Shown here piece by piece: positions 1-64,000 of a stretch of DNA of 64,000 nucleotides (position 1 is its first letter; the number at the start of each line of letters is the position of its first letter). The translations under genes and the position numbers were made by a program. Location: assembly GCA_946188105.1 (NCBI GenBank), contig CAMHTQ010000001.1:85026-149025 (forward strand), written 5' to 3'. This DNA is from an uncultured Alphaproteobacteria bacterium. Its GTDB lineage: Bacteria; Pseudomonadota; Alphaproteobacteria; Rs-D84. The notes beneath the pieces are model-generated. The model saw only the letters and a program-made list of their open reading frames with translations, was not told the DNA's origin and made no database searches.

Positions 1-1
1 A

Positions 2-1186
2 ACAATTTCTGCTAACAGCGACTCTGACATCGGAACAAAAATCGCCGATGCAATGGAACGCGTTGGCCGTGAAGGTGTTATCACCGTCGAAGAAGCCAAA
101 GGATTGGATACAGAAATTGATGTTGTCGAAGGTATGCAATTTGACCAAGGTTTCATGTCACCATACTTTGTCACAAACAGCGAAAAAATGTTGGCAGAAT
201 TGGACAACGCACAAATTTTGGTTTCTGAAAAGAAAATTTCCGGTTTGCAGGCATTATTGCCAATTTTGGAACCAATCGCTCAAAGTGGTCGTCCATTGTT
301 GATTATCGCCGAAGATGTCGAATCCGAAGCATTGGCAACATTGGTATTGAACCGTTTGCGTGGCGGATTAAAAGTATGTGCTGTCAAAGCCCCAGGTTTC
401 GGCGACAGACGTAAAGAGATGTTAAAAGATATCGCAGTAGTAACCGGTGCAACCGTTATCAGCGATGATATGGGAATGACATTTGAAAATATATCTATGG
501 ATGTATTGGGTTCTGCCAAGAAAGTTGTTGTCAGCAAAGATCACACCTTGTTGGCACATGGCGGTGGCGATTCTGCCCAGATTTCAGCACGTGCAGATGA
601 AATTCGCCAAACTTTATCCACAACAACCAGTGAATATGAACGTGAAAAATTGTCCGAGCGTTTAGCAAAATTAGTTGGTGGTGTCGCAGTTATCAAAGTT
701 GGTGGCATGACCGAGGTCGAGGTAAAAGAAAAGAAAGATCGTGTTGATGATGCATTGGCTGCAACACGTGCCGCAGTTGCCGAAGGCATTGTTGCCGGCG
801 GTGGTGTTGCATTGGTTCGTGCGGTTAATGCACTTGAAAAATTATCTGGCGAAAATACAGATCAAAATGTCGGAATTGATATTGTCCGTCGTGCCATTGT
901 TGCACCATGTGCACAAATCGCAGAAAATGCTGGTGTATCTGGCGAAATCGTTGTTGGCAAAGTGTCCGAGGCAAAAGATTACAATTTTGGATATAATGCC
1001 CAGACAGCTGAATATGTCGATATGATGAAAGCGGGTATTATCGACCCAGCCAAAGTTGTTAAAACTGCTATTTTGGCAGCATCCAGCACTGCGGGCGTCA
1101 TGTTAACAACCGGTGCGGTAATGTCAGAAATTCCAGAAGAAAAACCAGCACAACAAATGCCTGGTGGAATGCCTGGAATGATGTAA
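2..1186 (+). CDS. groL: Chaperonin GroEL, C-terminal ~395 aa; N-terminus lies upstream of the window
   Basis: In-frame translation from nt 2 gives [34 protein letters not shown]..., the canonical GroEL equatorial/apical sequence. It ends with the Gly-Met rich tail MPGGMPGMM. Confidence 0.95.
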
Positions 1187-1200
1187 TAAAATATCACATA

Positions 1201-1232
1201 AAAAACACCGACCAAATGGTCGGTGTTTTTGT
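1201..1232. terminator. Rho-independent terminator after groEL
   Basis: Hairpin CACCGACC-AAAT-GGTCGGTG flanked by an A-run and a T-run; bidirectional. Confidence 0.7.
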
Positions 1233-1320
1233 TTGATAAAAAGCCTATTTATTGGTATAATACAGACATATTCAAAAGAAAATTACACTCGTTTTTTGCA
1301 AAAAACCAAGGAGTAAATTT

Positions 1321-1743
1321 ATGTCTATCATATCAAAAATAAAACAATATAAATTTCAAAAAGGTATTGTAAACCTTGTTGGAAATATGGCAAAGGATTC
1401 AGCATATAGCATCGAACACGATAAGCGCATTTCTAAAAGTGACGGGCTTCTTAGTGACCACAGACATAACAAGCCAGGAGTACACGTAACAAAAGAAACA
1501 CAATCCTATACAATAAAATCTAACGATGAAAAAACTGTGATTGAATTAACACAAGATTTTACTCGAGCTACCGGAAACGGCACCCGAGGAATTTACGTTT
1601 TAAATATTAACGGTAAAAGACAGCAAATTGATCAAAAAAGATTAGAAAAGTTGTTTCAATTAATACATAACCAAAAATCTGACGACAAAAAAACAAACAA
1701 TCCTGAACTTGCTGCTCTTTTACAGAAATATGTTCGTGAATAA
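1321..1743 (+). CDS. Hypothetical protein (140 aa), basic/hydrophilic
   Basis: ORF with AGGAG-like RBS (ccaaggagtaaatttATG). It is flanked on both sides by identical terminator hairpins. No recognisable domain. Confidence 0.5.
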   Translation: MSIISKIKQYKFQKGIVNLVGNMAKDSAYSIEHDKRISKSDGLLSDHRHNKPGVHVTKETQSYTIKSNDEKTVIELTQDFTRATGNGTRGIYVLNINGKRQQIDQKRLEKLFQLIHNQKSDDKKTNNPELAALLQKYVRE

Positions 1744-1777
1744 AAAACACCGACCAAATGGTCGGTGTTTTTTTATC
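1743..1777. terminator. Second, identical copy of the groEL terminator hairpin; serves the 1321 ORF (+) and adk (-)
   Basis: 31-nt exact repeat aaaaacaccgaccaaatggtcggtgttttt of 1201-1231, followed by a T-run. Confidence 0.7.
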
Positions 1778-2351
1778 TAGTTTTTATTCTTGCTGCTACC
1801 AGCATATTTTTCATTGTGTTATAGTTTTGGTCAATCGGTGCATCTTTGATTGGCACATCAATAAATTTTACATCTGGAACAATACTCAACCATTCAATAG
1901 CCGGCATAGTTTTAACAAAGAAACTGTCCAAACGACGTTGAACAACCGCAGCATCGTCATCATCGGCACGACCACCGCCCTCGGCAATACGTTGTTTAAT
2001 ACGTTTTTCCATCAAATCACGTGGAATATTCAAATACACAGCAATCAAATCAAATTTGTCAGCAAAAGTATCCACCAACCATTTTGCTTGGGACAACTGA
2101 CGTGGAAAACCATCCAACACAGTGTTATGTGTTGGTACAATTTTTTCCAACAACAATTTCTGCAAATCTTCATCAGGCACAAATTCGCCACGCGCCATAA
2201 TTGCCTTTAACGGATGATTATCAGGTAATGCACGCAACATAGCCCCAGTTTCAACATATTTAAAATCTTTATTTTCTTCTAAAAATTTTTTAGAAAGTGT
2301 CCCCTTACCAGACCCCTGGCCTCCCATCATTAAAATCAGGTCTTTTTTCAT
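1773..2351 (-). CDS. adk: Adenylate kinase
   Basis: P-loop GGQGSGKGT. Motifs LRAL...FVPDEDLQKLL, DGFPRQLSQAKWL and the LID-region R..DD match Adk. The start is set at the internal ATG (MKKDLILMMGG); the ORF-track 5' extension is not conserved. Confidence 0.88.
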   Translation of the reverse strand: MKKDLILMMGGQGSGKGTLSKKFLEENKDFKYVETGAMLRALPDNHPLKAIMARGEFVPDEDLQKLLLEKIVPTHNTVLDGFPRQLSQAKWLVDTFADKFDLIAVYLNIPRDLMEKRIKQRIAEGGGRADDDDAAVVQRRLDSFFVKTMPAIEWLSIVPDVKFIDVPIKDAPIDQNYNTMKNMLVAARIKTR

Positions 2352-2457
2352 ATTTCTTCCTTTTTTTTGCCCCTGCATTATAACCATATAAAACCATAAT
2401 ATCAACAAAAAATCCCGACATCTTGCCGGGATTTTTATTTCCATTGAAATCTGCAAA

Positions 2458-4146
2458 TTATTTTTTGCTGTTTTCAATTGCAGCACCCAAAATATCGCCC
2501 AAAACGGAACCAGAATCAGCTTCGTTCGAGAATTCTTTGACTGCTTGTTTTTCCAATGTTACCTGCAAATGACGGATAGACAATTTAACTGTATTGTCTT
2601 CAACGGAAACAACGGATGCTTCCACTGTATCACCGACTTTGTATTTGCTGGTATCTTGTTCTGATTTTTCACGAGACAAATCAGTGCGGCGGATAATACC
2701 TTTGGCATCACCAGCCAATGCAACAATCAATTCATCAGGTGTAATTTCGGAAACTGTTCCAGAAATCACAGCACCTTTTTTGATTGAAACGGCATTGTTT
2801 TCAGCACTTTCTGTCAATTGTTTAATACCCAATGTAACGCGTTCTTTTTCTGGATTGATATCCAAAATTTTTGCTGTTACTTCTTGGCCACGAACAAATT
2901 TCTTTAATTCTTCTTCGTCTAATTTATTCCAAGACAAATCAGAAATGTGAACCATTCCGTCCAAATCAGGTGTCAAAGCAATGAACAAACCAAATTCTGT
3001 TGTGTTCTTGATTGGACCTGTAACAACATCGCCAACATTGTGTGTTTCAGCAAATTGTTTCCATGGGTTTGGTTGCAATTGTTTATATCCCAAAGAAATA
3101 CGACGTTTTTCTTGGTCAATATCCAATACAACAACGTTGATTTCTTGGCCAACTGTCAAAACTTTGCTTGGGTGAATGTTCTTGTTTGTCCAAGACAATT
3201 CAGACATATGTACCAAACCTTCGATATTATTACCCAAATCGATAAATGCACCATAATCTGTTAATGATGCGACCTTGCCTGTTACTGTATCGCCAACATT
3301 GAATGCTCTGGATGCTTGTTCCCAAGGATCTTCTTCCAATTGTTTTGCACCCAATGAAATACGATGAGATTCAGGATCGAATTGAATAACTTTAACTTTG
3401 ATTTTATCACCGACATGAACCAATTCACGAGGATGATTAACACGTTTCCAAGACAAATCTGTAACGTGCAACAAACCGTCGATTCCGCCCAAATCAACAA
3501 ACACACCGTAATCAGTAATGTTTTTGACTGTGCCTTCTAATACTGCGCCCAATGAAATGTTTTTCATTGCTTCTTTTTGTGCAGCAGCAATTGTATCAGA
3601 TTGAATTGCACGACGAGAAACGATTGCATTTGTACGCAATGCATCCATTTTCAAAACGCGGAATTTATCTTTCAAACCAATCATAGATTTTGCATCACGA
3701 ACAGGTTTGTGGTCGATTTGTGATGATGGCATAAATGCAAATACACCGTTGATATCGACTGTATAACCACCACGAACGACATCGATAATTGTTCCTTCTG
3801 GATCTTGACCTTCGGCAACAATCTTTTCCAAATCTTTCCATGCTTTTTCAGCACGTGCCTTGGCATAAGATAATACAGCTGTACCTTCGCGAGATTCATA
3901 ACGTTCAACAAAAACGTCAATAATATCACCAACTGATGGAACAGATGCACCAAATTCTTTTAATGGAACACGACCTTCGGATTTCAAGCCCACATCAACC
4001 AAAACGAAATCACCGCGAATATCTTTCACAGTACCTTTGGTTGCGAAACCTTGTAAAGTTTCTTGGTTACCATAATTTTGGTCAAACATAGCGACAAAAT
4101 CTTCGCCTGCAACCGGATTAAATAAATCTTTGGATAAATCTTTCAT
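2458..4146 (-). CDS. rpsA: 30S ribosomal protein S1
   Basis: Six S1-domain repeats (G..V.G.V..I.D.G.FVD.G, V.V.VL..D....R.SLS). Start chosen at MKDLSKDLFNPVAG (ATG 4146). Confidence 0.92.
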   Translation of the reverse strand: MKDLSKDLFNPVAGEDFVAMFDQNYGNQETLQGFATKGTVKDIRGDFVLVDVGLKSEGRVPLKEFGASVPSVGDIIDVFVERYESREGTAVLSYAKARAEKAWKDLEKIVAEGQDPEGTIIDVVRGGYTVDINGVFAFMPSSQIDHKPVRDAKSMIGLKDKFRVLKMDALRTNAIVSRRAIQSDTIAAAQKEAMKNISLGAVLEGTVKNITDYGVFVDLGGIDGLLHVTDLSWKRVNHPRELVHVGDKIKVKVIQFDPESHRISLGAKQLEEDPWEQASRAFNVGDTVTGKVASLTDYGAFIDLGNNIEGLVHMSELSWTNKNIHPSKVLTVGQEINVVVLDIDQEKRRISLGYKQLQPNPWKQFAETHNVGDVVTGPIKNTTEFGLFIALTPDLDGMVHISDLSWNKLDEEELKKFVRGQEVTAKILDINPEKERVTLGIKQLTESAENNAVSIKKGAVISGTVSEITPDELIVALAGDAKGIIRRTDLSREKSEQDTSKYKVGDTVEASVVSVEDNTVKLSIRHLQVTLEKQAVKEFSNEADSGSVLGDILGAAIENSKK

Positions 4147-4346
4147 ATTTTTAGAATTAAACAAAGCTTGCCATATGCATCTTGTGATAAACACCAGATT
4201 TTACACAGGACTTGTGGGGTTCATCGGATGATTTCCACGCCCACCCGCGAAAATCAGGTCTATTTTATAGTAAGTTTTTGATAAATGCAAGAAAAACATT
4301 GCTTTTTTTGTTGTTTTTGCCAATATGACAAAGAAAGGAGTCCCCC

Positions 4347-4991
4347 ATGCCACATTATTACGATATAAAATATCCACACCTACAATATTCATATTCCGAA
4401 GGAACCATGTGTTCTGTACCTCCAAAACTGTTGGCATCTGTATACAAGTCGCATTATGGGAAAAAGCCAAAAACATTTTTTGATTGTGGTGCTGCATGCG
4501 GTGCAATTGTAAAAATGGCATTAGATTACGGTATGGATGCACGCGGCATAGACATAAAAACATACTCTGACACCTATTCCAGCCGTATTGTACATTGGGA
4601 TAATGGTCATCTGAGGGTAAAATATATCGGCAACAACCTGCCTCAATTAATTTCCAGTGGCCGAATTCAAATTAAATCTATTTTAGATTGCAAACCCATA
4701 AAGGCAGATTTGGTTTATTGTAATGGAATATTAACCTATTTCGACGAACCGACATTGGAAACCGTTTTAGGTAAATTCCAAAATACAAATATGATTTGTG
4801 CAATTCATAATACAACCGAAGATTATAATATCGCCAGACAAATGGGACAAGAATTAGGCACATGCCAAGAATTAAAAACAATCCAGCCAAACGATTGGTG
4901 GATTGAAAAATTTAATCAAAATGGATTTGATGCAAAATTCAATCATTGGTTACGTTGTTTTGTCGCGATTCCGCAAAGAGAAAGAACTTGA
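4347..4991 (+). CDS. Class I SAM-dependent methyltransferase (small-molecule/protein MTase type)
   Basis: Motif I FFDCGAACGAIV and motif II/III region ADLVYCNGILTYFDEPTLETVLGKF. RBS aaaggagtcccccATG. Confidence 0.55.
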   Translation: MPHYYDIKYPHLQYSYSEGTMCSVPPKLLASVYKSHYGKKPKTFFDCGAACGAIVKMALDYGMDARGIDIKTYSDTYSSRIVHWDNGHLRVKYIGNNLPQLISSGRIQIKSILDCKPIKADLVYCNGILTYFDEPTLETVLGKFQNTNMICAIHNTTEDYNIARQMGQELGTCQELKTIQPNDWWIEKFNQNGFDAKFNHWLRCFVAIPQRERT

Positions 4992-5039
4992 TTTTACCCA
5001 GTGGTCTGTTAGCATAATTTGTAAAGAAAGGAGTTGCTT

Positions 5040-5204
5040 ATGGCTTTTGGAACAGCGGTCCAAGTTGGGAACCAAATAATCATCACCAGTCAAAGTGGCT
5101 GTGTTACTCGTGTTTTTGACGGTCGTTTAATCAGTTATATTAACGGTACATTAACATATATTCCTACAAATGCTAGCAAGGTTGAAACATATGTCGGTGT
5201 ATAA
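5040..5204 (+). CDS. Small hypothetical protein (54 aa), below the ORF-track cutoff
   Basis: ATG at 5040 preceded by AAAGGAG at -7. Translation MAFGTAVQVGNQIIITSQSGCVTRVFDGRLISYINGTLTYIPTNASKVETYVGV. Stop TAA 5202-5204 is 3 nt before the 5208 ATG, indicating translational coupling. Confidence 0.4.
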   Translation: MAFGTAVQVGNQIIITSQSGCVTRVFDGRLISYINGTLTYIPTNASKVETYVGV

Positions 5205-5207
5205 GCA

Positions 5208-5906
5208 ATGCAAGAACGACCATATATATTATTAATGAAACACATAGCAACCTCGTGGTTTCGGGAACTGGGGTATGACGGATTTCATATGATTGTTCCA
5301 TCTGAATTACCGTCCAGATTCCAAGTTTTGTGCAATACAAAGACAAAATTAACACTATCTAATCCGAAAACAGACAAATTAAGTTTGCAACGCACCTATC
5401 CTGATTACGATATATTTTATCTGAATATATTAAGCGAAGATTTTGACCTGGAATCATCGGATATGCCGCCAAACCCAAATAATTATTACCAAGAATATCC
5501 AACCATTGCCGATTTTGATTTAAGTGATAGCCCCAGCAACGTAGTCGCATTTGTATGCGTTCCAAAAAACGATGCTGATTATGTCAAAGACCCAGCCGAC
5601 AGATTGGCTTTTGTAAAATTTACATTGGATCATTTGTTTAACAGATACCAAAGTTGGTGGTTAATCATCACAGACCAAACCGATAAAACACATAAAATTT
5701 TAGACAGCCACGGCGTCGCATTCCAAGGTGCATTTGATTCTGATACAGAAGAATGGTTCACAATGATTATGAAGAAATATGGCATAACCACATCGGAAAT
5801 AAACGAGGCAAAATCACTTATACAACTTAATAAAATACCAGACAAAAGCTTTTTCAAAATATCGCCAAATTCAGATTCAAAAAAACCTAACCAACCATAT
5901 GTATAA
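5208..5906 (+). CDS. Hypothetical protein (232 aa)
   Basis: ORF tightly linked to the flanking genes in the same orientation. No recognisable motif. Confidence 0.5.
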   Translation: MQERPYILLMKHIATSWFRELGYDGFHMIVPSELPSRFQVLCNTKTKLTLSNPKTDKLSLQRTYPDYDIFYLNILSEDFDLESSDMPPNPNNYYQEYPTIADFDLSDSPSNVVAFVCVPKNDADYVKDPADRLAFVKFTLDHLFNRYQSWWLIITDQTDKTHKILDSHGVAFQGAFDSDTEEWFTMIMKKYGITTSEINEAKSLIQLNKIPDKSFFKISPNSDSKKPNQPYV

Positions 5907-5923
5907 ACCCAAGGAGTTGTAAA

Positions 5924-6394
5924 ATGACATCCGACACACAAACACAAGCAACACTACCTATTACAATTGGAAATTTACATACAATCAAGCATATTTTAAT
6001 CACTGGTAATACCGGCACAGGCAAAACCACACTTTTAAAATCTATTCTAGGTTCTATTGAATCCCAGCCCCAGACAACAAATTGCAAAATTGTATTAATT
6101 GATACCAAAGATTACGATTTTAACGGTTTTTCATCAAAATATTTATCTGTTCCTGTTATCACAGACACCCACAAAGCAACCGGATATTTAAATCAAATCA
6201 GCACTCCAGATGAAAATACCATTATCATAATTGATGAATTATCTGATTTAATAGCGATTCAACCAAACATTCAACACACACTTGTTGATTTGGCACAAAA
6301 TCAGAAAATTCACATTATTGCAGCCACACGCAGATACGACCTGCTGTTACCAGAATTTGTAAATATTTTTCCAATTCGTTTATCATTTAAATAA
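5924..6394 (+). CDS. FtsK/SpoIIIE-family P-loop ATPase core, truncated (156 aa)
   Basis: Walker A ITGNTGTGKTTLLKS, Walker B IIIIDELSDLI, and HIIAATRRYD...IFPIRLSFK, which corresponds to FtsK LVLATQRPS...IPTRIAF. About half the size of a full motor domain. Confidence 0.55.
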   Translation: MTSDTQTQATLPITIGNLHTIKHILITGNTGTGKTTLLKSILGSIESQPQTTNCKIVLIDTKDYDFNGFSSKYLSVPVITDTHKATGYLNQISTPDENTIIIIDELSDLIAIQPNIQHTLVDLAQNQKIHIIAATRRYDLLLPEFVNIFPIRLSFK

Positions 6395-6410
6395 AATTTG
6401 GTAAATACCC

Positions 6411-7079
6411 ATGAACGAAAAATTATTTTCTAAAAACTGGTTTAATGATTTAGACGCAAAATTGCGTTCAGCAGGATTGGATAGCGATGATAAATCTTTT
6501 GATGAAATCAAAGAGATTTTAAGCACTCGCAAGGTATTATCACCTGATGAATTTGCATCTGCTGTTGCATATGTAATATTGGCTGGCGGATTTTCTCAAA
6601 AAACAGCAAAAAAGATTCATCGCATAATAATGGATATATTGCCAACCAACCCCACACCCCAGGATTTATTACAAATATTCAATAATAAAAATAAAATAAA
6701 TGCGATTGTTAAAATCTGGGATAACCGGAACACATTCTGCAACGAATATTATAAAATCAACGAATTATCAGAAAAATTGGCTTATCTGGAAACATTACCA
6801 CATATTGGAAAAATTACGGCTAATCATTTGGCCAGAAATTTAGGGGAAAATTTGGTCAAATATGATATTTGGATTCAACGACTGGGGGTATTATACAGTG
6901 GCAACCCAGATTTATATAAAAAAATAGATAACGCAAAATTAAACCCTGAAATAAAACAAGTTTGTGACGATATGTTCGATCACCTGATACAAGAAACCGG
7001 ATTACCACGTGGCTATATCGATGTTGTGCTGTTCAAAGCATGCCAAAACAATTTGATTGATGTAAAACAAGGGGCTTAA
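6411..7079 (+). CDS. HhH-GPD superfamily (AlkA/EndoIII-like) DNA glycosylase-like protein
   Basis: Helix-hairpin-helix LPHIGKITANHLARNLG followed by the Asp-containing segment KYDIWIQRLG (pattern LPGIG.kTA..L...LG...D). Short (222 aa) and divergent. Confidence 0.4.
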   Translation: MNEKLFSKNWFNDLDAKLRSAGLDSDDKSFDEIKEILSTRKVLSPDEFASAVAYVILAGGFSQKTAKKIHRIIMDILPTNPTPQDLLQIFNNKNKINAIVKIWDNRNTFCNEYYKINELSEKLAYLETLPHIGKITANHLARNLGENLVKYDIWIQRLGVLYSGNPDLYKKIDNAKLNPEIKQVCDDMFDHLIQETGLPRGYIDVVLFKACQNNLIDVKQGA

Positions 7080-7100
7080 TTTTAAGCCCCTTATTTTTTA
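7069..7100. terminator. Rho-independent terminator (bidirectional) between the HhH gene and tig
   Basis: AAGGGGCTTAATTTTAAGCCCCTT hairpin followed by TATTTTTTATTTT. Confidence 0.7.
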
Positions 7101-7115
7101 TTTTATAAACCAAAA

Positions 7116-8438
7116 TTATTTCACTTCGGCTTGTTTGAACAAATCATCTGCTTTCACAGCTTTTTCTTTTACTTTCACAGACTTCAACATTTCATCCAAT
7201 GCCTTGCGTTCAAACAACATACCTCTTAACATTGCCAAAGCATTTGGATTTTTGTTGTAAAATTCAAACACTTGTTTTGGTTCTGGGTATCTGGATGCCT
7301 CGGCCCAGATGGCTTGTTGCAAATCGTCACGAGTGACTTCGACTTTGTTTTTATTGCCCCACTCTGCCAAAACCAAGCCCAATTTAACGCGACGTTCTGC
7401 TTCTTTTTTCTCGGCTTTTTCATCCCATTTGCATTCGTCTTTGCATTTGCTTTTGTCTTCGCAATGACAATGAGCATGTTGACGTTCGTGTTCTTGTTTT
7501 GCCATTTCTAATTCTTGGGCGACCAAGTTTTCTGGTAAGTCCAATTTAACTTTTTCAGCCAAAACATCTAACAAATCATTACGCATTGCACGTTGAGATG
7601 CATCAGCATATTGTTCGTTCAAAATATCACGAATATGTTCTTTCAATTTATCAACAGTATCGAAACCAACAGTTTTTGCCAATTCATCGTTCAATTCTGG
7701 CAAAACGTGTTTGCGAACTTCGTGCAAAACGGTTTCGAATCTGGCTTCTTTGCCGGCTAAATTTTCTGCATGATAATCTTTTGGAAAGCTTACCTTGACA
7801 TCAAATTTATCGCCTGCTTTGTGTCCGATAATTTGGTCTTCGAATCCTGGGATAAATGCACCAGAACCCAAAATCAAATGATGTTTTTTAGCCTCGCCAC
7901 CTTCGAAAGCAGTATCACCAATAAAGCCTTTGAAATCGATGACAGCGGTATCGCCATCTTTGGCCTTGTATTTTTCGTCTTGTTTTTCTGCGACACTGCG
8001 ACTGCGACGAATATTTTCCAATGCTTTTTCAACTTCCTTTTCATCCAATGTTGCAACAGGTTTTGTTACACTGAATTTAGTCAAATCAAACTCTGGCAAT
8101 TCTGGCAAAATATCAAATTCCAATGTGTATTCTACATCTTTACCCATTTCCCAACCTGGCAAATCTGCCTTTGGACTGCCTGCCAAACGAATTTTCTTTT
8201 CATCCAAATAAGCATTTAAATCTGTGTTCATCAATTTATCAATCGCCTCGCCATATGCAGAAGCATTGTATTTTTGACGCAATACAGAAAGAGGAATATG
8301 ACCAGCACGAAAACCCGGCATTTTTGCAGTTTTACCATATTCCATTAAAATTTCATCAGCCGCTTTTTGCAAATCATCAGCAGCAATTACACCATTGACA
8401 ACATAATGTAAATCTTTAATTTTTTCTTTTTTAAACAT
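7116..8438 (-). CDS. tig: Trigger factor (ribosome-associated PPIase chaperone)
   Basis: N-terminal ribosome-binding region ..GFRAGHIPLSVLRQKYN and an FKBP-like central domain. Carries an unusual His/Cys/Lys-rich insertion HERQHAHCHCEDKSKCKDECKWDEK. Confidence 0.88.
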   Translation of the reverse strand: MFKKEKIKDLHYVVNGVIAADDLQKAADEILMEYGKTAKMPGFRAGHIPLSVLRQKYNASAYGEAIDKLMNTDLNAYLDEKKIRLAGSPKADLPGWEMGKDVEYTLEFDILPELPEFDLTKFSVTKPVATLDEKEVEKALENIRRSRSVAEKQDEKYKAKDGDTAVIDFKGFIGDTAFEGGEAKKHHLILGSGAFIPGFEDQIIGHKAGDKFDVKVSFPKDYHAENLAGKEARFETVLHEVRKHVLPELNDELAKTVGFDTVDKLKEHIRDILNEQYADASQRAMRNDLLDVLAEKVKLDLPENLVAQELEMAKQEHERQHAHCHCEDKSKCKDECKWDEKAEKKEAERRVKLGLVLAEWGNKNKVEVTRDDLQQAIWAEASRYPEPKQVFEFYNKNPNALAMLRGMLFERKALDEMLKSVKVKEKAVKADDLFKQAEVK

Positions 8439-8526
8439 ATGGAATCCTTTAAGTATTTTTTTGCCAACACAGTATAAACCATTTTTTCACAAACGCAACA
8501 TAAAGTTATACAGAAATATTATCCTA

Positions 8527-8556
8527 TAAAAAATCCCCTGGGTTCCAGGGGATTGA
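8527..8556. terminator. Terminator downstream of rpsI
   Basis: ATCCCCTGG-GTTC-CAGGGGAT hairpin with flanking A/T runs. Confidence 0.65.
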
Positions 8557-8577
8557 ATACAAAATTCTGCACAACGA

Positions 8578-9084
8578 TTAACGTTTGCTGAACTGAGTAG
8601 AACGACGTGCCTTGCGAACACCATAGTGTTTACGTTCAACAACACGGCTATCGCGAGTCAAGAATCCAGCGGCCTTTAATACAGCACGCAATTCTGGTTC
8701 ACGTTTTTCTAATGCTTTTGAAATACCATGTTTAACAGCACCAGCCTGACCTGATAAACCACCGCCAGACACAAAAGCGACGATATCATATTCAGTTTCG
8801 CGTTTTGCAACACCAAATGGTTGTGCAATAATCATCTGCAACACAGGACGACGGAAATATGTAGCCATCGCAACACCGTTCACAGTGATATTACCTTTAC
8901 CTGGCAACATATATACGCGAGCAACAGAATCTTTACGTTTTCCGGTTGCGTATGTTGCGCCATTCAATTTAACATCTGCAGCAACTGCCTTTGTGGTGGC
9001 CTTTGGTGCAGCTTTAACAGTTTTCGCAGCAGTTGCTTTTTTTGCAGCTGGCTTTTTTGCAGTTGTCTTTTTTGCTTCTGTCAT
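8578..9084 (-). CDS. rpsI: 30S ribosomal protein S9 with a ~40-aa Lys/Ala-rich N-terminal extension
   Basis: Core [23 protein letters not shown]...[15 protein letters not shown] matches S9. The N-terminal extension [28 protein letters not shown].. is histone-H1-like. Confidence 0.9.
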
Positions 9085-9087
9085 ATC

Positions 9088-9558
9088 TTAGCCTCTTTTG
9101 TTCTTTGGATTCAGGCTTGCAAAATCAATCACAACTGGATTTTGCGCACTGTGTTTATGTTCTGCACCAGCATATACGTGCAATTTTGTCAAACGTTTAT
9201 CAGCCAATGCAACTGTGGTTCTGCGACCCATCATGCGTTTCACAGCATTTTTAACCAATAATTCTGGTTTTTGTTCACGCATTTGACCCAATGTGCGTTC
9301 TTTCAAACTGCCGGTCCAAGCAGAGTGCCAATAAAATTTATCTTTATCTGCTTTATGGCCAGAAAGTGCAACCTTGGATGCATTAATAATGATAACATGA
9401 TCACCACAATCCAAATTTGGTGTCCATGTTGGCTTGTTTTTACCGCGCAGGATGTTTGCAGTATATGCCGCCAAACGTCCCAAAGTGCAGTCAGTTGCAT
9501 CAATCAGATACCATTTAGATTCTAATTCGCAACCTTTCAAGGATTTTGTTGCTACCAT
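9088..9558 (-). CDS. rplM: 50S ribosomal protein L13
   Basis: WYLIDATDCTLGRLA...KPTWTP..DCGDHVIIINA; located 3 nt upstream of rpsI. Confidence 0.92.
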   Translation of the reverse strand: MVATKSLKGCELESKWYLIDATDCTLGRLAAYTANILRGKNKPTWTPNLDCGDHVIIINASKVALSGHKADKDKFYWHSAWTGSLKERTLGQMREQKPELLVKNAVKRMMGRRTTVALADKRLTKLHVYAGAEHKHSAQNPVVIDFASLNPKNKRG

Positions 9559-9703
9559 TTTTTAACCTTTTGTTTTATTTTGAACGGGGTTATTATGTCT
9601 CAACCTATTGGAAAAGTCAAGAAAATTTGATACGGTAAAATAATACCACACATAATTTATAAAAAATCGCCATTAAAAATTAATGACGACTTTTTATTTT
9701 TTC

Positions 9704-11026
9704 TTAGCGGTTGTGCCCTAATCTGCGTTTTGCCATTTCTTTCGCAGTTTCATAAGCGCGATTAGAATATTCTTCTTGGATACTATCCAAAGCCGCAACT
9801 TCGGATTTTTTCTGTTCCAAAAATTCAATACGATCGGCACGTTCACCATTTGGATCTGGCACTTTATCCAACCTAGTTGCATGTGCCACATATTCATATT
9901 CTTTTACACTGATGTGCACACCCATATTTGCACCTGCGGATGCATCAAACGAATTATCGCCAGATTTTGCATCTTCTACACCCCAGTAACACATTTCAGT
10001 TTTGTAATCTACATTATGGTCAAACACAGGTGTCTTTTCGATTTTGCCTTTCAAAGTTCTGACAACTTGCCATTTGCCCTTTGAAACACGGACCAATTTA
10101 TATTTAGCACCTGGAACGTTAAAGAATTCTGGTTTCAATTTAGAATCATAAACGTCCACATATTTTACAATTGCAAAACTGGTTGGTATAACATTATATT
10201 CTCCATAAGAATACCAAGCATCCCCTTCGGCTCTTTGCATTGCTGGTTCATATGTATCAAAATATTTTCTGTATTGTTTTGGAACTCTATCCAAATCTAA
10301 TACAGGATAATAATCAGCAAATTGTTTAGCAACAGCAATTCTGTTGGCCTTTAACGCAGACATCATTTTAGCATATTGCTTTTCGATTATCTGAACAATT
10401 TCTGCCCTGCGTTTTGCACCGTATTGTGCGGTATCAGCACCATACAAAACATCATTTACAAAATAATTTTGATTCTCTATAAAATCATCCGAAGAAAATC
10501 CATACACTGTATCGCCTGCCTCTTGACCATAAAAATCCAAAAAGCAACCATAATGTACACCTTCTTCGAAAGGTTCGCCAGATAGCATTTTTTTTATTCT
10601 TGTATCTGGATCAATACCTAAACGATATGTAGCCAAAGAAGAATACAATTCTTTTAAATGCTTTTCTGCTATTGGTTTTGCAGAACTAATAACACGTTGA
10701 TGCAAAACATCAGCCATAGAAACATTGTTCAAAGAATCTAATTCTTGACGTGTTCCCATACCACGACCATATTCAAAATCATTACAAAAAACACCTGCCT
10801 GTTTTGCACTCATATCAGAAACAGTATTTGGCACATTCATCAATGAATCATAAATAATTGTAGCCAAATGCTCTTCTTGTTTTTCGGCAGCCTGAACCGC
10901 AGCAACACTATCACGATATTGCTGATCTTCGCGTTCTTCTCTCTTTTCTTTGGATTCACAAGATGACAAAGCCATCAACGCGCTGATTCCAGTAACGAAA
11001 AGTAACTTTTTACCAATTTTTTTCAT
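9704..11026 (-). CDS. Hypothetical lipoprotein (~440 aa)
   Basis: Start at MKKIGKKLLFVTGISALMALSSC (lipobox LSSC). No further domain recognised. Confidence 0.55.
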   Translation of the reverse strand: MKKIGKKLLFVTGISALMALSSCESKEKREEREDQQYRDSVAAVQAAEKQEEHLATIIYDSLMNVPNTVSDMSAKQAGVFCNDFEYGRGMGTRQELDSLNNVSMADVLHQRVISSAKPIAEKHLKELYSSLATYRLGIDPDTRIKKMLSGEPFEEGVHYGCFLDFYGQEAGDTVYGFSSDDFIENQNYFVNDVLYGADTAQYGAKRRAEIVQIIEKQYAKMMSALKANRIAVAKQFADYYPVLDLDRVPKQYRKYFDTYEPAMQRAEGDAWYSYGEYNVIPTSFAIVKYVDVYDSKLKPEFFNVPGAKYKLVRVSKGKWQVVRTLKGKIEKTPVFDHNVDYKTEMCYWGVEDAKSGDNSFDASAGANMGVHISVKEYEYVAHATRLDKVPDPNGERADRIEFLEQKKSEVAALDSIQEEYSNRAYETAKEMAKRRLGHNR

Positions 11027-11101
11027 GTCTATAAACTCCTGTTTTGTATCAAGACAAGATAAATATAACACTAAAAATTAAATTGTCAATATATAATTTA
11101 T

Positions 11102-11134
11102 AAAAAAATCCTGCACACTCACAGGATTTTTTAT
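11102..11134. terminator. Bidirectional terminator
   Basis: ATCCTG-CACACTCA-CAGGAT hairpin with flanking A and T runs. Confidence 0.6.
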
Positions 11135-11800
11135 TTAACGCACAATAGATGGCTTTTTGATTAATCTTATATCTTCTGTTCTGCGCTTCAACAAATTCAA
11201 CAGTCGGGTTGGACATTCACCTGTTACACGCGGATGCAATTCGTGCAAGTTCTTGTTCACAACAAACTGATGATCTTTAATTGGTGCCACCCAAACATTT
11301 TCTGCATCATATTTTTTTACATACAGTGGTGTTTCAGGTTTTACTGCTGATTCATTATGTGGCATATATGGTTTACCATCAAATATATAATTTGGGTTTT
11401 CAACATAAATATTTTTGAAATCCGTATTTAACACATCACGAATATTTGAAGTATATGTCAATTTATCTGTTTTATTAAACACAAAATAAAAAACATCTTT
11501 ATTTTCACCAAAACACTCTATTCTGCGACCTGGCAAAAACACATAAACACAACGTCTGAGTGCCACTTGATATGCCTGTCTGACATACGGAGTATTTAAA
11601 TCTTTCAAATTATTACAGAATTTTTGGCATGCATTTACCAAATCATCTATTTTTTTCAATTCTATATCATCTTTGAGTGCCCAAGAATCAATACTATCAA
11701 CATTCTTGGCACAGGTAATATAATCAACCACCGCAGAACCTGATTCCGACTTTAAATCTCCAGATTCAATCCAAAAATAAGGACGAGTTACAATATCCAT
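11135..11800 (-). CDS. Hypothetical protein (221 aa)
   Basis: ORF only; no recognised motif. Confidence 0.45.
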   Translation of the reverse strand: MDIVTRPYFWIESGDLKSESGSAVVDYITCAKNVDSIDSWALKDDIELKKIDDLVNACQKFCNNLKDLNTPYVRQAYQVALRRCVYVFLPGRRIECFGENKDVFYFVFNKTDKLTYTSNIRDVLNTDFKNIYVENPNYIFDGKPYMPHNESAVKPETPLYVKKYDAENVWVAPIKDHQFVVNKNLHELHPRVTGECPTRLLNLLKRRTEDIRLIKKPSIVR

Positions 11801-11890
11801 TTTATACCCTCTGCTTTACTGTATAACGACCAAAGCATTGCAGAAATTTCGATATTGTCAATTATTTATAATTAACCTATACAAAAACTC

Positions 11891-11981
11891 TGGCGGAGAT
11901 AGGGGGATTCGAACCCTCGATACAGTTTCCTGTATACACGATTTCGAGTCGTGCGCATTCAACCAGCTCTGCCATATCTCC
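11891..11981 (-). tRNA. tRNA-Ser (anticodon CGA), 91 nt with long variable arm
   Basis: Reverse complement folds as GGAGATA acceptor, anticodon stem CACGA/TCGTG with loop CTCGAAA, variable arm TATACAGGAAACTGTATC, T-arm GAGGGTTCGAATCCCCC, then G-CCA. Confidence 0.85.
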
Positions 11982-12022
11982 GTATGGGGTGATTATATAT
12001 ATTTTATTATCAAATTCAACAA

Positions 12023-13171
12023 TTAAACATCAAAATTGTAATTTTTAACAGATTTCACAATTGCACGCACCAATTTATTCTGGTGTGCATCAGACTTTAA
12101 CAACTTTTCCTCTTTGGCATTCGACAAATGTCCCAATTCTATCAAGGCACCCGGAACCGTTGAACGCAACACCGCAAATGGCGCATGACGAATACTGGGG
12201 CCTGGCAATCTATCTATACTGGCACTGTCCATTGCACTGGCACAATCAGACGCATATTCTTCGGACAATTCCGCAACCGCACGTTGTTGCAAAGACGACA
12301 AAGCCACACGAATTTCTTTGGAAAATTCAGAAAATCCTGTAACGCCAATTTTATCCACCGCATTTTCGGTTTCTGCCAATTTTTGTGCCTCTTCGTCAGA
12401 TGCTTTTTCAGACAATGTATAAACCGAATAACCACGTGTTTCACGACTGGGGTTTGCATTTGCATGCAACGACAAAAATAAATCCGCATGCCGCTTTTCA
12501 GCAATCTCTGCCCTGTCTGCCAATTTCAAAAATGTATCATCACTGCGTGTTAAATATGTTTTGAATCCGATTGCATCTAATTCTTTCTTTAACTTTCTGG
12601 CCACAGATAAAACAACAACCTTTTCTTTTGTTCCATCCTTGCCTATGCACCCAGGGTCCTTGCCACCATGTCCCGCATCAATAACAACAACATATTTTTT
12701 TGTTTGTGTTTTTGTCGCAGCCGCAGTACCTGTTTCAGCACCACCACCCCCAGATCCTGCAACAAAATCAAACACCAATCTGTATTCATTATCACCATTG
12801 GGCGACAAAATCATTACTTGTGATCTGTCGATTGGGGCAATATTGCGTTTCAAATCAACCACGACATTTAATTTGTCTCCAATTTGAATCTGGTTCACAT
12901 TTTTAACCAATGTACCACTTGCCAATTTTGGACTCTCCCCCCCTGCCGCAGTATTTGATAAAGATATTACCATTTGATTCTGGGGATACGAAATATCATA
13001 CGATGGACGAGCCGACGTTTCGATAACCAAACGCGTTTTTCCATTTGGTTGATTTCCTGTTCTTAATGACAACACAGAATTACGGCCAGCAAAAGCCACA
13101 CGCGGTAACATAGTTATCGCAGCAACACTAAATCCAGACACCTTTAAAACAGTCCGTCTCGATACTTTCAT
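12023..13171 (-). CDS. N-acetylmuramoyl-L-alanine amidase (Amidase_3, AmiC-like) with Tat signal peptide
   Basis: Tat motif MKVSRRTVLKVSGFSVAAITMLPRVAFA. Catalytic region VVIDAGHGGKDPG...DLFLSLHANA. Confidence 0.8.
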   Translation of the reverse strand: MKVSRRTVLKVSGFSVAAITMLPRVAFAGRNSVLSLRTGNQPNGKTRLVIETSARPSYDISYPQNQMVISLSNTAAGGESPKLASGTLVKNVNQIQIGDKLNVVVDLKRNIAPIDRSQVMILSPNGDNEYRLVFDFVAGSGGGGAETGTAAATKTQTKKYVVVIDAGHGGKDPGCIGKDGTKEKVVVLSVARKLKKELDAIGFKTYLTRSDDTFLKLADRAEIAEKRHADLFLSLHANANPSRETRGYSVYTLSEKASDEEAQKLAETENAVDKIGVTGFSEFSKEIRVALSSLQQRAVAELSEEYASDCASAMDSASIDRLPGPSIRHAPFAVLRSTVPGALIELGHLSNAKEEKLLKSDAHQNKLVRAIVKSVKNYNFDV

Positions 13172-13220
13172 AACAGCATTATTATACCAAATTTTAGTGT
13201 AAAAAACAAGCAAACACATA

Positions 13221-13254
13221 AAAAAATACCGCCAAAATTGGCGGTATTTTTTAA
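13221..13254. terminator. Terminator after the 13265 gene
   Basis: ATACCGCC-AAAATT-GGCGGTAT hairpin followed by TTTTTTAA. Confidence 0.65.
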
Positions 13255-13264
13255 ACCTGAAATA

Positions 13265-14527
13265 TTACTTTCTGCAATGCGAGAATTGGGATGCAACCAT
13301 TGTTGTTTCCTCATTCGTCAATGTTGCAACCGGCACTATAAAGCAACGGGTGGCATCACGAATAATAAACACCTTGGTTCCTTTTTTATATCCTTCTTGC
13401 ATTTGTGATATTTGTGAACTGGTTAAAAATGCATTCTGGGTCAAAGGCGAATTTGACATTGCCGCATTAACAACCTGGACAGCAGTATTTTGATCATATA
13501 TGTCTGAATTAGACAATACATCCATCCAAAACGCAGAATATGTTCCTGGCTGTAACGCATTTGATGCAACCGTTGCAGCATCAGGGAATTTTGCATCTGT
13601 CAATAATGATGCCGCAATCAACATTCCCGCAGTTCCTGTTGTTGATACAGTTGCAGCACTAGGAGCGATTTGCATATTATCACCGCATGCCAAATTCATA
13701 CGATTGACATAACCAGCCAAAACATTATCCACAGCAGACTGCCAATCTGCACCCTTGCTATTCATGTCCAAGCCAACAATTTTTTCAGCCCATCCCCAAA
13801 CATTTGCACCAACATTTCCAGCATTCACAAATCTGGATACCATTTCCGCAGAACCGCCAGGCACCCCAGAACCACAATAATCTGTCAATTGTGATGTCAA
13901 TTTACTGGTTGTGTTATTTCCATATGCCAAAGCGACAGAATGACATGCCATTGCCGCCTCGGTTTCTTGACGTCTTTGTATGCACAAATTGGAATGTGAT
14001 TTAGACAATTTGTCCGCCATATTAGACATAGACAAGAACGACATAACCGTTGATGTTAAATATCTGGGGCACAAATTCGCAGGTGTGTTCATAGCATTTG
14101 TATTATACTTGCTGTTTGCACCATATTGTGGCAACAACTGGGAATAATCTTTTTGCAAACACAACAAGCCATAATTATACAATTCACTTTCCGTAGTGTT
14201 TGCACAACGACCCTGGACAATTCCAGCCGTCACAGTTGTTCCATCACAAAACTCTGTTAAACACTGCATGATACGTTCACTGCATGCAGTTTCCAAATCC
14301 ATTTGATTAGAAATATAATAGTTTGCAATTTGGTTCTGTTTGTATGTATTTGCAATGCCCTGCATACCACGTTTTGCATTAACATTTGCCTTTTGATTAC
14401 TATTAGAAATCAAAGTACCACCGCGGTTTTCACCCGATCCAGACACCGTTCCCGCAGATACAGCAAAAGCATTATTAAAACCGATACAAATTCCCAAAGC
14501 ACCACACAGTGCGATAATTTTTTTCAT
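13265..14527 (-). CDS. Secreted cysteine-rich hypothetical protein (420 aa)
   Basis: Signal peptide MKKIIALCGALGICIGFNNAFA and ~16 Cys. The N-terminal C-x6-C-x3-EFC motif is shared with the 45424 protein. Confidence 0.55.
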   Translation of the reverse strand: MKKIIALCGALGICIGFNNAFAVSAGTVSGSGENRGGTLISNSNQKANVNAKRGMQGIANTYKQNQIANYYISNQMDLETACSERIMQCLTEFCDGTTVTAGIVQGRCANTTESELYNYGLLCLQKDYSQLLPQYGANSKYNTNAMNTPANLCPRYLTSTVMSFLSMSNMADKLSKSHSNLCIQRRQETEAAMACHSVALAYGNNTTSKLTSQLTDYCGSGVPGGSAEMVSRFVNAGNVGANVWGWAEKIVGLDMNSKGADWQSAVDNVLAGYVNRMNLACGDNMQIAPSAATVSTTGTAGMLIAASLLTDAKFPDAATVASNALQPGTYSAFWMDVLSNSDIYDQNTAVQVVNAAMSNSPLTQNAFLTSSQISQMQEGYKKGTKVFIIRDATRCFIVPVATLTNEETTMVASQFSHCRK

Positions 14528-14625
14528 GTTTCAGGCCTCTCTCACTTCAGATAAAGTTTATCATATTTTTAATGTGATTGCAATTATTTATTGATTTGCA
14601 ATATAAACTTGTTATCATAAAAAGT

Positions 14626-15700
14626 ATGATTACACAAAATGAAATCTTGTCCCAAATTCAAAACGACATTGTTTCGTTAAGGGGGTTTCTTTGACCCTGA
14701 AAAAATCAAATCAGAAATCGACGAGTTGAGCAAAAAAACGAACGATGATGATTTGTGGAACGACCCCGAGACCGCAAAAAAATTATTGCAAAAAAAATCA
14801 AACCTAGAAAAAACATTGGCCGATTTTGAATCTTTGGAATCAGATTACCAAAACCTGAACGATTTATATCAAATTGCTCCCCAAGATACCGATGTTTTAA
14901 ATGCGATTGAAAATTTAGCCAAACGCACATCTCAGGCAAAATTCGTAACATTGTTCCATGGGCCAACTGACAACAATGGTGCTTTTTTATTTATCCAGGC
15001 CGGTGCCGGCGGAACCGAGGCACAAGATTGGGCTGAAATGTTGACCAGAATGTACAGCCGATGGATTGAACGTCATGGATTTTCTGCGGAAATCGTTGAC
15101 GAACACCCTGGTGACGTTGCCGGTATAAAAAGTATCACTTTCAAAATAGACGGTGAAAAAGCATACGGTTGGTTAAAATCTGAAATTGGGGTTCATCGTT
15201 TGGTTCGCATATCACCTTTTAATGCCAACGGGAAACGTCAAACCAGTTTTGCATCTGTGGATGTTTGGCCTGACATTGATGACAATATTGAAATCGAAAT
15301 AAACGAAAAAGATTTACGCATTGATACATATCGTTCATCTGGGGCTGGGGGGCAACACGTTAACAAAACCGACAGTGCTGTACGCATTACCCATATTCCA
15401 ACAAATACAGTGGTTACATGTCAAAATGAACGCAGCCAATTCCAAAACAAAGATATGGCTATGAAAATTTTACGCAGTCGCCTGTATGAACTGGAATTAA
15501 AAAAGCGCGAGGCAATCGATGCCGCGGCCAAGGCAAATCAAAAGAAAATTGAATGGGGCAGCCAAATCAGAAATTATGTTTTATACCCATATCAATTGGT
15601 CAAAGATGTTCGCACAAATGTTGAAACAAACGATTCAAATGCAGTATTGGATGGCGACCTGGACGAATTTATGTTGGCATATTTACAACAATCTGAATAA
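14626..15700 (+). CDS. prfB: Peptide chain release factor 2, requiring programmed +1 ribosomal frameshift at 14689-14695
   Basis: Frame 1: ATG 14626, MITQNEILSQIQNDIVSLRGFL, then in-frame TGA at 14692. The +1 frame continues DPEKIKSEIDELS...SPF..GKRQTS...GGQHVNKTDSAVRITH (GGQ motif). The shift site AGGGGG-TTT-CTT-TGA-C is the canonical RF2 autoregulatory site. Confidence 0.9.
14680..14695 (+). promoter_or_regulatory. RF2 +1 frameshift cassette (internal SD + CUU UGA C)
   Basis: AAGGGGGTTTCTTTGAC; SD-like AGGGGG 3 nt upstream of CTT, and a weak UGA-C stop context. Confidence 0.85.
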
Positions 15701-15717
15701 ATCCAAAAGGATTATAT

Positions 15718-16527
15718 ATGCAAGACGCTGATTATTACATTGACCTAATAAAACACCAGGCCAACAAGCCAACATCTGTAAAACCAGTAAAAAAGATTTT
15801 AAACCAGGAAATCACTCAATCATCTTTGTTTCTTGCAGAAGAACTGGGAATAAAATACATTTACAAAATTTCTGATCCAAAAACGGCATTACACACATTA
15901 ATGTTATCACAACTGTTATTAAAAAATGGCATTACAGTTCCAGATTCCAAGATTTTTATTGTATCCGGTCAATATTTTGAAAAATATGAAATTTTGGATG
16001 GAACGCCTGCATCATCAATGTTGGCATATAATTTATTATCTCATAATGAAATATGTAAATTATTACGTCAGGCATTTACCGTTGATAAAAAAATCTCAGA
16101 AATAAATACTGATTCTATAAAATTCAAATCAGAACTGAATCTGTGGGACAGACGCAAACATCATCATAAAAAACGATATGGCAAAATGATTGCTAATGCA
16201 TATTACCTGCCAAACAAAAAACGTATGACACGTGGCCATGTTGCATTACACCATTTTGATTTAAATCCATCAAATATTTTACTGGATGATAAAAATAATA
16301 TTTCCGCAATTCTGGATTTGGATTCTTTGGCGATATGTAATGAATACTCTGTTTTATTACAAACATCTTTATTTTGGCCAAATATACCAATCAACGAAAT
16401 TGCAGAAATTTATCAATCTGTATTCAATTATGATATAGATATGGAATATTTGAATAAACTTAAAAAATTTCAACAAACCAAAGACAAGATTAAAAACAAA
16501 TTTAAAAAAGCACTTACTCGTTGTTGA
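15718..16527 (+). CDS. Aminoglycoside/choline-kinase-family phosphotransferase-like protein (APH fold)
   Basis: Brenner motif HVALHHFDLNPSNILLDD (H.D....N) and downstream ILDLDSL (DxD/DFG-like). Confidence 0.5.
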   Translation: MQDADYYIDLIKHQANKPTSVKPVKKILNQEITQSSLFLAEELGIKYIYKISDPKTALHTLMLSQLLLKNGITVPDSKIFIVSGQYFEKYEILDGTPASSMLAYNLLSHNEICKLLRQAFTVDKKISEINTDSIKFKSELNLWDRRKHHHKKRYGKMIANAYYLPNKKRMTRGHVALHHFDLNPSNILLDDKNNISAILDLDSLAICNEYSVLLQTSLFWPNIPINEIAEIYQSVFNYDIDMEYLNKLKKFQQTKDKIKNKFKKALTRC

Positions 16528-17785
16528 TAAATTCCATAACACGTGTATCAAAAATAACATCTTTTGGTCTTAACACCGATGCAATATGCATATCAGACGC
16601 AGTACGTGTTCGTGATAATGCGACATATGTTTGACCATGTGCAAATGCACCACGCGAAATATCAACCACAACTGCATCCAATGTTTTTCCTTGGGCCTTG
16701 TGTATCGTCATTGCATAACCTAAATTCAATGGGAATTGTTTATAAGAGCCGATTTCATGTTCCATTAACCTGTCATTTTCATCCCTGACATATTCTATTT
16801 TTTCCCATTTATCAGGTTTAACCGTAACAATGGTATGCATATTATCCAACAATTCTACCTTTATCGCCTTGGATTCGATTGACACAATATGCCCCATTGA
16901 TCCGTTATGCCACTTGTCACTGTTTTTAACAAAAACGACCAAAGCACCAACTTTTAATGTCAACCTCATTGGTGCAGGAACATCTTTTTCAGAAAACACC
17001 CCGTCCAATTCCCCAACAAAAGTAATTTCAGGTGAATTGATTGCACGCAACCTGCTGGCATTTATATTTTCTGCCATTGCACGATACGGAGTAATTAAAA
17101 CCGCATTATTTCGCCTGTTCACATCTAAAATTTTACAGTTATTAAAAAATTCCAACGCCGTATTATCACCATCACGCAGACGCACCAAGTTGGCCAGCAA
17201 TTCGCCATCATTTTGCCGATAAACCTTGTCAAACCAAAACCGCATAAATTTAGAACGTTTATAAACATGGCTATCAAAGAAATAGGCATTTTCATAACCA
17301 TATTCCCGCTTGTAATATTCTGTTGCATCATTGACTATGACTGGGGGTAATTGGAATAAATCACCAATTGCAACAATTTGGATTCCACCAAACGGTTCAT
17401 TATTCCTGCGTGCCTGACGAGCCAACAAATCCATCGCATCCAATAAATCCGGGGCAACCATAGAAATTTCATCTATGATTAAAATATCCGTCGCCACCAA
17501 AACATTACGCGTTTTTGCCTTTAACTTCAAAAATTCAGGCATAATAAAATCACGTGGTTGAATTTGGAATAAACTGTGTATTGTTTGTCCACCAATATTT
17601 AATGCCGATACAGCCGTAGGACACGCACATACAATTCTTTTTCTGGATGCAGTTTTCAGATAATTTACAAATGTTGATTTTCCTGTTCCAGCCTGACCCA
17701 TAATCAACACATTGCCCTGTGTTTTTTCAATAGTATCAAAGGCCAATTTTTGAACATCACTCAAGATTTGAACCAATTCAGTCAT
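16514..17785 (-). CDS. PIF1/RecD-like SF1 DNA helicase
   Basis: Walker A MGQAGTGKST and Walker B IDEISMV; C-terminal region ..DKWHNGSMGHIVSI..TIHKAQGKT..SRTR. About 420 aa, typical of bacterial PIF1-like helicases. The 3' end overlaps the convergent kinase-like gene by 14 nt. Confidence 0.7.
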   Translation of the reverse strand: MTELVQILSDVQKLAFDTIEKTQGNVLIMGQAGTGKSTFVNYLKTASRKRIVCACPTAVSALNIGGQTIHSLFQIQPRDFIMPEFLKLKAKTRNVLVATDILIIDEISMVAPDLLDAMDLLARQARRNNEPFGGIQIVAIGDLFQLPPVIVNDATEYYKREYGYENAYFFDSHVYKRSKFMRFWFDKVYRQNDGELLANLVRLRDGDNTALEFFNNCKILDVNRRNNAVLITPYRAMAENINASRLRAINSPEITFVGELDGVFSEKDVPAPMRLTLKVGALVVFVKNSDKWHNGSMGHIVSIESKAIKVELLDNMHTIVTVKPDKWEKIEYVRDENDRLMEHEIGSYKQFPLNLGYAMTIHKAQGKTLDAVVVDISRGAFAHGQTYVALSRTRTASDMHIASVLRPKDVIFDTRVMEFINNE

Positions 17786-17876
17786 GGCTCAATTTTGGCA
17801 TATTTATCCATAAAAATAAAGAATTTTAATTTTTTACCTTGCTTAACCAAAAAAAAGGTGTAATAATCCCCCTCGT

Positions 17877-17953
17877 GGGTTAGTAGCTCAGTTGGTTAGA
17901 GCGGAGCGCTCATAACGCTTTGGTCGTGGGTTCGAGTCCTACCTAACCCACCA
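17877..17953 (+). tRNA. tRNA-Met (anticodon CAT); elongator type with G1-C72 (could alternatively be tRNA-Ile2 lysidine)
   Basis: GGGTTAG acceptor, GCTCAGTTGGTTAGAGC D-arm, anticodon loop CTCATAA, T-arm GTGGGTTCGAGTCCTAC, then A-CCA. Confidence 0.85.
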
Positions 17954-17963
17954 CTTAAAAAAA

Positions 17964-17992
17964 ATTCGCACTGAAACGGTGCGTTTTTTTAT
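17964..17992 (+). terminator. Terminator after tRNA-Met
   Basis: CGCACTG-AAAC-GGTGCG hairpin followed by TTTTTTTAT. Confidence 0.6.
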
Positions 17993-18028
17993 TTCTATTT
18001 TTGATATTTATATTATAAAATTATAATC

Positions 18029-19171
18029 ATGAAAAATTACGACATTATCATTATTGGTGCTGGGGCTGCTGGATTATTTGCCGCATCGACTTTAAGCAAA
18101 ACCAACACCGTCTGTGTTATTGATATGGGGGACGAACCCGCCCGCAAAGTTGCCGTATCTGGTGGTGGCAAATGTAACTTCACAAATACAACAGCAGATT
18201 ACACACATTATTTTGGCGAAAACCCCAATTTTGTCCGCAGTGCCCTGACACAATTTACACCAAACGACACACTAAATTGGGTAAAATCTCATAACATCGA
18301 ATTTTCAGAAAAAACACCTGGGCAATATTTCGCGACATCTGCTGCCGACATTGTAACCGCGTTGATGCAAGATGCCAAAAATGCAAAACTGATGCTGAAC
18401 ACAACCGTCAAAGCCATAACAAAAGATGCGGATATATTTTATGTAACAACCACATCAGGCACATTGACCGCGAAAAAATTAGTTGTCGCCACAGGCGGAA
18501 TATCATTTGCACAACTGGGGACCAGCGATTTTGGTTATAAAATCGCAAAACAATTTGGACATAAAATAATTCCACCACGACCTGCCCTGTGTGCAATGGC
18601 AACCAAGATTTTTAAATCCGATTTATCCGGCATATCATTACCTGTTATGATAAAAATCAATCGTGAAACCATAAATGACACAATGCTGTTCACGCATTTT
18701 GGTATTGGTGGACCTGCTATTTATCGCACATCTGTTCGTGATTGTAATAATGGATTTACTATCAATCTTTTACCAGACACAGATGTTTTTGATTGGTTAA
18801 AATCTGAAAAACAAAAAAACGGTAAAAAACAACTTAAAACAATTCTGGGAACCAAGTTGCCAGAACGCGTTGCGGCATTTTTTGCTGAAAATAACACAAA
18901 AAATATCGCTGATTACAAAGATACAGAATTACAAGAAATCACAAATCGACTGACAAAAACAACAATTACACCTGGTTCATTTACAATGCACAATTTTCAA
19001 TCTGCTGAATGCACTCGCGGTGGCGTTGACACATCAAAAATATCATCTAAAACCATGGAATCAAAACTGTGTCCTAACCTATATTTCATTGGCGAGGTTT
19101 TGGATATCGCGGGTGATTTGGGTGGATATAATTTACAATGGGCATGGTCATCAGCAATGGCTATAAAATAA
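18029..19171 (+). CDS. HI0933/BaiN-family FAD-dependent flavoprotein
   Basis: N-terminal MKNYDIIIIGAGAAGLFAA FAD fold and GGGKCNFTN motif typical of the HI0933 family. Confidence 0.75.
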   Translation: MKNYDIIIIGAGAAGLFAASTLSKTNTVCVIDMGDEPARKVAVSGGGKCNFTNTTADYTHYFGENPNFVRSALTQFTPNDTLNWVKSHNIEFSEKTPGQYFATSAADIVTALMQDAKNAKLMLNTTVKAITKDADIFYVTTTSGTLTAKKLVVATGGISFAQLGTSDFGYKIAKQFGHKIIPPRPALCAMATKIFKSDLSGISLPVMIKINRETINDTMLFTHFGIGGPAIYRTSVRDCNNGFTINLLPDTDVFDWLKSEKQKNGKKQLKTILGTKLPERVAAFFAENNTKNIADYKDTELQEITNRLTKTTITPGSFTMHNFQSAECTRGGVDTSKISSKTMESKLCPNLYFIGEVLDIAGDLGGYNLQWAWSSAMAIK

Positions 19172-19199
19172 AACCGCCTTTTATGGCGGTTAAATTTTG

Positions 19200-19289
19200 T
19201 GGCGGAGCGTGTAGGATTTGAACCTACGGACCGCTGTAACACGGTCACGGATTAGCAATCCGCTGCATTTACCCCTCTGCCAACGCTCC
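19200..19289 (-). tRNA. tRNA-Ser (anticodon GCT), 90 nt
   Basis: Reverse complement: GGAGCGT acceptor, anticodon stem GCGGA/TCCGT with loop TTGCTAA, long variable arm, T-arm GTAGGTTCAAATCCTAC, then G-CCA. Confidence 0.85.
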
Positions 19290-19373
19290 GGGTTACCCGG
19301 CAATTATAATCACAACAAATAGTAAAAATCAAGTCAAAATATTACAAATTTTGTATGATTAAACTGCCCAGTA

Positions 19374-21176
19374 TTACTCTGCCTTTTTCTGTTTTTGTTT
19401 TGCTTTAAACTGCATATCGTACAGTGTTTTATAAGCACCGTTTTTATTCTTTATCAATTCTTCATGGGTTCCAGATTCAACAACTTGCCCATCATTGATA
19501 ACCAAAATATTATCTGCATTTTGAATTGTTGATAATCTGTGAGCAATAACAAACACAGTTTTATCTTTCATCAGGTTTTCAATTGCCTTTTGAACAACCG
19601 CCTCGGACTTGTTATCCAGCGCAGATGTTGCCTCGTCTAACACCAAAATTGGTGCATTTTTCAAAAATGCACGAGCAATCGCAACACGTTGCTTTTGTCC
19701 CCCAGACAATAACACACCACGTTCACCAATTTCTGAATCCAAACCATCAGGCAATGTTTTAATAACATCATCCAAACATGCCATTTTAACAGCTTTCAGT
19801 AATTCTTTTTCTGATGCCTTTTCATTACCCAACATAATGTTTTCACGTATAGTTCCGCTGAACAAGAAATTATCCTGGAACACAACACCAATATTGGCAC
19901 GCAAAGAATTTAATGTCATATCACGAACATCAACACCATCAATTAAAATTGCACCCGATGTTACATCATAAAATCTGGGCAACAAACTAACCACCGTAGA
20001 TTTACCACCACCAGAATTACCAACAAAGGCGATTGTTTCACCCTTTTTCACAGTAAAGTTAATATTTTTCAACACAGGAACATCTTTGACATATTCAAAA
20101 GAAACATCACGGTATTCAATCTTTTTGATGTTCGATTTCATTTTAACAGCACCCTTCTTTTCTGTAATTGCAGGCACCGCATCCAATATATCGAACACAC
20201 GTTCTATGGCCAAGAAAGACATCAACACAGAATTATATGTTCCACCAATCGATTTAATTGGGGTGTATAACATAATCAAAGCCGTCAAGAACGAAACAAA
20301 ACTACCCGCTGTAATAGAGCCATTTAAAATCAAATAAGATCCAAACCATATTGCCAATCCGATACCCACAGACAAAATAACATGCATAACTGGGGTCAAC
20401 CAACGTGTTCTTTTCATCATTTTCATACTTAAACTGAATGAATTATTTAACACCTTGTCAAATTTATCCCGTTGCTTTTCAGCCAAGTTATACGAGATAA
20501 TTGTTTTATTACCATTATATGTTTCATTATATTCGGTCAATAACTCAGAACTGACCTGAATACTTTTCTTAACGACATTTTTAATTTTTCTGCGAACAAC
20601 CGTCATTGGCAATAATGCAAAGAACATAATGGCCACACAAACCAATGCCAACTGCCAAGAATTATAAAACAACACCGCAATCAAAGATATTGCTGTGAAA
20701 AACTTTTGAACAAATGCCTTTACATTATTCAAAAGCCCCGCACATGCCATATCAGCATTACTGTTAAACATAAACAGAACTTCACCAGAATTTTTCTTGT
20801 TAAAGAATTCTGTTTCAAAAGTCAGCATCTTTCTATACAAATCCTTTTTCAACAGATTTGTAGTATTGGTTCCAACCCATGTATTTAAATAATCAGCAAT
20901 ATATTTCAAAACACCCTGAACCAATGTAAAACCAATAATCAATAATGGAATGTACCATGCTGTTTGCAGGTTTTTGTCTATCATAACGACATCCATGTAT
21001 GGTTTCAAAGCCAATGCAATAACCGCATCCAATGAACCAACTGGAATTGCGACCAATATCGCCAACAAACCACGCACCCAATATGGTTTTAAATATGGCC
21101 ATATACGTTTGTAATTTTTTACAAACATATTACGCAAAACTCTTTCACGTATTTCTTTACCCAATTTTTTAGCCAT
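19374..21176 (-). CDS. ABC transporter permease/ATPase, MsbA-like lipid exporter
   Basis: Six-TM N-domain; Walker A GNSGGGKST, ABC signature LSGGQKQRVAIARA, Walker B ILVLDEATSALD. Confidence 0.85.
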   Translation of the reverse strand: MAKKLGKEIRERVLRNMFVKNYKRIWPYLKPYWVRGLLAILVAIPVGSLDAVIALALKPYMDVVMIDKNLQTAWYIPLLIIGFTLVQGVLKYIADYLNTWVGTNTTNLLKKDLYRKMLTFETEFFNKKNSGEVLFMFNSNADMACAGLLNNVKAFVQKFFTAISLIAVLFYNSWQLALVCVAIMFFALLPMTVVRRKIKNVVKKSIQVSSELLTEYNETYNGNKTIISYNLAEKQRDKFDKVLNNSFSLSMKMMKRTRWLTPVMHVILSVGIGLAIWFGSYLILNGSITAGSFVSFLTALIMLYTPIKSIGGTYNSVLMSFLAIERVFDILDAVPAITEKKGAVKMKSNIKKIEYRDVSFEYVKDVPVLKNINFTVKKGETIAFVGNSGGGKSTVVSLLPRFYDVTSGAILIDGVDVRDMTLNSLRANIGVVFQDNFLFSGTIRENIMLGNEKASEKELLKAVKMACLDDVIKTLPDGLDSEIGERGVLLSGGQKQRVAIARAFLKNAPILVLDEATSALDNKSEAVVQKAIENLMKDKTVFVIAHRLSTIQNADNILVINDGQVVESGTHEELIKNKNGAYKTLYDMQFKAKQKQKKAE

Positions 21177-21191
21177 ATTATATTCCTTTTA

Positions 21192-22931
21192 TTATTCAGT
21201 AACAGGATCTGGTTGATAAATTTCAACATCTCGTGTCATTGAAATAAATTTTTCTGCGCGTTTCACAGGCAATTCATCTACTGGTATTTCACGCAAAGAT
21301 TCTAATGCCGTTGATACCGCATTGGCAACCAATTCCATTGTTGTCTGCCAATCATTATGTGCCCCACCCGCAGGTTCTGAAATAATACCATCAATAACAT
21401 TCAAATTAGCCATATCACGTGCAGTCAATTTCATAGCAGTTGCCGCAGTTGCTTTGAACTTGTTATCACGCCATAAAATAGAAGCACAAGATTCAGGTGC
21501 AATCACAGAATAAATTGCATTTTCCATCATCAATACTTTATCACCTGTTCCAATAGCAATTGCACCACCAGATCCACCCTGACCTACGTTCACAGCAACA
21601 TACGGGGTTTTTATTGCCAATCCGGTTGATATAGCATTTGCGACCGCCTGGGATTGTCCGCGTTCTTCACTGTCGCGTCCAGCATTTGCACCCGCAGTAT
21701 CAAACAAAGAAATCACAGGCAAATTAAATCTTTCTGCCAAACGCATCATACGAACAGCCTTGCGATAACCTTCGGGATTCGCCATACCAAAGCGATGTTT
21801 TTGACGCGTTTCAATTGTACGTCCAGATTCCTGACCAATAATAACAGCCGGAACCCCACGCCAAAATCCAATACCACTGCCCATAGCAGCATCTTCGCCA
21901 TAGCATCTGTCACCAGCCAAATAAGTCCAATCATCAACAATCCCAGCAACATAGTCCAAGAAATGTGGTCTGTTTTCATGACGAGCCAACAAAACCTTGT
22001 CGTATGCCTCGGACTCACCCAATCCACGAATTTTTTTATCTTTCTCTAATTTAGGTGTTTGTGCCTTGATAACCTTTGGTGTAATAGTTTGATGTGTCAG
22101 CACCCGTAAAATCCTTGCAACATTATCATGCAAATCAACACGACTTGAAACAATATCAACCATTCCATGTTCATACAAATAATCTGCAGTTTGGAAATTC
22201 GAAGGTAATTTTTCACGAATATTTTGTTCAATTACACGACGACCCGCGAAACCAATTCTGGATCCAGCCTCGGCAATATGAATATCGCCCAACATAGCAA
22301 ATGATGCGGTTACACCGCCAAATGTAGGATCCGTCAAAATCACAATATACGGAATTTTTTTATCATGCAATTTGTTCACAGCAACCGTTGTTCGTGCCAT
22401 CTGCATCAAAGACAAAATATTTTCTTGCATTCTGGCACCACCACTGGACGTAACCATAATAAACGGATTATTCAATTCAACCGCATGTTCGATTGCTGCA
22501 ATAATTCCATCACCAACAACACGCCCCATAGATCCCATCATAAAGAATCCATTTAAAACGCATATTGTTGCATCGATACCGCCAATTTTTCCATCAGCCG
22601 CAGATACCGCATCCATTTCTCCGGTTTCTTCACGGGCATCGGTTAAACGGTCTTTATAATTTTCACGATCAACGAAATCCAACGGATCGTCAGTACACAC
22701 AGGCAAATTTAATTTCTGCCAATTTGGGTCATCAAACAACAAATTGAATCTTTGTTTCGGAGACATGATAAAAACATGTCCACACCGTGGACAAACATAA
22801 TGATTATCCTTGTAATCACGATAATAAACCAACTTGCCACAAGATTCACATTTAATCCACATCAACTTGGGCACACGATCATACCGATTACGATCTTGGG
22901 TTTGAATTCCCTTTTTTGATTTAAAAAGCAT
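21192..22931 (-). CDS. accDA: Acetyl-CoA carboxylase carboxyltransferase, fused beta-alpha (AccD-AccA) polypeptide
   Basis: N-terminal AccD zinc ribbon CESCGKL...CPRCGHVF and beta-subunit core. From about residue 290 the sequence matches AccA (..LARHENRPHFLDYV...FNLPVISLFDTAGA..GQGGSGGA) with no intervening stop. Confidence 0.8.
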   Translation of the reverse strand: MLFKSKKGIQTQDRNRYDRVPKLMWIKCESCGKLVYYRDYKDNHYVCPRCGHVFIMSPKQRFNLLFDDPNWQKLNLPVCTDDPLDFVDRENYKDRLTDAREETGEMDAVSAADGKIGGIDATICVLNGFFMMGSMGRVVGDGIIAAIEHAVELNNPFIMVTSSGGARMQENILSLMQMARTTVAVNKLHDKKIPYIVILTDPTFGGVTASFAMLGDIHIAEAGSRIGFAGRRVIEQNIREKLPSNFQTADYLYEHGMVDIVSSRVDLHDNVARILRVLTHQTITPKVIKAQTPKLEKDKKIRGLGESEAYDKVLLARHENRPHFLDYVAGIVDDWTYLAGDRCYGEDAAMGSGIGFWRGVPAVIIGQESGRTIETRQKHRFGMANPEGYRKAVRMMRLAERFNLPVISLFDTAGANAGRDSEERGQSQAVANAISTGLAIKTPYVAVNVGQGGSGGAIAIGTGDKVLMMENAIYSVIAPESCASILWRDNKFKATAATAMKLTARDMANLNVIDGIISEPAGGAHNDWQTTMELVANAVSTALESLREIPVDELPVKRAEKFISMTRDVEIYQPDPVTE

Positions 22932-22936
22932 AATTA

Positions 22937-23215
22937 TTATCCGTTCATTTTTTTGGTTAATTCACGACTAGGTTTGAATAACACAGTCGTATTAGCCGCA
23001 ATTTCTTGTGGTTTACCAGTTGATGGGTTATAACCAATCTTTGGTGCACGCATACGTGGTTGGAAAGTACCGAACCCACGAATTTCAATACGATCACCCC
23101 TTGCAACCGCATCAATCATAGAATCAACAACTGTATCCAATATCGCAGCTGCATCCGCAGAACGCATATGTTTAAATTGAACCTGGATGGTTCTAATAAC
23201 GTCAGAACGTTTCAT
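22937..23215 (-). CDS. Integration host factor / HU-family DNA-binding protein (IHF subunit-like)
   Basis: MKRSDVIRTI...RIEIRGFGTFQPRMRAPKIGYNPSTGKP; HU/IHF fold with GFGTF arm motif. Start set at ATG 23215. Confidence 0.8.
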   Translation of the reverse strand: MKRSDVIRTIQVQFKHMRSADAAAILDTVVDSMIDAVARGDRIEIRGFGTFQPRMRAPKIGYNPSTGKPQEIAANTTVLFKPSRELTKKMNG

Positions 23216-23329
23216 AACATTAAATCCTTTTGTTATTACTACATAATTTAGCAATTTTCACAGATATATCAAGCATTTTTTACTGAAATTCAAATTGTAA
23301 AAAAGCCGTCTAATCTCAGACGGCAAAAT

Positions 23330-23899
23330 CTAATCCGTTGAATCCGATGTATCGTCTATCTCTTCATCATCAACATCAACTGCATTCAAATCGATTTCTT
23401 TTGGAACACCCAAAATATCTTCTATCTTTTCAGATGCAGCCTCGACATCCATTTTATGCAACACAGCAAATTCTTGTGCCATACGTTCCAAAGCACGCAA
23501 ATATAATTGACGTGCCGAGAAAGTCATAGTATCCGTTGGATTACGTCTTTGTAAATCACGTACAACCTCGGCCAATTTCATTGGATCCCCAGAATTGATG
23601 TTTTCTTCGTATTGTGCTGCACGTCTGGACCAAATCATACGTTTTGATCCCGCCTTGCCTTTTGCAGATGCAATCGCCTCGTCTAATTTACGAGCCGAAG
23701 ACAATGGACGCAAACCGGAAATTTCCGCACGTTCCAAAGGCACACGCAATGTCATGTGCGAAGCTTCAAATTCTATGACTAACAATTTTACAGGTTGGCC
23801 AGCAATAATTTGCTCTTCAACACGTTGTAATTTTCCCACACCCTGAGTTGGATATACAACATACTGACCTGTCTTAAAATCTAATTTTTTACTTGGCAT
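23330..23899 (-). CDS. cdnL: CarD/CdnL-family RNA-polymerase-binding transcription factor
   Basis: FKTGQYVVYPTQGVGKL (Tudor-like RNAP-interacting domain) plus C-terminal helical domain and acidic tail. The start could alternatively be ATG 23923. Confidence 0.72.
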   Translation of the reverse strand: MPSKKLDFKTGQYVVYPTQGVGKLQRVEEQIIAGQPVKLLVIEFEASHMTLRVPLERAEISGLRPLSSARKLDEAIASAKGKAGSKRMIWSRRAAQYEENINSGDPMKLAEVVRDLQRRNPTDTMTFSARQLYLRALERMAQEFAVLHKMDVEAASEKIEDILGVPKEIDLNAVDVDDEEIDDTSDSTD

Positions 23900-23992
23900 A
23901 CACAGACCCTTTACAGTTGCCATTCCCTCTCTGTTTCCCTTGATTATACCACATAAAAACTGAAAAAACAAATTTTTGTTTATTTTTTTAGT

Positions 23993-24424
23993 TTACTGAC
24001 CCATTCCAGCCGGCGAAAACCGTCCAATATTATTAAACAATTCTTGCAAAGCATTTAATTCTATTGCCGCTGGGATTTGTGTTTCATCATCATCCATGGC
24101 AATTTCAGGCAAATCTTCATCATGCAAGATTTGCGTTTTAACCACCTGATTCCCACGAACCCAAGCCAATAAAACCGTTTTATTATCGTATGTATGTGGC
24201 AACGGCCCACGATAATTTTCATCCAGTCCATAATAAATCCATACGGTATCCCCATAGACCGTTTTTGCCAGCGGATCGCCAATTTTATCTTGTAATTGGG
24301 CGGTCGTTTTAATATTCGCGACCCGTTCTTCTAAATCATCTGGAAAAACATACCCACGATGTTTCGTCTGAAAAGTGCATCCAGCCAATAACAAAATCAC
24401 AAAAAAACTCAGTATTTTTCTCAT
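23993..24424 (-). CDS. BamE (SmpA/OmlA)-like outer-membrane lipoprotein
   Basis: Lipoprotein signal MRKILSFFVILLLAGC and the SmpA/OmlA-like segment ..IKTTAQLQDKIGDPLAKTVYGDTVWIYY. Confidence 0.5.
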   Translation of the reverse strand: MRKILSFFVILLLAGCTFQTKHRGYVFPDDLEERVANIKTTAQLQDKIGDPLAKTVYGDTVWIYYGLDENYRGPLPHTYDNKTVLLAWVRGNQVVKTQILHDEDLPEIAMDDDETQIPAAIELNALQELFNNIGRFSPAGMGQ

Positions 24425-25329
24425 TTATATACTTCCTTAATTTTGGCCATTTCAGTGTTCATTGTGACGATATTTTGTATTCTTTGCAATACTTCTTTTT
24501 GATAATCTGTCGCATGCACCAATTTATCATAATCCATTTTTGCAACATTTGCCAAATTTTGTATCAAAGAATATTTGTCAGTATCATCAGCCCCATAACA
24601 TTTCAAGAATTCCACCGCCGCCTGCTGTTTTGTCAGGTTCAAATTCTTTTCTATGTTTTCAATAACCGCACGAATAAACAGATATGATGACATATAAGAT
24701 TTTTGAAATGAACACGTGCGATTTGGAACCACGTCACGAAAACTGGCACCTTTTAGCAACTCGTCTGCGGAATAAATATCAGTATTGACAAGTGCCATAG
24801 CATGTGCAGGACATTTTTTTTCATAATCCATCAAATACCATGGAACCATTTCCGCAAAACCTTCTTGGAACAACATATGCTTAAATGGATGAAATTGCCC
24901 TTGAATTAAATGTACATATTCGTGAATATGGTTAACACGTATTGCAACAGACGGTGTGCCATTCATGATAAATGTATTCTGGGTTGCACCGTATGCAGAA
25001 AACAATCCATCTTTATCAAAACATGCAACTGGCCGACCGCCACGGGAACGGTCATATGGATACATCAACAATTCTTTCAACCTGTCGTCTGGAACAAGGT
25101 ATGTATAAATAATTGGCTTTTTATCCATGGTATTATGCAATCCCAATGCCAATATTTCTTTTATATATGCTGTGTGTTCCGCGATTGCGTTGTTGTATAT
25201 TCCTTTGTCGTAATTATTTGCAATATCTGGCGACATACGAATGCGAAAATTATCGTTCACAATTCGTAACTCTGAATTTTTAAGATAATCTTGCAATGCT
25301 TCGTACATGTTATTTGTTTTCTTCCCCAT
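24421..25329 (-). CDS. Hypothetical protein with HExxH zinc-metallopeptidase-like motif
   Basis: HEYVHLIQGQFHPF. The ORF overlaps the PFOR 3' end by ~20 nt and the bamE-like start by 4 nt. Confidence 0.45.
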   Translation of the reverse strand: MGKKTNNMYEALQDYLKNSELRIVNDNFRIRMSPDIANNYDKGIYNNAIAEHTAYIKEILALGLHNTMDKKPIIYTYLVPDDRLKELLMYPYDRSRGGRPVACFDKDGLFSAYGATQNTFIMNGTPSVAIRVNHIHEYVHLIQGQFHPFKHMLFQEGFAEMVPWYLMDYEKKCPAHAMALVNTDIYSADELLKGASFRDVVPNRTCSFQKSYMSSYLFIRAVIENIEKNLNLTKQQAAVEFLKCYGADDTDKYSLIQNLANVAKMDYDKLVHATDYQKEVLQRIQNIVTMNTEMAKIKEVYK

Positions 25330-28300
25330 CGCCGTTTTTCATTGCAAAATGCGCAATATATTTTTTAAGGTCTGTTTTATATTTATTATTCGCAACCGCA
25401 CGTTCAATCAATTTATCAAAATTAGGGTTCGCACTGCGTGCCGCACCAAACCTACTTTCTGTTTTTATAAAATCTTGCAATGGCACCACATCATCAACAT
25501 TAGAATCTATTGTTAATGGATAATGGCCGTCTGCAATCAAACGTGGATCAAAACGATACAATGGCCATGCCCCAGTATTCACAACACTTTGTTGATGTTC
25601 TGGTCCATTTTGTAATGCAAACCCATGGGCAATACATGGTGCATATGCCAAAATCACAGATGGACCGTTGAAACTTTCTGCCTCTTGCAATGCACGAACC
25701 GCCTGAACCTGATTTGCACCCAATGCAATTTGTGCAACGTATGCACCCGACATCATGGCAATCATACCTAAATCTTTCTTGGCATGTTCTTTACCACCAA
25801 TTGCAAATTTCATAGATGCACCAAAAGGTGTTGCCTTGGACTGTTGTCCACCTGTATTTGAATATCCTTCGGTATCCAAAATCAAAATATTGACGTTTTC
25901 ACCACTGTGCAATACATGATCCAAACCACCATATCCAATATCGTATGCCCAACCATCACCACCGACAATCCACAACGATTTATCAACAACCGCATCCAAT
26001 AAACTTTCTGCTAATCTGGCACGTTCAGATTTATTTTTTGCCAAAACTTTACGCAACTTTTCTTGGTTTTCACGTTGTTTTGCAATATCTGATTCTGCAA
26101 ACATTTCATCAACCCCGTCAATTCCCAGTTCGCATAATAATCCATACAAATTATCACGTTTTTGATTTAATGCAACACGCATACCCAATCCATATTCAGC
26201 ATTATCTTCGAACAAAGAATTTGACCATGCCGGCCCACGACCATTTGCATCACATGTCCATGGAGTTGTTGGTAAATTCGCACCATAAATTGAAGAACAC
26301 CCAGTTGCATTCGCAACAATCATTCTGTCGCCAAATAAATGAGCCAACAATTTTACATACGGTGTTTCACCACATCCCGCACAAGCACCTGGGAATTCGA
26401 AATAATGAGGCAATAATTCAATATGCTTTGGAATATTTAAATTCAATTTTTCACGTGCAATATCAGGTATTTTTTGTGCCGCATCAAATTGTTTTTGTGT
26501 ATCTTTGACATCATCAGCATTCACCATAGCCAACGCATGCACCGGACAATTTTTCACACAAACAGAACACCCTGTACAATCAGCCGGAGAAATATTCAAA
26601 GTATAATACATATCTTTGCCAAATTCTGGTGTTTTCATTGGCACAACAATAACACCATCTTTGCGGGCTGCCTCGGCTTGTTTTTCGGTCATAACCTTGA
26701 TGCGAATCGCCGCATGTGGACACAACATAGAACATTTTCCACATTGGGCGCAAACCGACAAATCACAACTAGCAACTTTGGATGATATTCCACGTTTTTC
26801 ATATTTTGATGTTCCCACAGGATATTGCCCTGCTGCGAATTGACCATCCGGACGGAACCGTGATACAGGTATCGCATCACCACGACCAGCCGCCATTTCA
26901 CCCAATGTACCCGCAATTTCCGCAGGTGCATTTTCTGTCATCGCAGGAATAAATTCTGGTGCAAATCCAGACACCGATGAAGGCAATTTATATTCAGTTA
27001 AATGCTTTGACGCCATATCCACCGCAGCCCAATTTGCCTGAACGATATCCATACCCTTCTTTTTATATGTTTTTTCGATTGCCTCTTTTGCAGATTTTGC
27101 CGCAATTTCAGGATCAACAATTTTCATCAAATTGAAAAAGTTAATCATAATAAACGTATTTATACGATTACCCAATCCCAATTCCGCAGCCGCCGCATTT
27201 GCATCCAAGAAATAAACTTTTGCACGCAATCTAATCAATTGCTCTTGTGATTCTCGTGGCAAATTAGCAAATGCAACATCTGGTGCCAACGATGTATTTA
27301 TCATTACGATTCCACCAGCACGCAAACCATTAAACACATCAAATCTCTGTGCAATCATAAAATTAGACACCCCGATAAAATCAGCTGACTCTACCAAATA
27401 TTGACTTTTAATTGGATGTGATGAAAAACGAATATGCGATGCAGTAAGTCCACCAGATTTTTTAGAATCATAAACCGCATAAGATTGTGGATATAAATCT
27501 GAATTTTCGCCAACAATCTTTACAATATTTTTAACCGCACCAACTGTTCCATCCGAACCAATTCCATACAACACCGCGGTTTTGACATCCTTGTTTTCAA
27601 TTGCGAACATTTTATCCGTTTTCAAAGACAGTCCAGTTAAATCATCATCAATTCCAACGGTAAAGTTATGATGCAATGTTCCCATAATCATATTTTCGTA
27701 AATGGCCTTGACATCCCGTGGGGCAAATTCTTTACTGCCCAAACCATAACGACCACCAAACACAGAAATCTTTTTATCAATAATACTTGCAACATCTTGG
27801 TACAAAGGTTCGCCAATTGCACCTGGTTCTTTTGTTCTATCCAACACAGCAATTTGTTTTACCGTTTTTGGCAAAGCATTTAAAAATGCCTCGATTGGAA
27901 ATGGACGATATAAATGAACCTTTAACAATCCACATTTTTTAGGCATATATGGCAATGTTTCCTCGATAGTTTCACATGCACTGCCCATTGCGACAATAAC
28001 AAACTTAGCATCTTTATCACCAACATAATCAACCAAGTGATATGAACGACCCGTTGCCACAGCCAATTCATCCATACATTCTTGAACGATTTCAGGTATT
28101 TTTTGATACAAAGGATTTACCGCCTCGCGTCCTTGGAAATACACATCCGGATTTTGTGCAGTTCCACGCACAGTTGGATGTTCTGGGGACATACCTCTGG
28201 CACGATTTTCCAACACTAATTTTTCAGGAATCATTTTGCGTAACACTTCGTCATCTATTCTGTCCAATCTGGACTCTTCATGACTGGTTCTGAATCCATC

Positions 28301-28807
28301 AAAGAAATGCAAAAATGGAACGCGTGCACGCAATGTTGCCGCATGTGCAACCGCCGCCAAATCATGTGCCTGTTGAACATTATGGCTGGATAACATAGCA
28401 AACCCACATGAACGCACAGACATCACATCACTGTGATCGCCAAAAATAGATAACGCATGTGTTGCCAATGCACGTGCCGCGACATGCATAACAAATGGTG
28501 TTTGTTCCCCCGCAATTTTATACATATTAGGAATCATCAACAGCAAACCTTGGGATGCCGTAAATGTTGTTGCCAACGTCCCCATCTGCAATGCACCATG
28601 CATAGCCCCCGCAGCACCACCTTCGGATTCCATTTCAATAATTTGTGGAATTGCACCCCATATATTTTTCTTGTGCTGAAAAGACCATGCATCAGCCAAT
28701 TCGCCCATAGTACTGCTGGGGGTAATTGGATAAATAGCAGCAAAATCAACACAACGATATGCGACATCAGCCGCAGCCCAGTTTCCATCAACTATTAAAT
28801 TTCCCAT
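25310..28807 (-). CDS. nifJ: Pyruvate:ferredoxin (flavodoxin) oxidoreductase, single-polypeptide PFOR
   Basis: ~1165 aa. N-terminal GNLIVDGNWAAADVAYRCVDFAAIYPITPSS; two 4Fe-4S ferredoxin motifs CAQCGKCSMLCP and CTGCSVCVKNCP; TPP-binding GGDGWAYDIGYGGLDH. Start set at ATG 28807 with SD TAGGTGA. Confidence 0.9.
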   Translation of the reverse strand: MGNLIVDGNWAAADVAYRCVDFAAIYPITPSSTMGELADAWSFQHKKNIWGAIPQIIEMESEGGAAGAMHGALQMGTLATTFTASQGLLLMIPNMYKIAGEQTPFVMHVAARALATHALSIFGDHSDVMSVRSCGFAMLSSHNVQQAHDLAAVAHAATLRARVPFLHFFDGFRTSHEESRLDRIDDEVLRKMIPEKLVLENRARGMSPEHPTVRGTAQNPDVYFQGREAVNPLYQKIPEIVQECMDELAVATGRSYHLVDYVGDKDAKFVIVAMGSACETIEETLPYMPKKCGLLKVHLYRPFPIEAFLNALPKTVKQIAVLDRTKEPGAIGEPLYQDVASIIDKKISVFGGRYGLGSKEFAPRDVKAIYENMIMGTLHHNFTVGIDDDLTGLSLKTDKMFAIENKDVKTAVLYGIGSDGTVGAVKNIVKIVGENSDLYPQSYAVYDSKKSGGLTASHIRFSSHPIKSQYLVESADFIGVSNFMIAQRFDVFNGLRAGGIVMINTSLAPDVAFANLPRESQEQLIRLRAKVYFLDANAAAAELGLGNRINTFIMINFFNLMKIVDPEIAAKSAKEAIEKTYKKKGMDIVQANWAAVDMASKHLTEYKLPSSVSGFAPEFIPAMTENAPAEIAGTLGEMAAGRGDAIPVSRFRPDGQFAAGQYPVGTSKYEKRGISSKVASCDLSVCAQCGKCSMLCPHAAIRIKVMTEKQAEAARKDGVIVVPMKTPEFGKDMYYTLNISPADCTGCSVCVKNCPVHALAMVNADDVKDTQKQFDAAQKIPDIAREKLNLNIPKHIELLPHYFEFPGACAGCGETPYVKLLAHLFGDRMIVANATGCSSIYGANLPTTPWTCDANGRGPAWSNSLFEDNAEYGLGMRVALNQKRDNLYGLLCELGIDGVDEMFAESDIAKQRENQEKLRKVLAKNKSERARLAESLLDAVVDKSLWIVGGDGWAYDIGYGGLDHVLHSGENVNILILDTEGYSNTGGQQSKATPFGASMKFAIGGKEHAKKDLGMIAMMSGAYVAQIALGANQVQAVRALQEAESFNGPSVILAYAPCIAHGFALQNGPEHQQSVVNTGAWPLYRFDPRLIADGHYPLTIDSNVDDVVPLQDFIKTESRFGAARSANPNFDKLIERAVANNKYKTDLKKYIAHFAMKNGDGEENK

Positions 28808-28882
28808 TTGATTCACCTAACCTTATAATTTTATTAGTATATCATAGACACTTTTACCCCCCCATGCAAGCCCAAAACACAT

Positions 28883-28915
28883 AAAAAACAAACCGCCTTT
28901 CTTGGCGGTTTTTCG
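28883..28915. terminator. Terminator after ctpA
   Basis: AAACCGCC-TTTCTT-GGCGGTTT hairpin with flanking A/T runs. Confidence 0.6.
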
Positions 28916-28930
28916 ATAATTTCGTGTCAA

Positions 28931-30373
28931 TTATTTTTTATTTTCTTTGGCCTCGGTTTTTGCCTTTTCTTTTTCTGCATTTTCGGCATCAACAACGGCC
29001 CGTCTGTCATCAACGGTCATCTTCATTTTTGTCATAGCAATGACCATATCAATACCGCGTTGCAACTGATAATCGCGAGCATCTTTTTCTTCATCAGTTA
29101 AATCTTTTTCATCCACATCATCGTCATCATCATCCAAACGAGATTTTGAATCATCAGATTTTGATTTTTTGCTCTTTTTTGCCTCGTCATTTTTCAAAGC
29201 ATTTTTGAAAGATGCCTCGGAATAATCACTATCACGTTTTTCTAAAACCTTTACCTTGGACTGTAAAACTTCGACATCTGGGGTAATACCCTCGTTTTGA
29301 ATAGAACGACCACTGGGGGTATAATAACGGGCAATCGTGATATGAATAGCCGTTCCATCACCCAATGGTTTTTGTTGTTGCACACTGCCCTTGCCGAAAC
29401 TTTGTGAGCCCATAACCAATGCACGACCATTATCTTGTAATGCCCCAGCCACAATTTCCGAAGCCGAAGCCGAACCATGATTTATCAAAACAACAATTGG
29501 CTTTCCATTTGTTAAATCGCCACGTGTTGCGAAACTGCGATCAATATCTGTTTTTTCTTTACCACGTGTAGAAACAATTTCGCCCTCGTCCAAGAACGCA
29601 TCAGATACACCAATTGCCGCGGTCAAATATCCACCTGGGTTATTACGCACATCAACGATATAACCAACGACTTTGTCTTTTTCTAATTTTTTGATTGCCT
29701 CTTTTAATTCTTTTACTGTGGTTGCACCAAAATCAGAAATACGAACATATCCAACCTTTGGCGAATCTTCATCAGCATCAGCCAATTGTTTAACCCCAGA
29801 TTTAATTGATTTAACCTTGATAATATCACGTTTTAATGTAATTGTTTTTGGATCTTTGCCATCACTGATAACGGTTAATTTAACTTTGGTTCCAGGTCTG
29901 CCCTTCATCTTTTTAACAGCCTGGTTCAAAGTCATATCAAAAACCTGCTCATCATTGATACGAGTAATATAATCGCCTGCCTTGATTCCGGCCTTGTACG
30001 CAGGTGTATCATCAATTGGGGATATAACACGAATCGCCCCACGATCCGAAGTTATTTGTATACCCAAACCGCCAAATTCACCCTGGCTTTTATCATTAAA
30101 ATCTTTGAAATCATCAGCATTTAAATAAGAAGAATGAGGATCCAATTCCGTCAACATACCGTTCATTGCGGCCTCTAACATTTTTTTCTCATCCGCCTCT
30201 TCGACAAAATTATCGCGTGCAGTTTCGAAAACCAATGCCAATTTCTGCAATTCTTCATATATTTGTTCATCAGTCAAATGAACAACTGGCTCTTCTTTCT
30301 TTTGTTTATTTCCAGCAAAAGCATTAACCGACACAGTTAACAAAGCCGCACAAATCAAGAATTTTTTTAACAT
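28931..30373 (-). CDS. ctpA: Carboxyl-terminal processing protease (S41, CtpA) with long charged C-terminal tail
   Basis: PDZ domain and catalytic region VVLINHGSASASEIVAGALQD. Signal peptide MLKKFLICAALLTVSVNAFA. Start set at ATG 30373, preceded by AGGAAGGGAAAGG. Confidence 0.82.
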   Translation of the reverse strand: MLKKFLICAALLTVSVNAFAGNKQKKEEPVVHLTDEQIYEELQKLALVFETARDNFVEEADEKKMLEAAMNGMLTELDPHSSYLNADDFKDFNDKSQGEFGGLGIQITSDRGAIRVISPIDDTPAYKAGIKAGDYITRINDEQVFDMTLNQAVKKMKGRPGTKVKLTVISDGKDPKTITLKRDIIKVKSIKSGVKQLADADEDSPKVGYVRISDFGATTVKELKEAIKKLEKDKVVGYIVDVRNNPGGYLTAAIGVSDAFLDEGEIVSTRGKEKTDIDRSFATRGDLTNGKPIVVLINHGSASASEIVAGALQDNGRALVMGSQSFGKGSVQQQKPLGDGTAIHITIARYYTPSGRSIQNEGITPDVEVLQSKVKVLEKRDSDYSEASFKNALKNDEAKKSKKSKSDDSKSRLDDDDDDVDEKDLTDEEKDARDYQLQRGIDMVIAMTKMKMTVDDRRAVVDAENAEKEKAKTEAKENKK

Positions 30374-30524
30374 AGACGAAACCTTTCCCTTCCTCATTTT
30401 AACTCAAACACATAGTATCATAAAAAAAACATTTTCTGCAACACGAATTTTCAAGATTTTTCATAATAAAAATAAAACCCAAAATCCCAGGGTTTTATTT
30501 TATATAATCTATGTTGCATTATAA

Positions 30525-30881
30525 TTATCTTATATGATTCCATTCATCATTAATTCTTTTGAATTCACGGGAAGTTTCCATGCCCTTTTTAATATACATT
30601 GCACCCATTCCCATCAAGCCAGCACCCAAACCTAAAAAATATAATGACATCAAAGCATTCTGTGTTTGTGCTTTGGCATTAATTTTTGCACAAGCATCAG
30701 TGTGCCCCATTTCTTTCAATTTAGTGTATTTATATTCATAGATATTGTTTTCAACGACTGGCAAAACAGATGAAAGCTCTAACCCCACACATAAAACTAT
30801 GGTTGTTACCAATATCGCAATATCTGTTTTTGAAAACAACTTGTCTTTTTTAGAATTGGCATTTTCTTTTGCTTGTTTCAT
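30525..30881 (-). CDS. Small membrane protein (118 aa, two predicted TM helices)
   Basis: Hydrophobic segments ILVTTIVLCVGLEL and LMSLYFLGLGAGLMGMGAMYI. Confidence 0.45.
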   Translation of the reverse strand: MKQAKENANSKKDKLFSKTDIAILVTTIVLCVGLELSSVLPVVENNIYEYKYTKLKEMGHTDACAKINAKAQTQNALMSLYFLGLGAGLMGMGAMYIKKGMETSREFKRINDEWNHIR

Positions 30882-30993
30882 TATTAAAGCCTCTTTATTT
30901 AACTGTAATGATTAATAGCACAATTTCTCGCAACTTCAAGGTAATTCCCAATAAATGGCAATATTATTATAAAAAAACATCTATACAAAAATA

Positions 30994-31021
30994 TTGACAA
31001 AAGATTTTTATGTATTACAAT
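30994..31021 (+). promoter_or_regulatory. Consensus sigma70-type promoter upstream of the fic-like gene
   Basis: TTGACA, a 16-nt spacer, then TACAAT; located 20 nt upstream of the RBS/ATG at 31041. Confidence 0.5.
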
Positions 31022-31040
31022 ATTAAACAAAGGTAAAAAA

Positions 31041-31727
31041 ATGAAAAACCAAAAACAATACATTCGTCATGTTAATGAAATGATTATTCAACCAATCGTT
31101 CAAGAGAACGACTTTTTGCGTTTGAATGTATTGAACTATGCCCGCAGCGAATTAAGAAACGAAGCAACCAGATTAAAACCTGCAAATTCTGATCCAATCG
31201 ATTTTACAAACATATATAACATGTCTGTGGCTTGGGATTATGTATTGAAACACCTGCATACAACTATTGACATCAAAGAAATTGCCCAAATAAACTCGAT
31301 TATATCTACAAATAATGATGAAGATGTTACTGGTGGAACATTTCGTTATTGTATGGCCTATGTATTGGGACAACCCGCTCCAAATCCATTACGAATTCAC
31401 GATTTATTAGATTCTGCTGTATACAGAATGAATACAACAAAAAATCAGATTCTAACCAAAGCATTTGATATACATTACGATATTGTAACAATTCAACCTT
31501 TTTCTGATTTTAATAAACGCACCGCACGTATAATTATGAATTGGTATTTACTGCAAAACAATTATACACCTGTGTTGTTTAATCACAAAAACGATAACCA
31601 GTTATACACAGAATCTTTGCGTAAACGTCTGAATGGGGATACAAAAGAATATACCGCATATATGTGTGACAGAACAATCAAAACACAGAATGCAATATTA
31701 AAGATGTTATCTCATCGCACCAGATAA
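31041..31727 (+). CDS. Fic/DOC-family protein with degenerate active-site motif
   Basis: Core ..IHYDIVTIQPFSDFNKRTARIIMNWYLL aligns with the Fic motif HPFx[DE]GNGRxxR, but reads QPFSDFNKRTAR (His->Gln, Gly->Phe). Confidence 0.6.
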   Translation: MKNQKQYIRHVNEMIIQPIVQENDFLRLNVLNYARSELRNEATRLKPANSDPIDFTNIYNMSVAWDYVLKHLHTTIDIKEIAQINSIISTNNDEDVTGGTFRYCMAYVLGQPAPNPLRIHDLLDSAVYRMNTTKNQILTKAFDIHYDIVTIQPFSDFNKRTARIIMNWYLLQNNYTPVLFNHKNDNQLYTESLRKRLNGDTKEYTAYMCDRTIKTQNAILKMLSHRTR

Positions 31728-31731
31728 TTAT

Positions 31732-32805
31732 CTATTCTTCTTTAAATAATCTGGCTGGGTCAACCGCTTTATTACCACGTCTGACCTCCATATACATTTC
31801 GTTTTTGTCAGCATTCATACGACCTATTGGTTCACCCGCTAAAACCTCTTGTTCAGGAACAACATCTAACTTTCCCAAATTAGTCAAAACCGTATTATAA
31901 CCATTTTTATGAGATATAATAACAACACGACCAAACCCACGGAAAGTATCTGCAAACTTTACAATTCCATCAGCAGGGGCGGTAACCAAAACATCACCAC
32001 GGGTATGTATTCGCCACCCATCAGATGTAAGTCCCAAAGCCGTCTTTTCTCCAAATCGCACAACCAACCGACCACGCACCGGCAGATTTAATTTTCGTAT
32101 AGAAAATCTGGAATCTTCGGACATTTGTGAACTGCCCACACCCGCAGACAATTCAGAAATATTTTTAGCACGTTCGGACAATGCCCGTAATTTTTTCTGC
32201 AACGCCACCTGCTGACTTTTTAATTTTTCATTTTGGGCGCTACGTGTTTTCAACAACTTGTCCAACGCATTTCTTTCCAATGTATATTTTTTCGCACTGC
32301 GATCCAGTTTTTCTTTTTCGACACTACGTGCATTACGAATTTTTTCCAATTCATCCAATTGTTGCGAAGCACGTTGAATATCAGAATCAAATTGTTGCGA
32401 CATTCCCGACAACACAGCCGAAGTCAAAACATAATCATGCATATTTTTAGAATCAAAACTGGGTTGTAATGCCATATATAAAATCCCAGACACCGCATCC
32501 AAAACACGTCCTTGATTTTCAGCCATTTCCTTGGCAATTTTTTCGCGTTTTGCATCCAGTTCTTCTATTTTCGTCTGCATTTTTCCGCGTTGTTCTTCTA
32601 AAACACTGACCCTGTCTGCTGTTCTAACCAGATCCTGTTTTGTTTGTGCAACATTTTTTTCAGATTTTTTGACCTGCTCTTCTAACTTTTTATTTTTCTG
32701 TTCAACCTGTTTAATTTCAGTTTGAATACGCGTTAATTCACTGACGCAAAAAGATTGCGACACAAAACAAAACACACCAGCCAAAACAACCAGTATTTTT
32801 TTCAT
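31732..32805 (-). CDS. EnvC-like coiled-coil murein hydrolase activator with degenerate LytM (M23) domain
   Basis: Signal peptide, ~200 aa coiled coil (QTEIKQVEQKNKKLEEQVKK..), and C-terminal LytM fold ..GIVKFADTFRGFGRVVIISHKNGYNTVLTNLG lacking the HxH metal ligands. Confidence 0.65.
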   Translation of the reverse strand: MKKILVVLAGVFCFVSQSFCVSELTRIQTEIKQVEQKNKKLEEQVKKSEKNVAQTKQDLVRTADRVSVLEEQRGKMQTKIEELDAKREKIAKEMAENQGRVLDAVSGILYMALQPSFDSKNMHDYVLTSAVLSGMSQQFDSDIQRASQQLDELEKIRNARSVEKEKLDRSAKKYTLERNALDKLLKTRSAQNEKLKSQQVALQKKLRALSERAKNISELSAGVGSSQMSEDSRFSIRKLNLPVRGRLVVRFGEKTALGLTSDGWRIHTRGDVLVTAPADGIVKFADTFRGFGRVVIISHKNGYNTVLTNLGKLDVVPEQEVLAGEPIGRMNADKNEMYMEVRRGNKAVDPARLFKEE

Positions 32806-32808
32806 TTG

Positions 32809-34020
32809 TTATTTTACAACAACACGCAAAAATGTTTTCTTTCCTTTCTGGACCATATGTTCGGCAACCGGCACCACAAATTCTTTATCGGTAATTTTGG
32901 CACCATCAATTTGGATTCCACCTTGTTCAACATTACGACGCGCCTCGGACTTGGAATCAAACAGTTTTATTGCAACCAAGAAATCTAAAATTTTCATATC
33001 TTCTGACATTTCGATTTCAACACTTGGAACATTTTCTGATGATGCACCACCACTGAACAAAGCCGCCGCCGCACTTTCTGCCTCACGCGCGGCATCCGTT
33101 CCATGTGCAATTTCAGTAGCAGAATAAGCCAAAATCTTTTTTGCCTCGTTCAATTCGGCACCCTGCAACGCAGACAATTTTGCAATCTCGTCTAATGGGA
33201 TTTCGGTAAAGATTTTCAAAAACTTTTCAACCAAATCATCTGGTGTATTACGGAAATACTGATAATATTCGTATGCAGATGTTTTATCTTCGTTCACCCA
33301 AACAGCATTACCCGCGGATTTTCCAATTTTATTTCCATTTGAATCAGTAATCAGCGATGTTGATAATACAAATGCTTCCTTACCCATTTTTTTGCGAATT
33401 AATTCCACACCCATAATTGCATTGCCCCATTGGTCCGCACCACACAGTTGCAACACGCAATTATGTTCTTTATAAAGTGTCAAGAAATCAACCGCCTGGA
33501 AAGTCATATAATTAAATTCCAAAAATGTCATACCATTTTCCAAACGTTTTTTCACACTTTCCATGGACAACATACGTGGAATTGTGAAATCTAATCCATA
33601 TTGTGCCAAGAAATCCAAATGTGAATATCCACGCATCCAATCATAGTTATCAACAATTAATGCATCAGATTCACCATCACCAAACTTTAAAAATTTAGAA
33701 TATGATTTTTTTAATCCCGCAACATTTTTTGCCAGAACTTCTTCGGTCATCATTGGACGTCCAGTATCACGACCCGATGGGTCGCCAATACGACCTGTTG
33801 CACCACCGACCAACATCAATGGTTTATGACCATATTTTTGCAACCAGCGCATCATCATAACCGGAACCAGGTGTCCAACATGCAAAGAATCTGCGGTTGG
33901 GTCAGAACCCAAATAAACCGCAATTTTACCGTTATCTAATAAATCTGCAACTGCATCCATATTGGAACATTGATTGATAAAACCGCGTTCGGTTAATTCT
34001 TGCCACAAAGTATTTTTCAT
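32809..34020 (-). CDS. tyrS: Tyrosyl-tRNA synthetase
   Basis: HIGH motif (DPTADSLHVGHLVP), KMSKS-type KIGKS, and C-terminal S4 domain. Confidence 0.92.
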   Translation of the reverse strand: MKNTLWQELTERGFINQCSNMDAVADLLDNGKIAVYLGSDPTADSLHVGHLVPVMMMRWLQKYGHKPLMLVGGATGRIGDPSGRDTGRPMMTEEVLAKNVAGLKKSYSKFLKFGDGESDALIVDNYDWMRGYSHLDFLAQYGLDFTIPRMLSMESVKKRLENGMTFLEFNYMTFQAVDFLTLYKEHNCVLQLCGADQWGNAIMGVELIRKKMGKEAFVLSTSLITDSNGNKIGKSAGNAVWVNEDKTSAYEYYQYFRNTPDDLVEKFLKIFTEIPLDEIAKLSALQGAELNEAKKILAYSATEIAHGTDAAREAESAAAALFSGGASSENVPSVEIEMSEDMKILDFLVAIKLFDSKSEARRNVEQGGIQIDGAKITDKEFVVPVAEHMVQKGKKTFLRVVVK

Positions 34021-34085
34021 ATCTATATCCTTTTATCACAAAAATAATACCACGAAAAATTATCTGTTGCAACCACAGAAAAAAT

Positions 34086-34121
34086 AAAAAATCCGCCAAT
34101 ATTTTAGCGGATTTTTTTATC
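34086..34121. terminator. Terminator
   Basis: AAATCCGC-CAATATTTTA-GCGGATTT hairpin followed by TTTTTTAT. Confidence 0.6.
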
Positions 34122-34123
34122 AG

Positions 34124-34999
34124 TTATTTTCCTGCGGCTTTTTCCCTTTTTATAACTTCTTCATATATATCTAACACTTTACCCTGTGCCTTTTTACAAA
34201 ATTCAGGAACATGTACCCCCTCGCCTAATCTGACTGACTTCATCAATCCCGTACAAGGATATTTTTGTGCATTTTGTGTTAATTTTACAATATATTTATC
34301 GGCATCCATTGGTATTACCAAACCTTTATCAACAAATTCAGTAATATCCTTGTCAGAAACACCTGTTACCAAACCATTATGAACAATCAACCACATATAA
34401 AACAACAACTGTGCGGCATCCCTTTCACTCATATATTTTTGTTCTCTTGCAACATTTCTTACTCCGCGGACCGCATCACAAACGTACCAATCTGCTGTCT
34501 CTTTACACAAAGAATCCAGCACCAAATTTGCAATTTTATATGTGCCGTTTTGTGTACCCTTGTTCAATTTTTCACAATCGACATTGGAAAAAGCACATTG
34601 AGATGCCATAATTTTACATAATTCGAAATAACGCACATCTGACACTTTATCTTTACGCAACCGGTTCATTTGGTGGGGATCTGTATTGATTGCAACCTTT
34701 GCAACTTCGTAATATTCGTCTGGGGTTAAACCATAAGCATCATAGTGTTCACGCAACATCAACCAAGAATATCCAGCGCACCAATTTGGTTCCCGCATCC
34801 AATTTTTTATTTTTTCAATATATTCTTCGCGTTCTGATGCAATATGTGCAGGTTCCAATTCCGGATTTATTTTTGCTGATGTAACACCTGAATTACCTTG
34901 GGCACGCAACATAGCCGCATAGTTACCACCAATACGAACACGACTTAAATCAATATTTATCGGTCTGGCCACATTATATGATTTATTGCGTTTTGCCAT
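34124..34999 (-). CDS. Hypothetical protein (291 aa)
   Basis: ORF only. Confidence 0.45.
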   Translation of the reverse strand: MAKRNKSYNVARPINIDLSRVRIGGNYAAMLRAQGNSGVTSAKINPELEPAHIASEREEYIEKIKNWMREPNWCAGYSWLMLREHYDAYGLTPDEYYEVAKVAINTDPHQMNRLRKDKVSDVRYFELCKIMASQCAFSNVDCEKLNKGTQNGTYKIANLVLDSLCKETADWYVCDAVRGVRNVAREQKYMSERDAAQLLFYMWLIVHNGLVTGVSDKDITEFVDKGLVIPMDADKYIVKLTQNAQKYPCTGLMKSVRLGEGVHVPEFCKKAQGKVLDIYEEVIKREKAAGK

Positions 35000-35047
35000 T
35001 ACAAACTCCTTTTTGTATCATAATAGCCAAAAATTCGGCATTTTCAA

Positions 35048-35080
35048 CAAAAAAATCCGTCCAACTGGACGGATTTAAAA
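35048..35080. terminator. Perfect bidirectional terminator
   Basis: AATCCGTCCA-ACTG-GACGGATT hairpin with flanking A/T runs, immediately 3' of the small ORF stop at 35081. Confidence 0.7.
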
Positions 35081-35257
35081 ATTAATGAACATGCAAGATT
35101 CTTTTAACTCGCAATGCTATTTTTGGTAAAATCTGTTCACGCGTTCCTATAAATTCATGATGTAAATTATTTGCATCAAAAGACACAAAATATGTTCCAT
35201 CACGAAATCCATATACGTGTGTATTTTTAATTGGATAATCTTGAACAATTTCCGCCA
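35081..35257 (-). CDS. Small hypothetical protein (58 aa), below the ORF-track cutoff
   Basis: ATG at 35257 (minus) preceded by TAAGGAAAAAAT. Translation MAEIVQDYPIKNTHVYGFRDGTYFVSFDANNLHHEFIGTREQILPKIALRVKRILHVH. Stop TAA is directly followed by a perfect terminator. Confidence 0.4.
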
Positions 35258-35282
35258 TATTTTTTCCTTATATCTTTATCGG

Positions 35283-35318
35283 ATAAAAAATCGCACCGAT
35301 AACCTAGTGCGATTTTTT
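35283..35318. terminator. Bidirectional terminator downstream of tsf
   Basis: ATCGCAC-CGATAACCTA-GTGCGAT hairpin with T-runs on both strands. Confidence 0.65.
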
Positions 35319-35336
35319 AGTGTCTTCATGGATGAC

Positions 35337-36206
35337 TTATTGCAACATTTTTGCAACTTCGTCAGCCAAGTTATCTTCGCGTTTTTGGATACCTTCACCC
35401 AAAACATAGTATGCGAATCCAGCCAATTTACCACCAGCAGCTTCAACAACTTGTTTAACTGTTTGATTTGGATCCATAACGAATGGTTGTTCTTCTAATA
35501 CAGATTCTGCATAGTATTTTTTCAAACGACCTTCGACCATTTTTTCAACGATGTTTTCAGGTTTGCCATTTGTAGCACCAGAATCAATGAACACTTTGCG
35601 TTCACGTTCCACAGCCACAGGATCAACATCGGCAACTGTCATAAATTCAGGTTTGTTTGCAGCGATGTGCATTGCAACCTTTGGTCCAATTTCATCAATG
35701 CGTGGGTCATTTCCGTTAATAGCAACGGCAACACCAATTTGTCCCATACCTGGAACCAAAGCATTGTGAATATAAGAATAAACGTGATCGCCAGAAACTT
35801 TTGCGACACGACGCAAATTCATATTTTCACCAATTGTAGAAATTGTTGCAGCAATATCATCTTTGACAGCTTCTAATGTTGCATCAAAATCGCCCTGTAA
35901 TTCCAAAGCTTTGTTTGCAACATCGGCAACTAATTTTTGGAATTTTTCGTTTTTAGCAACGAAATCTGTTTCTGCATTCAATTCAACAACACAGCCCAAA
36001 TTATCACATTTAACAACAGTAACCAAACCAGATGCAGCAACACGACCTGCTTTGGATGCAGCTTTTACAATACCTTTTTTACGCAACCAGTCAGCAGCCG
36101 CTTCGATATCACCATTATTTTCGATTAATGCTTTTTTGCAATCCAACATACCTGCAGCAGTTTTTTCGCGCAGTTCTTGAATCAATTTTGCTGTTACTTC
36201 TGCCAT
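35337..36206 (-). CDS. tsf: Elongation factor Ts
   Basis: MAEVTAKLIQELREKTAAGMLDCKKALIENNGDIEAAADWLRKKG (UBA-like N-domain) and dimerisation core. Confidence 0.92.
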   Translation of the reverse strand: MAEVTAKLIQELREKTAAGMLDCKKALIENNGDIEAAADWLRKKGIVKAASKAGRVAASGLVTVVKCDNLGCVVELNAETDFVAKNEKFQKLVADVANKALELQGDFDATLEAVKDDIAATISTIGENMNLRRVAKVSGDHVYSYIHNALVPGMGQIGVAVAINGNDPRIDEIGPKVAMHIAANKPEFMTVADVDPVAVERERKVFIDSGATNGKPENIVEKMVEGRLKKYYAESVLEEQPFVMDPNQTVKQVVEAAGGKLAGFAYYVLGEGIQKREDNLADEVAKMLQ

Positions 36207-36292
36207 TGTATTTTCCTTTCTTATGATGTTTTAGATTATTTGATTAAAAACATGCATGTTCGGGCATTTTGCCCGAACACACAAAAACGACC

Positions 36293-37126
36293 TTATTTGT
36301 CTGCTTTCTTTTCACGACGTTCAGCACGAGCTTCGGAAACCTTGGATTTTTGTTTGGCTTCCTTGTCTTTGATATCTGCTTCCATTTCTTCTGCATCGAT
36401 ATCATCTGCTGCTTTCTTGGCTGCAGCACCGCCCAAACGTTTTTCAATACCAGACAAAATAGCATCTACGAACAAATCGCAGTACAATTGTGTTGCACGA
36501 GCAGCATCGTCATTACCTGGAACTGGGTAATCAACGGCCTCTGGGTTTGCATTTGTATCGCAAATAGCAATTGTTGGGATGTCCAAAATTTTTGCTTCAC
36601 GAACAGCATTCATTTCACGTGGCACATCAATAACAATCATGGCTTGAGGAACACCGTGCATTTCCAAGATACCACCGAACACAGAACGTAATTTTTCAAC
36701 TTCTTTGGTCATAACGCCGACTTCTTTCTTGGTGAGTCCCAATTTGTCAGCATTTGCAATATCGTTTTCCATCTTTTTCAAACGACGGATGGATTGAGAA
36801 ACAGTTGTCCAGTTAGTCAACATACCACCCAACCAACGATTGTTCACATAGAATTGACCGCAACGTTCGGCTGCATCTTTGACGATATCTTTGGCCTGAT
36901 GTTTTGTAGCAACAAACAAGATTTTGCCACCAGCGGCAGCAACGGCCTCTAATGCCACCAAAGAACGGTGCAACAAAGGTGCAGTTTTGTTCAAATTGAT
37001 AATGTGAATTTTATCTTTGACGCCATAAACGTATGGGGTCATCAATGGGTTCCAACGACGAGTGTGGTGTCCAAAATGAACGCCGGCCTCCATCAATTGC
37101 TTCATAGTAAATGTAGGCAATGCCAT
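36293..37126 (-). CDS. rpsB: 30S ribosomal protein S2 with charged C-terminal extension
   Basis: MALPTFTMKQLMEAGVHFGHHTRRWNP...; Lys/Glu-rich tail typical of alphaproteobacterial S2. Confidence 0.92.
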   Translation of the reverse strand: MALPTFTMKQLMEAGVHFGHHTRRWNPLMTPYVYGVKDKIHIINLNKTAPLLHRSLVALEAVAAAGGKILFVATKHQAKDIVKDAAERCGQFYVNNRWLGGMLTNWTTVSQSIRRLKKMENDIANADKLGLTKKEVGVMTKEVEKLRSVFGGILEMHGVPQAMIVIDVPREMNAVREAKILDIPTIAICDTNANPEAVDYPVPGNDDAARATQLYCDLFVDAILSGIEKRLGGAAAKKAADDIDAEEMEADIKDKEAKQKSKVSEARAERREKKADK

Positions 37127-37269
37127 TTTTAATCCTTTTTTCTGTTAATTCCTCGTTCCCATGGATTTAGCCAAAAACAGCGGTTTTTGGACAGAATCAA
37201 CCACGAAAACTGTGTTCTTCGCTGAAACAGCGTGCCCTGATTTTGACACAAAAATATTAAAATTGCAAG

Positions 37270-37300
37270 AAAAAAACCGCCATAAATGGCGGATTTTTTT
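37270..37300. terminator. Terminator after paralog A (end of accessory gene run)
   Basis: CCGCCA-TAAA-TGGCGG hairpin followed by ATTTTTTTAT; overlaps the stop codon. Confidence 0.65.
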
Positions 37301-37730
37301 ATCTTTGTTCTTGTTTCGCTGTCCTTAACAATTTCAAACGAAAATCTGTATTATTGCGTATCCAACGCAACGTATCACTCGCAACATGACGTGGCACCGC
37401 AAATGAATTAGAGCAAACAAAATCACCTTCTGGCACACCGTTTAATACAACACGACTCCATAAATAATTCCCTTTATCGCCAACTGGTTTACCGACCTGA
37501 TTTGATTTACCCGAAGTTTTAGATAACAATACATGTACATCTGAAATTAACATTGATTCTTCTTGAATATCATTAAAGAAATTCTGGATATCTTTTGGGA
37601 ACAATATTTCTTCACCACGATATGTTGTCGCGGGTTTTCCACCCACAAAAATCCCATTTTTATTTACCGTTATATAATCTTTATCTGAAATTTTATACAT
37701 GACATATCCCCTTTTTTGTATCACCGACAA
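37299..37730 (-). CDS. Paralog-family protein A (143 aa; 'ITVNKNGIFVGGKPATTYRG' family, Ser variant)
   Basis: N-terminal YITVNKNGIFVGGKPATTYRG; conserved His (VHVLLSKTSG) and W-S-R at the position where the paralogs have W-C-R. C-terminus ..TAKQEQR. Confidence 0.55.
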   Translation of the reverse strand: MSVIQKRGYVMYKISDKDYITVNKNGIFVGGKPATTYRGEEILFPKDIQNFFNDIQEESMLISDVHVLLSKTSGKSNQVGKPVGDKGNYLWSRVVLNGVPEGDFVCSNSFAVPRHVASDTLRWIRNNTDFRLKLLRTAKQEQR

Positions 37731-37757
37731 AATAGCAACAAATTAAACAATGTCAAT

Positions 37758-37790
37758 AAAAAACCGCCAAAATGGACGGTTTTTCTATTT
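37758..37790. terminator. Putative internal terminator between 37808 gene and paralog A
   Basis: ACCGCC-AAAATG-GACGGT imperfect hairpin followed by TTTTTCTATTT. Confidence 0.45.
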
Positions 37791-37807
37791 AGATTATATA
37801 AATTAAA

Positions 37808-38068
37808 TTATCTGCCACGATTCCATGGACACGACAAACAAAAATTTCGTGGATATGGCAAATTTTTTTCTTTTGCAGAATAATTTCTCCAAAAATTTAA
37901 ATGCACAATCGTGATTCTGCCCATACGATCTATCTGATAATCTGTATAACCCTGACTTTCAAGAAATTTCAAATAAGGACAAGTATAGCGGACATCGGTA
38001 TTATCACAATCAACCATATGAATACTGTTTGCCGCATTATGAAAATCTACATAAGGATATCCGGACAT
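37808..38068 (-). CDS. Small Cys-containing hypothetical protein (86 aa)
   Basis: ATG 38068 with AAGGAAAATAAA RBS. Sequence MSGYPYVDFHNAANSIHMVDCDNTDVRYTCPYLKF...CLSCPWNRGR; possible Cys4 site. Confidence 0.4.
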   Translation of the reverse strand: MSGYPYVDFHNAANSIHMVDCDNTDVRYTCPYLKFLESQGYTDYQIDRMGRITIVHLNFWRNYSAKEKNLPYPRNFCLSCPWNRGR

Positions 38069-38090
38069 TTTATTTTCCTTTTTTAATATT

Positions 38091-38894
38091 CTAATATAAA
38101 TGCTTAACCAACTCGTGCATACGCAAGACAACAACGTTTTTGTTTTGTGTTCCAGGATAATCACATTGTATATCGTGCACGATATCTTTTACTTTATATA
38201 TATCGTTTTTTTGATGTAATAACATCACAATAGAGCCACCTGTATTTGTATGATTTAACATTTTTATTAAAACCTTTTGAATAGCAACATAAGGTAAAAA
38301 ATCACAAATATTTGATAAATGAATAAAATCATACGATTGTTTTAGTTTTAATTTTTTAACATCAGACCAAATAAAGTCAAAAGGTTCATGTACAATTTGT
38401 TTTAATTTGGAAAACTCTTGTTGTTGTAAAGCATATTTTTGATATCTTTCAGACCGAAACCGTCCATTATCAAACAACAAATACCCATTCATTCCATCAA
38501 TATACTGTTGTACTTCGGACGATAATTTAGAAATTATATCCTGGGTATGTGCTGCATGTCTGACATTTATATTGTGCCATAAACTGTTTTGCATTTCATA
38601 ATACTGGTTCAATGTTAAATGCTGTAATGCCAGTGTTTTCAAATCCATAACTACTTTGGCATTATATGAAATATCAAAAGTCGTAATATGTTCAATGCCA
38701 TATAATTTACAAAACAACGGATGGTCACCCGATGCCGCAACAGTCAAGGCTGTCTTATACGATTTTTTTATGTATTTCATCGATTTGCGCACATCTTCAT
38801 TTGTTACAGCATACGCAGGGGAATATTTGTTAAACACCGGATACGTGCTGTATACAAGCTCTTTTGCTTCTGATATATTTGGCATTGATTTCAT
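38091..38894 (-). CDS. Putative class I SAM-methyltransferase-like protein (267 aa)
   Basis: ALTVAASGDHP...HITTFDIS (motif I/II-like), YDFIHLSNICDF, TGGSIVML. The ATG lies 4 nt after the stop of the upstream gene. Confidence 0.4.
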   Translation of the reverse strand: MKSMPNISEAKELVYSTYPVFNKYSPAYAVTNEDVRKSMKYIKKSYKTALTVAASGDHPLFCKLYGIEHITTFDISYNAKVVMDLKTLALQHLTLNQYYEMQNSLWHNINVRHAAHTQDIISKLSSEVQQYIDGMNGYLLFDNGRFRSERYQKYALQQQEFSKLKQIVHEPFDFIWSDVKKLKLKQSYDFIHLSNICDFLPYVAIQKVLIKMLNHTNTGGSIVMLLHQKNDIYKVKDIVHDIQCDYPGTQNKNVVVLRMHELVKHLY

Positions 38895-38898
38895 ATTT

Positions 38899-38948
38899 TT
38901 ATCTTTTGTTTTGTGCGTTGTTGTTTGCAGTAAACACAACAGGGTTAA
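38899..38948 (-). repeat. Conserved 3'-end repeat copy 1 (encodes ..NPVVFTANNNAQNKR*)
   Basis: ttatcttttgttttgtgcgttgttgtttgcagtaaacacaacagggttaa; ~47/50 identical to the copy at 41266-41315. Confidence 0.8.
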
Positions 38949-39405
38949 GGGTTAATGAATGCCACAATGCCGCACGGAATGCTCTGTATTGGCGGACATT
39001 CATTGCACAGTTGCGTGCACCGTAACTCGCACTATCCTCAGTCGAACCAAGATTGCCTGAGAAGACCCAAGCGCTTTCAGTTCCTTTTTTTAATGCAATA
39101 CGACACCATACGTTTACACCCTCTTCATACGATGGATAACCAACGGCATCTTCTTCTCTTGTTTTAGACGTTATTACATGAAACGCTGCGATGCTTGGAC
39201 ATTTTTCTTGCATCCATTTAAATACTTCTTTTATATATTCAATATGGTATATGTAGTATCCACGATATTTTATTGTTGGTTTTCCACCAACAAAAATACC
39301 GTCTTTGTTAATTGTGATATATTCTGTGTTCGGGAAATAAGGCATTTCTCCTAACCATTCATTTAAGTCCTTGGTCACCTGTTCTACATTTTCAAGTTCT
39401 GTCAT
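38899..39405 (-). CDS. Paralog-family protein B (168 aa) with conserved C-terminal tail ..TANNNAQNKR
   Basis: EYITINKDGIFVGGKPTIKYRG, FHVITSKTRE, VNVWCRIALKKG..AWVF. Ends in the shared tail encoded by the 38899-38948 repeat. Confidence 0.6.
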   Translation of the reverse strand: MTELENVEQVTKDLNEWLGEMPYFPNTEYITINKDGIFVGGKPTIKYRGYYIYHIEYIKEVFKWMQEKCPSIAAFHVITSKTREEDAVGYPSYEEGVNVWCRIALKKGTESAWVFSGNLGSTEDSASYGARNCAMNVRQYRAFRAALWHSLTLNPVVFTANNNAQNKR

Positions 39406-39418
39406 TTTATAAATCTCG

Positions 39419-39455
39419 TTATCTTTTGTTTTGTGTTTCGTTGTTTGCAGCGGTA
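39419..39455 (-). repeat. Conserved 3'-end repeat copy 2
   Basis: ttatcttttgttttgtgtttcgttgtttgcagcgg; same reading frame as the other copies (QNKR*). Confidence 0.75.
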
Positions 39456-39685
39456 TTTGCAACCTTTTTTAATGATTCAATATATGATACAATTTTTGTA
39501 GCCGCCTTTACGTCGCTGCTTGTGCAATCAGGCGTATAAATCAATGCTTGTTCTTTGGCTGAATAGCCTACTTTTTTACCATTGATAATATAGGTGTGGG
39601 CATCGTGGTAACATTTAGTCGCCCTTACACCACCACCCGGAACAGTGCATATATATGGCGCCCTGACAACTTCTTTTATATACAT
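39419..39685 (-). CDS. Hypothetical protein (88 aa) with conserved tail ..NNETQNKR
   Basis: RBS AAAGGAAACACA. Sequence MYIKEVVRAPYICTVPGGGVRATKCYHDAH...KKVANTAANNETQNKR. Confidence 0.45.
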   Translation of the reverse strand: MYIKEVVRAPYICTVPGGGVRATKCYHDAHTYIINGKKVGYSAKEQALIYTPDCTSSDVKAATKIVSYIESLKKVANTAANNETQNKR

Positions 39686-39697
39686 TGTGTTTCCTTT

Positions 39698-39725
39698 CTA
39701 TCTTTTGTTTTGTTGTGTTTCAGCA
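39698..39725 (-). repeat. Conserved 3'-end repeat copy 3
   Basis: ctatcttttgttttgttgtgtttcagc. Confidence 0.7.
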
Positions 39726-40216
39726 ATTTTCTTCACAACGATTTCATATCCGTCTACCTGCACTGGTTTGCCAACACATTTAGATAAATCCACGTCTTTT
39801 AATACCTTTATCAAATAATCTGGTGTCCCCAAAGCAGCAGAACGCATTTGTGCAGAAATACGAAAGCTATCCAGACTTTGATATGCACAACGACTTGCGC
39901 ATTTATCCATTGAATCACACTCACTAACAAACACCCATGGGGAAACACGTCCATTATTAAATTTTGCACGACACCATGCGTTGTAACCATGTTTTGTCGA
40001 CGGGTTACCAACCACGCCATATTCACCACGTGTTTCTGATGATAGGGCGTGCATTTCCATAATATTTGGATGCATTTTTTGTATCTCTTCAAAATGTTCC
40101 CATAAATGTTCAATCCACGCTATTTCTACCCCACGATATTTTATCGCCGGTTTCCCACCAACAAAAATGTCATCTTTATTAATTGTAATGTATTCTGTAT
40201 TTGGAATATCTGTCAT
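39698..40216 (-). CDS. Paralog-family protein C (172 aa) with tail ..ETQQNKR
   Basis: MTDIPNTEYITINKDDIFVGGKPAIKYRG, MHALSSETRGEYGVVGNPS, NAWCRAKFNNGRVSPWVF. Confidence 0.6.
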   Translation of the reverse strand: MTDIPNTEYITINKDDIFVGGKPAIKYRGVEIAWIEHLWEHFEEIQKMHPNIMEMHALSSETRGEYGVVGNPSTKHGYNAWCRAKFNNGRVSPWVFVSECDSMDKCASRCAYQSLDSFRISAQMRSAALGTPDYLIKVLKDVDLSKCVGKPVQVDGYEIVVKKIAETQQNKR

Positions 40217-40230
40217 TTCAGTGTCCTTTT

Positions 40231-40245
40231 TTATCTTGTGTGGCT
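40231..40245 (-). repeat. Degenerate 3'-end repeat copy (ttatcttgtgtggct)
   Basis: Shares the ttatctt.tgt core with the other copies but encodes HTR* instead of NKR*. Confidence 0.45.
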
Positions 40246-40581
40246 GTGCATACGGGACAATCTTTCAATTTCTTTCAAATCATGTGCTGTTTTCTGTAAC
40301 AAAAATTCGTTTTGCTTTTCTATATCACGAAAGGCCGCATCATTTGCAGGGACATACATCGCCGTATCCTGCGGAATAACAAGGATATTTTGCCTGACAG
40401 ATTCCACTTTTGGCTGCGCTTTATCTTTTATTTTTGGTTTATCTTGCTTGCTGTCAATACTGGCCAACCCAACAATAATTGCGACTGCACCAACAAAAGA
40501 AAGACCTTCGACAAAACAACCGCCGGCATTTCCAAAAGTACTGTGCAAAGGACTGTGCTGTTCAATACCCAATTCAGACAT
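40231..40581 (-). CDS. Small protein with Flp/type-IVb-pilin-like hydrophobic N-terminal segment (116 aa); variant tail ..MHSHTR
   Basis: ATG 40581 with strong SD AAAGGTGG. Segment ..FGNAGGCFVEGLSFVGAVAIIVGLA resembles the Flp prepilin G/xxxxEYGLI..hydrophobic region, with one residue missing. Confidence 0.4.
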   Translation of the reverse strand: MSELGIEQHSPLHSTFGNAGGCFVEGLSFVGAVAIIVGLASIDSKQDKPKIKDKAQPKVESVRQNILVIPQDTAMYVPANDAAFRDIEKQNEFLLQKTAHDLKEIERLSRMHSHTR

Positions 40582-40593
40582 TTTTACCACCTT

Positions 40594-40615
40594 TTATCTT
40601 TTGTTTTGTGCGACA
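40594..40615 (-). repeat. Conserved 3'-end repeat copy 4
   Basis: ttatcttttgttttgtgcgaca. Confidence 0.7.
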
Positions 40616-41253
40616 TTGTCCCTTAACATCGCGTTTTTAATAGAATTAAATTTGAATTTTTCTTGTGCAATATGTAAATCACGCTTTTCAACACTCGCGG
40701 CATCATTATCATCATTCAACACTTTATAATAATTATAATTGTTAAAACCTCTGAGTTTGCGCACATTGATAGTATCCCCGGCATTCAGATATTGAAAACG
40801 ATTGTCTAATGTATTTGTAAAAAATATTCTTTCCTGACCGTCTTTAACATCTTTGACAACGATTTTATTTTTCCCAGGCACCACCACAACATTTTTCTTG
40901 TATTCAACAAAATCACATCCGGCAAACAATAAACACGCAATAATTGGATATAACACATTTAATTTCAGATTTGATTTTTTTTCGGCATTATTAACCGGAA
41001 TATTTAATTTTTTACACGTAAAATTTACCATATCTTTAACTGATTTAAGATTGAATTTAACTTCTTCGAACTCATCTGTATCAAACACAATATTTAATCT
41101 TCTTTCTATGTCCATGCCGGTTTCAGCTATATCCAAAGAATCCATTCCCAAATCCTCTTCCAGCCGGCTGTTTTCTGTGGTTTCTGGAGAATCAGCCAAT
41201 TTATGCTCATTTACAATTTCAATAACTTTGTGCAAAACTTCATTTCTTGTCAT
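40594..41253 (-). CDS. Acyl-carrier-protein domain fused in frame to a lipoprotein-like module; tail ..DNVAQNKR
   Basis: Residues 1-78 contain ..NSRLEEDLGMDSLDIAETGMDIERRLNIVFDTDEFEE (ACP DSL phosphopantetheine-attachment motif). Then KKSNLKLNVLYPIIACLLFAGC (signal-peptide/lipobox-like) and ~120 more aa, with no stop between. Confidence 0.55.
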   Translation of the reverse strand: MTRNEVLHKVIEIVNEHKLADSPETTENSRLEEDLGMDSLDIAETGMDIERRLNIVFDTDEFEEVKFNLKSVKDMVNFTCKKLNIPVNNAEKKSNLKLNVLYPIIACLLFAGCDFVEYKKNVVVVPGKNKIVVKDVKDGQERIFFTNTLDNRFQYLNAGDTINVRKLRGFNNYNYYKVLNDDNDAASVEKRDLHIAQEKFKFNSIKNAMLRDNVAQNKR

Positions 41254-41265
41254 TTTATGAACCTT

Positions 41266-41315
41266 TTATCTTTTGTTTTGTGCGTTGTTGTTTGCAGCAA
41301 CCACAACAGGGTTAA
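41266..41315 (-). repeat. Conserved 3'-end repeat copy 5
   Basis: ttatcttttgttttgtgcgttgttgtttgcagcaaccacaacagggttaa. Confidence 0.8.
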
Positions 41316-41739
41316 TTGGTTTTTGTGGTGTTTTTTCTTTATCAACCGCATCAAACACCGCAGAACGGAAGTCCGCGTTGTGGCGAACGGCGTCCGCGCA
41401 GAGATCCGCACAGCGGTACGTACAATTGGCCGCCGAACTGGACGTGTAGGCGAACACCCACGCCCCAAGGCGTCCATCACTCAAAAGCACACGACACCAT
41501 ACGTTTGGGCCACTCTTACAAGATGGATTGCCAGTCACGGCATACTCACCCCTTGTTGCCGACGACAACACATGCAATTCTGCAACATTTTTATTTAATC
41601 TTTGAATACCCGAAAAATAGTCACGCACAGCAACCAAGCAATAAATATGCTTGCCACGATATGTTGTCGCAGGTTTTCCCCCAACAAAAATCCCGTCTTT
41701 GTTAATTGTAATATATTCTGTATTTGGTATATCTGTCAT
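41266..41739 (-). CDS. Paralog-family protein D (157 aa) with tail ..VAANNNAQNKR
   Basis: MTDIPNTEYITINKDGIFVGGKPATTYRG, LHVLSSATRGEYAVTGNPS, NVWCRVLLSDGRLGAWVF. ATG 41739 with AAAAGGG RBS. Confidence 0.6.
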   Translation of the reverse strand: MTDIPNTEYITINKDGIFVGGKPATTYRGKHIYCLVAVRDYFSGIQRLNKNVAELHVLSSATRGEYAVTGNPSCKSGPNVWCRVLLSDGRLGAWVFAYTSSSAANCTYRCADLCADAVRHNADFRSAVFDAVDKEKTPQKPINPVVVAANNNAQNKR

Positions 41740-41897
41740 TTTATTACCCTTTTCAATCGCTATACCCACAGTCAAAATACCAAAAAAAAACGGCAATATC
41801 AAGTTTTTTTGACAAAAAAGTATTTTGCCATCCCGCAGAACTAATCACCCACAAAATTTCAGAATTTTGCGGGGCCCGATATCGCCCCTTTGCACAT

Positions 41898-41928
41898 AAA
41901 AAAACACCCTTTCGGGTGTTTTTTATTC
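41898..41928. terminator. Bidirectional terminator
   Basis: ACACCC-TTTC-GGGTGT hairpin with A7/T6 runs. Confidence 0.65.
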
Positions 41929-42810
41929 TTTTTCCAACGATTCTGCGCGTTTCAGATTGAATTTATTTATATAACTGAACGACAAACCAAATGTCATATT
42001 CGATGCGTATGGTTTAGAATCCAAATGCTCTGCATGACGAGACAATGCACGTCTGTAATTCATATATGGACCAAATGTAAAATCACCCCACAGGTTTGTA
42101 TCCAATCTGGCATTAACACTTAAATCACGACGGAAATCTGTTGGAACATATTGAGAATAATCTAAATACTCACGATAATAACCATCACTGGTAAATTTTA
42201 CCCCTTCCCTGATATCATATTCAGCACGCCATCCGGCCTCGACTGCAAATTTACTGACAGGGTCATCAACAATAGTAAAATCATTTTCATAAACCGCAGT
42301 TACATACAATGTTTTCAACACCTTGTGATCAAATAATGCAATACCGGCGGATGGACGTGCAATTTTACGGATATGTGGATTTCCAACAAATTCCGATTCA
42401 TATTCCGCACGAACAATTGGTCCCAACTTTGCATCATCCCAATCCCACAACGCATATGCCAAATCAGACAAGAATAAAATCTTGTCCGCCTTTTCATCGG
42501 TTGTTGATGGTGCATTATACGGTTTTAATGTTGTCTTTCCATAATTCATAAACAAAGAATTATCCCAACGGAGCCTATCAAATCCATATTCCAACGCAGT
42601 ATCAAAAACACCAACAAAAGAATCTTGGTCGCTGGCGGTAAATGCCGCAACCGGAGAGTCCGCATATTCTGCCGCATGTCCGATTGACGTTTTGGTCCAA
42701 TCAATACCAATTCTGCGAATATTCAAATCAAATTTTGTTTCGTGTGGTGTTTCCAATGCTAAACCCGCAACAGGCATCAAACATGCCAAAGCAACTATAA
42801 TTTTTTTCAT
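41923..42810 (-). CDS. Secreted/outer-membrane hypothetical protein
   Basis: Signal peptide MKKIIVALACLMPVAGLA. Aromatic-rich with alternating hydrophobic residues, suggesting a beta-barrel. Start set at ATG 42810 (AGGA RBS). Confidence 0.5.
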   Translation of the reverse strand: MKKIIVALACLMPVAGLALETPHETKFDLNIRRIGIDWTKTSIGHAAEYADSPVAAFTASDQDSFVGVFDTALEYGFDRLRWDNSLFMNYGKTTLKPYNAPSTTDEKADKILFLSDLAYALWDWDDAKLGPIVRAEYESEFVGNPHIRKIARPSAGIALFDHKVLKTLYVTAVYENDFTIVDDPVSKFAVEAGWRAEYDIREGVKFTSDGYYREYLDYSQYVPTDFRRDLSVNARLDTNLWGDFTFGPYMNYRRALSRHAEHLDSKPYASNMTFGLSFSYINKFNLKRAESLEKE

Positions 42811-42876
42811 GACCAATATCCTTTCCTAATGTTCAATTAGAATTTAAAATATATGGAATTTTATTTCAACTAAAAA

Positions 42877-43506
42877 CTATTTTGAAACAATAAAACCGTT
42901 TTCACCCTGTCTGACACGCCAACCATTTGAACGCAATGCCCCAGACAATTTTGTAAAATCTTTTTCATCAAAAGCCAACGTCACATTTTTGCCGATAATT
43001 CTGGTTGTTGATAAATCGATATTCACACCATTTGCAATACTGTTTAACACAATCCAATCAGACAATGGTTGCGACAAAACAATATTCACAATAACTGAAT
43101 TCACTGGCTGAACCACAACAACATCAGATGCTGGCAACCAATTTTGAACAGAATGTTTGTCCATCCAACGTTTTGCCGCATCACCATCAATCACAAAAGA
43201 AATCTTTGCCGAATATGTTGTATCAGAAATTTTTTCTCCATCCAAACTGGACGAAGAAATAATATTCATCAATTCATCATTAGAACTGTCTTTTACCGCT
43301 TGGGATAATTGTTCGGGATTGGCATAAGAACGCAACTCGCGAAGAACAACCTCGCGTCTGGCGGAATTAAACGCAGAACTTTTTGCACTTGCCGCAGTAT
43401 CACTGGTTACATTCACAGATGTACTGCCTGTCAATTCGACCGCCACCCCAGTACCAACTGCGATTAAACAAAATACAACAGCATAAAGAAAATTAACAAT
43501 TCGCAC
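42877..43506 (-). CDS. Secreted hypothetical protein (209 aa; GTG start)
   Basis: Signal-peptide-like MRIVNFLYAVVFCLIAVGTGVA; RBS AAGGT. Confidence 0.45.
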   Translation of the reverse strand: MRIVNFLYAVVFCLIAVGTGVAVELTGSTSVNVTSDTAASAKSSAFNSARREVVLRELRSYANPEQLSQAVKDSSNDELMNIISSSSLDGEKISDTTYSAKISFVIDGDAAKRWMDKHSVQNWLPASDVVVVQPVNSVIVNIVLSQPLSDWIVLNSIANGVNIDLSTTRIIGKNVTLAFDEKDFTKLSGALRSNGWRVRQGENGFIVSK

Positions 43507-43516
43507 TTTTTAAACC

Positions 43517-45157
43517 TTAAAATTTGGCCTGGATACCGACATGAATACCCAAAGATTTATAGAAAGATTCTATTTCTTCTTTCACAGTTTGCTTCCAACC
43601 ATCTGCCTTTAACTGCTCTATGGCTGACATTACTCCTAAATTACTTTCGAATACTGCCTGATCTTCCTGCAAATCTCTGCCAGAAACCGCGGTCCAATTC
43701 CAATATTCTGTGCTACCATATTCATTTGCCAATGCAACATTCGTATTAGCCGCAGGTACATAATACAATGAATTATAGTAATCAGGACTTAAATACGATG
43801 AAGCATCTGCCTTGTTAACACTGTACATATCCAATGTTGCCCCAACTGTCAACCAAATAGAATCAGACAACGCATGCATCCATTGCGCACCCAATCCAAC
43901 GTGATATGCATCACCGATACTGGCTATATCCTCTAAACTTTTTGGATGTTGCCAATCTGGACGATATGGTTGATCTGCTGTTGCAGTATATGATGGCAAA
44001 CCAAATTCAAATCTGGCACTCACAGTATCTCTTGCAAAGATTTTGTATTCCAAATCCAATGCCAAATATGGTCCAGCCCATTCAACTTCATACGAATGAC
44101 TTACACCATCTTGATGATAAAAATATGTATTTTCTGTTTCAACATACATTGTCCCAGATGGAACAGAAATATAACTGAACGTGTCAATATAACCATCCCC
44201 GTCCAAATCAACACCATCAATTGTTCCCAACAAAGGACTGTTAGTATCATCAACAAAAACCAAGAATGGTAAACATTGTGTTTCACCATTTAAACTCTGG
44301 CAATAATTAGTCGCACCATCAGCAGAATCCAAAGACATACCATAATTATTTTTGGTTTCTAATTTATATTTGAAATAACGATAACCGACCGATGGCATAA
44401 TCTTTAAACCGCCAATATTCCATGCATCAACCAATCCGATACCAGCATAAAATCCCATTCTGCTGCCACCATTGGATGTTCCAATTGATAATGCGTGACC
44501 ATGCTGACTCCACACCTGATCAGCCATACCATCGCCATCCAAATCGACATTCCAATCTTGCAAGAAATATCCACCACCCGTAATATCATCATCAACCATA
44601 GTTGAATCCCCAGATTGAACACCGTATTCGGCACCACCTTGGACTCTTAACTTTGTTTTTCCGAATTCGAAATCATAAACCGCACCAGCATTAAACACAT
44701 TCCAACTGATGTTATCAAAATGCAGTTTCGAAGCCGCAGTTTTCATATCAAATTTCCAACCTGCAAATTCGTGAGAAAAACCAGCATTCAGCCTAAAACC
44801 ACCAGTATCCGATTCGTTTCCGACATTATAACTGGGTTGAACATTATTCACATTTTGAGTGACCGCCGGTTTAGTATTTGTGGTATTGCTGTTCACATAC
44901 GGAACATTATTTTCAGCCGGTGTATTTACCACAGGAACAGCATAATTCGGCACCTTATAAGAGTTATTATAGTTAACATTATTACCCATATTACCGTAAT
45001 TTACATTACCATAATTACTCAAAACACCACTATGTGGACCGCCATAATTACGTTGAACCGTTCCATTATAATTGAAATATGTCCCAGCCGCATCTGCGAC
45101 GAACGGCATCAATGCAAACACTGAACAATGCAGCAATCCCCATATTTTTCTAGACAT
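43517..45157 (-). CDS. Putative outer-membrane beta-barrel protein with Asn-rich N-terminal region
   Basis: Signal peptide MSRKIWGLLHCSVFALMPFVADA, an Asn/Tyr/Gly-rich low-complexity region, and C-terminal ..GIHVGIQAKF (terminal Phe, an OMP signature). Start at ATG 45157 with AGGAAGTGGAA RBS. Confidence 0.55.
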   Translation of the reverse strand: MSRKIWGLLHCSVFALMPFVADAAGTYFNYNGTVQRNYGGPHSGVLSNYGNVNYGNMGNNVNYNNSYKVPNYAVPVVNTPAENNVPYVNSNTTNTKPAVTQNVNNVQPSYNVGNESDTGGFRLNAGFSHEFAGWKFDMKTAASKLHFDNISWNVFNAGAVYDFEFGKTKLRVQGGAEYGVQSGDSTMVDDDITGGGYFLQDWNVDLDGDGMADQVWSQHGHALSIGTSNGGSRMGFYAGIGLVDAWNIGGLKIMPSVGYRYFKYKLETKNNYGMSLDSADGATNYCQSLNGETQCLPFLVFVDDTNSPLLGTIDGVDLDGDGYIDTFSYISVPSGTMYVETENTYFYHQDGVSHSYEVEWAGPYLALDLEYKIFARDTVSARFEFGLPSYTATADQPYRPDWQHPKSLEDIASIGDAYHVGLGAQWMHALSDSIWLTVGATLDMYSVNKADASSYLSPDYYNSLYYVPAANTNVALANEYGSTEYWNWTAVSGRDLQEDQAVFESNLGVMSAIEQLKADGWKQTVKEEIESFYKSLGIHVGIQAKF

Positions 45158-45254
45158 TTCCACTTCCTACTTAATATTATCGTTTTATATTATATCACAA
45201 AAAACTTGAAAAAAAAATATGTTATTGCAAGAATATGCAAAGAATTTGTTCAAA

Positions 45255-45339
45255 GCAGCCATGGCGGAATTGGTATACGCGCAGCACTAAGGATGCTGTG
45301 GAGCAATCCTTGGGGGTTCAAGTCCCCCTGGCTGCACCA
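45255..45339 (+). tRNA. tRNA-Leu, apparent anticodon AAG (85 nt, long variable arm)
   Basis: GCAGCCA acceptor, D-arm GCG-GAATTGGTATA-CGC, anticodon stem CAGCA/TGCTG with loop CTAAGGA (34-36 = AAG), variable arm TGGAGCAATCCTT, T-arm GGGGGTTCAAGTCCCCC, then TGGCTGC-A-CCA. Confidence 0.75.
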
Positions 45340-45423
45340 GAATTTTCGTATAATTATACTTATATATAAAAATATCCTTGCTCAAAATAAAAAAAATCTG
45401 GTATCATATTTATAAATAAGGAA

Positions 45424-48400
45424 ATGAAAGGTCTAAATCTCTTTTTAGCCAGTTGTTTTGTTGTGCCTGTATTGAACAGCGCAAGTGCTGATGTTACAAA
45501 AAATTCAAATCGTGTCCAATCATCCAGGGGTCAAACCACAACCCTCAGCACATCCCGCGCAACACAACAAAAACGTGCAAATACTGTTTCCAGAACCACC
45601 ACCGCACCCGCAAAAAACGTTGTTAAACGTGACAACAAAACGGCACCAGTTGAAAAGACGCGTACCACAACAACCCCTGCCCGCAAAACATCGGTGGTTG
45701 CCCGCACGACCAGTACAAAAAAACAAAACACATATTTACGCCCCAGTGCAATTTTCCAAACAACAAAAACACCATCACGTTCTTTGGGTTTGGCACGTGC
45801 GGCTACTGAAACGACAAAAACACGTGAATCTGTAATGCAACGTGATTTCAGCAAATGCAAAACTGTATTCTTTGATTGTATGGATGAATTTTGTGCAAAC
45901 AAGGATGCCCAGTTAAAACGTTGTGCATGTTCTTCACGTTCAAACGAATTCAAATCGACACAAAAATCACTTGATAATGTCGAGGATAAATTATTGGACT
46001 TCAGTCAACGTTTATTAAAGGTTAATATGGACCCTGCTGATGCTGCGGTTATAAACCAAGAAAGCGAGGGTGAAAAGGCATACAACGAAACCAAGGATAA
46101 AACCGCATCCAGAAAAACATTGGATGAAATCGCGAAAAAATTAAACACATCATTTGATTCCGCGACCAGCAATAACCTGGGTGTGTTATCTTGGTCATTG
46201 GATGCAGATTCTGCATTTGACGCGGTTGATTCATTAAACGGTGTATCAACAACCGCAAAAAGTGGCACCGAATTAAAGGCTGCGGCAACACCGGTATGTC
46301 GTGAAATGGCGGCCGAGGTTTGTTCTGACGAAGATTTATCTTTGGTTGAACAAAGTTACAGTATGAGTATCGAGCAAGATTGCAATACCGTTAAACGTGC
46401 ATACGAAACACAAACACAACAGGCGAAAAACAAAATCTTGGAAAGCAGCGCCTTGCTGGACATGACCCGTCTTAATAAATACCAAGACGATAATTCAGAC
46501 GACATTTTGACATGCAAATCCAAAATGCTAACTATGCTAGAGGATACAAACGTATGTGGCGACGGTTTAACAAAATGTTTGGATATATCCGGCCGTTATG
46601 TCAACCCCACAACTGGCGAGGTGTTTCTGTCCCCGGAACTTGTAAATTTATCTAAACTGATTACCCGTCCAACAAACAACATTGACTCGTGGGCAAAAAC
46701 ACCGACTAATGCACAATTTGTATCGTATTTGAACAGCAAGAAAAAATATCTGGAACCAGCGATGCAAAATTGTCAAACGATTGCTGACAACGTATGGAAA
46801 GAATTTTTGGATGATGCATTAGCAAAAATCAAACTTGCCCAAAATGCCAAACTAGAAGAAGTTCGTCGCAGTTGTACATCATTATTAACCGACTGTATGG
46901 ATACGGCCAAGACCAGTTTATCAGAATTTGATTCTCGTGCATTATCAACATTTGGTGTGTTAACCGACAAAACCGTCAATGCATTATGCGACAATGTCAA
47001 GACATCATGTTCTATTGTTATGGATTACAACCCTGACACCAACGAGATTGCCACCGACACCGGCACAAACGATTGGACCAGTGGCGTAACCGACATTGCG
47101 GCATATGAAACATACAACACGATTATTGAAACCTGTCGCGAGATTGGACGTGATTGCATTGTAAAATCTTGTAAATCTATAACTGGTAATTTTGGTTTGT
47201 GTGAAAGTATAAACGAATCGGTCAACCGTCACTCTATTTTGACACGCAGTTCATGTTGGCAAGACGTTTTGGATTGCGTTGCCCAGGCCAGCGATAAATC
47301 CATAGAAGACATCCGCAATATATTGCCAACCAGCAATGCCGTCCCCAGCGAATTATACAGACAAAGTTACGGTATTTCTGGGGTATATGACTTTTGTCGT
47401 GAAGAGTTAGGTATGTGCGAAAGCATATCCACAACCAATGATAATGACAGACCCAGCACAGATTGTTATCGTTGTCGTATTGCCGAACAAATTTGGGGAA
47501 ATTGTCGTTCCGTGCCAGACAACTCTACAAACAACAATAATATCATGCAGCCACAAAATCCGAACTCAACAACATTATTATGGTGGTTTGCACAAAACAC
47601 CCATACCCAGTCCGACCCAAATTCATGCAAGGTATCCGGTTGTCCTAGTGGTGAAATTGACGTTATGATTGGTGGCAGATCAACATGCGTTCCTCAAGAA
47701 GAAGTGTTAATCTGTACTGCTACACATCTTGATAATATCGTATGCAGCACAACAATCAATGTCACCGCTTCAAATACCAATTGTTGCCCATCTGGGATCA
47801 AGGACGATTGGGATAATTGTTGTATCAACGGCAATTCAACATCTGTTTCCAATCCATTGGGTTTATACTTTAAAAATGGAACATACCCAAATTTAGAGCC
47901 ATTATTAAAATCAAACAACCCAGCACTGGGAACAAACAGTGCCACAATACCAAATTTAAAAATATGCACTCCATCCCAAAACTCAAGTTTGTCATTGATT
48001 GCAAAATATAGAACACCTAATGAATTTGGTACTGATCATCATGGTTATACATATATCTTTTGTGATGGGTCATTAACGACTGGGGGTTCGGTTGGTACTG
48101 ACGCACAAATTGTATGTAATGGCAATTATATTTCATTAACATGTGCACCGACCTCAATCACAAGATGTTTTTACAGTGTATTAACCCCCGATGGCACCCC
48201 AGACAACAATGGAATATATGCAACAAATATCGATTATGACATGAATTATTTTTACAATATGACTGTTCCACAAAACAAGATTGGTAACGACCCAGATTTG
48301 AACAAATATTGTCAATCATCTTATTATTCAAATTATCATAAACTGACTGCCACTACAAATGGCACCCCCAGATTTCATTGGGAGTATTATAACGGTATCA

Positions 48401-48612
48401 GCACACAACAGGTATCAGATCAGTACAGATGTCCAACTATTGCTTATCAGCATGAAACACCAACCGAGACCAACCCACATCCCGGTCAATCTGTAAATAA
48501 CGTAAATCGTTGGTTAATAAACTATGATTACAGAACAATAAACAGCTGTCCATCAAGATACAATCAAGCATCAACCGACCTGGCAAATCCGGATTCATCA
48601 TATAACTTCTAA
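45424..48612 (+). CDS. Large secreted cysteine-rich protein (1062 aa) with Thr/Arg/Lys-rich N-terminal low-complexity region
   Basis: Signal peptide MKGLNLFLASCFVVPVLNSASA and a low-complexity region (TTTLSTSRATQQKRANTVSRTTTAPAKN...). A C-x6-C-x3-EFC module (FSKCKTVFFDCMDEFC) is shared with the 13265 protein. Many Cys pairs and an Asn-rich C-terminus. Confidence 0.6.
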   Translation: MKGLNLFLASCFVVPVLNSASADVTKNSNRVQSSRGQTTTLSTSRATQQKRANTVSRTTTAPAKNVVKRDNKTAPVEKTRTTTTPARKTSVVARTTSTKKQNTYLRPSAIFQTTKTPSRSLGLARAATETTKTRESVMQRDFSKCKTVFFDCMDEFCANKDAQLKRCACSSRSNEFKSTQKSLDNVEDKLLDFSQRLLKVNMDPADAAVINQESEGEKAYNETKDKTASRKTLDEIAKKLNTSFDSATSNNLGVLSWSLDADSAFDAVDSLNGVSTTAKSGTELKAAATPVCREMAAEVCSDEDLSLVEQSYSMSIEQDCNTVKRAYETQTQQAKNKILESSALLDMTRLNKYQDDNSDDILTCKSKMLTMLEDTNVCGDGLTKCLDISGRYVNPTTGEVFLSPELVNLSKLITRPTNNIDSWAKTPTNAQFVSYLNSKKKYLEPAMQNCQTIADNVWKEFLDDALAKIKLAQNAKLEEVRRSCTSLLTDCMDTAKTSLSEFDSRALSTFGVLTDKTVNALCDNVKTSCSIVMDYNPDTNEIATDTGTNDWTSGVTDIAAYETYNTIIETCREIGRDCIVKSCKSITGNFGLCESINESVNRHSILTRSSCWQDVLDCVAQASDKSIEDIRNILPTSNAVPSELYRQSYGISGVYDFCREELGMCESISTTNDNDRPSTDCYRCRIAEQIWGNCRSVPDNSTNNNNIMQPQNPNSTTLLWWFAQNTHTQSDPNSCKVSGCPSGEIDVMIGGRSTCVPQEEVLICTATHLDNIVCSTTINVTASNTNCCPSGIKDDWDNCCINGNSTSVSNPLGLYFKNGTYPNLEPLLKSNNPALGTNSATIPNLKICTPSQNSSLSLIAKYRTPNEFGTDHHGYTYIFCDGSLTTGGSVGTDAQIVCNGNYISLTCAPTSITRCFYSVLTPDGTPDNNGIYATNIDYDMNYFYNMTVPQNKIGNDPDLNKYCQSSYYSNYHKLTATTNGTPRFHWEYYNGISTQQVSDQYRCPTIAYQHETPTETNPHPGQSVNNVNRWLINYDYRTINSCPSRYNQASTDLANPDSSYNF

Positions 48613-48687
48613 CAAACGCACCAATTGACAAACCAATATTTTTATGTCAATATGATTATATACAAAATATAGTCAAAGGAGTTTGAT

Positions 48688-49185
48688 ATGAAGACAACAT
48701 TTCCATACAATTTGAAAAAAGGATTTATTATTTTGGGCTTGGTCGCATTACCATTTGCATTTAGCGGCTGTGAAAAAGAAAACGTCGAACCAAACCGTGG
48801 TAACCGAAACAGCGGCAACACCGAAAACCCCGACACACCCGACATTCCAAAACACAACGTGGAATTAACATATGGTAAGTCCCCATCAACCCAATGGCAA
48901 AATATCGATCTGGATACAATTTCAAAATATAATAACGACCCAGCCGTTGATACAATATTTATGATTCCAGAGGCATACAACCAATTTAGTGGCCTTTCAA
49001 CCAGTGCATTACAAACACGGGTTACAAAATTACGCGAACGTCACAACATTAATCCGAACAAGGTTTTAGGCAAAGGAGATTTGCAATTGGCATCCGATGC
49101 CGTAGAAAACAACCAGGAAATTGTGCGTTTCTTTGCCGACACGTTGAAATATAACGTATTATATACTGGTGTAAAATCCAGATAA
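48688..49185 (+). CDS. Lipoprotein, hypothetical (165 aa)
   Basis: MKTTFPYNLKKGFIILGLVALPFAFSGC lipobox; RBS AAAGGAG. Confidence 0.55.
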   Translation: MKTTFPYNLKKGFIILGLVALPFAFSGCEKENVEPNRGNRNSGNTENPDTPDIPKHNVELTYGKSPSTQWQNIDLDTISKYNNDPAVDTIFMIPEAYNQFSGLSTSALQTRVTKLRERHNINPNKVLGKGDLQLASDAVENNQEIVRFFADTLKYNVLYTGVKSR

Positions 49186-49197
49186 CATTTTATTGAA

Positions 49198-49233
49198 TAA
49201 AAAAGACGGTTATAAAACCGTCTTTTTTTTATT
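49198..49233 (+). terminator. Terminator
   Basis: AAGACGGTT-ATAA-AACCGTCTT hairpin followed by T8. Confidence 0.7.
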
Positions 49234-49282
49234 GCGTTAATTTTTATATTTTTTTATCATTTATTTTAAGAGAAAAAGAAAC

Positions 49283-50551
49283 ATGAAATTTATATTTTCA
49301 TTTTTATTTTGCATAGTTTTATTATCACCCGCATTGGCTGACAACACAAACCAATGTGCCAATACCCCTGCATACAACGAAAACCAATGTAAAAGAATAG
49401 GTGGTTGTTATTACGATGATGAAGATGGTTGCCAACGATGTGACACACACCACTATGGTGCTAGTGGTGTATGCCATCAATGTGCAAATGAAACAGACGG
49501 TGTTTGGTCATGGGACCCAGATTATTCTTACAAAGAACATTCAATTTATGATGCAACCCAAGGCAACAACCCGGGGCTGGCATCATGTCCATGGTTTTGC
49601 GAGGCAGGATATTACCGTGGAGGCAGTACAAATTCAAACAATGAATACTGCATACCTTGCCCAGCCCACAGCACAAATTGTAAAGCAGATGGTGACAGTG
49701 CCCTGACCTATGACACCGTACAATGCGACACTGGTTTTACCGCATCAAGAAATAACGACACACACTCAGTTGGTTGCTGCATAGCAAACTCGACATGGAA
49801 TCCATCAAGTGGACAATGCGAATGTAATGATTACTTTTTTATGAGTAATGATAATTCAACCTGCTTAGATTGTCCAGCCCTGGACGGACATGTACAATCT
49901 GGTAATTTTACTAACATAACAAAATGTCTTTTACCTCATTCTTGTGAAAACGACGATGGCTCCATTAAACTAAACCTTATAAAAACTGGAAACAAATATT
50001 ATTGCGGAGAATGTGGGTTTGGTATTCAAACAACCCAAATAAATGCTATTGTTGAATGTGATTGTACATCTGTTTGGGCAAACAACAATGCTTGGGCAAA
50101 CAACAATAATACTCCAATTCCGTCTGGTACCCAATGCGTATGTCCAGACGGCGCCACTGCCAGTGGTAACAAATGCCTTTGTTCCAATGACCAGGTTGTA
50201 AAACGCATTGGTAATACTTTCAGTTGTGCAGAATGTTCCAGTATCGTAACAAATTCTGTATTTGGCAGCAATGCCGCATCCTCATCTTCTGCTGTATATG
50301 CCGATTCAACACATGGTTGTGTATGCACAAATGGATATTATAAAAGTGGCAGTGCCAGTTTTTGCCAACCTTGCCCTGCGGGACACACCACCGACCCTAT
50401 CGGTGCCAGCGCACGTACATCATGCATAATGACAACCAATATTAAATTATGCCTGCCAAATACTGCCCGGACTGCAAATGGTGCATCACAACAATGTATC
50501 CAGCCAGTTCCACCATCCAGTATAATAACCAGTAATTACAGTTCTAATTAA
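49283..50551 (+). CDS. Secreted cysteine-rich repeat protein (eukaryote-like CxxC / C-x-P-C-P-x-G repeats)
   Basis: Signal peptide MKFIFSFLFCIVLLSPALA and ~50 Cys. Repeated modules such as CQRCDTHHYGASGVCHQC, CIPCPAHSTNC and CQPCPAGHTT resemble furin-like/GCC2_GCC3/protist surface-antigen Cys repeats. Confidence 0.6.
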   Translation: MKFIFSFLFCIVLLSPALADNTNQCANTPAYNENQCKRIGGCYYDDEDGCQRCDTHHYGASGVCHQCANETDGVWSWDPDYSYKEHSIYDATQGNNPGLASCPWFCEAGYYRGGSTNSNNEYCIPCPAHSTNCKADGDSALTYDTVQCDTGFTASRNNDTHSVGCCIANSTWNPSSGQCECNDYFFMSNDNSTCLDCPALDGHVQSGNFTNITKCLLPHSCENDDGSIKLNLIKTGNKYYCGECGFGIQTTQINAIVECDCTSVWANNNAWANNNNTPIPSGTQCVCPDGATASGNKCLCSNDQVVKRIGNTFSCAECSSIVTNSVFGSNAASSSSAVYADSTHGCVCTNGYYKSGSASFCQPCPAGHTTDPIGASARTSCIMTTNIKLCLPNTARTANGASQQCIQPVPPSSIITSNYSSN

Positions 50552-51069
50552 AACAGCGATAATTCAGATATTGTTTTTTTGATTTCTTGAATTTGAGAAT
50601 CTGTGAATTTACCCAAAACCCAATCGGCTGGATCCATCATTGATTCAAAATCACGTGGATGCCCTATTCCAATTCTGATGCGTTTGTAATCATTACCAAC
50701 CGCTGCATCAATAGATTTGATACCGTTATGCCCTGCACTGCCGCCACCTTGTTTGGTTCGGGCTTGCCCGTTTTTCAAATCCATATCATCATGTATCACA
50801 ATCAGATTTTCCAACGGAATTTTATAAAAAGTCATCAATGCCAAAACCGCACGACCGCTGTCGTTCATATATGTTTGTGGCTTTGCCAATATAACCGAAT
50901 GGCCGTTCATTTCGCCCTTGGTCGTCAATGCGTTTTTTTCAGATTTCCAAGAACAATCATCGCCCGCAAACCAATCCAGCGCAATAAAGCCGACATTATG
51001 ACGTGTCATTGCATATTCTGGGCCAGGATTTCCCAATCCAACGATTAAAATAGGTTTATTTTCTTGCAT
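50548..51069 (-). CDS. pth: Peptidyl-tRNA hydrolase
   Basis: ILIVGLGNPGPEYAMTRHNVGF...HDDMDL..G..R.KQGGGSAGHNG. Confidence 0.9.
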   Translation of the reverse strand: MQENKPILIVGLGNPGPEYAMTRHNVGFIALDWFAGDDCSWKSEKNALTTKGEMNGHSVILAKPQTYMNDSGRAVLALMTFYKIPLENLIVIHDDMDLKNGQARTKQGGGSAGHNGIKSIDAAVGNDYKRIRIGIGHPRDFESMMDPADWVLGKFTDSQIQEIKKTISELSLF

Positions 51070-51115
51070 ATTACTAACCCTTTTTTTATTATGATATCAT
51101 ATAAAGGAGAAAAAA

Positions 51116-51664
51116 ATGAAATTAAATTCAAAAATTTTTTTAGGTGGTATTTTAGCGGCATCTGTAATCGGAACCGCATCTGCAAATCCTGTGATTGATG
51201 TGTATGCTGGTGCATCATTGGGTGCCGGCGGATCCAGTATTTATTACAGCAGCCAACATAAAAACTATTCTTCTCAATCTTTTGGTGGTGTATTCGGTAT
51301 TGATATTCCATTATTGCGTGTCGAGGCAGAATATAACCATTTAACAAACGATGATTTTTCTACAAACGATGCTATGTTGAACGCATATTTTAAAATGTTT
51401 TCAACAATGATTCACCCATATGCCGGTGTCGGTGTTGGTTCTATATTTGGCGGCACATATGAAAAAGGTGCCGTTAAACAAGATATCAAAACATCTGTGG
51501 CATACCAAGGAATGTTGGGTTTAACATTTGACATTTTGGCAATTCCATTAAAATTTGATGTCGAAGGTCGTGTTTTGTATGCACCAAACTTTATCGAGGC
51601 CGCAAATTCCAAACCCGACTTTATGCAATATGATGCTCGTTTAAAATTAAGATATATATTCTAA
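51116..51664 (+). CDS. Small outer-membrane beta-barrel protein (OmpW/opacity-porin-like)
   Basis: Signal peptide MKLNSKIFLGGILAASVIGTASA, alternating amphipathic strands, and C-terminal ..RLKLRYIF. Confidence 0.6.
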   Translation: MKLNSKIFLGGILAASVIGTASANPVIDVYAGASLGAGGSSIYYSSQHKNYSSQSFGGVFGIDIPLLRVEAEYNHLTNDDFSTNDAMLNAYFKMFSTMIHPYAGVGVGSIFGGTYEKGAVKQDIKTSVAYQGMLGLTFDILAIPLKFDVEGRVLYAPNFIEAANSKPDFMQYDARLKLRYIF

Positions 51665-51665
51665 A

Positions 51666-54437
51666 ATGTTAACTTTAATTGACGGAAACTCTTTACTATT
51701 TCGTGCATATTATGGTGTGCATTCCAGATTGACGCGGTCTGATGGTAAACCCACAGGTGCCGTATATGGTTTTGTAAATATGATATTACCGGTATTGGCA
51801 TCTGCAAAACCAGACGATACATTTGTCTGTGTTTTCGATGCATCGCGTCAAACTTTCCGTCAAGATATATATCCTGCATACAAGGCGAATCGTGATGAAA
51901 CACCCGCTGATTTAATTTCACAATCTTTTATGGTTCGTGAATGTATGACATCTTTTGGTATGCCGGTTTTATGTATTCCCGGTGTCGAGGCGGATGATGT
52001 TATCGCAACTTTGGCAAAACAATTTTGCGATATGCACGACAAAACCCGCATAATTACCAGTGATAAAGATTTAATGCAGTTGGTATCACACTGTGTGTTT
52101 TTATATGACGGTATGAAACAAACCGAAATACACGAACCAGGGGTTTTTGAAAAATTCGGTGTTGCACCAGACCAAGTCATAGATGCACAAAGTTTAATCG
52201 GTGATTCGTCTGATAATGTTCCGGGTGTAAATGGCATTGGTCCCAAAAAAGCGGCTGATTTATTATCACAATTCAAAACATTGGATGGGATATACGAACA
52301 CATTGATGAAATAAAAAACGAACGCATCCGCAATTTACTGATTGACGGACGTGATATGGCATACATATCAAAAAAACTGGTCACCTTGAAATCAGATGTC
52401 GATTTGTCGGGATTAAAACTTTCGCCATTTGTATTTAACACACCAAAGGCATTGCAATTTGTAAAAGACGAAATTGAAAGTTCTTCATTGGTGGAAAAAA
52501 TTCAAAAATTATTCCCAATTGAAAAATACGATTCGTCGAAACAAACCGATTTTGAATATGCGGGATCTTGTTGTCCTGAAAATTGTGAACCAACCGAAAC
52601 CAAAATTGGCACATTGCCCGAAATGCATTTCGAAACAATTTCAACCATATCACAACTGGAAAAATTTTTATCCAATGTAAAAGATATCGTGGCGATTGAT
52701 ACCGAAACAAACGGCATCGACACAATGACGGCACAAATCGTTGGAATGTCGTTGGCATATGATAAAACACATGGGGCATATATTCCCCTGCACCACTTAA
52801 CACATGGTTCAGATTTATTTGATACAGATTCTCCTGTTCCAGAACAATTAAGTCAAAAGGTCGTTTTTGAAAAAATTGTTCCTATTTTAGAAAATAAAAA
52901 CATTCTGAAAATCGGCCATAATTTCAAATACGATTTGCACATCCTGGCAAATGCCGGTATTGATATCAGCAAAATAACACCAATTGATGACACTATGTTA
53001 TTGTCATATATTTTGCACGGCACATTGCATGGACATGGTCTGGACGAATTGGCATTAAAATATCTAAATCACCAGAACATAAAATTTGCATCATTATTCC
53101 CTGCCGAAATTTCCGACAACAACCGTAATTTTGCATATGTTGATATTGCAAACGCAACACCATATGCCGCCGAAGATGCAACAGTTTGCTTTGCATTATA
53201 TGAACTGATGCGACCAGAACTGGATAAAAATGCAAAATTAAAAAAATTATACGACACTTGTGATCGCCCATTAATGCCAATATTGGTTGAAATGGAACGC
53301 AACGGTGTATTGGTTAATAAAACAGGTCTGCAAAATTTATCCAATGTATTCCACAGCCAACTTGAAAATTTACAAAATGAAATTTGGCAATATGCTGGAC
53401 ACGAATTTAATATCGCCAGTCCAAAGCAACTGGGGGTGGTGTTATTCGATGAATTGCAATTACCTGCAAATAAAAAACGTTCCACAGATGCAGATTCTTT
53501 GAATGATTTAAGTGAAGAACACCCAATCATTGAAAAAATTTTGGCATGGCGTTCTATTGCAAAATTGGCTGGTACTTATGCTGATGCATTACCAAAACAA
53601 ATTGCATCCGACAACCGCATTCACACAACGTATATTCAAACCAGCACAAATACAGGTCGCCTGTCCAGTCGCGATCCAAATTTACAAAACATCCCTGCCC
53701 GAACAGAATTGGGTTCCGAAATCCGCAAATGTTTTGTTGCACCAGAAAATCGCGTTTTAATTTCTGTGGATTATTCCCAGATTCAATTAAGATTGTTGGC
53801 CGATGTCGCGGATGTTACAACATTCAAAGAAACATTTAATTCTGGCGCCGACATACACGAACAAACCGCCCGTAAAATATTCAACATTGCACCGTCTGAT
53901 TCCGTCAGCAAGGCACAAAGACGCGCTGCAAAAACTGTAAACTTTTCAATTATTTATGGCATATCATCTTTTGGTTTGGCGGCACAACTGGGGGTATCTC
54001 GTGAAGAGGCAAAAAAAATAATCGATGCATATATGGCTGGATTGCCCCAGGTGCGTAAATATATCGAAGAAACCAAAAAATTCGCAACCGAAAACGCATG
54101 TGTTTATACCCCATGGGGACGTAAAATTGTATTACCAGAAATAAATAATTCCAGGTTAAAAACATATGCTTTGCGTGCTGCAATCAATGCCCCAATCCAA
54201 GGGTTCGAGGCGGATTTAATGCGACTGGCGATGGTTCAAATTGCAACCGATATCGTGCATCAAAATTCTGATAAAATAAAAATGATTTTACAGGTTCACG
54301 ATGAAATTATCTTTGAATGCGATAAAAATTGTGCTGAACAATTCGCCAACCAAATCAAAGAAAAAATGGAAAATATCTGCAAATTATCTGTACCATTGGT
54401 CGCAGAATATACAATCGGCGATAAATGGGATAAATAA
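51666..54437 (+). CDS. polA: DNA polymerase I
   Basis: 5'-3' exonuclease N-domain (LIDGNSLLFRAYYG), 3'-5' exo-like domain, and polymerase motifs DYSQIQLRLLA, RRAAKTVNFSIIYG, QVHDEIIFE. The ATG is 2 nt after the stop of the preceding gene. Confidence 0.92.
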   Translation: MLTLIDGNSLLFRAYYGVHSRLTRSDGKPTGAVYGFVNMILPVLASAKPDDTFVCVFDASRQTFRQDIYPAYKANRDETPADLISQSFMVRECMTSFGMPVLCIPGVEADDVIATLAKQFCDMHDKTRIITSDKDLMQLVSHCVFLYDGMKQTEIHEPGVFEKFGVAPDQVIDAQSLIGDSSDNVPGVNGIGPKKAADLLSQFKTLDGIYEHIDEIKNERIRNLLIDGRDMAYISKKLVTLKSDVDLSGLKLSPFVFNTPKALQFVKDEIESSSLVEKIQKLFPIEKYDSSKQTDFEYAGSCCPENCEPTETKIGTLPEMHFETISTISQLEKFLSNVKDIVAIDTETNGIDTMTAQIVGMSLAYDKTHGAYIPLHHLTHGSDLFDTDSPVPEQLSQKVVFEKIVPILENKNILKIGHNFKYDLHILANAGIDISKITPIDDTMLLSYILHGTLHGHGLDELALKYLNHQNIKFASLFPAEISDNNRNFAYVDIANATPYAAEDATVCFALYELMRPELDKNAKLKKLYDTCDRPLMPILVEMERNGVLVNKTGLQNLSNVFHSQLENLQNEIWQYAGHEFNIASPKQLGVVLFDELQLPANKKRSTDADSLNDLSEEHPIIEKILAWRSIAKLAGTYADALPKQIASDNRIHTTYIQTSTNTGRLSSRDPNLQNIPARTELGSEIRKCFVAPENRVLISVDYSQIQLRLLADVADVTTFKETFNSGADIHEQTARKIFNIAPSDSVSKAQRRAAKTVNFSIIYGISSFGLAAQLGVSREEAKKIIDAYMAGLPQVRKYIEETKKFATENACVYTPWGRKIVLPEINNSRLKTYALRAAINAPIQGFEADLMRLAMVQIATDIVHQNSDKIKMILQVHDEIIFECDKNCAEQFANQIKEKMENICKLSVPLVAEYTIGDKWDK

Positions 54438-54440
54438 TAA

Positions 54441-54517
54441 TGGCGCACCCGGTGCGATTCGAACGCACAATCCCCACCTTCGGAGGGTGGTGCTCTATCC
54501 AGTTAAGCTACGGGTGC
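54441..54517 (-). tRNA. tRNA-Arg (anticodon CCG)
   Basis: Reverse complement: GCACCCG acceptor, anticodon stem CCACC/GGTGG with loop CTCCGAA, T-arm GTGCGTTCGAATCGCAC, then G-CCA. Begins 4 nt after the polA stop on the opposite strand. Confidence 0.85.
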
Positions 54518-54632
54518 GAAACCGAACATACGCATTATAAAATCAACCGCTTAAAAATCAACAATTTTTCGTTTGCTTTTCTGGTTTGATGCTTTACAGT
54601 TAAAACAAAAGGCACAAGGAATATTTTCACAA

Positions 54633-55088
54633 ATGCTTCGCATAATCGCAATTTTATCACTGTTTTGTTTGACCGCTTGCAACAGCGTCTATGTCAAACC
54701 AAACTCATTGAAGCCCGATCAAAAGATTTTTGTTCCTCGCGGTGGTTATACAATGAAACGTTCTATTAAAACAGTGATGGAAAAACGCGGATACAATGTA
54801 AATGTTGGCAGAATAACCCGTGCATCCGACTCTTCTGATTTAGATTTTGAAACTTATATTGTTCCACCAAATGCAAAATATTCTGTTCGTGTCCAAGAAC
54901 GCAGTGAAATTTTCCGTCCAATTTGGTGTATGTTTAATGGATTTTGGTGGTGGAATTTTAATGTATCTATCGTTGAACAAAAAACCGGCACAGAAATTTT
55001 ATCTTGGCGTGGTCGTGGATGTCAAAACAGTTCCCTACGTAAATTAAACGAATTACTGGACACAATGGAAATAAAATCAGACAAATAA
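54633..55088 (+). CDS. Hypothetical lipoprotein (151 aa)
   Basis: MLRIIAILSLFCLTAC lipobox; RBS AAGGCACAAGGAA. Start chosen at ATG 54633, not the ORF-track extension. Confidence 0.5.
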   Translation: MLRIIAILSLFCLTACNSVYVKPNSLKPDQKIFVPRGGYTMKRSIKTVMEKRGYNVNVGRITRASDSSDLDFETYIVPPNAKYSVRVQERSEIFRPIWCMFNGFWWWNFNVSIVEQKTGTEILSWRGRGCQNSSLRKLNELLDTMEIKSDK

Positions 55089-55117
55089 AAAATCGCCCAA
55101 ACGGGCGATTTTTTTAT
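55086..55117. terminator. Bidirectional terminator between the 54633 gene and rubrerythrin
   Basis: ATCGCCC-AAAC-GGGCGAT hairpin with flanking A6/T7 runs. Confidence 0.7.
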
Positions 55118-55737
55118 TCATCAACTTTTGTAAATTCACAAAAACCTTCGGATGTATCACAGCGACTGGCAATACCCTCGCTGATAAAATATCCCTGTGG
55201 ATGCAAACACGCTGGGCAAACCTGTGGTGCCTCGGTTCCAATATGCCAATTACCACAATTTGTGCAACGCCACATTACGATTTTATCTGACTTAAACAAA
55301 GTTCCGTTTTCAATTGCCTCGGCCAATGCTTTGAATCTGGATTCATGATAACGTTCTGCCAAACCAATATTTTTGAATATTTCAGCAATAGCATCAAAAC
55401 CTTCTTGGGCGGCAATTTGTGCAAACCGAGGATACATTTCTGTATTTTCTTCATTTTCGCCAAATGCGGCTGCCTTTAAATTTTCCAAAGTTGTTCCAAC
55501 CTTGCCAGCGGGAAAAGTCGCGGTTATTTCCAACATACCGCCTTCCATAAATTTAAACAACCTGGATGCGTGTTCATATTCATGTTCTGCTGTTTCTAAA
55601 AAGATTTTTGCGATTGCCTGGAAACCTTCTTTATTCGCAGCAGATGCAAACATAGTATAACGATTACGTGCCTGAGATTCCCCAGCAAATGCCATCAACA
55701 AATTTTTTTCGGTCTGGGACCCTTTCAATGTAGCCAT
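55114..55737 (-). CDS. rbr: Rubrerythrin (di-iron ferritin-like domain plus C-terminal rubredoxin-like Cys4)
   Basis: E..EYEHA...E.E.EH helix motifs and C-terminal CTNCGNWH...CPAC. Confidence 0.85.
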   Translation of the reverse strand: MATLKGSQTEKNLLMAFAGESQARNRYTMFASAANKEGFQAIAKIFLETAEHEYEHASRLFKFMEGGMLEITATFPAGKVGTTLENLKAAAFGENEENTEMYPRFAQIAAQEGFDAIAEIFKNIGLAERYHESRFKALAEAIENGTLFKSDKIVMWRCTNCGNWHIGTEAPQVCPACLHPQGYFISEGIASRCDTSEGFCEFTKVDE

Positions 55738-55761
55738 TTTTACTCCTTTTCTTTGTTTTAT

Positions 55762-56310
55762 TTATTTTGTTTTTCCACCAAATACAACAGCAGCGATTTG
55801 TGGCGCAAAATCTTTATCATCCATTATTGCCCCACGTAAAAACGCACGAGCATCAGCACGAGTCAAACCGTATCTTAACATCGGTCCTTTTGTCGTATTA
55901 CATTTTGATACATACATATTAAATTCAGGCAACAAAACACCGAAATTATCGTATTTTACCTCGGCCGCCATATAATATTCAATATTCAAAGAATCTCTTT
56001 CCTCTATATCCAGTTTATCACCCAGCACCAACTTTTTATCCCAAACATCTATTATCTGATATGCCCTTGTTGGCTTTTCACGAACACGCCACAATCCCGC
56101 AATATATTTCACCAGATATTTATTCAAATCGACATTTGCCAATGGGATTGCAGTATCACATAAATACGCATTAACACCCTTTTTACAATCAGCATCATAA
56201 TTTCCATTGGATGCCATCATATCACGAAACACAGGGGTAATTTTTGAATCTGGTACAGGTTTCCCATCCAAATCTTTTACACCTAAATCAAAAGTTTCTT
56301 TTTTTGCCAT
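55762..56310 (-). CDS. Hypothetical protein (182 aa)
   Basis: ORF 3 nt downstream of obg in the same orientation. Confidence 0.45.
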   Translation of the reverse strand: MAKKETFDLGVKDLDGKPVPDSKITPVFRDMMASNGNYDADCKKGVNAYLCDTAIPLANVDLNKYLVKYIAGLWRVREKPTRAYQIIDVWDKKLVLGDKLDIEERDSLNIEYYMAAEVKYDNFGVLLPEFNMYVSKCNTTKGPMLRYGLTRADARAFLRGAIMDDKDFAPQIAAVVFGGKTK

Positions 56311-56312
56311 AA

Positions 56313-57329
<1,017 letters not shown>

Positions 57330-57399
57330 CTAGAGTTGCCCACATTATAAACTTAAAAACTTGCAATTTCCAGTATAAAGATTTATAATTGCTGGGCTG

Positions 57400-57720
57400 T
57401 GCAAACAGTGATGATTCTGAACTCTGTGCGGAATAGTCGTTTTGGACTGGGGGGCGGTACCCCACAGCTCCACCATTATTAAAAAGCTTTTTTTAGGGGG
57501 CTGACATAGTTTCGACAAGCGCAGTAAAGGTACAAGATTGAATCCGACATGGTTGTCGTAAAACACTAATAAAAAAATGAATGGCGATAGAATCGCTGCG
57601 AACGACAATGTTCGCCTTGCAATGGCTGCCTAATATGGCTTTGATATAATCGGCAATTGTTGGTTATATCAGTTTAGCTTTTGCGGGGTCCGTTGGGTAC
57701 CTGGCACCAGAAATCCCAAC
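57400..57720 (+). ncRNA. ssrA: tmRNA gene (ssrA), apparently the circularly permuted two-piece type; boundaries approximate
   Basis: Acceptor piece ends ...CAGCTCC-A-CCA at 57475. Coding piece starts GGGGCTGACATAGTTTCGAC at 57497 (tmRNA 5' consensus); GGGGCTG pairs with CAGCTCC, including the G3:U70 alanine identity pair. Tag ORF gcg aac gac aat gtt cgc ctt gca atg gct gcc taa encodes ANDNVRLAMAA*. Confidence 0.6.
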
Positions 57721-57751
57721 ACTATAACAAAACAAATAAAAAGGACAAAAA

Positions 57752-57988
57752 ATGTTTGGAAAAATTAAAAAAGTATTTTTTACAGGTATATTTGGTATTT
57801 TATATATTTCTTACATTGCACAATTGGTTTATGTATTGACTAATACTGGCTTTAATTGCGATGAAAAAATGGTCGGTTTGGCAGTATTGTCTGTTGAATG
57901 GTTAGTTTTGATTGCTGCACGTTATTTATCAAAACGTTCTTCTTCCAACAACACACAATTTTCTGGTAACACATATCGTCGTCGTTAA
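57752..57988 (+). CDS. Small membrane protein (78 aa)
   Basis: Two hydrophobic helices; RBS AAAAGGA; followed by a terminator. Confidence 0.4.
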   Translation: MFGKIKKVFFTGIFGILYISYIAQLVYVLTNTGFNCDEKMVGLAVLSVEWLVLIAARYLSKRSSSNNTQFSGNTYRRR

Positions 57989-58013
57989 TTTTTTAACAGA
58001 CACTTTTACAGAA

Positions 58014-58050
58014 ATAAAAACCTCAATAAAAAATATTGAGGTTTTTTATC
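58014..58050 (+). terminator. Terminator
   Basis: AACCTCAATA-AAAAA-TATTGAGGTT hairpin followed by TTTTATC. Confidence 0.65.
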
Positions 58051-58087
58051 TTGAAAAAAAACAAAAACAATCTATATTTAGTTTGCT

Positions 58088-59848
58088 ATGAAAAATTACA
58101 TATTACCTCTTCGTGACCTTGTTGTACATCCTGGATTGACAATGCCAATATATTTGGATAATCCAGCATCCGTTGATTGTCTGAAAACTGCATCCAGTTT
58201 CGGACAAAAAATTGTATTGGTTCCCCAACGTTCTTGGGGATATCCCACATGCGAGGATGACATGTACGACACCGGCACAATCGGTGATATTGTTCAGATA
58301 TTGAATTTACCTGATGGATCCGTTCACTCTATCATAAAAACCACCGATGCGGTTAAACTTTCTGATATTAAATTGGTTGACGGTGTATTTATGGGTGATG
58401 TAACCAAACTGGAATTATTAGACGACAGCCAGTTCGAGCAAACAATCGCCCTGCGCGATAAAATAACCGAAAACTTACGCAGTTTGGCCGGTTCTAAGAA
58501 AATCAAAATGGAAAAGATTTACAATGTCGTCCGCAACTATCCACTACCTGCATTTATTGACAGTGTGATTCAAATGCTGGATATCGACACAGATACCGCA
58601 ATTCAAATTTTATCTGCTAACAGCTGGCGCGAAAAACTGATTATCTTGCTGGAACAGGTCAACCTGTGTGCAGAAACCACTAAAATCGAGGAAAACATCA
58701 ATCGTCGCATTCATCAACAAATGGAAAACGGACGCAAAGAGGCAATTTTGCAGGAAAAACTGCGTGCCATCCAACATGAAATGGGCGAGGATAATGACGA
58801 GGCCGACACCGCCAGTATGCGTAAAAAAATTGAAAGTGCCAAATTGCCTGACGATGTTATGGAAAAGGCAAAATCAGAATGGAAACGTATGCGTTCAATG
58901 TCCCCTATGTCCCAAGAAGGCGGTTTGATAAAAAATTATCTCGAAGAATTATTATCTATGCCGTGGGGCAAATCTGTTCAGGCAACCATCGACCTGAACA
59001 ACGCGCGTGAAATTTTGGATGCTGAACATTCTGGTATGAAACCGGTCAAAGAACGCATTTTGGAACATATTGCCGTTATGAAAAAAACCGGCACCCCACG
59101 TGGCAGTATTTTATGTTTTGTTGGCGCCCCAGGTGTTGGTAAAACATCACTTTGCAAATCTATTGCAACTGCCCTGGGTCGTAAATATCAACGAATTTCA
59201 TTGGGTGGAATTTCTGATGAATCACATTTTCGTGGCCACAGAAAAACATACATTGGTGCCCAAACAGGTCGTATCATGGACGCATTAAAACGTTGCAAAA
59301 CAAACAACCCTGTTATTGTTTTGGACGAAATCGATAAAATGGGCCGCGATTGGCGTGGCGATCCAGAATCTGCATTACTGGAAATTTTGGATCCAGAACA
59401 AAACAAATCTTTCCGCGACCATTACCTAGAGGTTGATTTTGATTTATCCAATGTTTTGTTTATTGCAACTGCGAACTCTTTAAATATGTCATCTGCATTA
59501 AAAGACAGAATGGAAATCATAAATGTCCCTGGATACAGCGAAGATGACAAGGTTCAAATTGCTCGTGAACATTTAATTAAACGCGTGGCTAACGACAACG
59601 GATGGAATGTTGATAATATAATTATTTCGGACGATGCATTGCGTCACATTATTCGTAATTACACATCCGAAGAAGGTGTCCGTGGATTACAACGAGAATT
59701 GGCAACATTATTACGCAGACAATTATTGGCTAATGATGGTATGGATACACCAACCGAATTTACAATCGAAAAAATAGACGAACTGTTATCTATACGCAGT
59801 TGTGCTGAATCTACGCATAAAATTGGTTTTGGAATGCGAGTACAATAA
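58088..59848 (+). CDS. Lon-like protein: Lon N-terminal domain plus AAA+ ATPase, lacking the S16 protease domain
   Basis: LON N-domain (ILPLRDLVVHPGLTMPIYL), coiled coil, Walker A FVGAPGVGKTS, Walker B VIVLDEIDKM, and sensor region ..ATANSLN. The ORF ends at ..HKIGFGMRVQ*, where the Lon protease domain would start. No KDGPSAG/Ser-Lys dyad is present in any frame before tsaB. Confidence 0.7.
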   Translation: MKNYILPLRDLVVHPGLTMPIYLDNPASVDCLKTASSFGQKIVLVPQRSWGYPTCEDDMYDTGTIGDIVQILNLPDGSVHSIIKTTDAVKLSDIKLVDGVFMGDVTKLELLDDSQFEQTIALRDKITENLRSLAGSKKIKMEKIYNVVRNYPLPAFIDSVIQMLDIDTDTAIQILSANSWREKLIILLEQVNLCAETTKIEENINRRIHQQMENGRKEAILQEKLRAIQHEMGEDNDEADTASMRKKIESAKLPDDVMEKAKSEWKRMRSMSPMSQEGGLIKNYLEELLSMPWGKSVQATIDLNNAREILDAEHSGMKPVKERILEHIAVMKKTGTPRGSILCFVGAPGVGKTSLCKSIATALGRKYQRISLGGISDESHFRGHRKTYIGAQTGRIMDALKRCKTNNPVIVLDEIDKMGRDWRGDPESALLEILDPEQNKSFRDHYLEVDFDLSNVLFIATANSLNMSSALKDRMEIINVPGYSEDDKVQIAREHLIKRVANDNGWNVDNIIISDDALRHIIRNYTSEEGVRGLQRELATLLRRQLLANDGMDTPTEFTIEKIDELLSIRSCAESTHKIGFGMRVQ

Positions 59849-59851
59849 ATT

Positions 59852-60187
59852 ATGGCTATATTTCATGAGGTTATAGAATACATTTCCAATTGTAAAAATA
59901 TACTCCGGCAAATATCCGTATATGGCGATAATTTAGAATTTGAAACATGGATTTATTCTGATATTATAAAGATAAACGATGAATTTTCGTTACGGACACC
60001 CGACATCTATTTCGATGTTGTGAAATACGAAACTTTGCTGGGGGACACCCCTTACAGATTTGTACTTCATAATGAATCCGAATTAATGCCGTATCCTAAA
60101 AACAGAAAATTATTCAACCGCATATTTGCACCAATAATTTTTCGTGCATGTGCAAAAAGATATAAAAAACGAGAAAAGCAAAAATGA
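59852..60187 (+). CDS. Hypothetical protein (111 aa)
   Basis: ORF occupying the position where a Lon protease domain would be expected; no similarity to it. Confidence 0.4.
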   Translation: MAIFHEVIEYISNCKNILRQISVYGDNLEFETWIYSDIIKINDEFSLRTPDIYFDVVKYETLLGDTPYRFVLHNESELMPYPKNRKLFNRIFAPIIFRACAKRYKKREKQK

Positions 60188-60729
60188 TTCTTATTATAAA
60201 CACCGCAACAAATGGTATTGATTTGGTTTATGGCGATATTTCAGAACATATTGATGCTGAAAAACAGGCAATCGCCCTGCCCACTGCGGTTGAAACTTTT
60301 TTGAAAACAAATAATATATCCTGGCAAGATTTAAACGCAATCGGAATCATTGTTGGCCCCGGCAGTTTTACCGGAATCCGTTTGGGAATTGCGTATGCCA
60401 AAGGTTTAGGCATCGGATTAAACATACCTGTTATTCCAATCAATCTTTTTGAATTGTATTTGGCAGAATTTCCTGATGCATTTGTGGCATTGGAATCTGG
60501 TCGTGGTGATTTCTTTGTTGCCGCGAAAAATCTGGAACCATGCACAATGGAAATCGAAGAATTGGAAACACGACAAATGGATTGGCCACAAACTGTTGGA
60601 CACAAACCATTTAATTTAAAATTGGCAACAGACATCGCAAAATCAAAACTGGAATCAGGAAAGCTGGAACCGGCAATTCCAATGTATTTACGGCCCAGTT
60701 ATGCCGAAGAAAAATCTAATGGGAAATAA
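60184..60729 (+). CDS. tsaB: tRNA t6A biosynthesis protein TsaB (YeaZ)
   Basis: ILIINTATNGIDLV...GIIVGPGSFTGIRLGIAYAKGL. Confidence 0.8.
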   Translation: MILIINTATNGIDLVYGDISEHIDAEKQAIALPTAVETFLKTNNISWQDLNAIGIIVGPGSFTGIRLGIAYAKGLGIGLNIPVIPINLFELYLAEFPDAFVALESGRGDFFVAAKNLEPCTMEIEELETRQMDWPQTVGHKPFNLKLATDIAKSKLESGKLEPAIPMYLRPSYAEEKSNGK

Positions 60730-60731
60730 AA

Positions 60732-61127
60732 ATGTATTCTGAACTAGAAAAACTTTATGCCGAATGTTTCCCAGAAAAAACTCACAAATGGGATGCCAAT
60801 GATTTCGCAGATTTGAAAAAATCTGGGTGCGACATAATTGCCAGTCAAAACAGTTTCGTTGTATGGAGAACAATCGCAGACGAGGCAGAAATAATTTCAA
60901 TCGGTGTATCACCAATTGCCCGCAGAACTGGAACTGCCAGTGCGTTAATGCAACTGGTTGAACACGATGTAAAACAAAACGGCGTTAAAAGTATTTTTCT
61001 CGAGGTTGATGAATTAAATATTCCTGCAATCGAATTATACCACAAATGCGGTTTTGACAAGGCGGGTGTCCGTCCACACTATTACGAAAATGGACACAAT
61101 GCAATCATTATGAAAAAGGATGTATAA
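60732..61127 (+). CDS. rimI: Ribosomal-protein-alanine N-acetyltransferase (GNAT)
   Basis: GNAT core ..IISIGVSPIARRTGTASALM...IFLEVDELNIPAIELYHKCGF; adjacent to tsaB as in the conserved tsaB-rimI pair. Confidence 0.78.
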   Translation: MYSELEKLYAECFPEKTHKWDANDFADLKKSGCDIIASQNSFVVWRTIADEAEIISIGVSPIARRTGTASALMQLVEHDVKQNGVKSIFLEVDELNIPAIELYHKCGFDKAGVRPHYYENGHNAIIMKKDV

Positions 61128-61442
61128 ATGCCAACAACTGAAAAAGCAATGTGTTTAACCATAACCCCAGCCAACGATATAATTATATTAGAATACATAT
61201 CGCCTGTTCCACAACGTATGCCGGCTGATTGGGATAAATTTATCCGCAGACAACGTGTTGCAGGGAAACCAAAAACTTTGATGGTCAGTAAATCCGAAAA
61301 ATATTATAACGATGTTTTGAACTTTCAACATGGTGATAAATTTTTAATTGAAAACAATCGTGTCGTATTAGGTCCAACCCCAGAAATAGAAATTCCATTT
61401 GGCGAATATGACATCAGCCGTTTCAAAGCACCAACCAGATAA
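61128..61442 (+). CDS. Hypothetical protein (104 aa)
   Basis: ATG immediately follows the rimI stop (TAAATG). Confidence 0.45.
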   Translation: MPTTEKAMCLTITPANDIIILEYISPVPQRMPADWDKFIRRQRVAGKPKTLMVSKSEKYYNDVLNFQHGDKFLIENNRVVLGPTPEIEIPFGEYDISRFKAPTR

Positions 61443-61464
61443 AGAAATTATTTTTATTTGTTAT

Positions 61465-61499
61465 AAAAAAACCGCCCAAAATATTGGGCGGTTTTAATT
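61465..61499. terminator. Bidirectional terminator
   Basis: CCGCCCAA-AATA-TTGGGCGG hairpin with A8/T4 runs. Confidence 0.65.
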
Positions 61500-61518
61500 G
61501 CATTATCTTTAAGCTTTA

Positions 61519-62337
61519 TTATTTACCCAAAGCATCGACAATTTGTTTGTATGGGATAGCACCTGGGAATGCCTTGTCATTTATGATCAAGAAAGGTGTT
61601 CCGTTGATTTCGAATTCTTGTGCCATACCACGAACATTTGCCAATTCACGTGTAACAACTTCGCCTTGCATATCAGCTTCTAATTGTTTCACATCCAAAC
61701 CAGCTTCTTTTGCGAATTTCAAAACGTTTGCTTTTACTTTGTCGCCCAATTTAGCTCTGTCTTTCATATCATCTTGAGAATAATATTCGTGTGTCATCAA
61801 AGTGCTGACCAAAGCAGCTGCTTTTGAATTGTCTTGCAATTTAGCAGCGATAACAGCACGTGCAGGAGCATCAGACAAATCGCCATGGATAGAGAAGTTT
61901 TTAACAACGATACGAACATCATTACGTTCTTTCAAAACTCTTTCTAATTCACCATGAACACGACGGCAGAATGGGCAAGAGAAATCTGTCCAAACAAATA
62001 TTGTCTTTTCAGCATCGACATTACCCAAAATTGGGGCATCGGCCATCATGCTTTCCGCACCAGATTTAACAGCAGCACGAATCGCTTTATTTTTTTCTGC
62101 AGCTTGTTGTTCTTGGATATTGTTTGCCATTTCCTGCAAAATCATTGGATTTACATTGGCCATGTAATATGGAACTACCAAACGTGCCATACAGCCAGAA
62201 ACCAAAACAATAGCAATCAAGTTAATGCATTTGTTTAACAAAGATTGATCTGCACCTTTACCAGTTTTGCCCAGGACAACGCCACCGAACAAGAACAAAG
62301 CAATTGCAACAATCAAAAGTAAAATTGTCCAAATCAT
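61519..62337 (-). CDS. DsbA-family thiol:disulfide oxidoreductase, membrane-anchored
   Basis: N-terminal TM helix and thioredoxin-fold active site FSCPFCRR. Confidence 0.7.
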   Translation of the reverse strand: MIWTILLLIVAIALFLFGGVVLGKTGKGADQSLLNKCINLIAIVLVSGCMARLVVPYYMANVNPMILQEMANNIQEQQAAEKNKAIRAAVKSGAESMMADAPILGNVDAEKTIFVWTDFSCPFCRRVHGELERVLKERNDVRIVVKNFSIHGDLSDAPARAVIAAKLQDNSKAAALVSTLMTHEYYSQDDMKDRAKLGDKVKANVLKFAKEAGLDVKQLEADMQGEVVTRELANVRGMAQEFEINGTPFLIINDKAFPGAIPYKQIVDALGK

Positions 62338-62402
62338 AGTTTTCTCCTTTTCTGTTGAACGATATAACCATAGAACAATTTAAAAAAAACGCAAACAAAA
62401 AA

Positions 62403-63044
62403 TTACTTATTTTGCAAAAAAATTCTAAAATTTGGAACAGACACGTCTTGTTGCCGGCACACACTTTCCAAGAATCGCAATGTTGTATTTAAATTTACAG
62501 GTAATTTGAATAACTTATCCCGATACGGTTCACCACATGTCGCACATACCGCCCGACCAGTACGTGGCGACAAATAAATTAAATTGTCCTCAGCATCACA
62601 ATTTGAACAATGCGACAAATCCAGCGCATAACCCAAATCACGCAACAAATTCAATTCCCATTGTAAATAAGATTCTGGATTTATATCCGATAAAGTTTTT
62701 ACTGTTGCATTATATAAATTTGTATATGCCTCACGCTCTGGCAAAAGTGTTTCAATCAATGCAAACATAGAATTCATAAACACCAACTTATTATTATCCA
62801 TCATCGCAGACAGGGCTAAATTTTTTTGTGCCTCGAAATGAAACACCCCCAGTTGCGAATCCAGACGTGCATTCCATGATGTCGCGCCCATTTGCCCAAC
62901 CAGATATTTATTTTTACTGTTTGCCCCTGCCCCACGCAACATTCCAGATAACACGCCATGCGATTCCGTAAAGATATGTGCGACCGCATCCCTTTCTCCA
63001 AAGGGCCTTAAACTGATAATAATGCCATTTGATTCTAATTTCAT
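62403..63044 (-). CDS. recO: DNA repair protein RecO
   Basis: N-terminal OB fold (MKLESNGIIISLRPFGERDAVAHIFTESHG), C-terminal zinc site CSNCD...CATCG. Start at ATG 63044. Confidence 0.8.
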   Translation of the reverse strand: MKLESNGIIISLRPFGERDAVAHIFTESHGVLSGMLRGAGANSKNKYLVGQMGATSWNARLDSQLGVFHFEAQKNLALSAMMDNNKLVFMNSMFALIETLLPEREAYTNLYNATVKTLSDINPESYLQWELNLLRDLGYALDLSHCSNCDAEDNLIYLSPRTGRAVCATCGEPYRDKLFKLPVNLNTTLRFLESVCRQQDVSVPNFRIFLQNK

Positions 63045-63081
63045 ACCGGCATTATGACATACGGAAAAAATTATAGCCAAT

Positions 63082-63116
63082 AAAAAATCCCGAACAAACG
63101 TCCGGGAATTTTTTTA
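63082..63116. terminator. Terminator after paralog E
   Basis: TCCCGAAC-AAAC-GTCCGGGA hairpin followed by ATTTTTTTAC. Confidence 0.6.
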
Positions 63117-63656
63117 CATTGTTCTTTTACGTTTTTCAATCGTAATAATATGCCACGGTAAATTAATAACCAATGGTTTTTTTGGTGTTTTTGGCTTTTT
63201 TGAAACGGACTGCGCATTATCGTTTTTCGTATTACCTTTATCCATCGCCGAACCAAAGACCGCCGAACGAAACGACGCGCCGACGCAGATGCGGGACGCG
63301 CAGTAGTACGCACAGTCGTACGCACAATAGGCAGCCGAACTGTACGTGATGTTGAAGACCCACGGGGCCCGGGACGAACCCTTTTTCTTTACACGACACC
63401 ATGCATTTGGTCCAAATTCTCCACTTGGATTACCAAACTCGGCATATTTACCACGGGTTGCAAATGCACCAATATGAAATTCCTCTATCTCTGAATTTTG
63501 TTCCTGCATCCATGCAAATATTTCTTTGACATATTCTATATTCCATATCTCTCCACCATGATATGTTGTTGCGGGTTTTCCACCAACCAACACGACAATC
63601 TTGCCCTTTTCGTCACATTTTACGGTTATATATCTATCATTTGGAATTTCTGTCAT
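63114..63656 (-). CDS. Paralog-family protein E (180 aa), dispersed copy with divergent C-terminus
   Basis: MTEIPNDRYITVKCDEKGKIVVLVGGKPATTYHG, FHIGAFATRGKY, NAWCRVKKKGSSRAPWVF. The tail ..NDNAQSVSKKPKTPKKP.. deviates from the QNKR family after NAQ. Confidence 0.6.
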   Translation of the reverse strand: MTEIPNDRYITVKCDEKGKIVVLVGGKPATTYHGGEIWNIEYVKEIFAWMQEQNSEIEEFHIGAFATRGKYAEFGNPSGEFGPNAWCRVKKKGSSRAPWVFNITYSSAAYCAYDCAYYCASRICVGASFRSAVFGSAMDKGNTKNDNAQSVSKKPKTPKKPLVINLPWHIITIEKRKRTM

Positions 63657-63710
63657 TTTTATATCCTTTTATATAAAAATATATTTAGCACAAATAACGC
63701 AACAATCAAT

Positions 63711-63748
63711 AAAAAACACCCGGGGTTCCCCGGGGTGTTTTTTTTAAT
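63711..63748. terminator. Strong terminator
   Basis: ACACCCGGGG-TTC-CCCGGGGTGT hairpin followed by T8. Confidence 0.75.
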
Positions 63749-63758
63749 ACCCAGAAAA

Positions 63759-64000
63759 TTATTCAGCATCGGCGGCTTTTTCTTCTGCAACTTCTGCTGG
63801 TTTTTCTTCTGCTTTAACTTCTTTCGCTTTTTCTTCTTTGACTTCTTCGGCTGGTTCTTCTTCAACTTTCTTGGTTCCAAAAGTCAATTTTTTACCAGCA
63901 ACCAAAGCATCGATTTCTTCTTGTGTTTGTGCAACATAGATTTTTACAGGCACAACAACATCAGCATGCAATGCGATTTTTGTATCAAATGCACCAATTG
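63759..64000 (-). CDS. 3' end of a gene whose N-terminus lies beyond the window; acidic Glu/Lys/Ala-rich C-terminal tail
   Basis: ..HADVVVPVKIYVAQTQEEIDALVAGKKLTFGTKKVEEEPAEEVKEEKAKEVKAEEKPAEVAEEKAADAE*. Possibly a ribosomal protein (L25/Ctc- or L9-like) with an alphaproteobacterial-style acidic extension, but not assignable from this fragment. Confidence 0.35.
   Translation of the reverse strand, partial: IGAFDTKIALHADVVVPVKIYVAQTQEEIDALVAGKKLTFGTKKVEEEPAEEVKEEKAKEVKAEEKPAEVAEEKAADAE

Follow-up and report, generated by a model that had tools for sequence, protein, structure and literature searches.

The genes of a tightly packed operon in the window (the whole 64,000-nucleotide stretch of DNA analysed here) are joined by a short repeated sequence whose features suggest a reusable joint between genes rather than a protein sorting tag. 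It forms the in-frame 3′ end of genes from different families and leaves on their products the same C-terminal peptide. The evidence points to the nucleotide sequence, rather than the peptide, as the conserved unit, because the tail Arg is encoded only by AGA, third codon positions are conserved, similarity runs past the stop codon, the element is read in other frames and there are traces of exchange between copies.

The operon lies on the minus strand (41739-37808) and comprises eight genes, one fewer than the nine counted in an earlier note on this DNA, in the order D, ACP-lipoprotein, TM, C, 88-aa, B, DUF3419-like MT and MSGYP. Six of its junctions fall within the 4-14 nt given in that note (12, 12, 14, 12, 13 and 4 nt) but the last, between MT and MSGYP, measures 22 nt. 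The candidate promoter lies ahead of the D start codon, past the terminator (41899-41924) of the preceding OMP gene. The array site is a conserved hot spot, with an outer-membrane gene cluster on one side and rpsB-tsf on the other, in Rs-D84/Candidatus Enterousia-like bacteria of reduced genome. The host is a tiny-genome gut alphaproteobacterium in which the content of this operon of small unknown genes varies among strains. The features of the locus are as follows (peptide endings are written up to the stop codon).

41774-41802, minus strand: candidate sigma-70-type promoter of the run (TTGATA-17-TATTTT with TG extension)
41266-41739, minus strand: cassette 1, F1-family paralog D, 157 aa, ending ..VVAANNNAQNKR
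41266-41315, minus strand: 50-nt 3′ tail repeat of D, direct repeat of 38899-38948 (repeat family D3)
41254-41265, minus strand: junction spacer AAGGTTCATAAA (SD and spacer), D stop codon to ACP-lipoprotein start codon
40594-41253, minus strand: cassette 2, ACP-like domain fused to a lipoprotein/TM body, 219 aa, ending ..DNVAQNKR
40231-40581, minus strand: cassette 3, small TM protein, 116 aa, ending ..MHSHTR (degenerate element CACAAGATAA)
39698-40216, minus strand: cassette 4, F1 paralog C, 172 aa, ending ..KIAETQQNKR, stop codon TAG
39419-39685, minus strand: cassette 5, 88-aa protein, ending ..AANNETQNKR
38899-39405, minus strand: cassette 6, F1 paralog B, 168 aa, ending ..TANNNAQNKR
38091-38894, minus strand: cassette 7, DUF3419-like SAM-methyltransferase-fold protein (MT), 267 aa (PF11899, E=7.7e-10)
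38136-38150, minus strand: degenerate internal tail copy in MT, ACACAAAACAAAAAC, read TQNKN, stop codon lost
37808-38068, minus strand: cassette 8, last gene of the run, MSGYP, 86 aa (MSGYPYVDF..CPWNRGR), end AGATAA
37755-37783, minus strand: terminator-like hairpin and T-run closing the operon, read from the sequence (accgtccattttggcggtttttt)
37299-37700, minus strand: F1 paralog A, 133 aa, outside the run beyond the terminator, ending ..TAKQEQR

The operon-end hairpin has an imperfect stem and was therefore not listed by the terminator scan. Paralog A (37700-37299) lies beyond it, as the earlier note had placed it, flanked by a promoter-like site (37756-37729) and a terminator (37292-37277) of its own; both L013 and L021 conserve this paralog. 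The ACP domain of cassette 2 matches PF00550 (E=9.5e-6) while NCBIfam ACP matches stay under cutoff, and its lipoprotein body stands alone, lacking the ACP domain, in L007 and L035. No Pfam or NCBIfam support was found for the label “pilin-like” once given to the TM protein, whose orthologs in L012 and L007 carry other tails (HSHTR, IARQR). MSGYP belongs to family F4, usually the final gene of runs.

The element, CAAAACAAAAGATAA/G, is read ..QNKR and ends five genes (D, ACP-lipoprotein, C, 88-aa and B), for which the ORF listing and the sequence confirm a shared, locus-specific in-frame tail. The sixth gene to which a tail had been attributed, that of the TM protein, has only ..CACAAGATAA in common with it; this copy is degenerate, as are those at the 3′ end of paralog A (..CAAGAACAAAGATAA) and inside the MT gene, where 17 further codons follow TQNKN. 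The 64-kb window contains four exact copies of the 15-mer CAAAACAAAAGATAA and a fifth that differs by one mismatch, and all five copies are confined to the run locus on the same strand (repeat families D2-D5). The last 33 nt of the 88-aa gene are identical to D at 30/33 positions.

Related Rs-D84/Enterousia-like genomes have the same ending in 11/12 consecutive genes (L007) or ~10/13 (L009/L014), always with an SD and 12-14 nt next, in arrays of ~15-20 gene families whose order is shuffled among genomes. A larger sample of 695 kb of related loci yielded 47 distinct copies of the element core. The earlier note had taken occurrence in all frames and on both strands as the mark of a generic repeat; 47/47 copies are on the array strand, nearly all at gene ends, and 39 are in frame 0, with three in frame +1 and one in frame +2. 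Four copies have fewer than 40 open codons upstream (three ORF-less remnants and the frame +2 copy), and one of the 47 is a probable chance internal match. At the family level, ~7-8 families have the element in frame 0 and 3-4 do not (P ~0.02 under random frames). The bias previously expressed as (1/3)^5 holds, but its independence was overstated because D, C and B are paralogs and D and B share a conversion tract. Translated in frame, the last 15-30 nt give the shared consensus ..[AE][TQ][QK]Q[NI]KR. When relatives are compared, their tails (HSHTR, GNQR, NLR, HNR, ERIR, DKQR) all agree in the terminal Arg alone; some cassette-family members have no tail in several genomes, and a few run-terminal genes followed by terminators are also tailed.

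The codons of the tail are frozen. Its Arg is AGA in all copies, a codon that accounts for 17% of Arg codons in the 64-kb window; in the F1 genes it is AGA in 15/15 cases while their invariant internal Arg28 is CGT, CGA or CGC. This argument is weaker than it first seems, since AGA is also the terminal codon of 57% of uncoupled Arg-ending genes clade-wide. Positions -14 to 0 are 70-100% conserved, third codon positions being no more relaxed than first and second ones. Position -9, the third of the Asn/Ile codon, is C in 69% and T in 24% of copies, yet AAT is the major Asn codon (69%). Some synonymous variation, in Thr (ACA, ACC, ACG, ACT) and Asn (AAC or AAT) codons, is compatible with a peptide constraint. 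Similarity does not end at the stop codon but takes in the non-coding SD and spacer: in L014, five different genes are preceded by AAGGTTCGYAAYCATG, the 88-aa ortholog of L007 has the same SD-spacer AAAGGAAACACA upstream, and the AAGGTTCATAAA type of the D/ACP-lipoprotein junction is found again in both L007 and L018. The element is read out of frame 0 in at least four cases: as ..QKIKG[KS] in family F8 (L011, L020) and in a 96-aa gene of L012, and as ..QHTK in L074. A subfamily with a 1-nt deletion ends ..TKVKGK. Truncated F1 genes of L018 and L035 have indels in the untranslated part of the tail while AGATAAAAGG..ATG is intact, a decay which hints that translation helps keep the upstream part.

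Relative to the start codon of the following cistron, the tail nucleotides occupy ~-16 to -35, a stretch covered by that cistron's 30S footprint. The mean predicted MFE over -35..+20 is -1.8 kcal/mol at the run junctions, compared to -4.9 at housekeeping start codons, whose initiation regions in this genome follow the pattern ..AAAACAAAAGG-N7-ATG, and -7.9 in random windows. A-rich stretches 5′ of start codons favour initiation (PMC7043885). A coupled gene directly follows 36/39 full tails, compared to 32% among all genes.

DNA has been exchanged between tail copies. The bodies of D and B are only 40-60% identical while their last 50 nt match at 48/50 positions (96% over 52 nt), which bears out the earlier suggestion of ongoing gene conversion and corrects its count of 47/50 for this near-identical pair (38899 and 41266 copies). 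In L013, D is joined straight to MT, exactly the deletion product that crossing over of the two 50-nt repeats (41315-41266 and 38948-38899) would leave. The MT cassette is 98.3% identical to L013 at the nucleotide level, compared to 89% for rpsB; its 96-100% identical block spans 38927 to ~38128, against 84-90% for rpsB, OMP, A and MSGYP. Both edges of this block coincide with tail copies, the right one adjoining the internal MT copy (38150-38136). Chimeric genes and ORF-less tail remnants are also present among related loci. Repeats of 20-50 nt are short RecA substrates, a point against a recombination role.

We lean, with modest confidence, towards the element being a junction module, an unstructured A-rich ribosome-loading region followed by stop codon and SD, that doubles as a homologous-recombination handle; the latter had been the alternative of the earlier note and fits the comparative data best. 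The strong frame bias speaks against this reading, as an RNA-level element has no obvious need for one frame; it may be explained by inheritance through homologous exchange and a possible gain from terminating before the SD. It also supports the reading preferred in that note, by which the tail is a C-terminal tag selected at the protein level (secretion or translocation signal, compartment-loading peptide, adaptor-binding tag or degron), the array products are cargo of one machine and DNA identity is a by-product of gene conversion. Such a tag would suit the frame-0 bias over ~7-8 unrelated families, the exposed, disordered C-terminus predicted in the AF2 model of D (pLDDT 89.7, residues 145-157), which counts for the junction module as well, the synonymous Thr and Asn changes and the decayed remnants of L018 and L035. 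Giant surface-type proteins contain F1-like domains, and effectors are plausible given the reduced genomes of these possibly partner-dependent organisms (PMC12306168). We nevertheless consider a sorting signal unlikely: the Arg, Gln and Lys codons are frozen, likeness carries on into the spacer, alternative-frame and tail-less members persist, the frequent N-to-I change is radical, relatives share the terminal Arg alone, and some carriers are lipoproteins or TM proteins already endowed with N-terminal targeting. That note had also proposed looking for a linked secretion or shell-gene locus; near the run, no gene for secretion, a shell or an integrase was found, T4SS, T1SS accessory, encapsulin and dedicated protease genes are not consistently adjacent to arrays, and an S8 peptidase flanks them only in L007 and L009. 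The first interpretation is, overall, partly supported.

It is doubtful that the tails are without present function, leftovers of F1-family 3′ ends that illegitimate and later homologous recombination carried to neighbouring genes and that only within-array conversion keeps similar. F1 is the dominant family and a likely donor, conversion tracts and chimeras are seen, and variants are run-specific (AAT in 4/4 QNKR junctions of the second L014 run, ATC in three consecutive ones of the first). Neutral concerted evolution accords poorly, however, with retention across lineages in which synonymous sites have otherwise come close to saturation, with the 36/39 full tails ahead of a coupled gene, with junction RNA predicted to be exceptionally unstructured and with AGATAAAAGG..ATG kept where the upstream ORF is gone. 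Insertion and excision by a site-specific recombinase is very improbable. The co-oriented promoterless genes, single promoter and variable content do resemble integron arrays (attC/IntI), but the junctions are just 12-14 nt plus a coding tail, no attC-like imperfect palindrome is present, no integrase was found within 8-10 kb of the arrays (window, L007, L009, L024), and exchange boundaries resemble homologous tracts. A dispersed intergenic repeat (REP, MITE, RPE-like) or compositional artefact can practically be dismissed. The genome has ~38% GC, A-rich initiation regions and gene ends, and frequent AGA and AAA terminal codons; against this reading stand a 15-mer confined to one locus in 64 kb, 47/47 copies on one strand and identities of 30-50 nt between unrelated genes, and no palindromic structure was found.

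Among known systems, PeSL (promoter-early stem-loop) cassettes in the hyperplastic regions of T4-type phages (PMC2839356, PMC4122927) likewise place short conserved regulatory motifs around small non-essential ORFan genes, and motif-motif recombination inserts, deletes and replaces modules, giving strain-specific gene content. PeSLs are, however, intergenic promoter and terminator units of phage genomes, whereas the repeat described here is chromosomal, has neither promoter nor hairpin and consists of a translated 3′ coding tail, stop codon and SD, thus leaving the same peptide on unrelated proteins. A search for viral relatives of the cassette genes found none. CDI and Rhs orphan toxin/immunity arrays also have tandem variable modules swapped at short conserved coding stretches, but their homology lies 5′ of C-terminal toxin domains (VENN or PxxxxDPxGL motifs); neither motifs nor toxin domains were found in the run. 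C-terminal targeting peptides (T4SS positively charged tails, encapsulin cargo-loading peptides, ssrA-type degrons) are similarly short, disordered, basic and shared by different proteins of one locus, but the tail matches none of the known motifs, having neither a GSL-type cargo-loading motif nor an LAA or MAA end. Translational coupling and A-rich or unstructured enhancer and standby regions (PMC7043885, PMC5934652) share a stop codon a few nt 5′ of the next SD and a -16..-35 region that is A-rich and predicted to be structure-free. Ordinary operon junctions nevertheless differ in sequence between unrelated genes, whereas here one particular 15-33-nt sequence serves repeatedly and is homogenised.

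The locus would accordingly be a strain-variable array of cassettes devoid of promoters of their own, each laid out as AAGG SD, 8-9 nt, ATG, body, A-rich tail, AGA and TAA. Both functions of the junction would act on the nucleotide sequence. The A-rich, unstructured segment would load ribosomes and couple translation, enhancing that of the downstream gene, with the stop codon abutting the SD so that all cistrons are translated. As a short direct repeat it would be a substrate for RecA-type homologous recombination and gene conversion, rather than for a dedicated recombinase, and cassettes could be duplicated, deleted, swapped or horizontally replaced. Exchange at the repeat may also be what keeps its copies similar and in frame.

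The peptide shared by the ends of unrelated genes in this array is most readily understood as a junction module, one with two roles, being translated in frame. The module comprises the A-rich 3′ coding end of one gene (the tail), its stop codon and the spacer carrying the Shine-Dalgarno (SD) sequence of the next gene. The array is composed as follows:

41802-41774, minus strand: candidate promoter, a promoter-like site found by scan
41739-41266, minus strand: D, F1 paralog, first gene of the run
41253-40594, minus strand: ACP-like/lipoprotein fusion, second gene
40581-40231, minus strand: small TM protein, third gene
40216-39698, minus strand: C, F1 paralog, fourth gene
39685-39419, minus strand: 88-aa protein, fifth gene
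39405-38899, minus strand: B, F1 paralog, sixth gene
38894-38091, minus strand: MT, DUF3419-like methyltransferase-fold protein, seventh gene
38150-38136, minus strand: degenerate tail copy without stop codon, inside MT
38068-37808, minus strand: MSGYP, 86-aa protein, eighth gene
directly after MSGYP and before paralog A, minus strand: hairpin with T-run, closing the eight-gene run
37700-37299, minus strand: A, F1 paralog, beyond the hairpin, has a promoter-like site and a terminator of its own

D, C, B and A form one family (F1) with mutual identities of 35-51%. The 3′ end of D, the ACP-lipoprotein gene, C, the 88-aa gene and B is CAAAACAAAAGATAA/G, read ..QNKR-stop, and degenerate copies are found in the TM protein gene and in A. 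The exact 15-mer of the tail is confined to the array locus within the 64-kb window searched. The window scan listed no promoter-like or terminator-like site at the junctions of the run, and Rfam returned sub-threshold matches only, every one on the terminator at 37250-37390. Otherwise the window holds ordinary core-chromosome genes (GroEL, S1, trigger factor, RF, PFOR, tyrS, tsf, rpsB, PolA, Lon, Obg). An ABC exporter is encoded at 19374-21176.

Rs-D84 is an order of uncultured bacteria with genomes smaller than 1 Mb (PMC12306168). Similar arrays are found beside rpsB-tsf in syntenic loci of relatives. At locus L007, 11 of 12 consecutive genes end in ..[TK]Q[NI]KR-stop, with an AAGG SD after each tailed gene and then 12-14 nt to the next ATG. 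L009/L014 has two arrays with the same tail and SD feature, one on either side of rpsB-tsf. The cassette families number about 15-20 and gene order varies among genomes. Four tandem DUF3419-like paralogs occupy the rpsB hot spot in another lineage (L024 8347-11725); the internal ones end in ..ER[IV]R-stop (..ATAAGATAA or GTAAGATAA), followed by an SD, and ..ER[VI]R-stop closes nearly all 120 DUF3419-like homologs (P0121-P0240).

For the F1 family about 200 close homologs were found, and a profile search gave 651 matches; none of them is annotated. Their sources are rumen and gut metagenomes together with MAGs that carry the label Alphaproteobacteria or Candidatus Enterousia, and the group is the order Rs-D84. 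The AF2 model of F1 paralog D is confident (pLDDT 89.7), with the tail residues 145-157 disordered (below 50), and no match to the F1 fold was found in PDB or BFVD. The F1 core (residues ~58-135) is repeated within giant surface-type proteins; giant-repeat and ACP-fusion F1 proteins are P0370 (4750 aa), P0344 and P0310, and P0266 and P0283. P0370 also carries Listeria-Bacteroides (Flg_new) repeats and a C-terminal Endonuclease I domain. F1 is also found fused behind an ACP (PP-binding) domain, and the ACP-lipoprotein of the window is a similar ACP fusion. Lone F1 genes or short arrays occur in defence/mobile contexts (L001 1-16474; L011 1-7000 and 13800-16570) with an OLD-like nuclease, an SLFN-like helicase, an integrase, a type I R-M system with a SIR2-like gene, and phage capsid genes.

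Several features indicate that the conserved unit of the tail is DNA or RNA. Across 45 non-redundant junctions, conservation at positions −14 to 0 is 70-100%, and third codon positions vary no more than first and second ones. The tail Arg of F1 genes is AGA in 15/15 cases and the invariant Arg28 is CGT, CGA or CGC; Arg codons in the window are CGT (54%) and AGA (17%). The tail Gln codon is CAA without exception and the Asn/Ile codon mostly has C in its third position, even though Asn is mainly encoded by AAT. Likeness extends beyond the stop codon, as in L014 where AAGGTTCGYAAYCATG is found upstream of five unrelated genes. Tail variants in that locus are run-specific, with AAT at 4/4 QNKR junctions of run b and the ATC variant at three consecutive junctions of run a. 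Tail DNA is also read in frame +1 by F8, another cassette family, and by one 96-aa gene (..QKIKG[KS]-stop), and in frame +2 in L074 (..QHTK-stop). A 1-nt deletion that removed the stop codon accounts for the ending of the F1 subfamily closing in ..TKVKG[KI]-stop. Across relatives the peptide decays to a lone terminal Arg (HSHTR, GNQR, NLR, HNR, DKQR, ERIR), and the disorder of the tail in the AF2 model points the same way.

Some 22% of the genes called at all loci of the clade end in Arg, and AGA is favoured clade-wide at the last sense codon (57-86% of terminal vs 17% of internal Arg). Since AGA is used in 57% of the uncoupled Arg-ending genes, the AGA argument is strong, yet not array-specific. 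The idea that AGA appears only if a gene follows, suggested by its frequency of 86% in coupled vs 57% in uncoupled genes of the clade, was given no weight because family composition confounds the comparison and AGA is a frequent terminal codon throughout the clade. Genes of the window that end in Arg include those at 48688-49185, 61128-61442 and 31041-31727 (+), the last coding for a Fic/DOC-domain protein (PF02661, E=9e-14) between an M23 peptidase gene and an S41 protease gene. Several relatives have, close to the arrays and immediately 3′ of tyrS, a gene for the AGA-decoding tRNA-Arg(TCT) (L009 10494-10570; L021 18296-18372; L024 15631-15707; also L050 and L066); none was found anywhere in the 64-kb window.

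Relative to the next start codon the tail is positioned at about −16 to −35. The predicted folding energy of the −35 to +20 region has a mean of −1.8 kcal/mol at the junctions of the run vs −4.9 at housekeeping starts and −7.9 in random windows. The housekeeping initiation regions of the genome are of the ..AAAACAAAAGG-N7-ATG type. An extended anti-SD pairing that takes in AGATAA is improbable, as only AAAGG(A) would pair with a 16S rRNA 3′ end of the typical alphaproteobacterial kind. A-rich sequence upstream of start codons favours initiation (PMC7043885). A tightly coupled gene follows 36 of 39 full tails vs 32% of all genes. Fusion of adjacent ORFs by frameshifting or readthrough was rejected because spacers of 12, 13 or 14 nt place the next ORF in changing frames and the other two frames terminate at or ahead of the next ATG. 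Tails of the IAETQQNKR type hold a weak TTGCTG-N17/18-GATAAA match, unlisted by the promoter scan, and a transcript starting there would have no space for an SD; a promoter in the tail was likewise discarded.

D and B are 40-60% identical over the 3′ half of the gene vs 96% over the last 50 nt, which is a conversion tract. The last nucleotides of the 88-aa gene, which is unrelated to D, match D at 30/33 positions. In locus L013 D is joined straight to MT through the B-to-MT junction, the arrangement expected of a crossover between the two 50-nt tail repeats with removal of five cassettes. MT is 98.3% identical between the window and L013, whereas rpsB, the upstream outer-membrane gene OMP, A and MSGYP are 84-90% identical. 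A block of 96-100% identity extends from window position 38927, inside the tail repeat, to ~38128, beside the degenerate tail copy (L013 9130-9940); its difference from the flanking genes indicates a recent horizontal replacement of this single cassette. The earlier note's proposals of gene conversion among tail copies and of the tail DNA as a recombination handle for cassette exchange are both strengthened by these comparisons. Chimeric genes exist, e.g., one in L014 with an 88-aa-type N-terminus and a 180-aa-type C-terminus, and tail remnants without an ORF are found ahead of downstream genes. The SD-spacer moves with the downstream gene (AAAGGAAACACA is upstream of the 88-aa gene every time) and the first genes of runs have the SD-spacer and no tail, which defines the cassette as SD-spacer-ATG..body..tail-TAA.

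That the shared tail is a true sorting tag, as the earlier note held, we consider unlikely. It has the reading frame on its side: of the 43 copies that close an upstream frame 40 or more codons long, 39 are in frame 0 (three are in frame +1 and one is a probable chance match; the frame +2 copy of L074 is among four copies with upstream frames below 40 codons), and frame 0 prevails at the family level by ~7-8 vs 3-4. The Thr codon of the tail takes all four synonymous forms, which also favours a tag, as do truncated F1 genes (L018 2440-2510; L035 7501-7566) in which a premature stop (..KLRN-stop) leaves a 64-69-nt untranslated tail remnant with indels in its upstream half, AGATAAAAGGTTCATAAAATG unchanged and AGATAAAAGG..ATG intact. 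Of that proposal the frame-0 bias thus stands, while nucleotide-level conservation and the alternative frames speak against it, and nothing found points to the required machinery. T4SS (VirB/D4-type) C-terminal signals have several positive residues in the last ~20 aa (e.g., R-x7-R-x-R-x-R), a cluster absent here: the final K-R is all the charge in the tails, and neither the I nor the N variant brings more; no T4SS domain was detected among the window proteins scanned (64 kb). Encapsulin cargo-loading peptides have a conserved GSL-type C-terminal motif and a linked HK97-fold shell gene. The tails lack such a motif, and no shell or capsid-fold gene lies next to an array, be it that of the window or those of L007, L009 and L024. 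The only capsid genes seen are in L011, in a flank that resembles a prophage. Linkage to an S8 peptidase was dropped, this gene adjoining the arrays of L007 and L009 only. A permuted tmRNA is encoded at L045 7070-7408 (−), with the clade tag AANDNVRLAMAA. In its first five residues, and in their codons, this tag is similar to the opening of the tails of D, B and the 88-aa protein (AANNNAQNKR). The likeness is probably coincidental, since the stretch in common is too short and the tails do not end in MAA. It is rather improbable that ..[AE][TQ]QQ[NI]KR is the C-terminal tag of a novel export, packaging or quality-control system of Rs-D84 symbionts, marking the products of a hypervariable effector-cassette array whose DNA module would give recombined genes both a tag and an RBS for the downstream neighbour ("tag-and-express", with no integrase).

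A repeat of the REP/MITE/RPE type, the generic alternative considered in the earlier note, is usually palindromic and occurs in many copies on both strands independently of frame; it is discarded here, as the copies are non-palindromic, all share a strand and each sits where an array gene ends. DGR-like mutagenesis was dismissed as neither a reverse transcriptase nor a template repeat was seen. Integron cassettes carry at their 3′ side attC, an imperfect inverted repeat of 57-141 bp with R''/L''-L'/R' boxes, and their arrays adjoin an intI tyrosine recombinase gene with attI and Pc. The window array has neither attC nor integrase: junctions measure only 4-22 nt, the repeats found at gene ends were all direct, with none inverted at the junctions, and Phage_integrase was found neither beside the arrays of L007, L009 and L024 nor among 39 scanned window proteins. 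The sole integrase seen is near a single-copy F1 gene in L001, a different context. The PeSL unit is a repeated intergenic strong sigma-70 promoter with a terminator stem-loop. As in PeSL, the modular shuffling of genes in T4-type phages (PMC2839356), cassette changes between relatives break at the repeats, but the window element is coding, lacks promoter and hairpin, and its junction RNA is predicted to be unstructured. Cassettes have no relatives in viral contigs and a phage origin was rejected. PeSL-mediated shuffling and integron arrays nevertheless appear to be the closest concepts to the junction module.

In its two roles the junction module would act as the ribosome-loading and coupling region of the next cistron and as homology for cassette duplication, deletion, exchange and homogenisation; homologous exchange at the tails would also propagate the reading frame. 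Annotators should bear in mind that a nucleotide-level signal, once translated, can look like a peptide shared among unrelated proteins. If the tail did work as a tag, the array would amount to a cargo list for some unknown pathway, and F1 with its confident unmatched fold, the DUF3419-like methyltransferases and the ACP fusions would be good targets for studying partner interaction. In Rs-D84/Enterousia several kb next to rpsB-tsf are taken up by a fast-changing array of orphan genes. It shows a route to a plug-and-play cassette array in a bacterium without an integron, in which a single short stretch of DNA forms the 3′ end and stop codon of one gene and would also serve as the ribosome-loading site of the next and as the homology for cassette swaps within and between lineages.
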